Origin: Octopus vulgaris
Lineage: Eukaryota
Length of the DNA: 64,000 nucleotides
NCBI GenBank assembly: GCA_951406725.2
Contig: OX597825.1
Location: 85,250,001 to 85,314,000, forward strand
Direction of reading: 5' to 3'
Below are positions 1-64,000 of the stretch, in pieces. Position 1 is the first letter of the stretch, and the number at the start of each line of letters is the position of its first letter. Made by a program: the position numbers and the translations under genes. Under the pieces are notes generated by a model. It saw only the letters and a list, made by a program, of their open reading frames with translations, did not search any database and was not told the origin of the DNA.

Positions 1-571
1 AAGAAATCAACAGTCCGTTTCCGTGAATGAATTTGGACAATATGCCTCCACACTTAACATCATATTGCTGTTATAAAAGTGTATTTTTTTTTTGTTTCAT
101 TTCACGTATCATTACACTCGTTTGTTAGTGCTCTCAGAAAAAAATAGAATACTATAAATATATACACAAACACCTAGACATAGATAAAGTATATATATGC
201 CTGTGCACGTAGAAGGATTTATATTTATAAAGAGTTATACATCTGTATGTATCTTATATATATATATATATGTGTGTATATACATGTGTATGTATGTACA
301 TATCTTTATATAAATATATGTGTAAGTATTTATATGCATACATACATTTATGTTTATATATATAAGTACGTGTGTATAAATATATGAGTATAAGTATGAG
401 TGTATATTCATATAAGCATATGCATTTGTAAACATATATAGAGAATATATATGGTACACACACACATATATATATATTTACATATACATGTATATATATA
501 TATGTATATATATATACATGTATATACATATATATATTTACATATATATACATATATATAGACGTATACAT

Positions 572-625
<54 letters not shown>

Positions 626-890
626 ATGTATATATATGTATGTGTTTATGGTTTCGTATGCATGTACACACGCTTTTACTCATCATTAAGCCGAACAATT
701 GATGCGTTTTATGCATAAAACAATTTGTGTGCACATAAATTTAAAGATGTACACTTGTATATACATCCACTCCATTGGCTATAAACATACACACACACAC
801 ACGTATGCCACCATGCCCACGCCCCAGTGAACTGGATCACTGCTGACTGTAAAAACCATTCCGATATTCATCCATGTTTACCCTGGCATC

Positions 891-896
891 ACACTG

Positions 897-939
<43 letters not shown>

Positions 940-1111
940 TCTCCCTCTCTCTCTCTCTCTCTCTCTCTGTTTACTCTCCACTTTCTAACATACTGATTCC
1001 TCTCCTCTCCCTCCTCTTCTTACAACCATTATTTATGTTTATATACGCCTATATATATTCCATTGCCTCTTTTATCATATTTTCCCGCCCTGCACTCTCT
1101 CTCTCTTTACG

Positions 1112-1154
<43 letters not shown>

Positions 1155-1540
1155 GTCTCTACCTATCTATCTTCTTTACACTCAGTTTCTCTCTCTTATT
1201 CTTTTCATCTCTCACGCATTTCATCGTTCTCTTACTATTTTCTTCTCTCTCGCTCTCTCACACACATTTCGTCTCTCTCGTCCTCTCCAGCTCTCTTTTT
1301 CAATCCCAATGGTTTAATCCACCCCCACCCCACACCGTTTTCACTCCCATACTTTTATCTTTCTCTCGCTCAAACTCCCTTTCATTTTCCCTTTCTCATT
1401 CACATCTCATCTCTTTGCGTCTATCATTCGTATTCTCCTTCACTCTTTCTCTTTCTCTTTTTCTCCATCCCTCTGTCTACCTATCCCTCTATCTACCTAC
1501 CTGTCTGTCTGTCTGCCTATCTATCTATCTATCTATCTAT
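891..1540. repeat. (CT)n / pyrimidine-rich low-complexity tract ending in (ATCT)n
   Basis: Directly visible; explains ORFs 1035..1550 and 1063..1317. Confidence 0.9.
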
Positions 1541-1803
1541 CCGACGCTGACACACCTCGTCACACACAGCTTCTCGATATCTCCCCCATCTCCCTTTTCA
1601 TCAATGTCATTCCCACCTAGATCCAAATTCATCCTCATACTGCCTCCCCTTCATGTTTCCCCCTCTTCTACATACTCCCCCTTTTCTTCTGCCCCCTCAA
1701 ACACATTCCTTTCTGCCCCTTTCTATCTACTTTTACCCTTTATCTCGCTTTATCTTCTCTTCATTAGAGTCATCAGTACTTTTACATCGAAAAGGTAGAA
1801 ATA

Positions 1804-2021
1804 GACGCAGCCGTGGCTGTGTGGTATGAAGCTTGCTTCTCCACAACGTGATTCCGAGTTCAGTCCCACTGCATTGCACCTTGGACAAGTGTCTTCTACT
1901 ATAGCCTCGGAGTGACCAAAGGATTGCCGCTGGATTTTTTAGGCGGAACCTGAAAGAAGCCCGTCGTATACACCTGTGTGTGTGTGTATGTGTGTGTGTG
2001 TGTGTGTGCTTGTGTGTGTGT

Positions 2022-2060
<39 letters not shown>

Positions 2061-2235
2061 ATTGTGTATGTGCCTTCCCCACCACCGCTTGATAACCGGC
2101 GTTGGTGTGTTTACTTCTCCGATAAATTAAGCACCTGGTTTAAGAAAGCGTACTCGGATCGATTTCTTCGACTAAAACCCCATCGACAAGGTGCCCCAGC
2201 ATGGCCGCAGTCTAATGACTGAACCAAGCAAAAAA
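1804..2235 (+). mobile_element. tRNA-headed SINE family B (CORE-like), full length, with internal (TG)n
   Basis: A-box-like GTGGCTGTGTGG and B-box-like GAGTTCAGTCCC; CORE-like CACCTTGGACAAGTGTCTT; 3' end CCAGCATGGCCGCAGTCTAATGACTGAA. Matches copies at 13307 and 24317. Decayed flanking direct repeat CGAAAAGGTAGAAAT/CGAAAATGTAAACAT. Confidence 0.85.
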
Positions 2236-2747
2236 CATCAAGCGAAAATGTAAACATCAGAAATTCTTTTTGAAATCCTAAAGCGAAACTTGGAGAGAAT
2301 TTCGCTCCTAATTCTTCCCGCTTTGTCTAGACTTTCTATTGTTGTCTGTGATGATGGTGATGCGGATAATGACGTGATGAGGATATTGATGGTGATGAAG
2401 ATGATGATGGTGATGCGGATGATGATGAGGAGGATGGTGGTGTTGTTAAATTTTTGGCACCAGAGTTCTTGATTGATATGGCTTCTGTTGAAGGGGCCGC
2501 TGACAGTTTTGTGTTCTTGGTTAAATATGAAACACAAATGTATTTGTAAATCGATCGATTGATATTTCCCAATTGGTTTTGAGTTTTGACAAATTGCAAC
2601 GTAAATATATCAGAAGCAGCTTCGGTAGGTAAGACACACAGACAGATACATTTCCTCCACACATATACACACATATATACATTATACACTAGCATACACA
2701 CATATACACATACATACACACATTTATGCATAAATACATATATTTAC

Positions 2748-2795
<48 letters not shown>

Positions 2796-2959
2796 ACACA
2801 TACACACGCGCACATACAAACACACACACACACATACATTGAGAACAAAGCTGACCGCAATCTTTTCAACGGAATTCATCGGGAGAATTCATATTTCATG
2901 TAATTACTGGCTGGAATGAGCGTTGACACATTGGAACCAGCAGTATCCATATATACAAA

Positions 2960-3143
2960 CATACATAGATAGAAAGATAGATAGATAGATAGATAGATAC
3001 ATACATACATACATACATACATACATACATGGATAGATAGTTTCTTTATCAGCCACACAGGGCTGCACACAGACAGAACAAATTACAAGGTAGAGCTTTT
3101 CTTTTGGGGGTAAAAAAAAGCGGGTTGGTTTTCAGATAGATAT

Positions 3144-3178
<35 letters not shown>

Positions 3179-3211
3179 TATAGATAGATATATAGATAGA
3201 TAGATAGATAT

Positions 3212-3278
<67 letters not shown>

Positions 3279-3280
3279 TA
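2960..3280. repeat. (AGAT)n/(ACAT)n tetranucleotide microsatellites interrupted by a short unique segment
   Basis: Directly visible. Confidence 0.9.
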
Positions 3281-3318
3281 AAGGCACAAACACACGCCTA
3301 TATAAACATACACATTTG

Positions 3319-3620
3319 AAGGCGCGTGGCTCAGTGGTTCGGGTGTTACTTTCACGATCCAGCGATCGTCAGTCCTATTCCTGAACCGAGCAAGGCATTG
3401 TGTTCTTAAGCAAAACACTTCATTTCACGTTGCCCCAGTCCACACTGTTGGAAGTATGATCATTAGCCTTCTGATCATTAGCCTTCTGGTCGTTAGCCTT
3501 CTGATCAGGGCTAACGTAGGCCTGCTCGCATACCCAGCGGGAAGACCAGCTTGGAAAAGTGTTGCGCTTATGATCGTTAGATCTTTTCTTCGATTTCCAG
3601 TCGGCGAGCGCGCATCGTAT
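3319..3620 (+). mobile_element. tRNA-headed SINE family C (head + CORE-like domain) with a divergent tail
   Basis: GGCGCGTGGCTCAGTGGTTCGGG head; TGTGTTCTTAAGCAAAACACTTCATTTCACGTTGCCCCAGTCCAC shared with copies at 18024(-), 42864(+) and 60210(-). Contains three tandem TGATCATTAGCCTTC-like 15-mers at 3458-3507. Confidence 0.75.
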
Positions 3621-4111
3621 ACGGGTATTTCATTTGACATTACTTCATCTTCTCCACTGCAATTGAATACCAGCAGACTGCTACTACTGCAACTCTCACT
3701 CACTCACACTCTCTCTTTCTCTTTCCCCCCACCCTCTCTCTAAATAGTAATCTGAGAATCAAATCCCATATTTTGTCGGTGTGACGACTATATTAAATGG
3801 AAGATAAGCAGAACAGTGACAACTAAACTCTAATGAGGTACCAATGTTTGCGCTCAATTGTAAGAGAAACGTTTTAACGTTTCGGATTAGAGATCCTTTC
3901 TCGGATAGTGAAGCACTACGGGGCACGTGTAAAATCAAGAAAACCCATAAAGCAATATGGCGTTGTCAGCCCTTTATTATTTTCTTCTTTTCCAGTCGTG
4001 TTCTTTTATCACTTTCTCGTTTCCCCTATTCACTTTCTGCTGAAGTATGTTAAGAGCATCCCCAATTTTAAATTATGAGGTTTGTCTCATATTTATCGAA
4101 TGTTCTTAGTC

Positions 4112-4142
<31 letters not shown>

Positions 4143-4179
4143 ACGTGTGTGTGTGCGTGTGTGTGTGTACATGTGTTGT

Positions 4180-4480
4180 TTTAGCTTTTTAGAGACCACA
4201 CTAGAAATGAGATAATTGAAGAACGGATCAGAGTGAACGATGATCGCAGGATTTCGAAAGCACAAATTTGGCTTGGCCGGACATGTTGTAAGGGTCACAG
4301 GCGATATTTGGACCCGGAGTGGCGCCGTGTGGTATCCAAGAGCTCGGAAAGGGCCGCTTTGAAGGCTTTCACATCAATGGGAAGATGGTTTGGTTAATTT
4401 GCTTAAGTAATCAGGATCAAAATAGATAAGATTGGCGCAATCAAGCCAGAATTGGAAGCGCATTGTGATCAGCGGTGTAT
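4180..4480 (+). mobile_element. RTE-clade LINE, degenerate C-terminal ORF fragment
   Basis: Manual translation with a stop and frameshifts: DHTRNEIIEERIRVND...KFGLAGHVVRVTGDIWTRSGAVWYPRARKGPL*RLSHQWEDGL...IRLAQSSQNWKRIV. This matches the RTE C-terminal pattern (W)AGHV.R....W......WYPR..KR..GRP..RW.D...W...AQ.R..W. Confidence 0.8.
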
Positions 4481-5169
4481 AACAGTATTTTTACACCTGG
4501 TCTATATATTGATACTTTAATTTGCACATGCGCAGACATGCACACCCACATATAACCAGCAACTCCTGCTTTGAGATTAATTATATTACAATAATATTTG
4601 TTTGGCTTCAAACTCCACATGTGTGATTGTGTGTGTTTGTGTGTGTGTGTGTGCCTGTGTATGAGTATGTATGAGTATGTATGTGTGCGTGTCTTTGTGT
4701 GTATGTGTCTGTGTCTGTGTGTGTGCGTTGCTTCAAGCCAAACATATGTACTTATTAATCATCGTAGCAGGAGTTCACAGTAATTATTTGTTTCATAACA
4801 ATGCGCACAATATTGAAAAGCTTTTGTTCGATCTTAATACATGAAAACACGTATGTTAACATATGTGTTTGGCATAAAAGAAAAAAAGAATTGTGCTTTT
4901 GGTTGGTTATGTTGAAGTGGATGATTATATGAAATAGTAAACCTTTTAGTTTAGAAATAATATATTGGAGATATTAAATTTTATTTCAGATAAAACTCTA
5001 GTTACCATCTGCGGTTAATTTATACCATCGTTGCAAAAAAAATGAAAAAAAAACAGAAAAAAAAGAAAACGGAATGTGTATCAAACCTTTTGCAAAGGCA
5101 CAGAGAGATGAAAATTAAAAAATATTTTTCATCAGTTTATTTGAGATTAAAGTTGAAAAATCTGTGTCT

Positions 5170-5535
5170 TTTAAGATTATATCGTTAGGAATTAATGAAA
5201 TATGACAATTTTCGGAAGAGTTTATGCAAAGCAGGAGCAGCTAAAGAAATTCATGACATCGAGAAAGGGACTGCGATGTCTAAACTTAAAGAAAATTAGG
5301 AAAGCTGTTTAAATTATAAATATTAAACGAGAGAGAGAAGAAAGAAAAAGATTTCGGAATGCGAGAACGAAAACCATATCAGTGAAGAACGAGTACAGAG
5401 CAACCTCGTATGGAATGTTAGAGAAACAACCAGAAGATTTTGCGTCACGTAAATTTCTTCAATGACAAGTCAAGTCAAAGCTTACGTGAAATTTTATCAA
5501 AATGAAGTCAAGATTAACGATTTAGATACATGAAA
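5170..5535 (+). mobile_element. Possible ancient mariner transposase N-terminal remnant
   Basis: MKYDNFRKSLCKAGAAKEIHDIEKGT and EERVQSNLVWNVRETTRRFCV resemble the two mariner HTH regions. Highly decayed; no TIRs found. Confidence 0.4.
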
Positions 5536-5852
5536 AAATGCTTGAGGACACCCGAAGCGTTTTAATGTTTATGTGACACACAAAGAAACGTCTAAATATG
5601 AAGAAATATCTTGTCATGCTTTTGCAGAGAATATGTATGGCATATTTTACGCAACACATACTCTACGCAAAACGTATTCTACACAACATATTGGGCACAA
5701 CATATATTCTATACAGTACAGTTTCTATATGTATTCTACACAAACCGTATTCACACAATATATTCTATACAGTTTCGGGTCTTATGCTTCGAGTAGAGAA
5801 GTATATATTCTATATAGTTAATATTCTATATATTGTAATATTTCGTTTTTGG

Positions 5853-6079
5853 ATTTGGTTTGCAAGATTCTTTATATGAGTTCGTGTGTTGAAGCATATT
5901 CTGTCGTGTCTTGGGAGAGTCATTTTATTTTTGTGCCTTATAATGTAACACACTCACCGGTAAAATTTCCACTTTTTTCTTATTTTTATTTTCCTAAAAT
6001 GTTCGATGCGTCTTGCAACCTTTTCAATAATTTTGACTCTCAACACACGAACTCATATAAAGAATCTTGCAAACGAAAT
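5853..6079. repeat. 40-bp inverted repeat pair (39/40 match) around a 147-bp spacer; MITE-like
   Basis: 5853-5892 ATTTGGTTTGCAAGATTCTTTATATGAGTTCGTGTGTTGA is the reverse complement of 6040-6079 with one mismatch. Confidence 0.85.
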
Positions 6080-7107
6080 GTATGACATCATTCTCATAAT
6101 TTAGAATCCCCCAATATTTATGATTTATCAGAAATTGATAGATTCATATCGAGTGTTAACTTTAATTAGGGATGTATATGGTATTGATGTTTATTTTAAA
6201 AGAGATGTCACTGCCTGCCTTTGTGAAGCATTGTTTCTCTCGATTGCACAGGAGTGAGGTTTGCTGGCAGCAGCTTAAAGTGTCATCGTTTTGTTGATTT
6301 GAAACATTGAGCCAGAGATTCATTGCAAGATGGTGGTATCTGGGGAAATATAAAAAGAAAAAAAATAACAAACAATATAAATCTCTGTCGTGATTTCTAG
6401 ATTACTACATAACGCTATTAATTATGCTATTAAACGGAGGGATTAACTTTTGTTGATATGCGACAACTTAAAATACAAGAAAATGTATTGGATCAATAAA
6501 TTTGCAATGGGAAACCATTATCCTAATGATTGATTGATTATTAGAGTCGGTATTAGGATCCAGTTGAAAGTCACATAAAATATGCATGCAAATGTAAAGC
6601 AGAATGTGTAAAGATTTGCTTTGGGTTGTTTGCTTTGTAAAAATATATTTTTACATACATTTTTACATGCATTTTTATCATGAATTCTGATAAGAGAAAA
6701 TTTAATAACAAAACAAGCAGGTGTGTATAAAAATTGAGCCAGAATCATTGAATTCTAATTCTTTTTTTTTTTTTAAATCATAATGTTCGTAAAAGCTGTC
6801 CAGCGTGTTTTGTGGGAGAATTAATCTCGGATTGATCAAATAATACATATTGTATAGTCAAAAACCCTGTGGAAACATCGCGAAATATAGAAAGAAAAGC
6901 AAACACAGCACGTTGCAAACTGGTGCACTCTTTCACACATATACAATTCAGTTGATAATAAAGCATATATTTAAAATCACAGCTGCTCATGCGCACATGG
7001 GTATATGCAGAATATAGCTTAAATGTTGGGCATACGCTTTCTGGAGTCACAGATGGAATAAATTATGTGGGTGGCCAACAGTCTAACACATCTGCAAACA
7101 CATACAT

Positions 7108-7172
<65 letters not shown>

Positions 7173-7524
7173 GAACTAAATATATACGTTATATAATTTC
7201 CTATTTTCCGACTTCTAGTCATTGGATTGAGTTCATGCCGGGTGATTTCATTTCCTGGTAGGATCAATTATATCGACTCCACCGAGTTGCTTTATCCTTT
7301 CGAACTTTTCATCATCATCATCATCATAGTCGTCCTCTTCGTCGCTTTGACCGCCATCGTCGCCGCAGTTGTAGCCCTTTATCATCATCGTCATCATCAT
7401 CATCGTCATCATCATCATCGTCATCATCATCATCGTCATCATCATCATCGTCATCATCATCATCGTCATCATCATCATCGTCATCATCATCGTCGTCGTT
7501 GTTGTTGCTCGTGTTGTGGGGGTG

Positions 7525-7725
7525 GGGCAGGATCGTTAGAACTTCGGAGGAAAATGCTTTGCGTTATTTAAACTGGTTCTTACCGTTCCGATTTCAAATA
7601 CCAATAAATCTAATTTTGCCCTTTCATTCCCCCTGGGTCAGTAAAGTAATAACATATCAGCCAAGTACTCGGGTCGACCTTATCGACTAACTCCCCCTCC
7701 CCTCAAAATTGTAACTAAATCATTA
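7525..7725 (+). mobile_element. SINE family A, old degenerate copy
   Basis: GGCAGGATCGTTAG...TTTGCCCTTTCATTCCCCTGGGTC...GGGTCGACCTTATCGACTAA...CCCCTCCCCTCAAAATT resembles the family A copies at 15480 and 51091. Confidence 0.6.
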
Positions 7726-7895
7726 TCGCTGGTCCTGTTTTTGTTGTTATTCTTTCTTTACGCGACTGGTTTTGTACCCATTTTAACAATTCTTCCTATC
7801 CAACGACAATCCCATAGACGAGGAACATTTTATAATTTCTGTAATCATATTTTTTTCTGTAATTTTGTAATTTCTGTAGTAGCTTTATATATACA

Positions 7896-7942
<47 letters not shown>

Positions 7943-8225
7943 CCGGGATTAGCCGGTGCTACTCAAACGACGATGAATAGCTTTGCGTAAACCATGATCC
8001 GTTTTGTTCTCTTACTTTATTATCATCTTATAATCATCTCATAATAATGACTTTTATGACTCGTATTACTACCTCAGTCAATCTAAATGTATATATTTGT
8101 CGTTACCTGTCATAAATAGCCTTTTTTTACTTGCAATGTGCATTTTCGTTGATTTTTCATATTTTACTCTTACATTTCCACGTGGATTTTATTATATTTT
8201 ATATTTTCTTTTTATAACATATTTC

Positions 8226-8271
<46 letters not shown>

Positions 8272-8282
8272 GAATGTATATA

Positions 8283-8331
<49 letters not shown>

Positions 8332-8720
8332 GAATGTATATAATGTAATATATATATATATATAAACACATATGAATGCATATATGCATATACAACAACA
8401 TGCGTATGTTTGTGTGTGTGTGTGTGTGAGGATAAAATTATTTCAAAATGATATTTTTCATAATACACTTTACAGACGGTGAACCAGAACTGGAACATGG
8501 AAACTTCAAAAAGTGGTGGAATTTACTCTTGGAATTATTCAGTCCTATACATCACACATGACAATGGTTCCTAACACCGCATTTTTTGCGTTTTTGGTTT
8601 TTCTAAAATTCCATTTGTATTTCGTTTTCTCTAACATAACCGTTGTTTAAGACAGACAGACAGAAAGAAAGACAATTATATCTCGCATGACTTAACAGAA
8701 TAAGTTCATAAAGCGGCAGA

Positions 8721-8721
<1 letters not shown>

Positions 8722-8783
<62 letters not shown>

Positions 8784-8818
8784 CATCATCATTATTAATA
8801 TTATTATTATTATTAAAA

Positions 8819-8860
<42 letters not shown>

Positions 8861-8919
8861 CATCATCATCATTATTATTATTATTATTATTATCATCATT
8901 ATTATTATTATTATTATCA

Positions 8920-8950
<31 letters not shown>

Positions 8951-9002
8951 CATTATTATTATTACCATCATCATCATCATCATCATCATTATTATTATTA
9001 TT

Positions 9003-9038
<36 letters not shown>

Positions 9039-9106
9039 GTCATTATTATTATTATCATCATCATCATCATCATCATCATTATTATTATTATTATTATTAT
9101 TATTAA

Positions 9107-9173
<67 letters not shown>
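8722..9173. repeat. (ATT)n/(ATC)n trinucleotide microsatellite
   Basis: Directly visible. Confidence 0.95.
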
Positions 9174-9175
<2 letters not shown>

Positions 9176-9364
9176 GTTAATTGTTTCAGTTTTTGTATTT
9201 TTTCTGAGTTGAAGAATTCCAGAAAGGTTGTGTTACTAAAGAGAACATTATCATCTCAAATGATTCAATTTAACTTCAATTCTTATCGAAGAATCATTTT
9301 ATTCAAAGAAAGAATGAGAAATTCACATCAATCACACACATAAACATACACACACATGGGAACA

Positions 9365-9423
<59 letters not shown>

Positions 9424-9975
9424 TTGTGTATGTGTAGTTGTGTGCGTGGGTGTATTTCTGTTTCATTTGAGGTCAACAGGAAAATGAAATTGGCTCTTTC
9501 TGTCTCTCTCCCTCTCTTTCCCTCTATCTACTTATCTCTCTTTCTTTTTTATTCTCTCTCTCTCTCTCTCTATCACCCTCTCTCTCTCTCTTGCCCTCCC
9601 TGTGAAAGTGGCCATTCTCACCTTCCTCCTCTTCCTCCTCTCTCTCCTCCCCATCTGCTGCCTCAAATTCAACAACGCCAGCAATTACTGCGTTAGCAAC
9701 ATCCACAACAGCAATGATACTAGCAATAACAATAACATCAAGAATATCGCCGCCACCCCACCACCACCAATATGCAGAGCAACAATGATAACAAGAAGAA
9801 TAACGTCCAACAAGGAGAACAGAAAGAGAAAGAGGAAGAAATGTTGAAGGAAAACAATTCTCACCAGCCATTACGGGAGATTACGGTCTGAAGTGTCAGG
9901 TTTTATTATACACACACACACACACACATTCATACAGTCACCTACACAGACATATGCCCTTACACACAGACACAC

Positions 9976-10054
<79 letters not shown>

Positions 10055-10300
10055 TACATATATACCTATATAAAAAAAAATATATATATATATTATATAG
10101 ATATATAAATATATATATATATATATATACAGACATATATATACAGACATATATGTATATATATACATATATATACATGTTTGTCTGTATGTATGTATAT
10201 CTCTGAACATTACCTGGAATACTATTCTAACACCGGTTCGTGTCTCGAATTGTTCAAGTATAAATATATATAACTACATATACATACCTCGTTACACACA

Positions 10301-10365
<65 letters not shown>

Positions 10366-10495
10366 TACATACATACATATATACATATATTATATATAAA
10401 TATATATTTATATACACGTGCATATATATATATAATATATATATACGTGTGTATCTATTCATATATTCATATATAAGTATATATATATATATATG

Positions 10496-10551
<56 letters not shown>

Positions 10552-10669
10552 TAAATAATTGCATACTTACATGAGTCAGCGTGTATACTGGTAGACATGA
10601 AAGCACGTCTACACAAACCTAGACTCACTCCACGTATATACCCATCCATATATACACGAACACACACGT

Positions 10670-10700
<31 letters not shown>

Positions 10701-10904
10701 ACACTAAACGCAACCATTTCTTTTTTTTTCTTCTTTTTTGTTTCCGTATTCCCTCTTCAGTTCCCAATGTACTCCAAAGATTTGCTTCCAATAAATTTCT
10801 CCAGATTAGAAACAAAGAAATCAAGGAAAAAAAGAAAAACACTCTAAAATAATAACAAAATAACTTTCGAAGGATTCGTTTATTTATTTTCGATTCGGTT
10901 GTTT

Positions 10905-11326
10905 ATTATTGTTGTTGGGGTGGTGGTGATGGTGGTGGTGCTGTAATTGCTGCTGTTATTATTATTGTTGTTGTTGTTGTTATTACTATTATTTTCTTTA
11001 TTACTATTATTATTGTTATTTTTATTATTGTTATTATTATAATTGTTATTAAGATTGTTGTTTTCGTTATTATTATTATCATTATTATTACTATTCTTCT
11101 TCTTCTTCTTCTTCTTCTTCTTCTTCTTCTTCTTCTTCTTCTTCTTCTTCTTCTTCTACCTCTTCTTCTTCTTCTTCTTCTTCTTATTATTATTATTATT
11201 ATTGTTATTATTATTATTGCTATTATTTTTATCATTCTTCTTCTTTTTCATCTTATTCTTATTCTTCTCCTTCTTCTTCTTCTTCTTCTCCTCCTCCTTC
11301 TTCTTCTTCTTCTTCTTCTCCTTCTT

Positions 11327-11407
<81 letters not shown>

Positions 11408-11945
11408 GCTACATTTTATGCTGTTTGTAACCATCGTTTATGCTTTAATTTGTTTCGTTTTCGGATTTCATCTGTTATTATCAGTATCATCATCATCATC
11501 ATCATCATCGTCATCGTCATCGTCGTCGTCGTCGTCGTCTACATCGTTATTGATGTTCTTGGTCTTGTTGTTGTTGTGTCACTTACTTTATTGTTTCCCC
11601 AGTTGTTTATTGAGTTGCTTCAACGTTTTATATCATGTTTTCAATTTAACCTTCCGTTTCGCTTTTCTCTTTCTTCTCCCCCTTCATCATCACCACCATC
11701 ACCATCACCATCATCATCATCATCATCATCACCACAGGCGTCAGCATCATCACTATCCTTTTGGTCCGTCACCTGCCCCTCCACCTCCTCTTCCACATCC
11801 TGCCTCCTTCTCCTTATCATCATCATCATCAACAGCATCAGCACCACGATCGTCCACATTCTCAACCCTACCCGCTTCTTCTCTTCTTCTTCCCTTGTTC
11901 TTTACCTTCTTCCTCTCAGCTCCCCCTCCTCCTCCTTCTTCCCTC
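10905..11945. repeat. Compound trinucleotide tract (ATT, CTT, ATC, GTC, CAC)
   Basis: Directly visible; produces the 330-aa poly-L/F/S/H ORF. Confidence 0.9.
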
Positions 11946-12167
11946 TCGGGACCTCTGGAATCCAGGAGACCCTTGACAGTCAAGACTATGAATATTGACA
12001 CAGTTAGTCATGACACAGCCTGGACCACGCTATGAACTTATGGCCTTCACTTATTGGGATGTTAAAGTGTGGCTTTTAAGAGTATTTAGCTTTTGTTTCT
12101 AGCAATCAGACCACTTGTGTATAGGTCAACACGTTTGATCGAATAATGGAGATACACACACACACGA

Positions 12168-12229
<62 letters not shown>

Positions 12230-12774
12230 AACAATTAATAAAAGTACGGTGTCAGGTACACCAACATTTTTCTTTTAATTTTACAGTTGGTCACATGGTA
12301 TAATTATTTAGTCTGACAGACCGACACGTGTTTCTACTACACAGAATATGTGTAGTTGCCCATACAACCCAGCATAATCATCTGTGCAGTTTCATTCAGG
12401 GTCCTCCTGCAATACACTGTATCAAAACAGGATCTACAATTAGTTTCATGCTAAGAAGACACGTGGTTAGGCACATTAACTGATATTTGTCTCTGCCCGG
12501 ATGGAATCCCTTTTTTGTTGAACCTACCTCAACGGAACAGCAAATATATAAATACGATACAGATTTGACTGACACTCCAATCCTTTATTTCAGAATGTAC
12601 ATTGTTTATCTTGGACTACGTTATCTCAAGTTTCAATCTTGTCATCTGCCTAAAATATGACAGTTATTTCTAGCACTGCTTAGATGCCGGGTTATTATGC
12701 CAGAAACGTGGAGCGATTTGCTTAAAGATTACATATGAAGATTTCTGACAATGGATGCTGAAGATGGTAATTTT

Positions 12775-12955
<181 letters not shown>

Positions 12956-13306
12956 TTGGTGATAGTGATGATGACAATGGTGGGGATATGGAGTGGTGGG
13001 GGAGATGGTGTGAGAAACAGGAAAACAATGACAGCGGTAGAAAGTGGGATGGAGATAGTGATGAGAATTGCTTTTGAGAGAAAGCCTAAAAGTAACATTG
13101 CGTACAGTCTTTTGTTTAAGGAAATATTGCGAAATGGATTTGTATATGTATAGGCTTGTGTTTGAGTGTGAGTATGTGTGCGTCTGTGTGCGGGCATATG
13201 CGTGTACACGTGTGTGTGTATTTGTGTATGTACCCCATATACGTGTATGTATGCATATATATGTGTGTGTATGTGTGTGTGTCTGTGTGTATAATATATA
13301 TACATA

Positions 13307-13735
13307 TAGGCGTAGGAATGATGTGTAGTAAGTAGCTATAGGCGTTGGAGTCGCTGTTTGGTAAGTAGCTTGCTTACCAACCACATGGTTCAGGTTTCAA
13401 TCCCACTGAGTGGCACCTTGGACAAGTGTCTTCTACTATAGTTTCGGACCGACCAAAGCCATGTGAGTGGATTTGGTAGACGGAAACTGAGAGAAGCTCG
13501 TCGTGTATATGTATATATAGAAATATGTGTGTCTGTGTTTGTCCCCCCAACATCACTTGACAACGGATGTTGGTGTGCTTACGTCCTCGTAACTTAGCGG
13601 TTCAGCAAAAGACCCCGCTAGAATAAGTACAAGGCTTACAAAGGATATGTCCTGGGGTCGATTTGCTCGACTAAAAGGCGGTACTCCAGCATGGCCACAG
13701 TCAAATGACGGAAACAAGTAAAAGAGTAAAAGAGT
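13307..13735 (+). mobile_element. SINE family B, full length, with a duplicated first ~32 bp of the head
   Basis: ATAGGCGTAGGAATGATGTGTAGTAAGTAGCT is followed by ATAGGCGTTGGAGTCGCTGTTTGGTAAGTAGCT; CORE-like domain; 3' end ATGGCCACAGTCAAATGACGGAAACAAGTAAAAGAGTAAAAGAG. Confidence 0.9.
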
Positions 13736-13780
13736 ATATATTATGTATATGCGTGTAATACATAAATGCATACACACACA

Positions 13781-13954
<174 letters not shown>

Positions 13955-14285
13955 ACGGGTCACTGAAAAGACCAAAAGACCTCGGCTTTAAGGGTATCGC
14001 GAAAAGCCTGATGAAAGGGTCAAGCTTCTTTGTTCTTTTCACAGGGCTTCGAAAAGCTGAAGGACCGCTGCAACAGGTGTGAATTTGAAAATGAATAAAA
14101 TCATAATTAACTGATTCTCTTGTATCTTATTTTATCCAAAGCCAGGCACCTTTCAACACACCCTCATATATAGTATAAATGTATTTATGCATATATTTGC
14201 ATACATAATTGTATTTAGAAGTACATAGTCACTGCCACACGAATAGACGTACATATGTGCACACACACACACACACATACACACA

Positions 14286-14326
<41 letters not shown>

Positions 14327-15156
14327 CAACACATATGTGTGTCTAAATGTGTTTGTATTCATAGCTGTGCACACGTCTGAACGGCTTCGTTTGTGAGCGT
14401 TTCTCTTTGCGTTTTTTGTATGTTCATGTGTGTGAGTTTATATGTATTTATGCGTATGTATATTTGTGTGTGTGTGTGTTTGCGTGTGTGTATGTGCGTG
14501 TGCGTTTGTGTGTACAAGTTTCAATTCATGTAGAAAATGTCAAATAAGGAATACAAAAAATGTTCGCTTCAATGAATTAGAAAGGAAATTGAAAGAGAAT
14601 TGCTAGAATATGAAAACAGTCTGGAACAGCAGCGTTTGGCAAGACAGCCATGGCATTAAGTTAAATTTGTACTAATAAGGAAGGTGTGTCGTTGGAATTT
14701 AATCAAAGAACAGAGGATAGCACTCGTCTACAAAAGCTTTGATCACAGCCATAAAATCGCCAATAAACATCGTTGTTCTTCAATTCAAATTCCTTACGTC
14801 TATTACACACGTTTGAACACAGAATCGTGTGTCTGTGTATGTGTATGCGTGTATGCATGTGTGTATGTGTCCGTGTGTGTATTCTTATGCGTTTCGTTGC
14901 ATGAGTGCATGTGTTGTGTGAGGTCACTTTGAGTGCTACAAACAACATGTAATCCAGTACAGCCAGTGGCAATGTCGAGTCGTCAGCGACCAGAACGGTA
15001 GCCTCCTCGGTGAACGAAAATACCGGTTGAGCTGGATTGCCCTTCTTCGATTGATCTCCTTTAGTGTAAAGATAAAGATACTAGAAAATACAATCCCTTC
15101 GCCAATGCCAACGGTGTCTTTTGCAATATGGATCATGCAACTTATACCTTCTTTAC

Positions 15157-15325
15157 CTGTTGTCAGTGTGCCGTCGAGGTATCACCTGCGTGTCTGTGTA
15201 TGGTATACCTCTGATCTACGACCTGTATTGATTGATTGCTCCGAAGGTCAACAGTGTTTGCCTCAGAGGAAGTATTCTCCGATGATGTTACACTTTGGGA
15301 AGTATTGTCATGAAAGAATTAACAA
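15157..15325 (-). other. Candidate exon (probably non-coding or UTR)
   Basis: Minus-strand acceptor tttttattttcAG before 15325 and donor CAG|GTAAAG at 15157/15156, in unique higher-complexity sequence. All three frames contain stops. Confidence 0.3.
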
Positions 15326-15479
15326 CTGAAAATAAAAAGCGGATCATTCCTGAAAATAATGGGTAAGCAAACATACTTGTATGCGTGTATAACAGATTCT
15401 GCGTATATAGACTTTTTTATATACATATATGTTATATACAATATACACATATATTTGTAGTGCAATATATGGATTCACA

Positions 15480-15878
15480 AAGGCAACAAGCTGGCAGAAA
15501 CGTTAGCACGCCGGACGAAATGCTTAGCAGTATTTCGTCTGCCGCTACATTTTGAGTTCAAATTCCGCTGAGGTCGACTTTGCCTTTCATCCTTTCGGGG
15601 TCGATAAATTAAGTACCAGTTACGCACTGGGCGCGATATAATCGACTTAATCCGTTTGCCTATCCTTGTTTGTCCTATATGTGTTTAGCTCCTTGTGGAT
15701 AGTAAAGAAATAGGTATTTCATCTCTCTTTACGTTCTGAGTTCAAATTCCGCCGAGGTCGACTTTGCCTTTCATCCTTTCGGGGGTCGATAAAATAAGTA
15801 CCAGTTACGCACTGGGGTCGATATAATCGGCTGGCGGCCTCAACAAAGTTTTCGGCTCTTGTGCCTAGTGTAGAAAAG
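15480..15878 (+). mobile_element. SINE family A, dimeric form, with a perfect 16-bp TSD
   Basis: tRNA-like head AGCTGGCAGAAACGTTAGCACGCCGG and B-box GAGTTCAAATTCC. The core GAGGTCGACTTTGCCTTTCATCCTTTCGGGGTCGATAAATTAAGTACCAG occurs twice. TSD AATATATGGATTCACA at 15464-15479 and 15879-15894. Confidence 0.95.
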
Positions 15879-16794
15879 AATATATGGATTCACAGAAACC
15901 TGTGGAAATCACAGAATGCTCCTCTAGTGGACGCGGCTATCATACCACATGGTAATCGAATACAGAAGAGTATGATGTAGATTTCTAGGAGATATCCAAT
16001 CGATTAAATTATTTCGTGTGACGTATATACACGATAAAATAGTCAGGAAGTATAAGAGGTGGATATATTCATTTAACCATTTGATATCCATAAGGTTACA
16101 GCCGTTTCGCAGCCTTCAACATGTAATAATAATTTCAGTGTATAATAAACTATTTTACATGTCTGCTCCAATGTGGCTGCTACTTATTGCGTAGTACAAT
16201 TGTACATTTACAAATCAATGCAGATATAGAAGTCTAGCTTTTCAGATCACCAGAACAGCATAGTTAAACCAATGCTTCAGCTCTTGAATTTAATGAAAAT
16301 TATCGCATAGAGTGTTACAGATGATACAAACATTGTGATTGAAATAATAAATTTCGGCAGAATTACCATGATTCGCGTTTATCTAATTAACCATTTGCTT
16401 TATTTCCCATAGGGACTCTTTAATATTTAATTAACATTTGTTTTATTTTAATTAACGCAATTACTTACATCTCTCTCTTAATTACGTCATTGTTTTCGTT
16501 TAGTGGAAACAGTTAACTTTATAAGTAAACGACTAAATGTACTTCAGGCAATGTTGGTCGCTTTTAAAGACGTTTGTCGTCAGCGTTACACGCTCTCTTA
16601 AATAAGTATTTAGCAGAAGTATATTTATTTATATATATATGTGTTTGTGTGTGCTTGTGTGTGTATACATAAATGCATATGTATATATATAAATATATAT
16701 AAATATATATATGTATATATATATACATGAATATATATTTATATATATACATACACATGTATATACAAAGAGATAAAAAGAATGAAATTTTCCT

Positions 16795-17000
16795 AATTTT
16801 TGTTTGTTTCTGTCATTGAACAGTGGCCATGCTAGAGCACCGCCTTGAGGGGATTCGGTCGAGGAAATGGAACCCTCGATGTTCATTTTTAAACCTGGTA
16901 TTTATTGTGTCGATCTATTTTTGCTCTGCTGCTGGCTTACGTGGACGTAAAGAAACCAAAACCGTTTGTCAAATAATTCCAGGAGACAAACACAAACACA
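16795..17000 (-). mobile_element. SINE family B, 3' half
   Basis: TTGTTTCTGTCATTGAACAGTGGCCATGCTAGAGCACCGCC is the reverse complement of the family B 3' end; it abuts (CA)n. Confidence 0.75.
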
Positions 17001-17001
17001 A

Positions 17002-17065
<64 letters not shown>

Positions 17066-17685
17066 ACATACACACACACACATGCCAATCTTAGATTTCC
17101 TGATGTGTTTAAGGGCCCAACACTATGCAAGTCTTTGACGAGTTGACGAAAAGTAAAGAGACGTAATGATTTGCTGTTGTTCTCCGAATTTTTCTATTGA
17201 TTTCTCTCAGCCATTTTACATATAACATCTAACGTTTTAAGCCATTAAGCATCTTGTATTCGTTATCTCCCCATTTATGTTATTTATTTGTTTTCGCTAG
17301 TTTCCACTTCGTTCTCAGCTTTTTATCACCCATTATTCCCTCCTGCTTCTGCCTTAATTTATATTCAGTGATGCAATTCCGAAACGATATTATTTCAGAT
17401 ACAGCATGTAGCATAAAAAAATATATCTTTTATTGCCTCACATTCACACGCAAACATACAACCACAGGCACGAGCACAATGCCATGGATTTCTTTGCTTA
17501 TTTCAACAATCTGGAAGGTTTCCTCTAATGACAGTTGGGAAAAATTCATGTAATCGAAGTTGTTTAACTTAGTGTATCGAGTAAATGAAAATGCATCGTA
17601 TTTGAACGAAGACTGAAGGACATTCTCCTGAAGTATTTTCTCAGTCGTATTAGATATTTATAATAAGGGTCACTAAAATCTGCAC

Positions 17686-17753
<68 letters not shown>

Positions 17754-17963
17754 TTCTCTCTCTCTCTCTCTCTCTGCATATACATATATAAATAAGTATA
17801 AGATCGTTAATTTAAATTAAATAACGATCTTATCGAGTGGCCAGCATGGAAATAAAAACCTTCAAAGGTAATAATTACTATTAAAATTATAATTTAATGT
17901 GGTTTTAGAGTCAGATTTTGGCTGCTATTTTCAGCATGGCGGTATCTCGTAGATACCCTAAAT

Positions 17964-18011
<48 letters not shown>

Positions 18012-18023
18012 TAAAAAAAAATT

Positions 18024-18273
18024 AAATGTTCCTTCTCGAGCCATGCCAGGCTCATAAGGGCCCGTTTCCCGGTTTCAGTGGCGTAAAAATTCCCCACCTG
18101 GAAGGGTCACCGGTCCATCGCAGGATTACTAATTTTTGCCTGCTGAGTGGACTTGAGCAAAGTGAAATGAAGTGTCTTGCTCAAGAACACAACGCATCAC
18201 CCGGTCCAGGAATCGAGACCACAACCATACGATCATGAGTTCAACACCCTAACCACTAAGCCACCTGCCTCCA
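18024..18273 (-). mobile_element. SINE family C, full length, tail type 1
   Basis: Minus strand: GGTGGCTTAGTGGTTAGGGTG...TCGATTCCTGGACCGG...TTCTTGAGCAAGACACTTCATTTCAC...GCGATGGACCGG...GAAACCGGGAAACGGGCCCTTATGAGCC. Confidence 0.9.
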
Positions 18274-18292
18274 CATATATATACATATGTAT

Positions 18293-18492
18293 AAAAAAGA
18301 ATACAAAAAATGGAACAAGAACGCAAAAGATCCGGACTGTTAAATGATACAAAAAAGGGACAACAAAAGCAAGGACGGATCTTTCGAAGTTTTCTTTCGT
18401 CGGCCGAATCCAGATTGGATTTGCAGTTCTTGTCCCATTGTTTTGTATTTTTTTTACTATACATATAGCGGCGTACGTACACTTTGGTCTCT
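18293..18492. mobile_element. Foldback element in TA-rich context (same family as 40894-41130)
   Basis: AAAAAAGAATACAAAAAATGGAACAAG pairs with CTTGTCCCATTGTTTTGTATTTTTTT. Ends in TACATATAGCGGCGTACGTACACTTTGGTCTC, also found near 41101-41130. Confidence 0.8.
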
Positions 18493-18849
18493 TGTATATA
18501 TATTTATACATATATATATATGTATATCACACGCTGTCTCCTTTTCTGTATATATGAGGTGGGAAGGTGAGAGTGTGTGTGTCGTATTACATTGTGTTAT
18601 ATAATGTATTAAGAATTTTTTATGTGAATATATAATTGGTTAAGAGAACTAATTCAATCAGTCTAATGGTATTTCACAATCTGTCAGTCGATATCACCAT
18701 CTTTTGTGCATTCAAAATATAACGTAATACAAACGCCGTATCAGACTGTTGCAAATTAAATATAAATGATTATATATATTACTGGTAGTTGGCCATAATA
18801 CTGCTGAAGTATTAAGGCTGCTGCTGCTGTTGATGATGATGATGATGAT

Positions 18850-19047
18850 GATTTCAACTTTTGGCACAAGGACAGTTCGGGGGATTGGGGTCAACCGATT
18901 ACATCGACGACATTACTGAACTGGTAACTTATTTTATCGGCCCTGGAAGAATGAGAGGCAAAGCTGACCTCGGCGGAATTTGAACTCAGACCGTAAAGAC
19001 GGACGAAATGCCGCTAAGCAATTTGCCCATCGTGTTAACGATTTTGT
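18850..19047 (-). mobile_element. SINE family A monomer
   Basis: GGCAAAGCTGACCTCGGCGGAATTTGAACTCAGA...GAAATGCCGCTAAGCA is the reverse complement of the family A head and core. Confidence 0.85.
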
Positions 19048-19969
19048 TGCAATGTTTCCCGAAAACAAACATATTTTGGAACATACTTTTGTTGCCACAG
19101 TTCACTCGGTGCATATATACGAGTATTGTGCTTGTGGTTGTTGCTGCTGCTGCAACAAACACAGCTGTAGCCTGCATTTTGTGTTTCTGTATTGCCGATG
19201 TTGTGGGAATATTGGTTTTTTTAATGTTATTTTTGCCTTGTATTTTTTTAACGAACAACGCGCACTTTAATAGTGTTTGTTTTCTTGTTTCCGTGTTCGG
19301 AAAAAATTGTTGTGTTTGACATCATTGTCTTGTCGCTTTCCTGCAGGTTGTTGGGGACACCTTTTCTGAGTGTCTGTCTACTAAGAAACCAAAATAAATT
19401 CACTTAGAAAATCAGAATTTAATATATCCCCCTCACCCGGCCTGTATAGTGTGCCTGGGGACTTACAAAATGAGAATTCCCTGCCGAAAGAATCCAACAA
19501 GAAACTAATTTTCGGCCAGTAAGAATGTAGTAGAAATGTAAATCGCTGGAAATCGCGAAAATGCGTCTATTCTTTTCATCCACAATCTCCTTCGGAATCA
19601 GTACAAAATTCTTTTCGTCTCCTTCGGGTTATTTTGCCGTCTCACGTGGCTCTCGTTATTATTTAGGACAATCATAATCTTCAGGTTCTCCCGAAGAGTC
19701 GACACCATTTGAAGATGGATTTCCATCTTTTTGGCCTTTAGTCTGATCTTTCAGTCGTGTTGTCCTCTCATTTTTTTTCTTGCTATTCCTGGTGTTTTTA
19801 TATACTTTCACACTCTCCATTACCTTACAATAATAGTGCATTCAACTGCTGTTTCTAGCACTCTGCCATCTCAGTACCAGAGACGATGACTTTGCAGCTT
19901 TTTTGTAACCCAAACACTTTGACCCATGGAGACGGCAGCACTGAATATAAAGCGAAGTACATGTTTTGC

Positions 19970-20375
19970 CGAGGTGCAAAAGATGGGCTCCAGCAAATAT
20001 TCTGCTCAACACCACAGATTTGCTTGTCAGTTGTTTGACCTTAACCAGTTGAGCAATGTCCCTTAGTGGCCGACAATATGTGCATTTCTGTTCAGGAGCA
20101 GAAGTAGTGAAGGATCATCATAGCCATGAGTTGAGAGGAATTCTTTGGGACTTGAATAATTCACCTCCGTAAAGATGACAGTTTCCTTCAACATCCTTAA
20201 ACAACCCTTATTCAAGGACGTTTTGAGCGGGTAGGGCTACCCGGCCTGAAGAAAATTCTAACTAGGCCTCACTTGCAAGGTCATGCGCCGTTTTTCTTGA
20301 TATAAGGTCGCCATGTCATGCACATATGGTTGTGAAGCATGTGTCTGGTGTACCCTTATCATACAGGGGGTGAGG
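19970..20375. other. Unique-looking, moderately GC-rich block; probable interspersed repeat of unknown class
   Basis: Sharp compositional contrast and no ORF. Only one copy in the window, so the repeat call is inference. Confidence 0.3.
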
Positions 20376-20759
20376 TGGTAGATTGGACTTTGAATGTTTA
20401 TAAAGCAGCATCACTTTGATGGCGTGTGTTGCTGTCTCACACAATAACGATTGATATTTTTTTGTGACATCGATTGTAAGAAGTTATATCAACGCCAATA
20501 CTTGACTTATCAGTTCTCTTATCGACGCCATAATTATCAGGATTGAACCAATAACGTTGACCAAAGCAAGCATAAACTGCTATGCATTATATCCAAATCT
20601 CTGCCAATTCTTCCCAACCAAATCCCTTGGGAGATGGTGTTGGCCGAGAGAAAAGACAGACAAAGGTCACATTATAGGGATAAGTACGTCGTTGCAAAAT
20701 AGCACCAACGGCATTATCAATAATTAGGTGATGATGATGATGATGTTGATGAAACAATC

Positions 20760-20818
<59 letters not shown>

Positions 20819-21214
20819 TAGTAATAATAATAATAATTGTGAGGGCGAAGACGATAAATGCGCAAAGATATCAATTGTTGGTTAACAGAATAAATACTTC
20901 GATAAAATAGCTTGCAGCTATCATTTAATGTACAAGTTCGATTATTTTGCAGAGGTTTGGTAAAATGGTAAAAACGAAACATTAAGTATGTGCGTGTGTT
21001 ACTTTGTGTATGCGTGTGTATGTGTTTGGTGGGAGAGGGGAGGTGGGTGTGGCTCTAGAAATTGTATTGAGTGCAGCAGGAAACTTAACATTTAATTAAG
21101 GAGGGAAAATAACGTATGCACAGAAAAACATCTATACAAATACATGCGCATATATATATATATATATATAAGAGAGAGAGAGAGAGGGAGAGGAAGACAG
21201 ATAGATAGACAAAC

Positions 21215-21283
<69 letters not shown>

Positions 21284-21409
21284 TACAAAGATAGATAGAT
21301 AGATATCTTTATATATCCATTCACACATACTAATATATATGTATGTATATGCGTGCGTTTATAGATGAATATATGTATGTATGTATGCATGTATGTATAT
21401 ACATATATA

Positions 21410-21462
<53 letters not shown>

Positions 21463-21467
21463 TATAA

Positions 21468-21516
<49 letters not shown>

Positions 21517-21931
21517 TGGTTATGTTTTGAGAAACTTCAGTAAAAGACTGTATTACCTATGAATGCAAACATCGGGGAAGTAATCTGAAACGAGGCAAGA
21601 ATTATATAGTGGTACATTGCCACACACACACACATACACACACATCCATACACACACATCCATACACACATGTATGTATATACCTATTATTATATTATAT
21701 ATGTATGAATGTGAGTGTGCACATGAGTTTGTGTGCATGTGTATATATCTATACATGTATGTATGTACGTCAGAGATGCATATAAACGTTTAGATATAAC
21801 CAATATAACAACGTAATCTATACCAGTCAATACCTCGATATCCAATTCATATCACTAGCTATTTGATTTGAGTATTTTCCTTAGTGTACTGTCTGCTTGT
21901 ATTGTCTCCTTTCGTTGTATGTATACATAAA

Positions 21932-21987
<56 letters not shown>

Positions 21988-22323
21988 TATATGCAGCTAT
22001 TCATATATTTAAATAAAGTTTCACACATATTTATATACATCAGTTGCGTCAATACATTTTGTTTTCTTCCATTATGGGTAACTTTCGTAGAAGACTCTTT
22101 TTTTTTTCATATATATTAGTTGAAAAGTGTTTTGTATCATATACATGTGTGTGTGTGTATGTGTGTGTGTGAGAGAGTGTAAGGTATCTGCGTATAATGC
22201 ATCAATAGCGTGTGTGACTGATGGAATATAGCTAAGAAGCCTGTAATGGATGTTAAATATGCAAGTGTTAGTGTCTCGTAAAATAAAGTGAACTGGAAAT
22301 CTACAATTACCTATATTACACAC

Positions 22324-22371
<48 letters not shown>

Positions 22372-22440
22372 CTAGATAGATAGATATTGATGTATATGCG
22401 TATGTATATGTATATACATGCATAAATATGTATGTGCGCA

Positions 22441-22483
<43 letters not shown>

Positions 22484-23379
22484 CTCCTTCATTAAAACAA
22501 ATTGCTGTCAGAGAATGAAATAAACACCACTCTCATAACATATTTTGTTTCCCACAAACTGTTTATATAAACTGTGCTGTAGCATGGCCTTACCATTGAC
22601 CACTAAAGCTGTCTAAATGAACTTCTAATATTAATAGTCACCACTCTAAAATTTGTAAAACTCTGCGAGATAATTGTTAACGTTAATGTGGTTTTAATAG
22701 GTTTGTTGGCGGTCCATTGACATATCCGTCACTACAATGAATCAACGATGGTCATACAGCATTCTAGAAACCTGAGCCAGATCTCTCTCAGATCAGAGGA
22801 AGGGTTCGACGTAGACTGTTCAAAATGACTGCTTGAATAGTGCGACCTTCGTTTTCATCTAAACGGAGTTGAAAAACAACCGGACGGTCGGAGCTGAAAT
22901 AAATTTGATCATTTGATCTTAAGTTTGCTCGATCTGAGCCGACCAAGGGCTAATCAATCACAGCCAATTACCAAACTTTCTCTCCAATTATTGCAATCAA
23001 TATTCTTTTAATCTAATCAATAAATAAATGGCTTTTGAATAATATTGTTTAGCAAAATTCTGACACTACTATGTTCGCTCCACACAACTCACTAAATTTA
23101 CAAATTATGGAAAATATCAAAGAGAAAATGGCGGCACCCAACCATTGTATCAACTTTACTCTGTTGTTTTGTTGTTTGAAACAATAGTTTGATTTAGCGA
23201 GATTTGACTGCTATTTTTGTCAGTTTTAGTGACCAATAGAGTCTGTCTCCTTTTGTAAGATCAATTCTAGTTTGCTGCTCTGACATTACGCCTCAAATCT
23301 CTCATTCTGAAACTATGTCGATGTTACAAGGCGGTATCGATATACAAACATAGGGACAAGGGATGTAGAAGTCAGTATT

Positions 23380-23424
<45 letters not shown>

Positions 23425-24316
23425 CCTCCTCTCCCTCATTCAACATATCTCTCTCTCTCATGGTCGCATGACAAGCTAGGAAAAGAACGACGAAACGTCC
23501 CACAAACCACTGCCTTCCCTTGCAAAACAGGAAGGACATGTTTCGATCATGATGATCAAGGAGAGAACGTAGGTAATAACGGATCTAATGGAATGGGTTT
23601 GATGTGTCGCTAAAAAAATAACAACAACAATGACAACTTTGGCCATAGGCATGCTCGTTTAGACTGACCTTGGGCTAAACAACAACATAAGCGTTTTAAA
23701 TCCTGGCTCTACTCGAATAGGTCTGACCTAAACAACAATAACAAGGCAATAACAGCACCAACAATGATAGACATGAAAAGAACTGATTTATTTTTACATA
23801 ATGGTTGCCCCAGCATGGCCACAACCTCAGAGCTGCAACATATGAAATAATAAAAGAACATCTTTGTCATGGGAACTTATCGTATGGATAATGGGGGATT
23901 GATGCCGATTGGCCAAAAGGTACGAAGAATTGGGTACCTCCAAGGTAAAAGATGTAGGTGTGTCAAGGATGGGAGAAGAGGATTATCTCCCAGCTGAAAG
24001 GAAGTGAAGATGACTCTAGGGTGAAAGAAGGTCTAAACATTAATGTCTATTTATCTCTTTATTCTCCATATGGGGCTAAACGTAGAGGGGACAAACATTT
24101 GTGCCTATTTGCCTTAATCTATCACCGAATTTTACACCACCACTTGGAACCTCGAGTGACTTTTTGGAGCCCAATGTTTTGCAAGCATTCATGCCAGGTC
24201 TTCGGTTTAAGAATGCTTTCCTCCTTGCCTCCGACTCGTCGCGGAGACTTTGTAAAGTGCCCTGGGCATTGGTTTTCTTCCTGATTGCATGATTTAAAAA
24301 CAAATACACAATTGTA

Positions 24317-24478
24317 AGCGCATGCGTGGTTGTGTAGTAAAACGTTTGCATCCCAGCCACATGGTTCTGGGTTCAGTTCCAATGCGTAGCTCGATAGGCA
24401 GGTGTCTTCTTCTATGGCTTCAGGCTGATCAAAAGTTTGTGAGTGGATTTGGTAGACAGAAACTGAAAGAAGTCCCTT

Positions 24479-24546
<68 letters not shown>

Positions 24547-24573
24547 TGTGCGTGCGTGTCTGTGCGCGCGCGC

Positions 24574-24629
<56 letters not shown>

Positions 24630-24849
24630 GCGAGTGTGATTTTGTCGTTGTGTTTGCTCCCCTCCGTCGCGTAACAATCAGTTGTTGACTAGCTTATATC
24701 CCCGTAACTTAGCGGTTCAGTCAAGGACCGACAGAATTAGTAACGGGCTTTAAGAATAAAGTGGGGTCGATTCGTTTGATTGAAAACTTTTCAAGGTGGT
24801 GCCCCAGCATGGCCGCAGTCTAATGATTGAAACGAGTAAGAGATAAGAG
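24317..24849 (+). mobile_element. SINE family B, full length, with expanded internal (TG)n(TA)n
   Basis: Head GCGCATGCGTGGTTGTGTAGT, B-box GGGTTCAGTTCC, 3' end CCAGCATGGCCGCAGTCTAATGATTGAAACGAGTAAG. Possible TSD ACAATTGTA/ACAATTATA. Confidence 0.9.
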
Positions 24850-25261
24850 ACAATTATAGCTGCCACTTGAAATACAATATTTCCGATTTCAGCAGAATTT
24901 CAATTACTGACTTTAGAATTATAGCAATTACTGGATAATTAATGGAGAAAGTTTCTTTAAAAAAGAAAATAGACGTTAAGATGAAAATAATATCTGTTCG
25001 TATGTTATCTGCTCTGTATTTGCCAATGGAAAGAGGGGAAAAAATACTTGAATCATTTTGTAACCGATTTCCCTATCTCGTTAGTAATAAACTATTCCTT
25101 AGTGTCCAATAAGATGAATTTAATCAACTTCTTTCCGCCTGGAGAAAATGAGGAGGAAAAAAGAAAATTGAGGTTTTCATACTGAATGTTATTTTGAAAA
25201 ACAGGAAAAAAATAACGCTTTGAAAATTATAATCATACAACGAAATAATATATTTGAAAAA

Positions 25262-25315
<54 letters not shown>

Positions 25316-25365
25316 ATGTGTGTGTGTGTATGTGTGTGTGTGTGCATATATATATATATATATAG

Positions 25366-25630
25366 ACATATTTATAGATGTATGTATATAAATGCGTACA
25401 TTTGAATATTTGCTTATTTGTCCGGGTGTACGTGTGTGCCGTTATATGTATACATATACGTATGTATGTTTCTTTACATGTATATATATATATAAAAATA
25501 TATGCATACATATTTGTAGATGTGTGTATATAAATGCGTACATCTGAATATTTGCTTATTTGTCCAGGTGCATGTGTATTTCATTATATGTATACAGATA
25601 TGTATGTATATTTCTTTACATGTATATATA
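25366..25630. repeat. Tandem duplication of ~140 bp (two diverged copies)
   Basis: TATATAAATGCGTACAT(T/C)TGAATATTTGCTTATTTGTCC(G/A)GGTG...TTTCTTTACATGTATA occurs at ~25385 and ~25526. Confidence 0.85.
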
Positions 25631-25634
25631 TGTA

Positions 25635-25697
<63 letters not shown>

Positions 25698-25703
25698 ATG
25701 TAC

Positions 25704-25747
<44 letters not shown>

Positions 25748-25999
25748 GGGGGTACACGCACACACACACACACACACACCTACACGCATGCATATATAAA
25801 CATGGATGTATATGAACACGAGACATTCTATTAAAAGTACATACGCGTCTGCTGCAATATATTGCACCTTATTTTAACTGTTGTGATATTGGATATTCTG
25901 TGAACGAACAGATGCTACCTTTGACCGTATCTATCCAATTATCAATCGTATCTAAGAGTCCACTGAATAAGAGATTGAAAATGAAATATTTCTTTGCAA

Positions 26000-26340
26000 T
26001 ATATATGTTGCTCAGCATAATATCGTAGTTTTATCATGGATCATTTTATTATTATAATTGCTTCTGTCCAGTCTCACGGTATTTAGTAAAGAATAATGTT
26101 TCCGAATGGGAAATATATACCGGCTAATCCACTTGATCACATACTGACCTCACCTCTAACATTTCTATACTAAGTTTCAATCAAGATACTTATATGTATT
26201 GAAACACTCTTACGAGAAACACCGCTGATCTATCGAGTTATATTTGGGACCAGAAGAAGGAAATAATAATTGTTACTTAAGCTGGAATATTTTATCAATT
26301 GTGAATTCATACTTAAAAACCATTCGGTCTTGCAAACATT
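26000..26340 (+). mobile_element. Penelope-like element GIY-YIG endonuclease remnant
   Basis: Translation from 26065: CPVSRYLVKNNVSEWEIYTG*ST*SHTDLTSNISILSFNQDTYMY*NTLTRNTADLSSYIWDQKKE, then after a frameshift LSWNILSIVNSYLKTIRSCK. This follows the PLE pattern CP....L..N..Y...YIG.T...FK.RF..H...F....RN.T.LS.YIW.LK.....W.I......Y......C. Confidence 0.7.
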
Positions 26341-27318
26341 TCAGTTTACCCTAACATTGTAACGCAGTTTGTGCTCTCCATGTTGATTACATCCTGCATT
26401 TGAAAGATACATCGATTCGCAGATCCAAGATGGACACAAGCCAATGTCGACGTCGGCAGGATTTGAACTTAGTATGTAAAGTACTGGAACAAAATTCACC
26501 TTAAAAAATCTTGTCCAACATTAACGATACAGACATTTTTATTCAGAAAGGTTATAAAATATTTATGTATACATGTATTAAACTGAAGTGGGTCAACTCC
26601 GTAAAATAAGAAATAAAATAACATAAATTTTGTAAACGAACATAAAGGTGTAAGGAGTCGGCATCTAAGGAATGTGACGCTACACCAATATTCCGATGAC
26701 CTTTCATTATGAAGAATCCTTTCGCCATTGCGGTACACCAAGATTCCGAAGATCTCTCATTCTGAAGAATCCTTTCACCAATACACTCTGAAATTTATCC
26801 GTATTAACTCAGGAGTATCTTCAGGTTTAGTCTATCCGCAAAGAGTAGAAGGACCTTGAGCACTATTTTGACTGGTTCCTTGAGCCAAAATAAATTCTGG
26901 CGTCGTTTTCACGGTTATCAACGACAAGGAATATAAAACTACGATTTCTCTCTCCCCCTCCCCTATTTCTCTTTCTCTCTCTCTCTCTCTCGCTCTCTCC
27001 TCTTCCTCCCCTCTCTCTCTTTCTCTGTTGTTCTCTCAAAGTTGATATGATGATGAACATATTCGAGACTGTCTCCTATTCAGTAGCGAAACTAATGAAG
27101 TCGAGGTTGATGCTGTTCTGCAGATGAGGTTCCTGCATTTGAGACACAGACTCTCTTCTCACAATCCTTTGGATACATGTTCATTAAACTCACATATCTG
27201 AATTTATTAACAGACATCCACAAACACTCCGTATCTTTACTTTTTACACACACACACACACACACATGTGTATATTATGCATATTTATTTATATATATTG
27301 TAACTGTATACATATGTA

Positions 27319-27363
<45 letters not shown>

Positions 27364-27487
27364 CGCTTCCTTGCCACTATTATCACATGGCTGTTCCATA
27401 AAAAACACATTATTTTCCTTTTTAGAACAGCCATGTTATAGAGGCAAAAATCATTACTCTTTAGATATTTTAGAGCTAGCTATTTTG

Positions 27488-27554
<67 letters not shown>

Positions 27555-28498
27555 TTTATATATATATACATATATACTCTTTACCAATAGTTTCATATAA
27601 GAATGATCCTCTCAGTTGTTGAAGCGTGTCACATGGAAGTGTTGATATTAGTCTCCAGCGTGGATGAGAATACATATAATATATATACACATACACGCAT
27701 ACACACATTCATATATGGAAATGCACGTAATTTGCCAGAATGAACCGAGGAGAGTGAATGGAGCAACAGCTAACATTACCAACATAATAAAAACACGTTT
27801 TGAAAACCCGTTATAAATATCCCACGCAACATTTAACAAAGGTGGAGGGCGGAGCCGGTTCAAAATTGATTCTTTTTATAACTAAAAGACGGAGGAGCGG
27901 AGGGCAGAATTTAAATTGAAAATGATAAGGTAAGGAAGCTGAATTCTTCAAAACAAACCAACTCCTGCTATATTTAGCGAAAAGGAAATCCACAAAAAAG
28001 CTAAAGCTAAAATGAGAATATTTTAATGAATGTTATTGTTGGTGTTGCGTTAGCTGCTACTAGTTGGTCTCGGTGTTGTTGTTGTTGTTGCTGTTGTTGT
28101 TGCGGTTGTAATTACTGTTTACGGGGATGTCTTCTGACTGTTATGTTTATCGATCGGTTCCATAGCTTCGTCTTTGAATTCCTTGTGTGTGTTCTACTCA
28201 GGCGATTGTATTGATGGCCAAGAATTTGAAAGATTTTGGCAGATTGCCGAATATTTCCTGTTTCATATCATATCATATGTGTGGGTGGGTGTGTGGGCGT
28301 GTGTGTATGCCTGTCTATCTGTGAGTGTATGTGTGTGTGTACGCATCCATGTGTACATATATACACCCGTGAGCAATCCCTCACCCATGACATTCATGTA
28401 TGTATACATGCATACTTTTGCACATGCTAACGAACATGTAAACGCTACAGATATGTGTGTGTATGCTCACCATGCTTTTACATACACATACATACGCG

Positions 28499-28551
<53 letters not shown>

Positions 28552-28597
28552 ATATATTTGTGTGTATAAGAATATATATACATATATATATATACAT

Positions 28598-28634
<37 letters not shown>

Positions 28635-29489
28635 CACGCATGTATATATACGGACACACATATATCTGTATATATAGAGAGACAAACATATTTATGGGTA
28701 TATATATATGTGTGTGTGTGTGCGTGCATGTATGTATGCTTGTGTGTCTCTATGTCTGTATGTATGTATGTCTGTATGTCTGTATATATTTAGAGAGAGT
28801 AAGAAAGATTCCTTCATGCTTAAATGAATCTTAGTTCGTTCTCTAGTTTGGATACATTTTTCTTCCCAACTATTCTGGTTTTCCTATTTTCATTTTCTAT
28901 TTTTAATTCTGTTGCAGTTCTTGTTGCATATCTTTTCAGTTCTAGCTTCTGCTTTAATTATGTAACCGCACAATATTCTAGAAAGATAGGAATATCTCTT
29001 GAACCCTATAAAAATTTCCCCACACAAAAGGAATACACTTTTTTTGATTGGTGACGTCAAGGTATCCGACCGCCAAACCTCTGGAACTTTGCTGACGATG
29101 AAAGGAAGCAACTTATAATGGCAATTGTGTGATATTACTGTTTAGACGAGACCAGCCGTTGAGAAAGTTCCAGATGTGACCACCTGGTGGTTCCTTGGTG
29201 ACACACTTCATGTTCCATAAAATGTAGAGTCTTGTAGTGTCTAAGTATATATGTATGTATATCCATATATAAGTGTATAAAGGTATATACACACAAAGAG
29301 AAGCCCTCTGACATACTAGAAAGGGCAGTTAAACCCAACCACGAAAAGGTAATTCAAAAGGCACGACGATAAAGCACTAGAACGAAAGGAATTATTATTA
29401 TTAGTTAATCTCATACTCGAATTTCCCTATTAATAAGCAAATAAATTAATTTGTCATCTGTAGTTCGTCAGTGAGATCGCTGAAACAAA

Positions 29490-29560
29490 GCATAATTATG
29501 TAGCTCAACCAATCACTGAACGATGCATAATTATGTAGCTCAACCTATCACGGAACGATG
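29490..29560. repeat. Tandem 35-bp duplication
   Basis: GCATAATTATGTAGCTCAACC(A/T)ATCAC(T/G)GAACGAT occurs twice. Confidence 0.9.
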
Positions 29561-30038
29561 ACAAGAATATTACAAGAGAGACCAGTCTCTCGACTCAATT
29601 CACAGAGACACCCTTTCCAGTGTCAGGCCCTGATGAATAAATAACCACTCCGAAATGCATGCATCCCACAGACTGGTTAGGCTTCGATGAGAACTGACTT
29701 GGTGTATTTACCTCTATTTGTCTACAGCGAGAAATTTTCTCCGTGACAGAACAAGGTGAATGAGCTTTGTTAAGGGCTTCAATAAGCCTCAAGCATGTTT
29801 GAACTGGTTACAAGTTTGCGCACGCACACACACACATACACACACTCATGGACTCACACACACATATATATATATGTATATATACCTTCCAATGAAGGCT
29901 AAGCACACCAAACCATCGAAGTTGCTGCCAATGTTATTCTTGTTAGAGAAAAATAAATATGTACTCTACAAAATTCATTGAGCAATACTTCTGTTTAAAG
30001 TACGATTGTTTTTATTATGCCTTAAGATTATAAATATA

Positions 30039-30147
<109 letters not shown>

Positions 30148-30178
30148 ATATGTACGTGCGTGTATGCATATATCTGTG

Positions 30179-30244
<66 letters not shown>

Positions 30245-30807
30245 TATACATATGGTTATATATTAATGTTTGTTGAGTTGCAATATACATAATTGATAAT
30301 ACGTATATGTGTGTATGTATGTGTTTGTGTTTGTATATATATATATGTGTGAATGTATATTTATGTGTTTTGATGACTGTAGCATAAATACAAATATGCG
30401 TATGTATATATTCATTCGATAAATCATATTCTAAGTGGATATATATATCTATATATGTGTGTATGTGCGTTTGGAAGTGTGTGTGTGCGCGCGCGCGTAA
30501 AATTTTGTTTGTAAACAGTTGCTGAACAGATGTTTTTACCAGAGATTTCAGTAACTAAATTATCACACTCACATATACACACACTCAAACACACACACAC
30601 ATGCACACCCACACACACACACACGCACACACACACATATATATATATACGTGTGTGTGTATGTGCACATGCGTGTGTGTGCGTGTGTGTGTATGTGCAC
30701 ATGCGTGTGTGTGCGTGTTTGTATATGTACGTATGTATGTATAGATATGTATGTATGTATTTATGTACGTTTGTATGTATAGATACGTATCTATGTATGT
30801 GTTTCAC

Positions 30808-30981
30808 CAATCTTCTAAAGTGATGAACAGTTGCATAAATTGACGTAATTACGTTTCTAATAATTTCTCCAGCGTCGAGATGAAAGTCAATAGACGCATC
30901 TTGGTAGGAGATTAAAGCGATAAATGTAGGACACCTTTTTCTCCTGCACTCTAGCAGATGTGCCAATTCTTCCCTAGATAA
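30808..30981 (-). other. Candidate 174-bp exon, open in phase 0, product unknown
   Basis: Acceptor tttctcttgtAG; reads LSREELAHLLECRRKRCPTFIALISYQDASIDFHLDAGEIIRNVITSIYATVHHFRRL; weak donor GTGAAA. No recognisable domain. Confidence 0.2.
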
Positions 30982-31224
30982 CTACAAGAGAAATCTCAAC
31001 TTTTAAATATTGATACGTGTGCCAAAATCGGTAGATACCATGATATAATGAATTTCTCTGAAGACGCCGTAAAAGCCGGTATGCGGTCTTTTACTTGGAG
31101 TCTATCGACTAATTTCCTTCCTCACGAGTGGTAGCCGAAGTGAGGACTACCTCACGAGTGGTATTTTAGTGGAGGACAAATGAGATGAAAGACGCCGGTT
31201 TCTTTCTTTAATTTTTTTAATCTT

Positions 31225-31400
31225 TTATATCTTACTGGTGTCAGTTATCAGACCACTGCCATGCTGGGGCACAGCCTTGAAGAATTTGTTTCTTTTTTAA
31301 GCTTGATACTTTTTCTATCCCTCTCGTATGCCGAACCGCCAAGTTACGGGGACGGAAACACACAAACACTGGTTGGTAAATGGAAGGCACACACACAAGA
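31225..31400 (-). mobile_element. SINE family B, 3' half
   Basis: GCCATGCTGGGGCAC...GCCGAACCGCCAAGTTACGGGGACGGAAACACAC is the reverse complement of the family B 3' half. Confidence 0.8.
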
Positions 31401-31404
31401 CGAG

Positions 31405-31442
<38 letters not shown>

Positions 31443-31552
31443 GTTATAGCATAGCGTATATTTCTATCTTTTACTGATGCACATCGGCAAACTAAATGCA
31501 ATCTCTTCCCATGCCTCCCCATTTCTCAATCCCACTCCATGTATATATATAT

Positions 31553-31770
31553 GATTGTGTGTCCGTGTTTGCCTCCCCCCTCACTGTCGCTTGAAAACCG
31601 ATGTCTGTGTGTTTATCTCTCTGTAACTTATCGGTTCGGCATAAAAGACCGATAGAATAGGTAGTTGGTTTACAAAGAATAAGTCCTCAGATCGATTTCT
31701 TCGACGAAAGTCGGTGCTCCAGCATGGCTGCAGTCAAATAACTGAAACAAGTGGGAAAAAAATAAAAGAA
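31553..31770 (+). mobile_element. SINE family B, 3' half (inverted relative to the 31225 copy)
   Basis: CGCTTGAAAACCGATG...GTAACTTATCGGTTCGGC...CCAGCATGGCTGCAGTCAAATAACTGAAACAAG. Confidence 0.85.
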
Positions 31771-32719
31771 TAACGAACAAATTAAAAAATTCTCCAATTC
31801 TTTTGCGGAAGTCATGAAGCCCCAAATTTTGTTATTTCTTACTGAAGATAGACACAACACCCGACATGAAGACGTCATGACTCGCTTCATGTTTTTTGAG
31901 AAAAAATACAAAACAATAACATCCTGGAATATACAACTCAATAGAAAGGTTAACATAAAAATAAAAAGCTATAAGTTACGCCATTCCAATGCGAACTTCA
32001 TATTCTTCGCATCAGCAAAATTTATAAAATAAATAAGGACACCGGAGAGTCTGACTTCTCCCCTAAAGACTTATTTCAGACTGATGTATGCAATGATAAA
32101 TAACTTAAATAAACTCACAGGAAATAAACAATTGAAATGATAGTTTATCTTCACCTAAAGTTAAAATATCCAATATACAAAGCCAGAAATATAAATACGC
32201 TCTGTGTTGTTAAAATATAAACAGATATGTTTATGTCTATCGCCTGTTTATATCCTATGCGTCTGCATCTGTTTTTTTTTTCTTTTTCTTGATGTGGCTC
32301 GTATGTCTTGAACAAATATTAGTTTCTGCTTACCTGGATTATCAAGATAAAGCTACAATATAGTAAATAAGATGTCATGTGTTGGAAAGTAGCAGGAAAA
32401 TAAATAAATACAATGAAACAAAAAAAAAGAAACGGAAGAGAAAATATTTGCGAAGAGACGATGAAAATATTCATTTAAGAAAATGAGAAATTCTTTCTGC
32501 AACATATAGAGGTGTATGTGTGTGTCTGTTTGTGTATGGCTATATGCTTATGTATATAATATATGTACACACACGCACAAACGTATGTATATTCACCGAT
32601 ACACACATTTACACATACATATATTTACACACACACATATAAATATCCATTTATTCATATATATATATATAGTATGTATATATATGTATAAATCCAGTTA
32701 TATATATAGTTAAACGTAT

Positions 32720-32794
<75 letters not shown>

Positions 32795-32948
32795 GATAGA
32801 TAGATAGATGCTTATGTATATAATATATGTACACACACACACACATAAATATCCATTTATTCATATACATATATATATATATATTTATATTTATATATAT
32901 ATATATTTATATAAATATTTGTATATATATATATATATACACACACAT

Positions 32949-32985
<37 letters not shown>

Positions 32986-33570
32986 AAAAGATAGATACTT
33001 AAGTAGATATATATATACGTATATATATACAGACACACACATATAGATAGACAGATAAATAGATACATAAGTGTGTGTCTGTATATATATATGTATTATC
33101 TATTATATACACATAGAAAGATATACTCAAGCAAACAGTGTATATACATATATATGTACACGCACGTATTGATATGTGTGTGTATGTGTGTGTGTTTACA
33201 TATATATGCATATATGTATGTATATATGTTCATCTGTATGTATGTATGTATGTATGTATGTAGAGATATGCATGTTGATCACAGTTGTATGAAAAATAAA
33301 AACTTATTATTTACAAAGCAAATATGTATATTTTTGAGTGTTTTGCAAATTGTATCAGTGTGTAGCAATCAAATTATGGCAGGAAATTAAAATTTTTCTT
33401 TGAATAGCGCTTAAATGTGATTCCCAGAATATTTGCATGTCATCACGCGAAAGAGAATGGAAAAGATTTAATTTTTATGATTAGTGTAGCCTGAAATATA
33501 TCTTCTGTTGTTGACTTTCTGTGAAACGTAAAGCAATGAAGGACGAGAAATATTGACATCACTTAACATT

Positions 33571-33621
<51 letters not shown>

Positions 33622-33704
33622 TTCTGTATATATATATATCCCTCTATATATAGCTCTCTCTGTACTCATATAAACATGTTCATATATACATACATACATA
33701 CACG

Positions 33705-33752
<48 letters not shown>

Positions 33753-33771
33753 ATGTGTGTGTGTGTATAAC

Positions 33772-33937
33772 TGGGATCCCCTTCGGTCGCGACTAACCAT
33801 GGAATTGCACCTAGAAAGTTACCCTTCTAGGCAAAAGTCCGGGCAAGGTTGTTTTGTGGAAGGCCAGCAGTCGCCCATACATACCAGCCTCTCCTCTCCA
33901 CGCCACCGATGTTATCTTAGGGAAACGGCAAAGGCCG
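33772..33937 (-). mobile_element. SINE family C tail type 2, 5'-truncated
   Basis: Reverse complement of 42990-43155 (CCCTTCGGTC...CCATGGAATTGCACCTAGAAAGTTACCCT...CCGATGTTATC). Confidence 0.85.
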
Positions 33938-34282
33938 AAAGCAAAATGTAAAGCTCTGTATAAGTTTTGTTGTGTTAAGTTCTGGTTATCACAAAAGTAT
34001 TAAAATACAGATATACAAGTATGTATTTAAGAAAATATATAGAACGGGACTATGAAAAGTATTCTGGGTTCAATAAAAATCATGTTTGTTTGGTAGTATA
34101 TATATATATATAATATATATATACTACCAAACAAACATAATTTTTATTGAACTCATGATAATTTTTGTAGTCCTGTTCTTAATATTTTCTTAAATACTTT
34201 CTTGTATATCTGTATTTTAATACTTTTGTGATAACCAGAACTTAACACAACAAAATTTATACAGAGCTTTACATTTTGCTTT
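33938..34282. repeat. ~345-bp palindrome (~170-bp arms) centred on a (TA)n tract
   Basis: AAAGCAAAATGTAAAGCTCTGTATAAG...TTTGGTAG(TA)n is mirrored by CTACCAAA...TATACAGAGCTTTACATTTTGCTTT. Confidence 0.95.
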
Positions 34283-34380
34283 TGACAATCTTTTTCTGCA
34301 AAAGTGAAACCGGTGAAGTCAATAAACATCTTTAAAATTGCATTTTCAAACCTTCTTTCATATATATTTCCACTCGTCCG

Positions 34381-34425
<45 letters not shown>

Positions 34426-35294
34426 TAAACTAAGGTAGAAATAAAAGTGATATAAGTCATTATTGTGAATTGCTAAAGAGATTCAAAAGCATACCGGTTT
34501 CGTAAATTACTGTTCACTGGTTTTCAATGCGTACCGATTGCCGAAGAGTGTCAAGTCTACTAGTCCCTGAGCAGAAAGATTATGTGTAAGGGATGTATGT
34601 AGTTCTGTATTTGGTGCAATTAGAGTAGATATAATACTGTAATGTGAATGGTGTTTGTTATGTATGGGGATTAATGGTATTAATTGAAAGGTTAGTAGTG
34701 TTTTGTATTATGTTATGTGTTCATATATATATATATATATGCGCGCGTGAGTAGATGTATATATGCGCGCCGAAAATTTCTATGCATAACTGCTTACGAT
34801 GTATATATGTAAATATGAAGCTAAATATAATATGGCAATTTAAATTAATTTAAAATAAATTTCCTGCTGGTCATAAGGAATCATATTTTCCAGATTTGAG
34901 AACCATTTTATTCTCATTATATTTCCATTTTCCAAGACAAACATTTGACGTTAGACAAGTATGAAACAAACAATACATTAGTAACACATATTAATGTTCT
35001 TTTCCTGAATTCATGTATACAGATATCTGGATAAACACACGAACACATACACACACACACAACACACACACACACGCAGACATCCTCGCGAGCACACACA
35101 CACGTACATATATAATGATGTTAATTTTTTCATTGACATAAAGAAACATATCTTGCTTCTTATATTTTGTCTGAGATATTATCTCAACTGCAACGCCTCC
35201 TGACGACGGATTTTGCGATACTGAAATATATTTAACACAAGAAAGAGATTATTCTAGTACAAGTATGTGTGAGTATGCGAGTACAAACACACAG

Positions 35295-35360
<66 letters not shown>

Positions 35361-35376
35361 CTGTGTGTGTGTGTGG

Positions 35377-35435
<59 letters not shown>

Positions 35436-36929
35436 AACATATATACTTACATATATATATAAACATATATATATGGATATATATAATTGTGAACATATGC
35501 ATGTATATGTGTGTTTGTGTGCGTATACAGTTATATAATACAATATAACGGGTACATAAATATACACACACATGAATAAATGTATGAAGGCATATTACTT
35601 ATACACATACACACGCCTATATATACGTATGTATATATATATATATATATGATTGAATGTATGTATTTGTAACCATATACATGCATTATTATATGTATAC
35701 ACACACACATATATATATGCACATCTGTGTTCACACATGTACGTAGGTGTTTCTACATTTACATAAGTATATATGTTTGCTTTTGTATTTGTGTATATGT
35801 TGTAAATACATATATACGCAAATGTATGTATGTATGTGTGTATGTATGTATGTATGTATGTATGTATGTATGTATGTATGTATGAGCGTAACTATTTTCT
35901 CTCGCTGCACATAATAATTTTCCCTCTTTCATCTTCGTGTGCTCTCCTAGTTCTATCGTAACTAAAACCATTTAATTTAATCGTCTTCTTTGCACTGTTT
36001 CATATTTTTATTCTTTCAATCCTTCTTTATTTCGAAATCCTCATTAAAATATTAAGTTTCCTCGTCCGCTTAAATATGGAGCCACTTTTTCCAACCCCTT
36101 CTGAATCTTATATTTCTCTCTTTCACCATCACTCTATAACTACCCATTAGAAAAAGACAAATATATTAGTAGTTATAAAGTAAGAAGTTATAAGGTATAA
36201 ATCTTTCTTTCTCTTTCACTATCTTTCTATAACAACCTCCCTATCTATATTTCTCTCTCTTCTTGCACAGTATATCTGCTAATATATCCGCTTGTTTCTT
36301 ATAATATTTCTCTATAACCACTTTTAAATATATCTCTCTCACTCTCTCAATTTCATATTACATCATAACTACTTATATATCTGTCTTTTTTTCCGTCTAT
36401 TCGTAACAACGCATATATTTATCTCACTGTTTTCTCCTCCCACCTCTCTCTCTCTCTCTCTCTCTTATTTACTATAAATTAAAGGGAGCTAACATCGTTT
36501 AGTTTCCACACACCTTCAATTACGTGAAACCAACTCAACGCTAAAATCTAGCAAATCCTTTGAGACTCACTATTATTATAATTCTCATTTTTTCTTCTTC
36601 TCCTCCTTCTTTCCGTATATTATCCAACGAGATTAATAATAATCGCCTGAGAACGACAATATGAGGAGAAATATCGAACCTAAAAGAAAATAAATTTTCG
36701 GAAGAACATTTTATAGATTGCTTTCATTCAATTTCCTCTAATTTAATTGCATTATTTTAATAAAATACCCGAATTTAACGTCTCCGTAAGACTCAATTAC
36801 AAGGAGCGTGGATATTAGAAAAAATATGATTAAATATGTAAACTTCATGCTTGCGAAATTGTAAAAGTAGAAACATATCTTCTTAGACATGTATTGTATT
36901 CATGCGGGTGGAATTTAGGGTATAATTTG

Positions 36930-37138
36930 CGTGTGCAGACAATTCGTCGACAGACAATTCGCCGATTAGACAACAAGTCGGCATACAGAAGCATCGATCA
37001 CGGAGTTTGTTTTTAAAAAATTGTCGAGATATTGTCCTTTCGGTAAATTGTCCAATCGGTCAATTGTCCAGTCTGTAAGTTGTCTGTAGGCCAATTATCT
37101 GTTGGCCAACTGTCCGTCGACGAATTGTCCGTCTACCG
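36930..37138. mobile_element. Non-autonomous foldback DNA element with arrays of 15-16-bp subterminal repeats
   Basis: About three GACAATTCGTCGAC-type units on the left and about seven inverted GTCGNCNAATTGTCC units on the right, ending in GTCTACCG. Confidence 0.75.
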
Positions 37139-37319
37139 TAAATCGTGCCCTCCAACAGATTGGAACTGTTTTCTTGGATCAATGCTGTATTTACAAGAGT
37201 ATAGTTAGCAGAGGGCCCCTCAGATCTTTCTATGAGTCACCATTGCTTTCCCGCTACCGATTCCAATAATGACTTTATTTATATTCAATAGAAACCAGTC
37301 AAAGTGTTTTACGTTTTTG

Positions 37320-37570
37320 TGCTTAAACCCTTCGCTCCATATGCAACATGGATCATCGACAACTTTTGTCTACACTTATAGACGCTGGGCTGTCTTTTCT
37401 GCTTTTCTTCAGTTTGAACCTTCTTTCTTCGGCTCATCCTCAGCACCCCGACTCCAGCTATTTTGGGGGCGTCCTCTCTCTCAATTCCTTTCTGACTTCC
37501 AGGATATCCAGAGCTTTGGTCATCTTCAAGACCCTCTCATCCCCTCCAAAATTCCGATGCCTCCTTTTAC
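37320..37570 (-). mobile_element. RTE-clade LINE 3' end remnant
   Basis: Minus translation SWKSERN*ERGRPQNSWSRGAEDEPKKEGSN*RKAEKTAQRL*V*TKVVDDPCCIWSEG matches the RTE terminal pattern W...G.R.RGRP..TW.R..E.E....G..W..A...AQ.R..W...V..LC. Confidence 0.75.
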
Positions 37571-37931
37571 ACAGCTGATTAAAATGGAGCATCTTCTAAT
37601 GCGGCAACCATGTCTGTATATGTCATTAGGGGATTAACCTTTAAACCACCACGATGCTAACTTTTGTCCATCTCCGAAAGAAGTCGCTTTCAGTTACTTC
37701 TGAAGTCACATTGGAACAGGTAGCTGGTCAGTTTACCTGAAGAAAAAAAAAACAATGCAATTATTAATAAGCATAGCTGAAATGAATGCATGCAAGATGT
37801 TCCATCTCTAGCGCCACTGGTTTACTGTCAGCCTCTGAACTTTTCAGCCAACCATCATATGTTAGAAGATTCTGCAGAACTAAAAGTAACCAAGACATCA
37901 AGATACGCCTCGAATTGTATTATTCACAATG

Positions 37932-37972
<41 letters not shown>

Positions 37973-38302
37973 CATACATACATACATACATACATACATA
38001 CATACATACATACATAAATACATACATACATACATATATATATATAAATTACACACACTCACACACCTATGTATATGCATATATATAACCACACATACAT
38101 ATATACGTATATATATATATAAATGTATATAGATATGTATACACATATATATATATACATATACACATATGGAGTGCGTCCTCTCCGAACGGTGCAATTA
38201 GCTTATAAAATTTGGTAGCTTTATATTTATACACATGTATTTACGTGTGTGTGTGTGTGTGTGTGTGTGTTGTGCGGGGGGGGTGTACTATATTGAAATT
38301 AT

Positions 38303-38463
38303 CCCCCACCACTGCTTCACAACGTATGTTGTGTTTGGGTTACTGTAACCTGGTTTTTCGTCAAAACAGACCTTTAGAATAAGTATTAGGCTTACAAAGA
38401 ATAAGTCCTGGATTCGATGTGTTCGACTAAAGGGGTACACCAGCATGGCCGCAGTTAAATTTC

Positions 38464-38467
<4 letters not shown>
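38303..38467 (+). mobile_element. SINE family B, 3' fragment
   Basis: AGAATAAGTATTAGGCTTACAAAGAATAAGTCCTGG...CCAGCATGGCCGCAGTTAAAT. Confidence 0.8.
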
Positions 38468-38521
<54 letters not shown>

Positions 38522-38531
38522 GGTGTGTGTG

Positions 38532-38592
<61 letters not shown>

Positions 38593-38808
38593 GTGTGTGT
38601 GTGGAGGAGTTCTTCCCCTTAAAAGACAACAACTGTTATCAGCGACGGTTCAAAGAAACAGCAGAAGGGTGTCTTCAGATGGTGCAACACAATGGCCTAT
38701 AATCTGAATGCAAGGCTGTTTTTGTTATAACTTGACGAAAAAAAGAAATAAAGTTACGAAATCACTGCAGAACGTTTGGGTGAACACTTTATATTCATTA
38801 GGAATTAA

Positions 38809-38846
38809 TAACTTGTTTCGGTTTGAGAACCTTCGGCAGTTTATAA
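38809..38846 (-). ncRNA. Degenerate PLE-type hammerhead ribozyme motif
   Basis: Minus strand: CTGCCGA-A-GGTT-CTCA-AACC-GAAAC-AA-GTT. Stem II is intact, core A6 is mutated and stem I is poor. Confidence 0.45.
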
Positions 38847-39439
38847 TAATACGGGGAAACATCAACAAGTTAATGAAGTGACTGAGAGGACTAGAGTAAA
38901 GATAACGCATATTATAAGTATCGATAACATATGTGATAAGCATAAGATGAAGCAGCAAAGTGTGCGATTGAACGCTAGTTGTAGAAACAGTTCATTTAGT
39001 TTAGTCATTGAAAGGAATTTGTGTTTGTGATCAATTGACATTTGAAAGTTACGACGGAGGTCCTTAATTGTATTAGGAGTAAATGATAAGATCGAGAATA
39101 TCACATAAGGCTTTCAAGCGATTTACTCTTAGCTTCTTTGTAAAAGAAAATAAGCCAAACTGACAAGGTGAGGATTTCTGAGACAAAATGGCGGCGGCAG
39201 AATCAGAAGAGCGTTTAAAAAATATAGGAGACAAAAGAAAAAGACCCGTTAATTTATCACTTAAACATTAACCGAGTCTTTATCTGTCGCGTTGCTACTA
39301 CTTAGCTGTTAAATCAATCATCTTCATCATCAATCATTTTCAAATCCATTGACAGCGCTCAACACAAAAGGAATACAAAAGAGAAAACATTACCGAAAAA
39401 ACAAACAAACGCTCCAATACACAGACACATCATAAATAT

Positions 39440-39930
<491 letters not shown>

Positions 39931-40527
39931 TCATTCTTTCATCTTTATCATCAGTATTTATCTGCAACATAAATCTCTTTGACATATTTTTTTCCCGTAT
40001 TCAGAAAATTTAAAGATGCCTATACATAGAAGAACCATGTTGGCTTTTTTCTTCTCTTTTTTTTTCTTCTTCTTTTTAGCTTTCTTTCCGAACCTGCGAT
40101 CGATTCTAAATTCTTCTACCATTATTTTTCTTGTTTCTCTTTTCCTTCTCGCGTGTTTATATTAGTTCCCCAACGGTTCTATTTGGTTTTTCTTCTTTTC
40201 GTTTTCGTTAACATAATAGATGTGCTGTTGTTGTTATTGTTGTTTTTGCTGTTATCGTATTTTTTAAGTGTCTACCTGTGAAGTTCTGGGCTGAACTAAA
40301 CATAACGAATAAGAGCTTATCTCACACTGCCCCCACAAGAGTAAGACCAATATCGTTACCATCACCGTCGAGCAGTCACTCAAGAAAACTAACACACCAG
40401 CAACTACCACGCAGTTGTCTCTAATCGCTATCGCAACAATCGCCATCACACACCGCTTCCGAAGCAGACAATTTCCTTTCATCACAATTCCATCTTTTGT
40501 AGTCTCAACACAGGCAACAACCAAAAG

Positions 40528-40614
<87 letters not shown>

Positions 40615-40795
40615 AGATTAATAATAATGTTGATGGTGATGATAAGATGACGTTTCACATTTATAGAGAAACACTTACATCGTTTTGCTTCGTTGTTTGT
40701 ATATGTATGCATACATGTGTGTGTGTGTGCATAACTATACAAGTATATACACAGATGCACAGATATATTTGTTCATATACATATATACATACATA

Positions 40796-40855
<60 letters not shown>

Positions 40856-40893
40856 AACATAAACACACAAACAAATATACATATATATATATA

Positions 40894-41130
40894 AGAATGC
40901 AAATATGGGACATGAAAAAACAAGGACGGGTCATTCGGAGTTTTCTTTCGTCAGTCGAGTTCCAGAACTCAACTGACGAAACAAAACTCCGAATGACCCA
41001 TCATTGTTTTTCCATATCCCTTTCTGTATCATCCAACTGAATGGATGTTTTTTTGTTACCCGTTGCACTGTTGTCCCATTTTTTGTATTCTTTTTTCATA
41101 TACATATAGCAGCGTACGCACTTTGGTCTC
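40894..41130. mobile_element. Foldback element between (TA)n tracts (same family as 18293)
   Basis: Inner near-perfect hairpin at 40916-41010 (GGGTCATTCGGAGTTTTCTTTCGTCAGTCGAGTTC / GAACTCAACTGACGAAACAAAACTCCGAATGACCC). Outer pairing AAGAATGCAAATATGGGACA / TGTCCCATTTTTTGTATTCTT. Confidence 0.85.
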
Positions 41131-41137
41131 ATACATG

Positions 41138-41227
<90 letters not shown>

Positions 41228-42863
41228 TGTAGGCGCGCACGTGCGTGTGTGCATAGTTGCTGGGTCAAATCCCAGGCGTGCAAACAATACTCCATTTTGA
41301 TCTCGCTTGAGCTTTCGACAGTATCAGGAACCGATGCTGGCTGAGGTATGTTCTTACTCAAAAGAAAACTAATCCTTCAAATGAAGACCCAACTATATCG
41401 TTGATGTGTTTTCGCCGAACATATCCTCGCTAATTGCGATGACTAACAAGCGATCATGAAAGTTGCTGCTGGACCCAATTGTTCGCTGAAGAGAAAGACG
41501 TGAAAGAAACAAAACTTGTTTGTCCCCAGTTGAGTTGAGCGTTCATTGACTAAACTAAAATTAATAAAGGAATTTAATTTGGGATATCAACAACAACAAC
41601 AACAAGAATACCATTGTTCTACTGAAAGGAAAAATTGCCATCACAGCAATTCCAATGACATCACTCGCCCCGCTAGAACACATTTACCTTATCAAAAAGA
41701 TGGAATATAATCCCTAATATATTTCTCGCTAGCAGTAGTAGTATGAGTAATTGTTGGTGATTCCTTATTGGTGGTGGATGATACCATTGTACTACTCAGG
41801 TGACAACCCTCCAACCCATGAATCTGTTTGGGGTTCGTCGAGGGGTTTACGAGGTGGGGGTGCAAACCCTACCTCGACATCTTTTAGTCACCTTTTATAA
41901 AAGATGAGATGCTCATGGCTTGAAAACATTTCATCAATGAATCTTCTCAATCACGGACTGACCTGGGGCTAAACAACAATGGGAACATCAAAACAAAGGA
42001 TATTAGAGAAAGAAATAGACTCGGGGTTATAAAATGCACTATTAGCGACATAAAGGGGGTTAAAAACGAACATGGTCATAAAGAATAGCAGAATAACAAC
42101 AAATATTTACGCAACATTTACTACATCACGCTCTTCTGAAAAGAAGGGAAAAAACCACATATATGAGACCAAAAAAAGGAAAGAAAATGTCGGAAAAATA
42201 GGAAAGCATAATTGTACTTCAGATTTTGTGAGTGAAATTTATTAGCTATTGTGTTGCGTTTGTTCTGTTTCAAAAGATTTGTTCTTTCTGACTGTAATCA
42301 CACCATTAATCAACCATGTTCTATTGAATTTATATATTATCATAGACAACAGTGTTTAGATGTCTTCAGATTGCTTCCGGCGGCTTTCTTTTTATTTCAT
42401 GTCGGAACATTTTCGCTCAACGTTGATTGGATTAAAACATTTTTAACGTATTTTAATATGTGTCGCTGGTGCCATACTTTTCTTGTCTACGCAAAACTGT
42501 GAAATGTTTCCTGCCAATAATTCAAATTCGCTACAGTTGCAAGTTAAAGTTAAAACCAATGTTTGAAAAGTAACAAAAGTCCACAAATGTTATTATTGCA
42601 ACGTCTGTTAATTTTCTGAGGAGGTGCGGTGTCATAATTGCTTTTCTTCTTTCGTTTGTTGCTATTTAAACACAGGTGAGTCGTGATCAAAGACTTTGAT
42701 CATTGCATCTAATCGACTCATTGTAGAATGTGTCCTACATTTCTAAATAAGATATTCTGCAATTTGGCAACTAGTTTTACCATGTCCGACCCCGTACAAG
42801 TCACCTCATGTGTGGCGTTGATGATGTCCACAATCGTTATTTGATTTTCTACTGGTCCTCTTT

Positions 42864-43161
42864 AGTGAGGTTGCGAGTTCGATTCCAGGACTGAGCTGCA
42901 TGTTGTGTTCATGAGCAAGACACTTTATTTCACGTTGCTCCAGTTCACTCAGCTGTAGAAATAAGTTGTGACGTCACTGGTGCCAAGCTGTATCGACTTT
43001 TGCTTTTCCCTTGAATAACATCGGTGGGTGGAGAAGAGAGCCTGGTATGCAAGGGCGACTGTTGGTCTTCCGTAAAACTACCTTGCGCGGACTTGTGCCT
43101 CGGAGGGTAACTTTCTAGGTGCAATCTCATGGTCAGTCATGACTGAAGGGGGTCTCACCTC
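42864..43161 (+). mobile_element. SINE family C, tail type 2, 5'-truncated, with a 13-bp TSD
   Basis: B-box GAGTTCGATTCC and the family C core. TSD ACTGGTCCTCTTT at 42851-42863 and 43162-43174. Confidence 0.92.
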
Positions 43162-43337
43162 ACTGGTCCTCTTTCACTTATTCTGTAACAGCCATAAAAA
43201 CAATTACCTGCATGTCACTAATTCATAAATCTGAAATTCCGAGTTCAAATGACAGACAGGTAAAAAGTTACTTCTTAGTGGGATACAGAACTATCTGTTT
43301 TTATTTCATTTGAGTTTTGGGTGTGTGTGAGTTGTGT

Positions 43338-43392
<55 letters not shown>

Positions 43393-43700
43393 TGTTTGTG
43401 TGTGTGTGTGTGTGTTCGGGCATCTATGTCTATGTAAACAGACAGACAGATCTTCATTGCCTTTCAATATGATATGAAGCCACGGGACTCCGGAGAAAGG
43501 CTACCCTAGTAGGATGCGAACTGACTTCCTTTTTATACGAAATACCATACCTCAACAATTTCCATTATTTCGATGTCCATATTTCGGAGGAACATGTATC
43601 AGTTTCGCGTGTCATTCCAAGGTTGCGAATCAGTTTTATATGAGAAGTGACCGTCAAATGTCGATAATGATGTAAGGCTCTTCCTTTCTGGCCTTGACAT

Positions 43701-43916
43701 ATTCTTTTCTACTCAAGGCTCAAGGTCCGAAATTTGTGGGGAGGGGCCAGTCGATTAGAACGACCTCAGTACGCAACTAGTACTTAACTTATTGACCCCG
43801 AAAGGATGAAAGGCAAAGTTGACCTCGGCGGAATTTGAGCTCAGAACATAGTGACAGACGAAATACTGCAAAGCATTTTGCTCACCGTGCTAACGATTCT
43901 GCCAGCTCGCTGCCTT
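43701..43916 (-). mobile_element. SINE family A monomer
   Basis: GACCCCGAAAGGATGAAAGGCAAAGTTGACCTCGGCGGAATTTGAGCTCAG...CTAACGATTCTGCCAGCTCGC. Confidence 0.92.
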
Positions 43917-44875
43917 TCTGACCCCCATCATTGACAAGTTTATAGAAGAAAAAAAACTAACGTAAGATTCCCTTGGCCCTCTTCCGCGTGATTTTTAGAA
44001 ACTTCTACGCGAGAAAGAGAGAGAACGAAAGTGAATCGATATTCAATACTCGGCTGGTACTTTATTTATCGATCTTAACCTCCGTAGAAACGATGAAAGA
44101 CAAAGTTGACTTCAACATTTAAACTGAGAACACATATGACCGGAATATATTCCACTGATGCTCTACCGCCTCTGTCTTTTAACTTTAGCTGATACATGTG
44201 AAAGAACGACGTCGCTGGAGAATCGAACACGAATTGCTCGCTCCATCTGATGGGAGCTCGACGCTCCATTCTTTGTAATTGTTTCTCTTCAGGTAATTAG
44301 CATCGGTTCTGGCGGATAAAAAAGAAACAAATTAAGTGAAATCGATGTTTCTGTATTATAGACAGAGCAACATTATCTATTGCAGGAATAAAAAGATAGG
44401 CCTGAGGCATTGCCACATGTGTTCACACACACACACACACGTAGACACACATGCAAACATGTGGTGTGCATGTGCACATACATGTTTATAGACTCGTTCG
44501 TACTTGTGCATACCTGCTGCACACATATACAGCTTGTGCTCACAGTGACACATTGAAATAAAATTAATTTCTCTATTTTCTCGCAACAATACAGTGTTTT
44601 AGTTGTCAGGGAGAAAGAAAAAAAAAACGATGAAAAAGAAGAAAAAGAGGAGAAAAAGAAGTAAAGGAGGAGACGAAAGACTCATATTCGATCGTGTGTG
44701 CTGTAGTATTGATTTGTAATCAAAGCTGAAATATAGGACAGCTGTGACACGTGGAAAAATGGCGTAAAAAGATCAAAAAATGGAAGTTAACATCTGGGAG
44801 TATGTCTAATGAAATTTAATAGTTCGCTCTGCTGGAGTATAGGTGTCGCTCTAGACGGCTAATGAAACTGGAGAA

Positions 44876-45600
44876 CCTACTGCCACCGCTACCACTACCA
44901 CCACTACTATTACTGTTACTACTACTACTACTACTACTACAAACACCAGTAATTTTAGTATTTATACTACCACCACTACTACTACTTCTACAAACACCAT
45001 ACTACTACTACTGCTACTACTACCACCAAAACACGCACTATTACATCTAATACAGCAAATACCAGTACTTTTACTACTACCAATATCACCACAAGCACTA
45101 TTACTACAACTACTACTACTATTACTACTACTACTACCACTGGTACTGTTACTACTACTACTACTACTACTATTACTACTACTGCCACTGCTACTATTAC
45201 TACTACCATTACCAACACTACTACGACAAGTACATTTACTACTACTACTACCACTACTACTACTACCACTACTACTACTACACGCACCAATATTTTATTA
45301 CTACTACTACGAGTACCACCACCACAGGTACTATTACATCTACAACCACAAACACCATTTTGTTTACTACTACTAGCACTACCACTACCACCTAAACACC
45401 ATTAGTACTACCTGCATAGTTACTATATCAACAACATCTAAAGTTACAACTACTACCTACACTAGTATGAGCACTAGCAGGAACTACCTCACCAGCAGCA
45501 CCACCACCACGACCACCACCAGCTTTGATCCTGCTACCACTTCTACAACCACCACTACCATTACTACTGCTGCTACCAAACTAACCACCGATAAAATCAA
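44876..45600. repeat. Degenerate (ACT/ACC)n tract
   Basis: The poly-Thr reading is broken by frameshifts and stops; CAAACACCA recurs as a sub-motif. Confidence 0.8.
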
Positions 45601-45934
45601 CACCCCGTATACAAGACCCTCTGTCACCACCAACTACAACATCAGCCACAACATTAGGACAACCGCAAGGAGCGTTATGAGAGAGCCAATAAGGAAAACT
45701 TCAAGAGGAATGGGAATTAGGGCGACACCAATTCTATCCCGTCATTCCGTATTACATGCAAATGTCGTTTCGTCATTAAATGATTGTTTCTGTAGAACTT
45801 TGGTGAAATTAGGACATGCTCATGGTAATTGGAACGTATACGTAATTCTCTCTCTCTCTCTCTCTCTCTGTTTCCCTCTGTTTCTCTCTCTCTCTGTCTG
45901 TTTCTCTCTCTCTCTCTCACTGTATAAATATGTG

Positions 45935-46118
<184 letters not shown>

Positions 46119-46414
46119 TATACATATATATCAACAACAGACCAGAGTAGAAACTACTCTGACAAGTGAAGTTAATCGCCTCATCAAAGTGACTGTTCCA
46201 TGTTTCTACTAGTTTAACCCCATTCGCCATGTTGGACCGCTGAATTCTTCAAGTTTTTTTTTTCTTTCTCTGTAATTCATGTAAATGTCTATCTTAAACA
46301 ATTCTGTATCTTCCCTATCATACGATGTGGTTGGATGATAAGGTACTTTATCTGAGTAATAAGTTACCTGCACGGATTCCATACTCCTATTCTTTTGCGT
46401 TATACATACACTCA

Positions 46415-46447
<33 letters not shown>

Positions 46448-46796
46448 GGACGAGTACAACATTACACAAGGAAGTGCTCAATGCGTTATCGTTGTAGAGT
46501 AGTCGCTATATCTTTTATTCTTCAGGTGATACCGTACAAATGTTGAATTGTTTCAATACATTCTTGTATTCCTCCAGAAGCCAGGATGGCATTATGTTCT
46601 GATTACATTAAGAGGAAGACAAGTGGATCTGGAATATTTTGACATTTATGGTGATATTCAACGAGGAACTGGTTCACTAGTTCGAACAACCAGTAGAGAC
46701 ACATCGATGAAACAGTCACGGAATTCATGCACTTTGGTTTTACGAGGACATTAATATATACACATAAACACTTATGAATACATACATACATACATA

Positions 46797-46899
<103 letters not shown>

Positions 46900-47343
46900 T
46901 GTATGTAGGTATATTTGTATGGTTGTAAATGTGTGTATACGAATATATGTGTAGAATAAATATATGTGTGTTTCAATTTCTTGCGTTTCTCTGAGACAAT
47001 TATTCAGGCACGAACTATAATATTATGACAAGAAGTCGACATAACGGCCAAGATGTCATCTTATAAATTTTGATTGTTCCACTTTGAATTTACAAGACAG
47101 ACAAGCAGATGCCAAAGGCCAAATTCAAAGGAAGACAGAAGTCTAGCTCACGGGTGGGTGTGTGGGTGTGTACGTGTGTGTGTATGTGTGTTTGCGTGCA
47201 TGTGTGTGTGTGCCTCTGTCTGTTTCTTTGCAACATGGTGTGTTTTAGAAAATCTAACGTCAATTACATACACACACACATGTATATATATTTAAATATA
47301 TAGATATATGCGTGTGTTTGTGTGTGTGCTGTATGTAAAAGGG

Positions 47344-47438
<95 letters not shown>

Positions 47439-47483
47439 GTATGTGAGTGTATTCATATATACATATATATGCTTGTGAATGTA

Positions 47484-47514
<31 letters not shown>

Positions 47515-47692
47515 TGAACGTGTACTGAACTCACTATCCATTATCATTCTCACATTTTCTACTCAAATTTATGTTGTGATCAATATTCCTGTGTTTGCCA
47601 ATACAAGACTCCTCGCAGCGTACACTACATAATGAAACCTAAATTGTAAAACCAACTCTAAAATGAATGTACAAACTTTTACATATGCACAA

Positions 47693-47723
<31 letters not shown>

Positions 47724-47757
47724 CATGCTTACACACATAAAAGCATATGTACCTATA

Positions 47758-47820
47758 CTCTCTTACTCTTTTACTTGTTTCAGTCATTTGACTGCGACCA
47801 TGCAGGAGCACCACCTTTAG
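47758..47820 (-). mobile_element. SINE family B, 3'-terminal fragment
   Basis: CTCTTTTACTTGTTTCAGTCATTTGACTGCGACCATGCAGGAGCACCACCTTTAG. Confidence 0.85.
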
Positions 47821-48290
47821 TCGTCCTTCAGCAACAGCACCACCTGATAAGCTCAGTGACTTTTACTGAATTTAGGCCACAGCAGACAGAGAGGATGGTC
47901 TTGAAGCTGAGGATTTTGAAATTACTGAGAAAATATTTACATATCTTCCGGGGAAACTCAACTAGATCTCGTAATGCATAGTCAAGTACCTGTTGCATAG
48001 TCAAGTACCTGCACACCTGGAGAACTAAGTTGCATAGAAACAATTGTAGTGATTAAATAGTAAATGTCCAACCGTACTCCTTCTTGCTGACTGCAAGCTT
48101 TTTCCAATTATCTATCCATACACGACAGATGCCCAAGCGCAAACCTGGAAGTACATATAATACTACTTCTGGATAGCACAGGTAAATCTGGAGGTAGACA
48201 AACTCTACATTGTATTCTACTACGTTCTTACCAGAATAGACCATAACTATATATATATAAGTATATGCACACACATATGCATATGAATAT

Positions 48291-48349
<59 letters not shown>

Positions 48350-48996
48350 TATACACACACACATATAAATATGTATATATTCATACGCATTATATATGTT
48401 CTATATATATATATATACATACATACATACATGCATGCATACACGTTTGCGTGTAGATACGTGATTATGGTTATGTATATAATGAGTGAGAGAGAAAGAG
48501 CGAAAGAGAACTGGCATGTATATATACTCCAAGGTATACACATTTATTAATAAAATATATCAGATTGACAGTCATTCAAGTCAATCGTGCCTCATTTTCT
48601 TTACATATTTCAAAAAATTTATTCATACTTTTTAGATTCTTCCATAATTGTAACTAGGTTTTTTTTCTTTGTATTTTCGCATTTTTTTTGTTACATAGAA
48701 TCTTGACAATTGTTAAATAAATTGCCAGAAATTCTTTATAAACTTTCTGAGATTTTTCCATATGTATAGTTTTCCTTTTTTTATTTTTTTTCAATTTCTC
48801 TCTGTGCATGATGGAAACAATTTAATCATTGATTTTAAACCTATTCCAGTGAACATTAACCTTCTAATGTGTCATATTTATTGAATTACGTTATTTCAGC
48901 CACGTATAATCAAAACCTTATGTTAACGTTTGAAATACTTGTACTGACATCCTTGTACTGTTTTCCGACAATCAAAAGTAACCCCTTCGTCTAACA

Positions 48997-49331
48997 CAAG
49001 GGTTCCAACACTTATTTTGCTTGTGGACCCCTTGAGAGCTATCTTATCATTTGTGCACCCCATATATGGACATGTTAATTTTTGAAATAAAATATTTGTA
49101 GGTTAGTAAAAACTAACAATGAAACAATTTCATTATATTCATAACTGAAATTCCAAATAGAAATCTTGAAAATTTCAATTAATACAGGGTACCTCTCCCA
49201 GTAAACAAAAGTTATATATGGACCCATGAATTACAACGTTTTACTCGTGGATCCCTTAAAGATTCTGTGGACCCTCTTAAATATTATGTGGACCTCTGGG
49301 AGTCAATGTGGACCCCGGTTGGAAATTCTTG
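48997..49331. mobile_element. hAT (Charlie-like) MITE
   Basis: Termini CAAGGGTTCCAAC / GTTGGAAATTCTTG; flanking 8-mers GTCTAACA / GTCTAAAT (NTCTAGAN-like); multiple subterminal GTGGACCC motifs. Confidence 0.75.
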
Positions 49332-49825
49332 GTCTAAATCTATTGAAATGCTTCCCTTCTTGATTAGAATTTTTCTTCTTAGAGTCGAAACCATAGTGAT
49401 TTCTAATACAGCAGCTAATGAAGGGGGTGTCCAGCTTAAATATTGTTGTGATATTTGTGCAGTTGTTTACACATTCTCCCTTTTTCCTCGACTAAAACTA
49501 TTTTAAGTCCTTCAGCATACTAATGTTACCTCTGACTGCAATACTAATTGTTTCAGCTTCTTCCATTGCTTGTTATGGCACCAGATAGAATTTATTTGAT
49601 TCTAATGTGTCTTATTTTTATATTATGGTTTTTAAAGGTTTTATATTTAATTAGATCAAGGGCAGATAATTAGTTGGTTGTTAGCATTAGTTCATCAGAA
49701 ATTTAGTGAGGTATAGGATTTAGTGGATTAGGTATTTACTAGAAATTTTGGTGAATATTTGAAACAAGTATGCACATACACATACATATATTCATTAGCA
49801 CATAGACACAGCAAGCACTCATACT

Positions 49826-49885
<60 letters not shown>

Positions 49886-50291
49886 AGAGTATAGAAATAT
49901 ACTTAAAATATCTAATTTTAAAAACTTTGAAATCTGTTGATTCAATTCAATATCCCAGAAAGAGTTGAGAAAAGCTAAAATTCTGTTGAATTTGTGTGAC
50001 GCAAGTCTATTTAGACGCAATCCAGTCTAGTTCTACCGAGTCTGGTTTCAGTCTATCGCACTTATCTCATTAAGAACCACCCTAAAAAATTTCTTCACCG
50101 CGAGATGGTAAAACGAAGACAAGAGAAAGGAAAACTGAGGCAACAGCTACAACATCGGCACCAGGTCCCACTTTGCCTTTCATTTTCTGGGACGGCGATG
50201 AAACAAATACCATTGGATCACTGTATTTGACCAAGGGCCTCGCTCAAAATTGCAGGGTTCTTGCCTATAGTAGAAAGGATTATTTTTATTA

Positions 50292-50352
<61 letters not shown>

Positions 50353-50683
50353 CAATTTATCTTCTCGGGAAGATAATTGCCAAGTTCGATTTGCGCGGCA
50401 TAAAATACGCCATTAATGCATGTAAACAATTTGAGGAGAGGAAACAAAACAATGATAGAATTATGTAATCCTGCAATCAACAGACACATTTCTCAAATCC
50501 CTGGCAAAATCAAAATCATCATAATGTGCCCATAATGACTGCATCTACCGGGTTTCAAATGACATTCACCCATCGCAAATAGATGCAGCTTCTATATATC
50601 TTTTAATTCTCGCTTTCGTTTCAGAATCCTTTCTTCTTCAAGCATTCATACGTCGAAATCGGCGCGGGAGTTAGCATTTTTAC

Positions 50684-51509
50684 GCGGCGAGCTGGCAGAA
50701 TCGTTAGCACGCCGGGCGAAATGCTTGTGGTATTTCGTCCGCCGCTGCGTCTGAGTTCAAATTCCGTCGAGGTCGACTTTGCCTTTCATCCTTTCGGGGT
50801 CGATTAAATAAGTACCAGTTACGCACTGAGGTTGATGTAATCGACTTAATCCGTTCGTCTCTCCTCCTTTGTCCTCTCTGTGTGTAGCCCCATGTGAGTA
50901 GTAAAGAAATAGGTATTCCATCTGTCTCTAAGTTCTGAGGTCAAACTCCGCCGAGGTCCATTTTGCCTTTCATCCATGCGGGGTTGATAATTCAAGTACT
51001 ACTTACTCACTGGGGTCGATGTAATCGATTATCCCCCTCTCCACATAATCCAGGTCTTATGCCTATAGTAGAAAGGATTAATTACTTCCAAAGGCAGTGA
51101 ACTTGTAGAAACGTTAGCACGCCAGGTGAAATGCTTAGCGGTATTTCATCTGTCGTTACGTTCTGAGTTCAAATTCAGCCGAGTTCGACTTTGACTTTCA
51201 TCCTTTCGGGACGATAAATTAAGTACCAGTTGCGTACTAGGGTCGATGTAATCGACTGGCCCCCTTCCCCAAAATTCCGGGCCTTGTGCCTAGAGTAGTA
51301 AAGAATCGTTATCATACCGAGCGAAACGATTAGCGGTATTTCGTCAGCCGCTATGTTCTGAGTTCAAATTCCGCCGAGGTCGACTTTGCCTTTCATCGTT
51401 TCGGGGTCGATAAATCAAGTACTAGTTACGCACTGGGGTCGATGTAATAGACTAGTCCCCTCCATTAAAATTCCAGGCCTTGTGCCTATAGTCGAAAGGT
51501 TTATTATTT
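50684..51509 (+). mobile_element. Tandem array of SINE family A (dimer + monomer + head-fused monomer; four core copies)
   Basis: Heads at 50684, 51091 and ~51304. The core GAGGTCGACTTTGCCTTTCATC occurs at ~50769, ~50953, ~51181 and ~51376. Confidence 0.95.
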
Positions 51510-51769
51510 ACCTCTCTCCGTGCAATTCATGTTTTTGTCGAGTCCTGTAAGTTACGAAAATGTTCCTATAGTTTGGCATTGTAGGATTTTGTTATTCTTC
51601 ATTGTGCTTCTTGCTGATTAATTTATCCCTAATTACAGGTATTGCTAATTAATACGCTCATAATTAGATGGCACATTTAGCTAGGAGATACATAATTAAA
51701 GGGATACTACTTAATAACATTCACAAAATTAAAGTATATTACTAATATATACACATCTAATTGGGACTC

Positions 51770-51887
<118 letters not shown>

Positions 51888-52539
51888 TAGCATTAAAATG
51901 AACATAGCTAAAAGGTCTTACAAATAATGTGTTTGTGCCTGTGTATGCGTTTGTGTGTGTGTGTATGTGTGTGCATATAGGGTGTTATTCTATATTACTA
52001 ATTAATATATACACCACCCTAGAGGCCGATGTTAACGTATGTATACACGATGTCCGTGCGTTGTTTACATTAGTTTTCATGGTAGAATTTAATATTTGAA
52101 ATTCTCTCTCCAGAAACTCCTCCCACTCCTCCCACTCTTCTTCTTCCTCCTCCTCCCCTCCTTGCCTCCTCCTCCTGACTTCCACTGATTAAATCTGTAT
52201 TTTCTTTCGCATCACTCTGGCGAAATATCTAATTAACTCCAGAAAAGAGCAAATGCAAAAATGATATTCTCTCTTTCTTTATTTTTTTCTATTTGTATTT
52301 ATTTCGTTTCCTAATGATTTTTTAAATGATATTATATAGTTTTAAACTCATTAATATAATTGTGGAGTCTCTTTTTTTCTTATTTCTTTTTATTTATTAA
52401 TTAATAGAAGAATGAAGAATGCCTCCAGGGCACCAACTATGACGTCACCTTCAACTAACCATATAAGGAGGAGCTCATATCGGTCTAACATGGCCTGGTG
52501 TTATCCACACACTTATTGATTTCGTTTAACGATTTAATG

Positions 52540-52770
52540 ATGTAGGTGGACAAATATCAACGCGTGAAGATAGATATTGTAACATGTTGGTATTATGAGA
52601 AAGATAAAAGAGTGCTCACAAAGTTTGCAACATATCCTTTTCGAGGTGGTCATATTGATGCGGTTGGTGGTCAATATGGACATCGGCTGGATTCTTTTCT
52701 CGCTGGTATTAAACGATAATCCGGCACTGAACTCTTCTAAAGCCCATTGGAGAAACAGATAATTGTATCA
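52540..52770 (-). mobile_element. Possible PLE endonuclease C-terminal remnant
   Basis: Minus translation ...SILTTNRINMTTSKRICCKLCE resembles the PLE W.I.......Y...SK.C.LC motif; weak. Confidence 0.3.
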
Positions 52771-52813
52771 CGTACGGGTATATATACATATATATACAGG
52801 TATAAAAACATAC

Positions 52814-52871
<58 letters not shown>

Positions 52872-52957
52872 TTAGGGAGTATAACTCCAAACTTACAGAG
52901 AAAAATTCAATTTAGTACTGAGTTGCATAATAGTGGTTTTATCTCTAATTTATATTT

Positions 52958-53038
<81 letters not shown>

Positions 53039-53258
53039 TAAGGGTGAGAGAATTAGATACTAATTTAATAGCATATCTATTCAACACCAAGTGGCCCAGT
53101 GCCTCGAGAAACCTGGATTATTATAATATTTTATAATATATTATAATATTTTATACAAAAATAAATATAAGAGAATAGGAAACATGTATTTTTGTGGTTG
53201 AAACCTTTTGGATTTTCTAGTGCTAGAATGAGCCACATAGTGACCATTCTCTTATATT

Positions 53259-53309
<51 letters not shown>

Positions 53310-53317
<8 letters not shown>

Positions 53318-53530
53318 AAATGTGACCGCGTGTGTACCGTTGGCGATTTTTTTTCCTCTGTCTTCCCTTCTCTGGATCTTTCCTTCTCCTATGTTTCCGA
53401 CGAAGAGCTCCAATCGAAACGTTAAACCCTCCTTCTTCCCTTCCTTCCTTCCTGAGCGTCCAATAATACTGTATTTGTTCCACGTCCTCGCGTTGTAGTG
53501 TTTTCTCTCTGTGTTTTCATGTTTGGATTA

Positions 53531-53534
<4 letters not shown>
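53310..53534 (+). mobile_element. 225-bp element between (TA)n tracts carrying a minimal hammerhead motif (PLE pLTR-like)
   Basis: Flanked by (TA)n on both sides; hammerhead motif at 53393-53427. Confidence 0.7.
53393..53427 (+). ncRNA. Minimal type I hammerhead ribozyme (dimer-type), variant core
   Basis: GTTT-CCGACGA-A-GA(GCTCCAA)TC-GAAAC-GTT-AAAC: stem I GTTT/AAAC, core with U4C, short stem II, palindromic AACGTT stem III. Confidence 0.6.
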
Positions 53535-53583
<49 letters not shown>

Positions 53584-53700
53584 GAGGGCATTATTATACA
53601 TAGATGCCACACGCTTAGAGGGACAAAAAGTCATTTCTACCAAAAAATTTTACTAATCCCACCGAATGCAATCTTTCAAAGCAAGACATTTAAAAGATAT

Positions 53701-53749
53701 AGACTTGTATCACCTGTGATTTCGTACTTACGTACTCCTCAGCAAGCCT
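53701..53749 (-). ncRNA. Type I hammerhead ribozyme (minus-strand copy)
   Basis: Exact reverse complement of 53878-53926. Confidence 0.9.
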
Positions 53750-53877
53750 GAACGTATCATAAATAAACGACCCTGTCTCGTCGAAGCCAAGCAACTAACT
53801 GTTCAACGTCAACGAAGCACGTGGGGGAGTTTACATATATTACATCCGGTAAATTACATCGTTTTTATGATACGTTC

Positions 53878-53926
53878 AGGCTTGCTGAGGAGTACGTAAG
53901 TACGAAATCACAGGTGATACAAGTCT
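53878..53926 (+). ncRNA. Type I hammerhead ribozyme
   Basis: Stem I AGGCTTG/CAAGTCT; core CTGAGGA; stem II GTAC-GTAA-GTAC; GAAA; stem III TCAC-AG-GTGA; AUA cleavage triplet (predicted cut after 53919). All conserved core nucleotides are present. Confidence 0.9.
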
Positions 53927-54169
53927 ATATTTTTTAAATGTCTTGCTTTGAAAGATTGCATTCGGTGGGATTAGTAAAATTTTTTGGTAGAAATGACTTT
54001 TTGTCCCTCTTAGCGTGTGGCATCTATGTATAATAATGCCCTCTATATATAAATTAATATGTTCAATAAGAAAGAATTATTTTCGAAATTTTTCTCTTAT
54101 GAGGTTTTTCATGTTATCTACCTGATAATTTCTTATTAAGATTCCTTATTAAGAAGTTGTCCTTAATTG

Positions 54170-54231
<62 letters not shown>

Positions 54232-54604
54232 AAAGAAGGAATGTATTTCCACATGCGGGGAAAATATGTGAGAATTTGTTGTTGAAAACGCACCTGAATT
54301 TGAAAAACTTTTAATTATTTTTAAATAAATTCGTTTATATACATAGCAAATTAGTTTCAACAGTTTTTTCTCTATCAATGTAGTGTAAACGTTTGGGATT
54401 TTAAAAGTTTTAAAAGTTTTAGCTGACCCCTGATTATAATTATGTTTATAATTATAAACTATTTGTATAATTTTACCTAGAAATGCTATTTCAACGTACC
54501 AAGCTACATGGTTAAATTATTAATTAATTGATTGATTGATTAATTAATTTAATTGATTAATTTTACCCATTTATTATTAATTTGAAATTGCATATATATA
54601 TATA

Positions 54605-54733
54605 TGCGTGTGTGTGTGTGTGTATATAGATATATAGATATAGTTATACACATGCTATAACACTTGTGCGTGCGTGTGTGTGTGTGTGTATAGATATATA
54701 GATATAGTTATACACATTCTATAACACTTGTGC

Positions 54734-54768
<35 letters not shown>

Positions 54769-54826
54769 GATATATAGATATAGTTATACACATTCTATAA
54801 CACTTGTGCGTGCGTGTGTGTGTGTG
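54605..54826. repeat. Minisatellite: three copies of a ~50-bp unit separated by variable-length (TG)n
   Basis: TATAGATATATAGATATAGTTATACACAT(G/T)CTATAACACTTGTGCGTGCG occurs three times. Confidence 0.92.
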
Positions 54827-54931
54827 TTTCCTGTTAACTTATTCAATTTAATTCACATATTTCCAAAACGGTCTTTCTTTGTTCTTTTACGGTCTGAACG
54901 AATGCAGCGCAGAAAAGTCCGTGCAACTCAC

Positions 54932-55248
54932 CCAAGGGCCAGTCGGAGGTGTTAAAGCGGACCGACAAGATTACGGTTTTACTCGTATCCTTTAGCGTAA
55001 ATATTTCAACATCGCTGCTATTGTTGTACATACTTATTGTAAGTGATGTTGTTACTGATAATACAACCGCTGCCGGATGTTGATGTTATGTTTCTGATGC
55101 TGTCGATGATGATGATGATGATGATGATGCTGTTCATTGCATTAAAGAATCTTAGTACAAATATTTGAAGTTCTTGCTTTAACCTTCAATTATCCAAAGT
55201 ACTGCATCTTTTTGTTTTGTTTTGCTTTGTTTTTACTTAAACATCTTT
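54932..55248 (-). other. Candidate exon with a possible start codon at 55031 (MYNNSSDVEIFTLKDTSKTVILSVRFNTSDWPL)
   Basis: Acceptor tttctttcttcAG at 55250/55249; strong donor TGG|GTGAGT at 54932/54931. No recognisable homology. Confidence 0.35.
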
Positions 55249-55320
55249 CTGAAGAAAGAAATCGTTCTGTAAAGATGGAAGATGTTGAGTTCTCTGCGTC
55301 GGTGTTATTTTAGTTTTTTT

Positions 55321-55401
<81 letters not shown>

Positions 55402-56139
55402 CTGTTTGTTATCGCTCTTGTTGCTGTTGTTTTAGTATTTTCGTTTTTATTTTTTTGGGGTTTTTTTATGTTTGTATGGAATGGATTTGCTTTTTGTTGC
55501 TGTTGTTGTTTTTTTTGTATTATATTATTTTAAACATCACTATTACGACATTCTACCGCGTTCGCTTCAAGTACAACGGATTCGATGATGATGGTGATAG
55601 TGATGATGAAGACACCGATGACGACGGTGCTGATGATGAAGATGATGATGATGATGATATTATTGTATCCCCTCTTCCATGGTAACTCGTTCATGTGCCA
55701 TATATATTTATGTATGTGTGTGTATATATATGTGTGTTTGTGTGTGTGTGTCTGTGTCTGTGTGTGTGTATGCATACACATGCATACATACATATATGTT
55801 TTATTCTCTATTTTACACTTTCATTTGGAAGGTTTCTTTTGTGAAAATAAAATACAACCATTTGCTTCTTTTAGCATTCTCGCACGAAATTAATCCTGTG
55901 CGCGTGCGCGAGTGCATGCGTGTGCTTGCATTCCTCTGTTGTGCGTTTGCGCATTTGCTATACATGGCATTCTGCATATGCGTACGTGTGTGAGAGTACA
56001 TGTGTGCGTCTACACAACAGGAATACACGCACACATATACGTTACGTATATATAATAAATATACATATATATGTACATATATATGTACATACATATATAT
56101 ATAAATATATATATTTATATACATATACATATATATATA

Positions 56140-56484
56140 TATATATAAACACGCATATTTGTACATACATGTATATACAGACATAAATATGTATATATAT
56201 ATAAATAAATATATATATATGTATATGAATATATATGTATATATATATACACACACACACATATATATATACGTACATATATTATATATATATATATATA
56301 TATATAATGGAATATGCAGACAGACGTCTAAACATATAGACGCACAAATATATGTATGTATATATATATATGTGTGTGTGTGTGTATATATATACATATA
56401 TATTCATATACATACATATTTATATATATATATATACATATTTATGTCTGTATATATATATATATGTATGTACAAATATGTGTG

Positions 56485-56500
<16 letters not shown>
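56140..56500. repeat. Inverted duplication of microsatellite-rich DNA (~140-150-bp arms)
   Basis: ACACGCATATTTGTACATACA...CAGACATAAATATG...TATGAATATA on the left is mirrored by TATATTCATA...CATATTTATGTCTG...TGTATGTACAAATATGTGTGT on the right. Confidence 0.8.
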
Positions 56501-56533
<33 letters not shown>

Positions 56534-56964
56534 TACATATCATTTCCGTAATCGAAAACCGTTTATTATTGAAATAATACCTTAGAAATCATATGAAGCA
56601 ACAGCTCTGTAATATTATAACTTAAGAATTTAATCACTTCTATTTTTATTTAATTATCTTCTTAGTTCTGCATTTAATTATTCAGTATTTTAATAAACAA
56701 CCACCGCCATACTTGATTGCATAAACAACATTCAGCAGCAAACAATATTATTATCTTTTGCTCTAATATTTACTTTTCATTACTGGAATCAATCCTTATT
56801 TTGTCTTGTGGCTGTCGGAGTTAAGATCCGCTCACCAAATACAAATCTGGATTTAGCGATAATATTTATTTGTATTGGTTCATGAGAGAATCTTTCGGTT
56901 TACGGTGAAGACGTTCGAATTCTTTGAGTCACACACTGAAATACTCAAACCTAAACATGTGAAA

Positions 56965-57287
56965 GCAGAACAGTGTGGAGCTTAAAAGGTCGTTTCACAA
57001 ACTCGTGGTTTGAGGCTCGTTTCCAGGGTGCGGCACCTGGGGTAAGTGTCTTCACGTTAAGTGCCTTGAACCGAATGATGCCTTTTGGGTGGATCAATAC
57101 CTCATGGGTGAAGTCATTGGAGGAGGAAATTTGGAGGAGCCGTTGTATATGTGTGCATGTGTATGAGTGTATTTGTGTGTGTGTGTGTGTGTGTGTGCGT
57201 GTGTGTGTGTGCATGTGTGAGAGCGTGTATGTGTATGAGTGCGCATGTGTTTCTCTGTGTGTTTGTTGTTTTCCCAACGTTTGACAA
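56965..57287 (+). mobile_element. Diverged SINE B-like element
   Basis: GCGGCACCTGGGGTAAGTGTCTTC CORE-like motif, GGAAATTTGGAGGAGCCGTTGTATA, then (TG)n. Confidence 0.55.
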
Positions 57288-57759
57288 TACGCAATACACA
57301 CACAAAAATACACACACAATAACCGAAACACACATATCGATAGAGAAGGGCAAAGGGGTATATAATAAATAGATATATATGTCTATATATATGTGTGTGT
57401 GTGTGTATACCTTTATATATATGTGTATGTATGTATGTATGTATGTATGTATGTATGTATGTATATATATGTGTGTGTATGTGTGTATATATGCATGTAT
57501 GTATATATAGATATATATGGTTGCTATTATGTTAAACTGTCGCATGTCCAAATTTGGCCAAATGCGTTTCCTTTTCAGTATTTATTTTTGCTTGCAATAG
57601 CTGGTTCTTTTGGTCAAAGTATCGTATCTCCAGCTGCTTCAATTGCCAAGATATCAAAAATTGTGTACTAAAATGGTTTTGCTATGGAATAGTGAAATTA
57701 TTTTTTTGTTTTCTGTTAAAGCAACATTTTGGATTTACGATACTTGTGCATAATAGCAA

Positions 57760-57845
<86 letters not shown>

Positions 57846-58929
57846 CTGAAGAAATATATCGATCATCATATCGTCGATATAAAAACTTGTACATAAGTTC
57901 GATTCAATGAATATAATTCCGTCTTTCCAACGATGCCGAGCTCTACCTCTGTTGTTGTCACAAACACACTTCACTCAATAAATTTGTACTGTTCAAACCT
58001 GTTTAAATAACACACTTTTCACGTGTTGCTGATTCCGCTTTACCAAATCTTGGCTGGCACCAACATACTACCATCAAATCTATGAGCAGAGTAATCAAAG
58101 AGACGAAAAACCTGTTCGCTGTACACTATAGACATATAAAAATCCATTAATGATATTCTTTCATTAGCAGCATAAATCACAGCTTCATATCTGTCTGTAT
58201 CAAACCTAAATATACGACAACTCTGACGTGTATTTTTCTCGTTAGCGAAACCAGGATAACTATTTATTCATAGAAGTGCAGGGGAAAAACTGGGAGCCTC
58301 ACATCAAACGGTTCAAAAAACGAATGATCTGTCATAAGAATTCATTTTTCATGTTTTCTCTGAAAGTTACAGGTTTTCTAGCAATATTTTCTCTTTCGGT
58401 TTATCTTCATATCTCTGTGCCTTTGTCTGTAATATATGTTCATATGTTTGCTGCTGGTTCCCTCTCTGTAGGTGTGTTTATACGTTTGCCTCTGTTTATG
58501 CATTTCAATGATAAAAGAACCGATTCACAGATATACGCCAGATTTAAGTGTATGTGCAGGTTATGTGCACATAAACCACCCCCAATGCTTTTATGAATAT
58601 TTACATATACTACCAGATATGATATCTGTATTATGTTATGCAATTTTGCATGTATAGAAATATGTATTTACACACATGCAAATCTACGTAATACATACGT
58701 CATATTTATGTATATATTTATATATACGTTAATGCACACATGTGTGATATTCTGAACAACCGTAAACATGTTTTGAGTTTGGTTTGTATTAAGACAGCAA
58801 AGGGTTGCATCTTATGTGTGAGAGAGATTAATGAAGATGTTTACCTCCATCAACACATATCTTTACTGGAATGGCAATAACAGTTCTGGGATCAAAGGCT
58901 AGTGATGTAAGAATAAAACGGCGAAGGTA

Positions 58930-58963
58930 TAACAATGACGATGATGATGATAACAATAATAAC

Positions 58964-59010
<47 letters not shown>

Positions 59011-59027
59011 TGATGATGATGATGATG

Positions 59028-59076
<49 letters not shown>

Positions 59077-59153
59077 TAATAATAATAATAACAATAATAA
59101 TAGTAATACTGATAATAATAATAATGATAATAATAATAATAATAATAATAATG

Positions 59154-59217
<64 letters not shown>

Positions 59218-59219
59218 TG

Positions 59220-59266
<47 letters not shown>

Positions 59267-59637
59267 AATAACAACAGCTTCAAAGTGTATATTGTGCCAA
59301 TAATCGTTGTTGCCCTCGAAACTGTGATCAAAGAGATTAAAAATCGGTCGGAAATGATAGAAATAAAAATGAAAGTAGAGAACATCTAAAAAATTTTTTT
59401 TAAAACAGTATCACTTGATAGAGGAAAGAGTTTCAGCAAAGTGTTTGAGATTTGGAAAAAAAAACACAATGCATCAGCTTAGTTCATGGGAAGTGAGCAG
59501 CTGGTACAGTAGTGACACCTCCAGCCGCAAGCTGAGGATGGTGGTGGTGATGGATGATGATGATGATGATGAGGAGGAGGAGGAGGAGGAGAAGAAGAAG
59601 AAGAAGAAGAAGAAGAAGAAGAAGAAGAAGAAGAAGA
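58930..59637. repeat. (AAT)n/(GAT)n and (GAT)(GAG)(AAG)n trinucleotide tracts
   Basis: Directly visible. Confidence 0.9.
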
Positions 59638-59891
59638 TATGGAATTACTGAAACGAAAGTGGCCGTCAAAAGAAGGGGATGTTCCAAGGAGATTTTGTCT
59701 CCCCACTTTTATTCTCTGTGTCACTGAAGATTAATTGTTCACAAAAACTGAACTCGGATGAAAGACAAATCACTAAAAGACGCTCAACCACCTTTCGCAT
59801 ATGAATAATTTCAAGTTTTACGGTGCAAATTATAAGTAATTAGAAACACTGCTGCAGAGAATGCACAGATTTCCTTGAAGAATACCAGGAA

Positions 59892-60132
59892 AATCGGATG
59901 TTATGACTATTACTGCTGTGACTGGGTACTCCGTCGGTTACGACGACGAGTTTTGTAGTTGATACGATCAACGGTACGGCGTCCTCGTGTAAGTGGTTGA
60001 GTATCCTTCAGACACACGCACCCTGAACGTCGTTCCCAAGAAGATTCAGCGTGACGCATCGGGTGTGACAAAGCTGGCCCATGAACTCCAGGCACAACTC
60101 ATTTTTTTCAGCTGAGAGGAGGACTGGAGCAA
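59892..60132 (-). mobile_element. SINE family C core with tail type 3
   Basis: Minus strand TTGCTCCAGTCC...CTCAGCTGAAAAAAATGAGTTG followed by a tail unlike types 1 and 2. Confidence 0.65.
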
Positions 60133-60209
60133 AAAGAAAGAAAGAAAAGACGTACATAAAACCATTAATATTAAGGCGTGAAAAGTGCTTCGGTTGGTGG
60201 CGAAGGACT

Positions 60210-60440
60210 GAGGTCATTCATGAGGCTAGGACTCAAAAGGCCGGACTTGCACTCAGTTTCTATGATTTATAAGTGACTAGGATTACCATACTCTCCCTGA
60301 ACCGGACGCTAGTCCATCTTGAGATTAACTTCCCAGTTATTGCAGGAACTCGTTTGCAGCTGTTCGGACTGAGGCAATGTGAAATGAAGTGGGTTTTTTC
60401 CAAGAACAGCGTACTGCCAGGTTCACACATTAAAACGACA
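60210..60440 (-). mobile_element. SINE family C, diverged, tail type 1-like
   Basis: Minus strand CACTTCATTTCACATTGCCTCAGTCC...GATGGACTAGCGTCC...AGAAACTGAG...CCGGCCTTTTGAG. Confidence 0.65.
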
Positions 60441-60444
60441 ACGA

Positions 60445-60600
60445 TGATGACGGCGGCGGCGGCGGTGGTGGTGGTGGTGGTGGTGGTAGTGGTGGTGGTG
60501 GTGGTGGTGGTGGTGGTGGTGGTGGTGGTGGTGGTGGTGGTGGTGGTGGTGGTGGTGGTGGTGGTGGTGGTAATGGTGGTGGTGGCGGCAGCGGCGGTGA
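60445..60600. repeat. (GGT)n microsatellite
   Basis: Directly visible. Confidence 0.95.
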
Positions 60601-60659
60601 GATCGGAGTGATATACATGATGATGATGAGGAGGATGACGATGATGATGATGTCCACAT

Positions 60660-60900
60660 TTAAAACACACGCTATATCCACAAGCCCAACCTATAAAATG
60701 CAACCCAGATGCACAACGCTTTCTAAAATCGTACACACCACACTAAAATCTATAGAGAATACATCACAAGACTCCAAAAGCCTTGGTCGATGCAGAGAAA
60801 CCCCGTACATACTGTGGCTCAAACATGCAACACACTACAACAACTACAACCAATACTCCACATATACACCACACCACAACCAACAACTACCTCATACCAC
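60660..60900 (+). mobile_element. Possible I/Jockey-group LINE C-terminal remnant
   Basis: With frameshifts, RCTTLSK / RTHHTKIYREYITRL / CRETP / HTVAQ resembles the R..LS.LR.GH......Y..RL....C..C....HT..H zinc-knuckle region; A/C-rich. Confidence 0.35.
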
Positions 60901-61593
60901 AGATTGAATCTCCTACACCTGCTTCTCTTTATTATCCTTACTCACACAGCATTATCAACTCAGAGCTAGCAAGTTGCCACTAATCAACCTCCTCCTTTAA
61001 TAGTCCCACCACGCTTCTTTCAACAGCTCTGCTCTGTCTAACGCACCAAAGATCTCATTTGACACTTTCCCTCACCGAACCCTAGACCTTTCAAATTGCT
61101 TTCCTGGTCACGATTTTCCTAAAGGGATAAATCTCCATAAATTCAAAAGAAATATCAACCATACAGATTTCATTAGTCTGAGAGTCTGAAACGACATTTA
61201 AAGATCATATCCACCCATCCCTTTCACATAGTCAATGCAAAAAATAAATCTAACATTCATAAATGTTAAAGATGTTCTAGAATATGACACTGTAGATCGA
61301 TATGCGAATTTGTCTCATTTCTTTTCAAGTCCCATCTTTCAAGCATGCATATCAATTGATTTTTTGGTCGTATAAAAGCCCTAAATTCCAATATTCTAGA
61401 TTTTAGAGAAAATTCGATTATCATTTTTATAATATATTTGTGTTTTTCTGCTTTGGGATTAAATGGAAACTTCTGCATATAACTACGTTTATAAAAGATA
61501 AAATAAGACTTCAATACAGAGAATAATGAACATAAAATAAAGGCAACATTATCGTGATATCTTAGTAAAAGCGATAATTAACTACTTAATGTA

Positions 61594-62154
61594 TTGGGTT
61601 GTCCGGAAAGTTCGTGCCGAGTTATAGTAGCTTGCGACTTATTTTAGAACATGGTTGAGTCCATAAAAAAGGATTTCACTACACCTCCATTTAGAGCACA
61701 GTTTAAGCTATCTTTTCGTGGAAGAAGGTTTATGTTCCTATAACCTGTGTTAATTCTGTAACCCTTTAAAATGGAAGATAAGGAAGTTTATTTTCGGCAC
61801 TTGATACTTTGGGAACCAGGCAAAAATTGCTGCAGCTTGGCTGGGATGTGTTACCCCACCCTCCATATTCACCAGATATTGCTCCTTCGGATTTCCACTT
61901 ATTTAGGTCTCTGCAGAATAGTCTTAATGGTAAAAATTTCAATTCCTTGGATGACGTAAAAAGATACCTTGATGAATTCTTTGCCAGGAAACCACCTCAA
62001 TTCTGGGAAGAGGGTATTTTCAAATTAAAGGAAAGATGGAGACCCATTGTGCAACAAAATGGTTCATATTTGGTTGATTAAAAATGTAATGGCAAGTATT
62101 TATTGACCTTTTTCTTTCCTTTAAAAATTGGAACGAACTTTCCGGACAACCCAA
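61594..62154 (+). mobile_element. Mariner (mellifera-like) element, internally deleted, 561 bp
   Basis: TIRs begin TTGGGTTGTCCGGAAAGTTCGT (22/22 identical terminal bases); TA TSD at 61592-61593 and 62155-62156. Confidence 0.95.
61771..62081 (+). pseudogene. Mariner transposase, N-terminal ~15 codons joined out of frame to the C-terminal ~90 codons
   Basis: MEDKEVYFRHLILWE, then GTRQKLLQLGWDVLPHPPYSPDIAPSDFHLFRSLQN...WEEGIFKLKERW...NGSY, containing the mariner YSPD(L/I)APSD motif. Confidence 0.95.
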
Positions 62155-62289
62155 TAATTGATATTAATACAGTACACATGTCACCTGATAAGTGTCTTTG
62201 TGATAATTTCTTCAAAATTATATTCTTTAAATACATAATATTTAGTTTAACGTTATTTAGATAAATAAGGAATGATAGATCTACTCTTT

Positions 62290-62481
62290 TCGTTTCAAAT
62301 TTTGACACAAGGCCAGCAATTTCGAAGATGTTTATATCGACTACATTGAGTTCAGTGTTTAACAGGTAATTATCGACCCGAAATGGTGAAAGGCCAAGTC
62401 GGTCTCGGTGGAATTAGAACACAACTTAAAGCCAGACAAAATGCTGCTAACTTTTTGTCCGGCGCGCTAACCATTCTGCAA
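62290..62481 (-). mobile_element. SINE family A monomer, diverged
   Basis: TATCGACCCGAAATGGTGAAAGGCCAAGTCGGTCTCGGTGGAATT...GGCGCGCTAACCATTCTGC. Confidence 0.8.
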
Positions 62482-62600
62482 TGCTCTCCGCTTTTGTAGA
62501 TATATAATACTGAGACACACAACGCATGGTAAAATAGCTAAAGTACTGGACAAATTTTGCATCAGGGGAGGAATTCTCGACTTCAATATTGAACACAATA

Positions 62601-62864
62601 TGGCGACGAGCTGGCAGAGTCGTTAGCACGCCGGGCGAAATGCTTAGCGGTATTTCGTCAGCCGTTCCGTTCTGGGTTCAAATTCCGCCGAGGTCGATTT
62701 TGCCTTTCATTCTTTCGGGGTCGATTAAATAAGTAACAGTTATGCACTGGGGTCGATATAATCTACTTAATCCGTCTGTCTGTCCTTGTTTGTCCTCTCT
62801 GTGTTTAGCCCCTTGTGGGTAGTAAAGAAATAGGTATTTCGCCTGTCCTTACGTTCTGAACTCA
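62601..62864 (+). mobile_element. SINE family A, dimer truncated early in the second unit
   Basis: GGCGACGAGCTGGCAGAGTCGTTAGCACGCCGGGCGAAATGCTTAGCGG...GGGTTCAAATTCC...core...TAGCCCCTTGTGGGTAGTAAAGAAATAGG. Confidence 0.92.
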
Positions 62865-62945
62865 TATTTTGTCCAGCGTTGCTAAAGCTTCTGCCAGTGT
62901 TATTCTGTCATATTGATAAAGGTTTCAAAGTTACACTGGAAATAA

Positions 62946-62983
<38 letters not shown>

Positions 62984-63136
62984 CAAGTATATATTAATAA
63001 TCGGAGAAGTTGCAGAATGATTCAAGGGCCGAGACTGTTGTGTGTTGGCCCTTGAGTCACCCTGTAACTTCAAATGATTATAAATAAAAATATGTTGTGT
63101 TCTATTTTCCTGTTCACATCGCCAAAGCTAGATAGG

Positions 63137-63210
<74 letters not shown>

Positions 63211-63793
63211 TGTATATATATAGATATATATATATATATATAGATATATATATATATATATATGCATCTATGTACATTTACAAATATGTGTGTGTGAGAG
63301 AAAGACAGAAAGAGAGAGAGACAGAGAATATAAAGTGTGCATAACGTGATTTCATACTCCGAATTGTTTGGTTGTAGAATTATATATTTTTTTTAATTTC
63401 CTTTCATCCTACTGTGGTCGATGAAAGAGAACCTAGTCAGGCCCTGCAGTTGATGTAACCAAGTACATCCTTTAGAAGTACTGCGTGATATTGTACTTCT
63501 TTAAAACTCATTATTTTGGAAACATAATTACAATGGTGAAGTTGAAGAGAAGCCAGACTGTCTGACTGAATATGAATATCAATAAACATTTCTGCTCTTG
63601 AACTTTCCGAGTTCAGATTCTGCCCACATCATTCTCAATACATAAGTGGTATCATAAATACAACTTATGAACTGCATTGATTATATTCTTATCAAAAGAC
63701 TTTGATTTGTCTCTCACTACAGAAATCAAAGTAAATCACAAAACATTTGAACGAGTAAGTTATAAACTATATTGGAATATATGCACATTCGCT

Positions 63794-63857
<64 letters not shown>

Positions 63858-64000
63858 CACTGGTGTCGAAACCATAATGATATCCTTGGGGCAGCTGATG
63901 GAGGTATGCTGGATTGTTGGTACGACTGTGAAATAGTATTATAACACATCATTTTGATATATATATATATATGTATGTATGTATGTCCTGGGGAAATACT

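Follow-up and report, generated by a model that had tools for sequence, protein, structure and literature searches.

A foldback repeat in Octopus vulgaris is probably a non-autonomous retrozyme that depends on a PLE and was primed at both ends of its target

The locus described here lies in a 64,000-nucleotide stretch of the Octopus vulgaris genome (assembly GCA_951406725.2, contig OX597825.1; hereafter, the window) and is made up of two non-coding units, each a 459-nt monomer truncated at its 5′ end, which meet head to head within a (TA)n tract (Table 1). It is best explained, with a probability of roughly 80%, as a non-autonomous, non-LTR retrozyme that depends on a Penelope-like element (PLE) and was inserted by priming from both ends of the target. 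What was observed directly comprises the monomer and its arrangement in tandem, 3′ ends at two fixed positions, 5′ ends that vary, a (TA)n target, the head-to-head polarity and a covarying hammerhead. Dependence of the whole clan (the family and its sister families) on a PLE is likely and rests on this insertion anatomy. Taken alone, the locus is what a known insertion mode ordinarily yields.

Table 1 Features of the locus, in window positions; the cut of the minus-strand hammerhead was placed by mirror symmetry
Feature	Position	Strand	Basis
(TA)n target, left flank	53535..53574	.	sequence
5′-truncated monomer, monomer positions 61–341, 'short' 3′ end	53575..53854	-	blastn vs natural monomer
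Type I hammerhead, same as that on the plus strand; predicted cut between 53708 and 53707	53701..53749	-	
Head-to-head junction of the two 5′-truncated units	53855..53863	.	
5′-truncated monomer, monomer positions 145–459, 'long' 3′ end	53859..54170	+	blastn vs natural monomer
Type I hammerhead, with cleavage predicted after 53919 (AUA)	53878..53926	+	sequence, pattern scan, covariation
Tail, ~110–118 nt, separating the short and long 3′ ends	54053..54170	+	
(TA)n target, right flank	54171..54227	.	sequence

The inverted repeat is formed by two arms of 189 nt each (53575–53763 and 53864–54052), separated by 100 nt and differing at exactly two sites (53931/53696 and 54011/53616), in agreement with the ~189-bp arms and about two mismatches of the original prediction, which had been made from the sequence of the window. 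Its report that no ORF is present is likewise borne out, the longest ATG frames comprising 29 aa in the sense and 48 aa in the antisense direction. The 100-bp spacer that it described has the right length, but consists of upstream sequence native to the monomer, as read on the minus strand. The minus-strand unit spans the left arm and most of this presumed spacer, and is 98% identical to copy L147 over 280 nt. At the junction, 4 to 9 nt, depending on the method, are assignable to neither unit. The ~120 bp past the right arm, formerly taken for unique sequence, are the tail of the family, whose pattern has 1,128 matches genome-wide and none with a reversed control. The locus is not a purpose-built foldback element, but a pair of ordinary truncated monomers joined head to head. 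No protein-coding host gene is evident among the long frames of the window (mostly simple repeats; introns possible).

The same (TA)n cluster holds a separate repeat of ~215 bp (window 53318–53536, plus strand; 92–100% in the best 40 of 1,416 candidates), which is dissimilar to the clan. This repeat contains, at about 53392–53424, a look-alike of the minimal hammerheads described for PLEs in the cited part of PMC4209133, in which an additional A precedes a stem II of 4 bp and stem III is the palindrome AACGTT. Its core is mostly CCGACGA, CUGACGA being present in one of the nine motif-bearing copies (12 copies read), and stem II is mutated in the window copy.

The genome (2.8 Gb, 227 contigs) was searched with a query composed of the spacer, right arm and extension, which gave 152 matches in the best 40 scored of 2,342 candidates. 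The family unit is a monomer of 459 nt with a GC content of 33.6%, found in tandem arrays at 455–462 nt. It comprises, in order, ~60 nt that are missing from the window, the reverse-complemented spacer, the arm and the 118-nt extension. The hammerhead core is present in the sense strand alone, no ATG frame exceeds 48 aa, and the predicted fold is branched, with 64% of the monomer paired. Genome-wide, the hammerhead pattern has 1,014 exact matches, compared with none for its reversed control. The pattern matches include sister families, which are ~70–80% identical and have monomers near 499–502 nt; stem III, the 3′ module and both ends are common to all of them. The pattern of the window subfamily has 26 matches in 16 elements, six of which contain same-strand hammerheads 457–460 bp apart; the window copy itself is without such a pair. 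Opposite arms of one element differ by only 1.5% on average (46 pairs), indicating that the family is young. Family sequence is also present in two sequencing runs labelled as two organisms; the runs taken to be RNA contain small shares of it, in short pieces of which none extends across the locus. Adjoining independent clan insertions occur in the same (TA)n tracts (L022 2046–2384, L046 1891–2449, L183 and L006 94–247), which would fit microsatellites being targeted repeatedly.

When the window was scanned in full, on both strands, for the three-stem pattern CUGANGA...GAAA...UH, the only sites were 53885 (plus) and 53742 (minus). The two motifs are identical over 49 nt, and both the complete type I hammerhead predicted in the right arm and the same one predicted on the opposite strand in the left arm are recovered. 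The motif has a stem I of 7 bp (one G–U), a stem II of 4 bp with a GUAA loop, a stem III of 4–5 bp and an AUA site. The GNRA cap described for stem II holds for the window copy, but is not kept across copies. An Rfam search of the window did not call the hammerhead. In the Infernal-type comparison that the original prediction had proposed, the Hammerhead_1 model gave the motif 10.8 bits (E 6.9), far under the gathering threshold of 34. The minimum-energy fold of the isolated 49-mer is not the hammerhead, which lies 2.6 kcal/mol away. For L008, a natural monomer, the minimum-energy fold contains the hammerhead, whether the molecule is linear or circular.

Covariation of stems I and II among the sister families supports the assignment of the hammerhead as a real ribozyme. 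In 19 aligned clan members, 95.8% of the stem cells are paired (at most 44% in slid controls), with two-sided changes in 8 of 15 stem pairs (five of seven in stem I and three of four in stem II). None of 500 shuffles scored as high on paired cells plus covariation, and 84 of 500 reached eight pairs, in a test that overstates significance because the 19 sequences are related. The core is invariant in these members, in part by construction of the search pattern. At least eight variants of stem II, 12 to 31 nt in length and with matched changes in stem I, are present in L092–L139 and share one constant stem III and 3′ module. In these copies, the ribozyme varies while the presumed protein-recognition region stays similar.

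Copies of the family end at two positions. In the set of 152 matches, 67 of 71 outer ends are located at the short (monomer ~341–349) or the long (~459) position, and 64 of 71 run into TA repeats. The fetched loci were tallied as 55 single inverted and 48 direct-only elements, with two compound clusters left unclassified. Head-to-head polarity is seen in all 55 single inverted elements, and the close opposite-strand hammerhead pairs among the first 100 listed pattern matches are arranged minus-then-plus in 12 of 12 cases (hand count). The inverted elements comprise 45 with one long and one short end, two with two long ends, none with two short ends and eight with one unclassified end, a distribution suggestive of priming in pairs, from two start sites. 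Selection by the DNA query or by the tail pattern is biased to long ends, and the fair subset is that of elements chosen by hammerhead, some of which were picked for opposite-strand hammerheads or a rare stem II and not for end type. In this subset, 22 inverted elements are long+short, none has ends of the same type and two are unclassified; the direct-only copies have a short end in 16 cases, a long end in 11 and another end in two. With independent ends, ~48% of the inverted elements would be expected to be mixed, and the chance of 22 mixed among 22 is near 1e-7 (hand calculation). The inverted copies dropped by the script filters (L010, L022, L044, L047, L139 and L154) are all long+short by eye.

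The 5′ ends and junctions are less regular. Among the 45 long+short elements, arm lengths range from 29 to 979 nt, and both whole ribozymes are kept in about 20 (hand count). Two of 90 arm 5′ ends fall within −3 to +5 of the ribozyme cut, and cleaved linear monomers are therefore not evidently the template; arms that exceed one monomer and cross the cut site point to an uncut multimer or a circle. Overlaps of at least 3 nt are found at 5 of 28 junctions, compared with 9.8% in the null (one of 29 was not anchorable), and extra bases at 13 of 28, partly owing to mismatch with the reference. Eighteen private variants are common to the units of one element, in 14 of 42 elements. When compared with the nearest other element, an arm is closer to its partner arm in 16 of 46 pairs and further from it in 24.

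These observations can be accommodated by the following route. A tandem source copy would be transcribed, and the hammerhead would cut the tandem RNA into monomers, which might be circularised. A PLE RT/GIY-YIG protein, supplied in trans, would cut (TA)n, and the two cut target ends would prime one cDNA each, one from the short site and one from the long. These cDNAs would stop at variable points and then be joined by repair, with the hairpin and the second ribozyme arising as by-products. The tail (window 54050–54170) has a predicted fold of two hairpins that beats 200 of 200 shuffles (z −3.8), and these hairpins, lying between the start sites, are a candidate element for protein binding. A point against this reading is that both 3′ ends are located in AT-rich patches that resemble the target, whereas the PAc start site is reported, in the cited part of PMC11167929, to be non-homologous to the target.

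A stronger form of the proposal, held tentatively and at a little under even odds, is a near-obligate rule by which one PLE insertion primes the short site at one target end and the long site at the other. Under such a rule, a dimeric PLE protein would hold one RNA at both start sites, the tail and the head-to-head inversion would be two marks of one double-priming step, and direct-only copies would represent events in which one primer failed. In L1 twin priming, both target ends also prime cDNA, which inverts the 5′ part; there, the position of second priming is internal and variable, and overlap between the two parts is minimal. In the clan, by contrast, both starts are fixed and the arms overlap extensively.

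The inversion could also arise, within the same class of element, if one first-strand cDNA folded back and primed itself, with capture of its second strand at the short end, in the TA-like patch. This is unlikely, albeit with several observations in its favour. One arm is nested in the other in 27 of the 45 long+short elements (short in long in 25, long in short in two), and 11 of the 45 junctions are symmetric within 10 nt, compared with a permutation mean of 2.5, a result that snap-back fits equally well. In the cited part of PMC3846280, inverted junctions of rotifer Penelope elements are described as palindromic, and self-priming with an antisense template is the preferred explanation. However, neither arm is nested in the other in the remaining 18 elements, which would need a further template switch; they include the window copy, in which the short arm extends to monomer position 61 and the long arm only to 145. 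Short-start cDNAs are common (16 of the 29 direct-only copies chosen by hammerhead), yet none of the 55 inverted elements is a short+short foldback. For the symmetric subset, snap-back of a single cDNA is a possible explanation; it does not account for the 18 elements without nesting, for which priming from both target ends is preferred.

The presence of two identical intact hammerheads on opposite strands had led the original prediction to a built-in switch and to a comparison with viroid-like RNAs. The foldback over its full length folds at about −376 kcal/mol, a further point for such a reading. Avsunviroid-type and satellite circular RNAs have hammerheads in both polarities, a likeness that the clan shows at this one locus. 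A selected riboswitch- or viroid-like element, in which cleavage competes with the hairpin and which possibly replicates as RNA, is nevertheless highly improbable. The antisense strand of the monomer is without a CUGANGA...GAAA core, so that the unit has one polarity and the second is a genomic inversion provided by a second copy of the unit; the branched monomer is not predicted to be rod-like. In addition, one ribozyme is missing from about 25 of the 45 inverted copies (hand count), junctions and arm lengths vary freely, and the arms, differing by about 1%, are so alike that their intact state requires no selection.

Folding estimates also disfavour a switch. Forcing the hammerhead costs 3.0–4.6 kcal/mol with the unit's own upstream sequence alone, and 84–88 kcal/mol, as an equilibrium estimate, in the read-through transcript of either strand, where the hairpin blocks the ribozyme. 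Read-through of the foldback is thus predicted to be an off state for the ribozyme, not a balance. Arm pairing begins 14 nt before stem I, and the hairpin should therefore prevail during transcription too. Were the unit to contain a promoter of its own, cleavable RNA could still result. For circle production, the window copy is probably a dead end, since it has no pair of same-direction ribozymes and its read-through RNA would fold back first. If the locus is read through, it is a possible source of dsRNA substrate for ADAR or Dicer, and hundreds of such hairpins, if read through, would supply long dsRNA.

Long near-perfect inverted arms, the absence of an ORF and TA-rich flanks are also features of a MITE, which would here have terminal inverted repeats of ~189 bp, a TA target and a hammerhead by chance. 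This is extremely improbable, given that the two ends are unlike (one short, one long), that the range of arm lengths leaves no fixed TIRs, that 48 of the 103 tallied copies are without the inversion, and that copies are tandem and 5′-truncated. Hardly credible, too, is a foldback chimera produced during assembly or library preparation. Palindromes beside (TA)n are error-prone and the window junction is without a spanning read contig, but the arms are asymmetric and unlike at two sites, the same polarity and end rule recur at 55 distinct loci with differing junctions, and the layout is a published PLE trait in the cited parts of PMC8557442 and PMC3846280.

The clan element is non-coding, without an RT plus GIY-YIG ORF, and PLEs are present in the same genome. 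No autonomous PLE with this repeat was found in 44 GIY-YIG loci (the best 150 of 6,136 GIY-YIG candidates were scored), in ~60 pattern loci or in the 41 loci of a single old PLE family. The earlier description of the locus, as a PLE derivative that is non-autonomous and has a partial inverted copy, is supported by the family structure and by published PLE layouts, although these loci yielded no autonomous partner. It had been anticipated that the novelty would be lower if all other copies were simple pLTRs of a known PLE, and the copies found genome-wide largely lower it in this way.

A young PLE family in the same genome (L078 430–5672, also L079–L082) has many intact 781-aa frames comprising an RT plus a GIY-YIG at the C terminus, with a CxxC motif before the nuclease, direct terminal repeats of 456 bp that are 99% alike, and a (TA)n target. 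Its upstream frame of 333–479 aa is without a Pfam match (one tested), and a canonical hammerhead was not found in this family. It also ends in (TA)n, but was rejected as the partner, its 456-bp terminal repeat being dissimilar to the monomer. A protein search returned only relatives of this type; those deposited under the names of Thiodiazotropha and a Solemya gill symbiont, on contigs of 2–4 kb, are probably mollusc host DNA within symbiont assemblies. Clan sequence is placed behind a decayed PLE 3′ end in L118/L122 and in L195. The latter is one copy of an older PLE family (L229–L240) with a CA-rich 3′ region extending >1 kb past the nuclease domain, and hosts a decayed clan element. It was rejected as the partner since this is a nested insertion, the module being present in 0 of 29 other and 0 of 12 extended copies of its PLE; L118 was judged by eye alone.

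In the parts of the literature cited here, endonuclease-bearing PLEs (PMC8557442, PMC3846280 and PMC11167929) resemble the clan in partial tandems, 5′ truncation, a tail at one end, a head-to-head truncated copy, an AT-rich or (TA)n target and the position of the hammerhead, upstream of their 3′ ends. Craig et al. 2021 (PMC8557442) describe partial tandems, an adjacent inverted 5′-truncated copy, a microsatellite bias and a tail of 30–40 bp, often at one end only. Head-to-head inversions, with a tail that is optional on one inverted pLTR, are described by Arkhipova et al. 2013 (PMC3846280). Frangieh et al. 2024 (PMC11167929) report a tail bounded by two RT start sites, both target strands being cut and extended, a predicted dimer, and insertion in vitro without the need for ribozyme cleavage. 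The clan differs from the PLEs of these sources in that it is without an ORF, its tail is three times longer (110–118 nt versus 30–40), its hammerhead is full canonical rather than minimal, and no matching autonomous pLTR was found.

How the tandem and inverted structures of PLEs originate is described as undefined in the cited part of PMC8557442. The rule of one short and one long end is a countable prediction for PLE integration, which is listed there as unresolved. If true, it would make the clan a test bed for the origin of these structures, with the merits of about a thousand young copies, an easily scored 110-nt tail and a short non-coding template.

The clan, a cephalopod retrozyme and a strict one-short-one-long rule appeared in no title or abstract opening found in a mostly non-subscription literature outside Repbase and Dfam. 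The retrozyme clan is apparently undescribed for this host group, and species tables or Repbase/Dfam may list it. Animal retrozymes were defined by Cervera and de la Pena 2020 (PMC7229834), who report circular RNA for a mussel family and propose PLEs as mobilisers, and are argued by Li, Clavereau and Pollet 2026 (bioRxiv 10.64898/2026.07.22.740005) to derive from pLTRs. As in the metazoan non-LTR retrozymes of the cited parts of these two sources, the clan has tandem monomers that are non-coding, each with its own type I hammerhead, and low GC (33.6%, under the 45% criterion), dispersed monomers and dimers, and PLEs in the same genome. Its monomers, however, are 459–502 nt in length rather than 170–400, stem III has 4–5 bp rather than the usual 1–2, and its arrays are short, with up to about three units seen. 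Inversion with two defined 3′ ends, present in about half of the sampled clan insertions, did not appear in word searches of PMC7229834 and the bioRxiv report. The clan thereby joins animal retrozymes to the insertion anatomy of PLEs: retrozyme-type monomers bear a PLE tail and inversion, which provides structural support for PLE-driven mobilisation.
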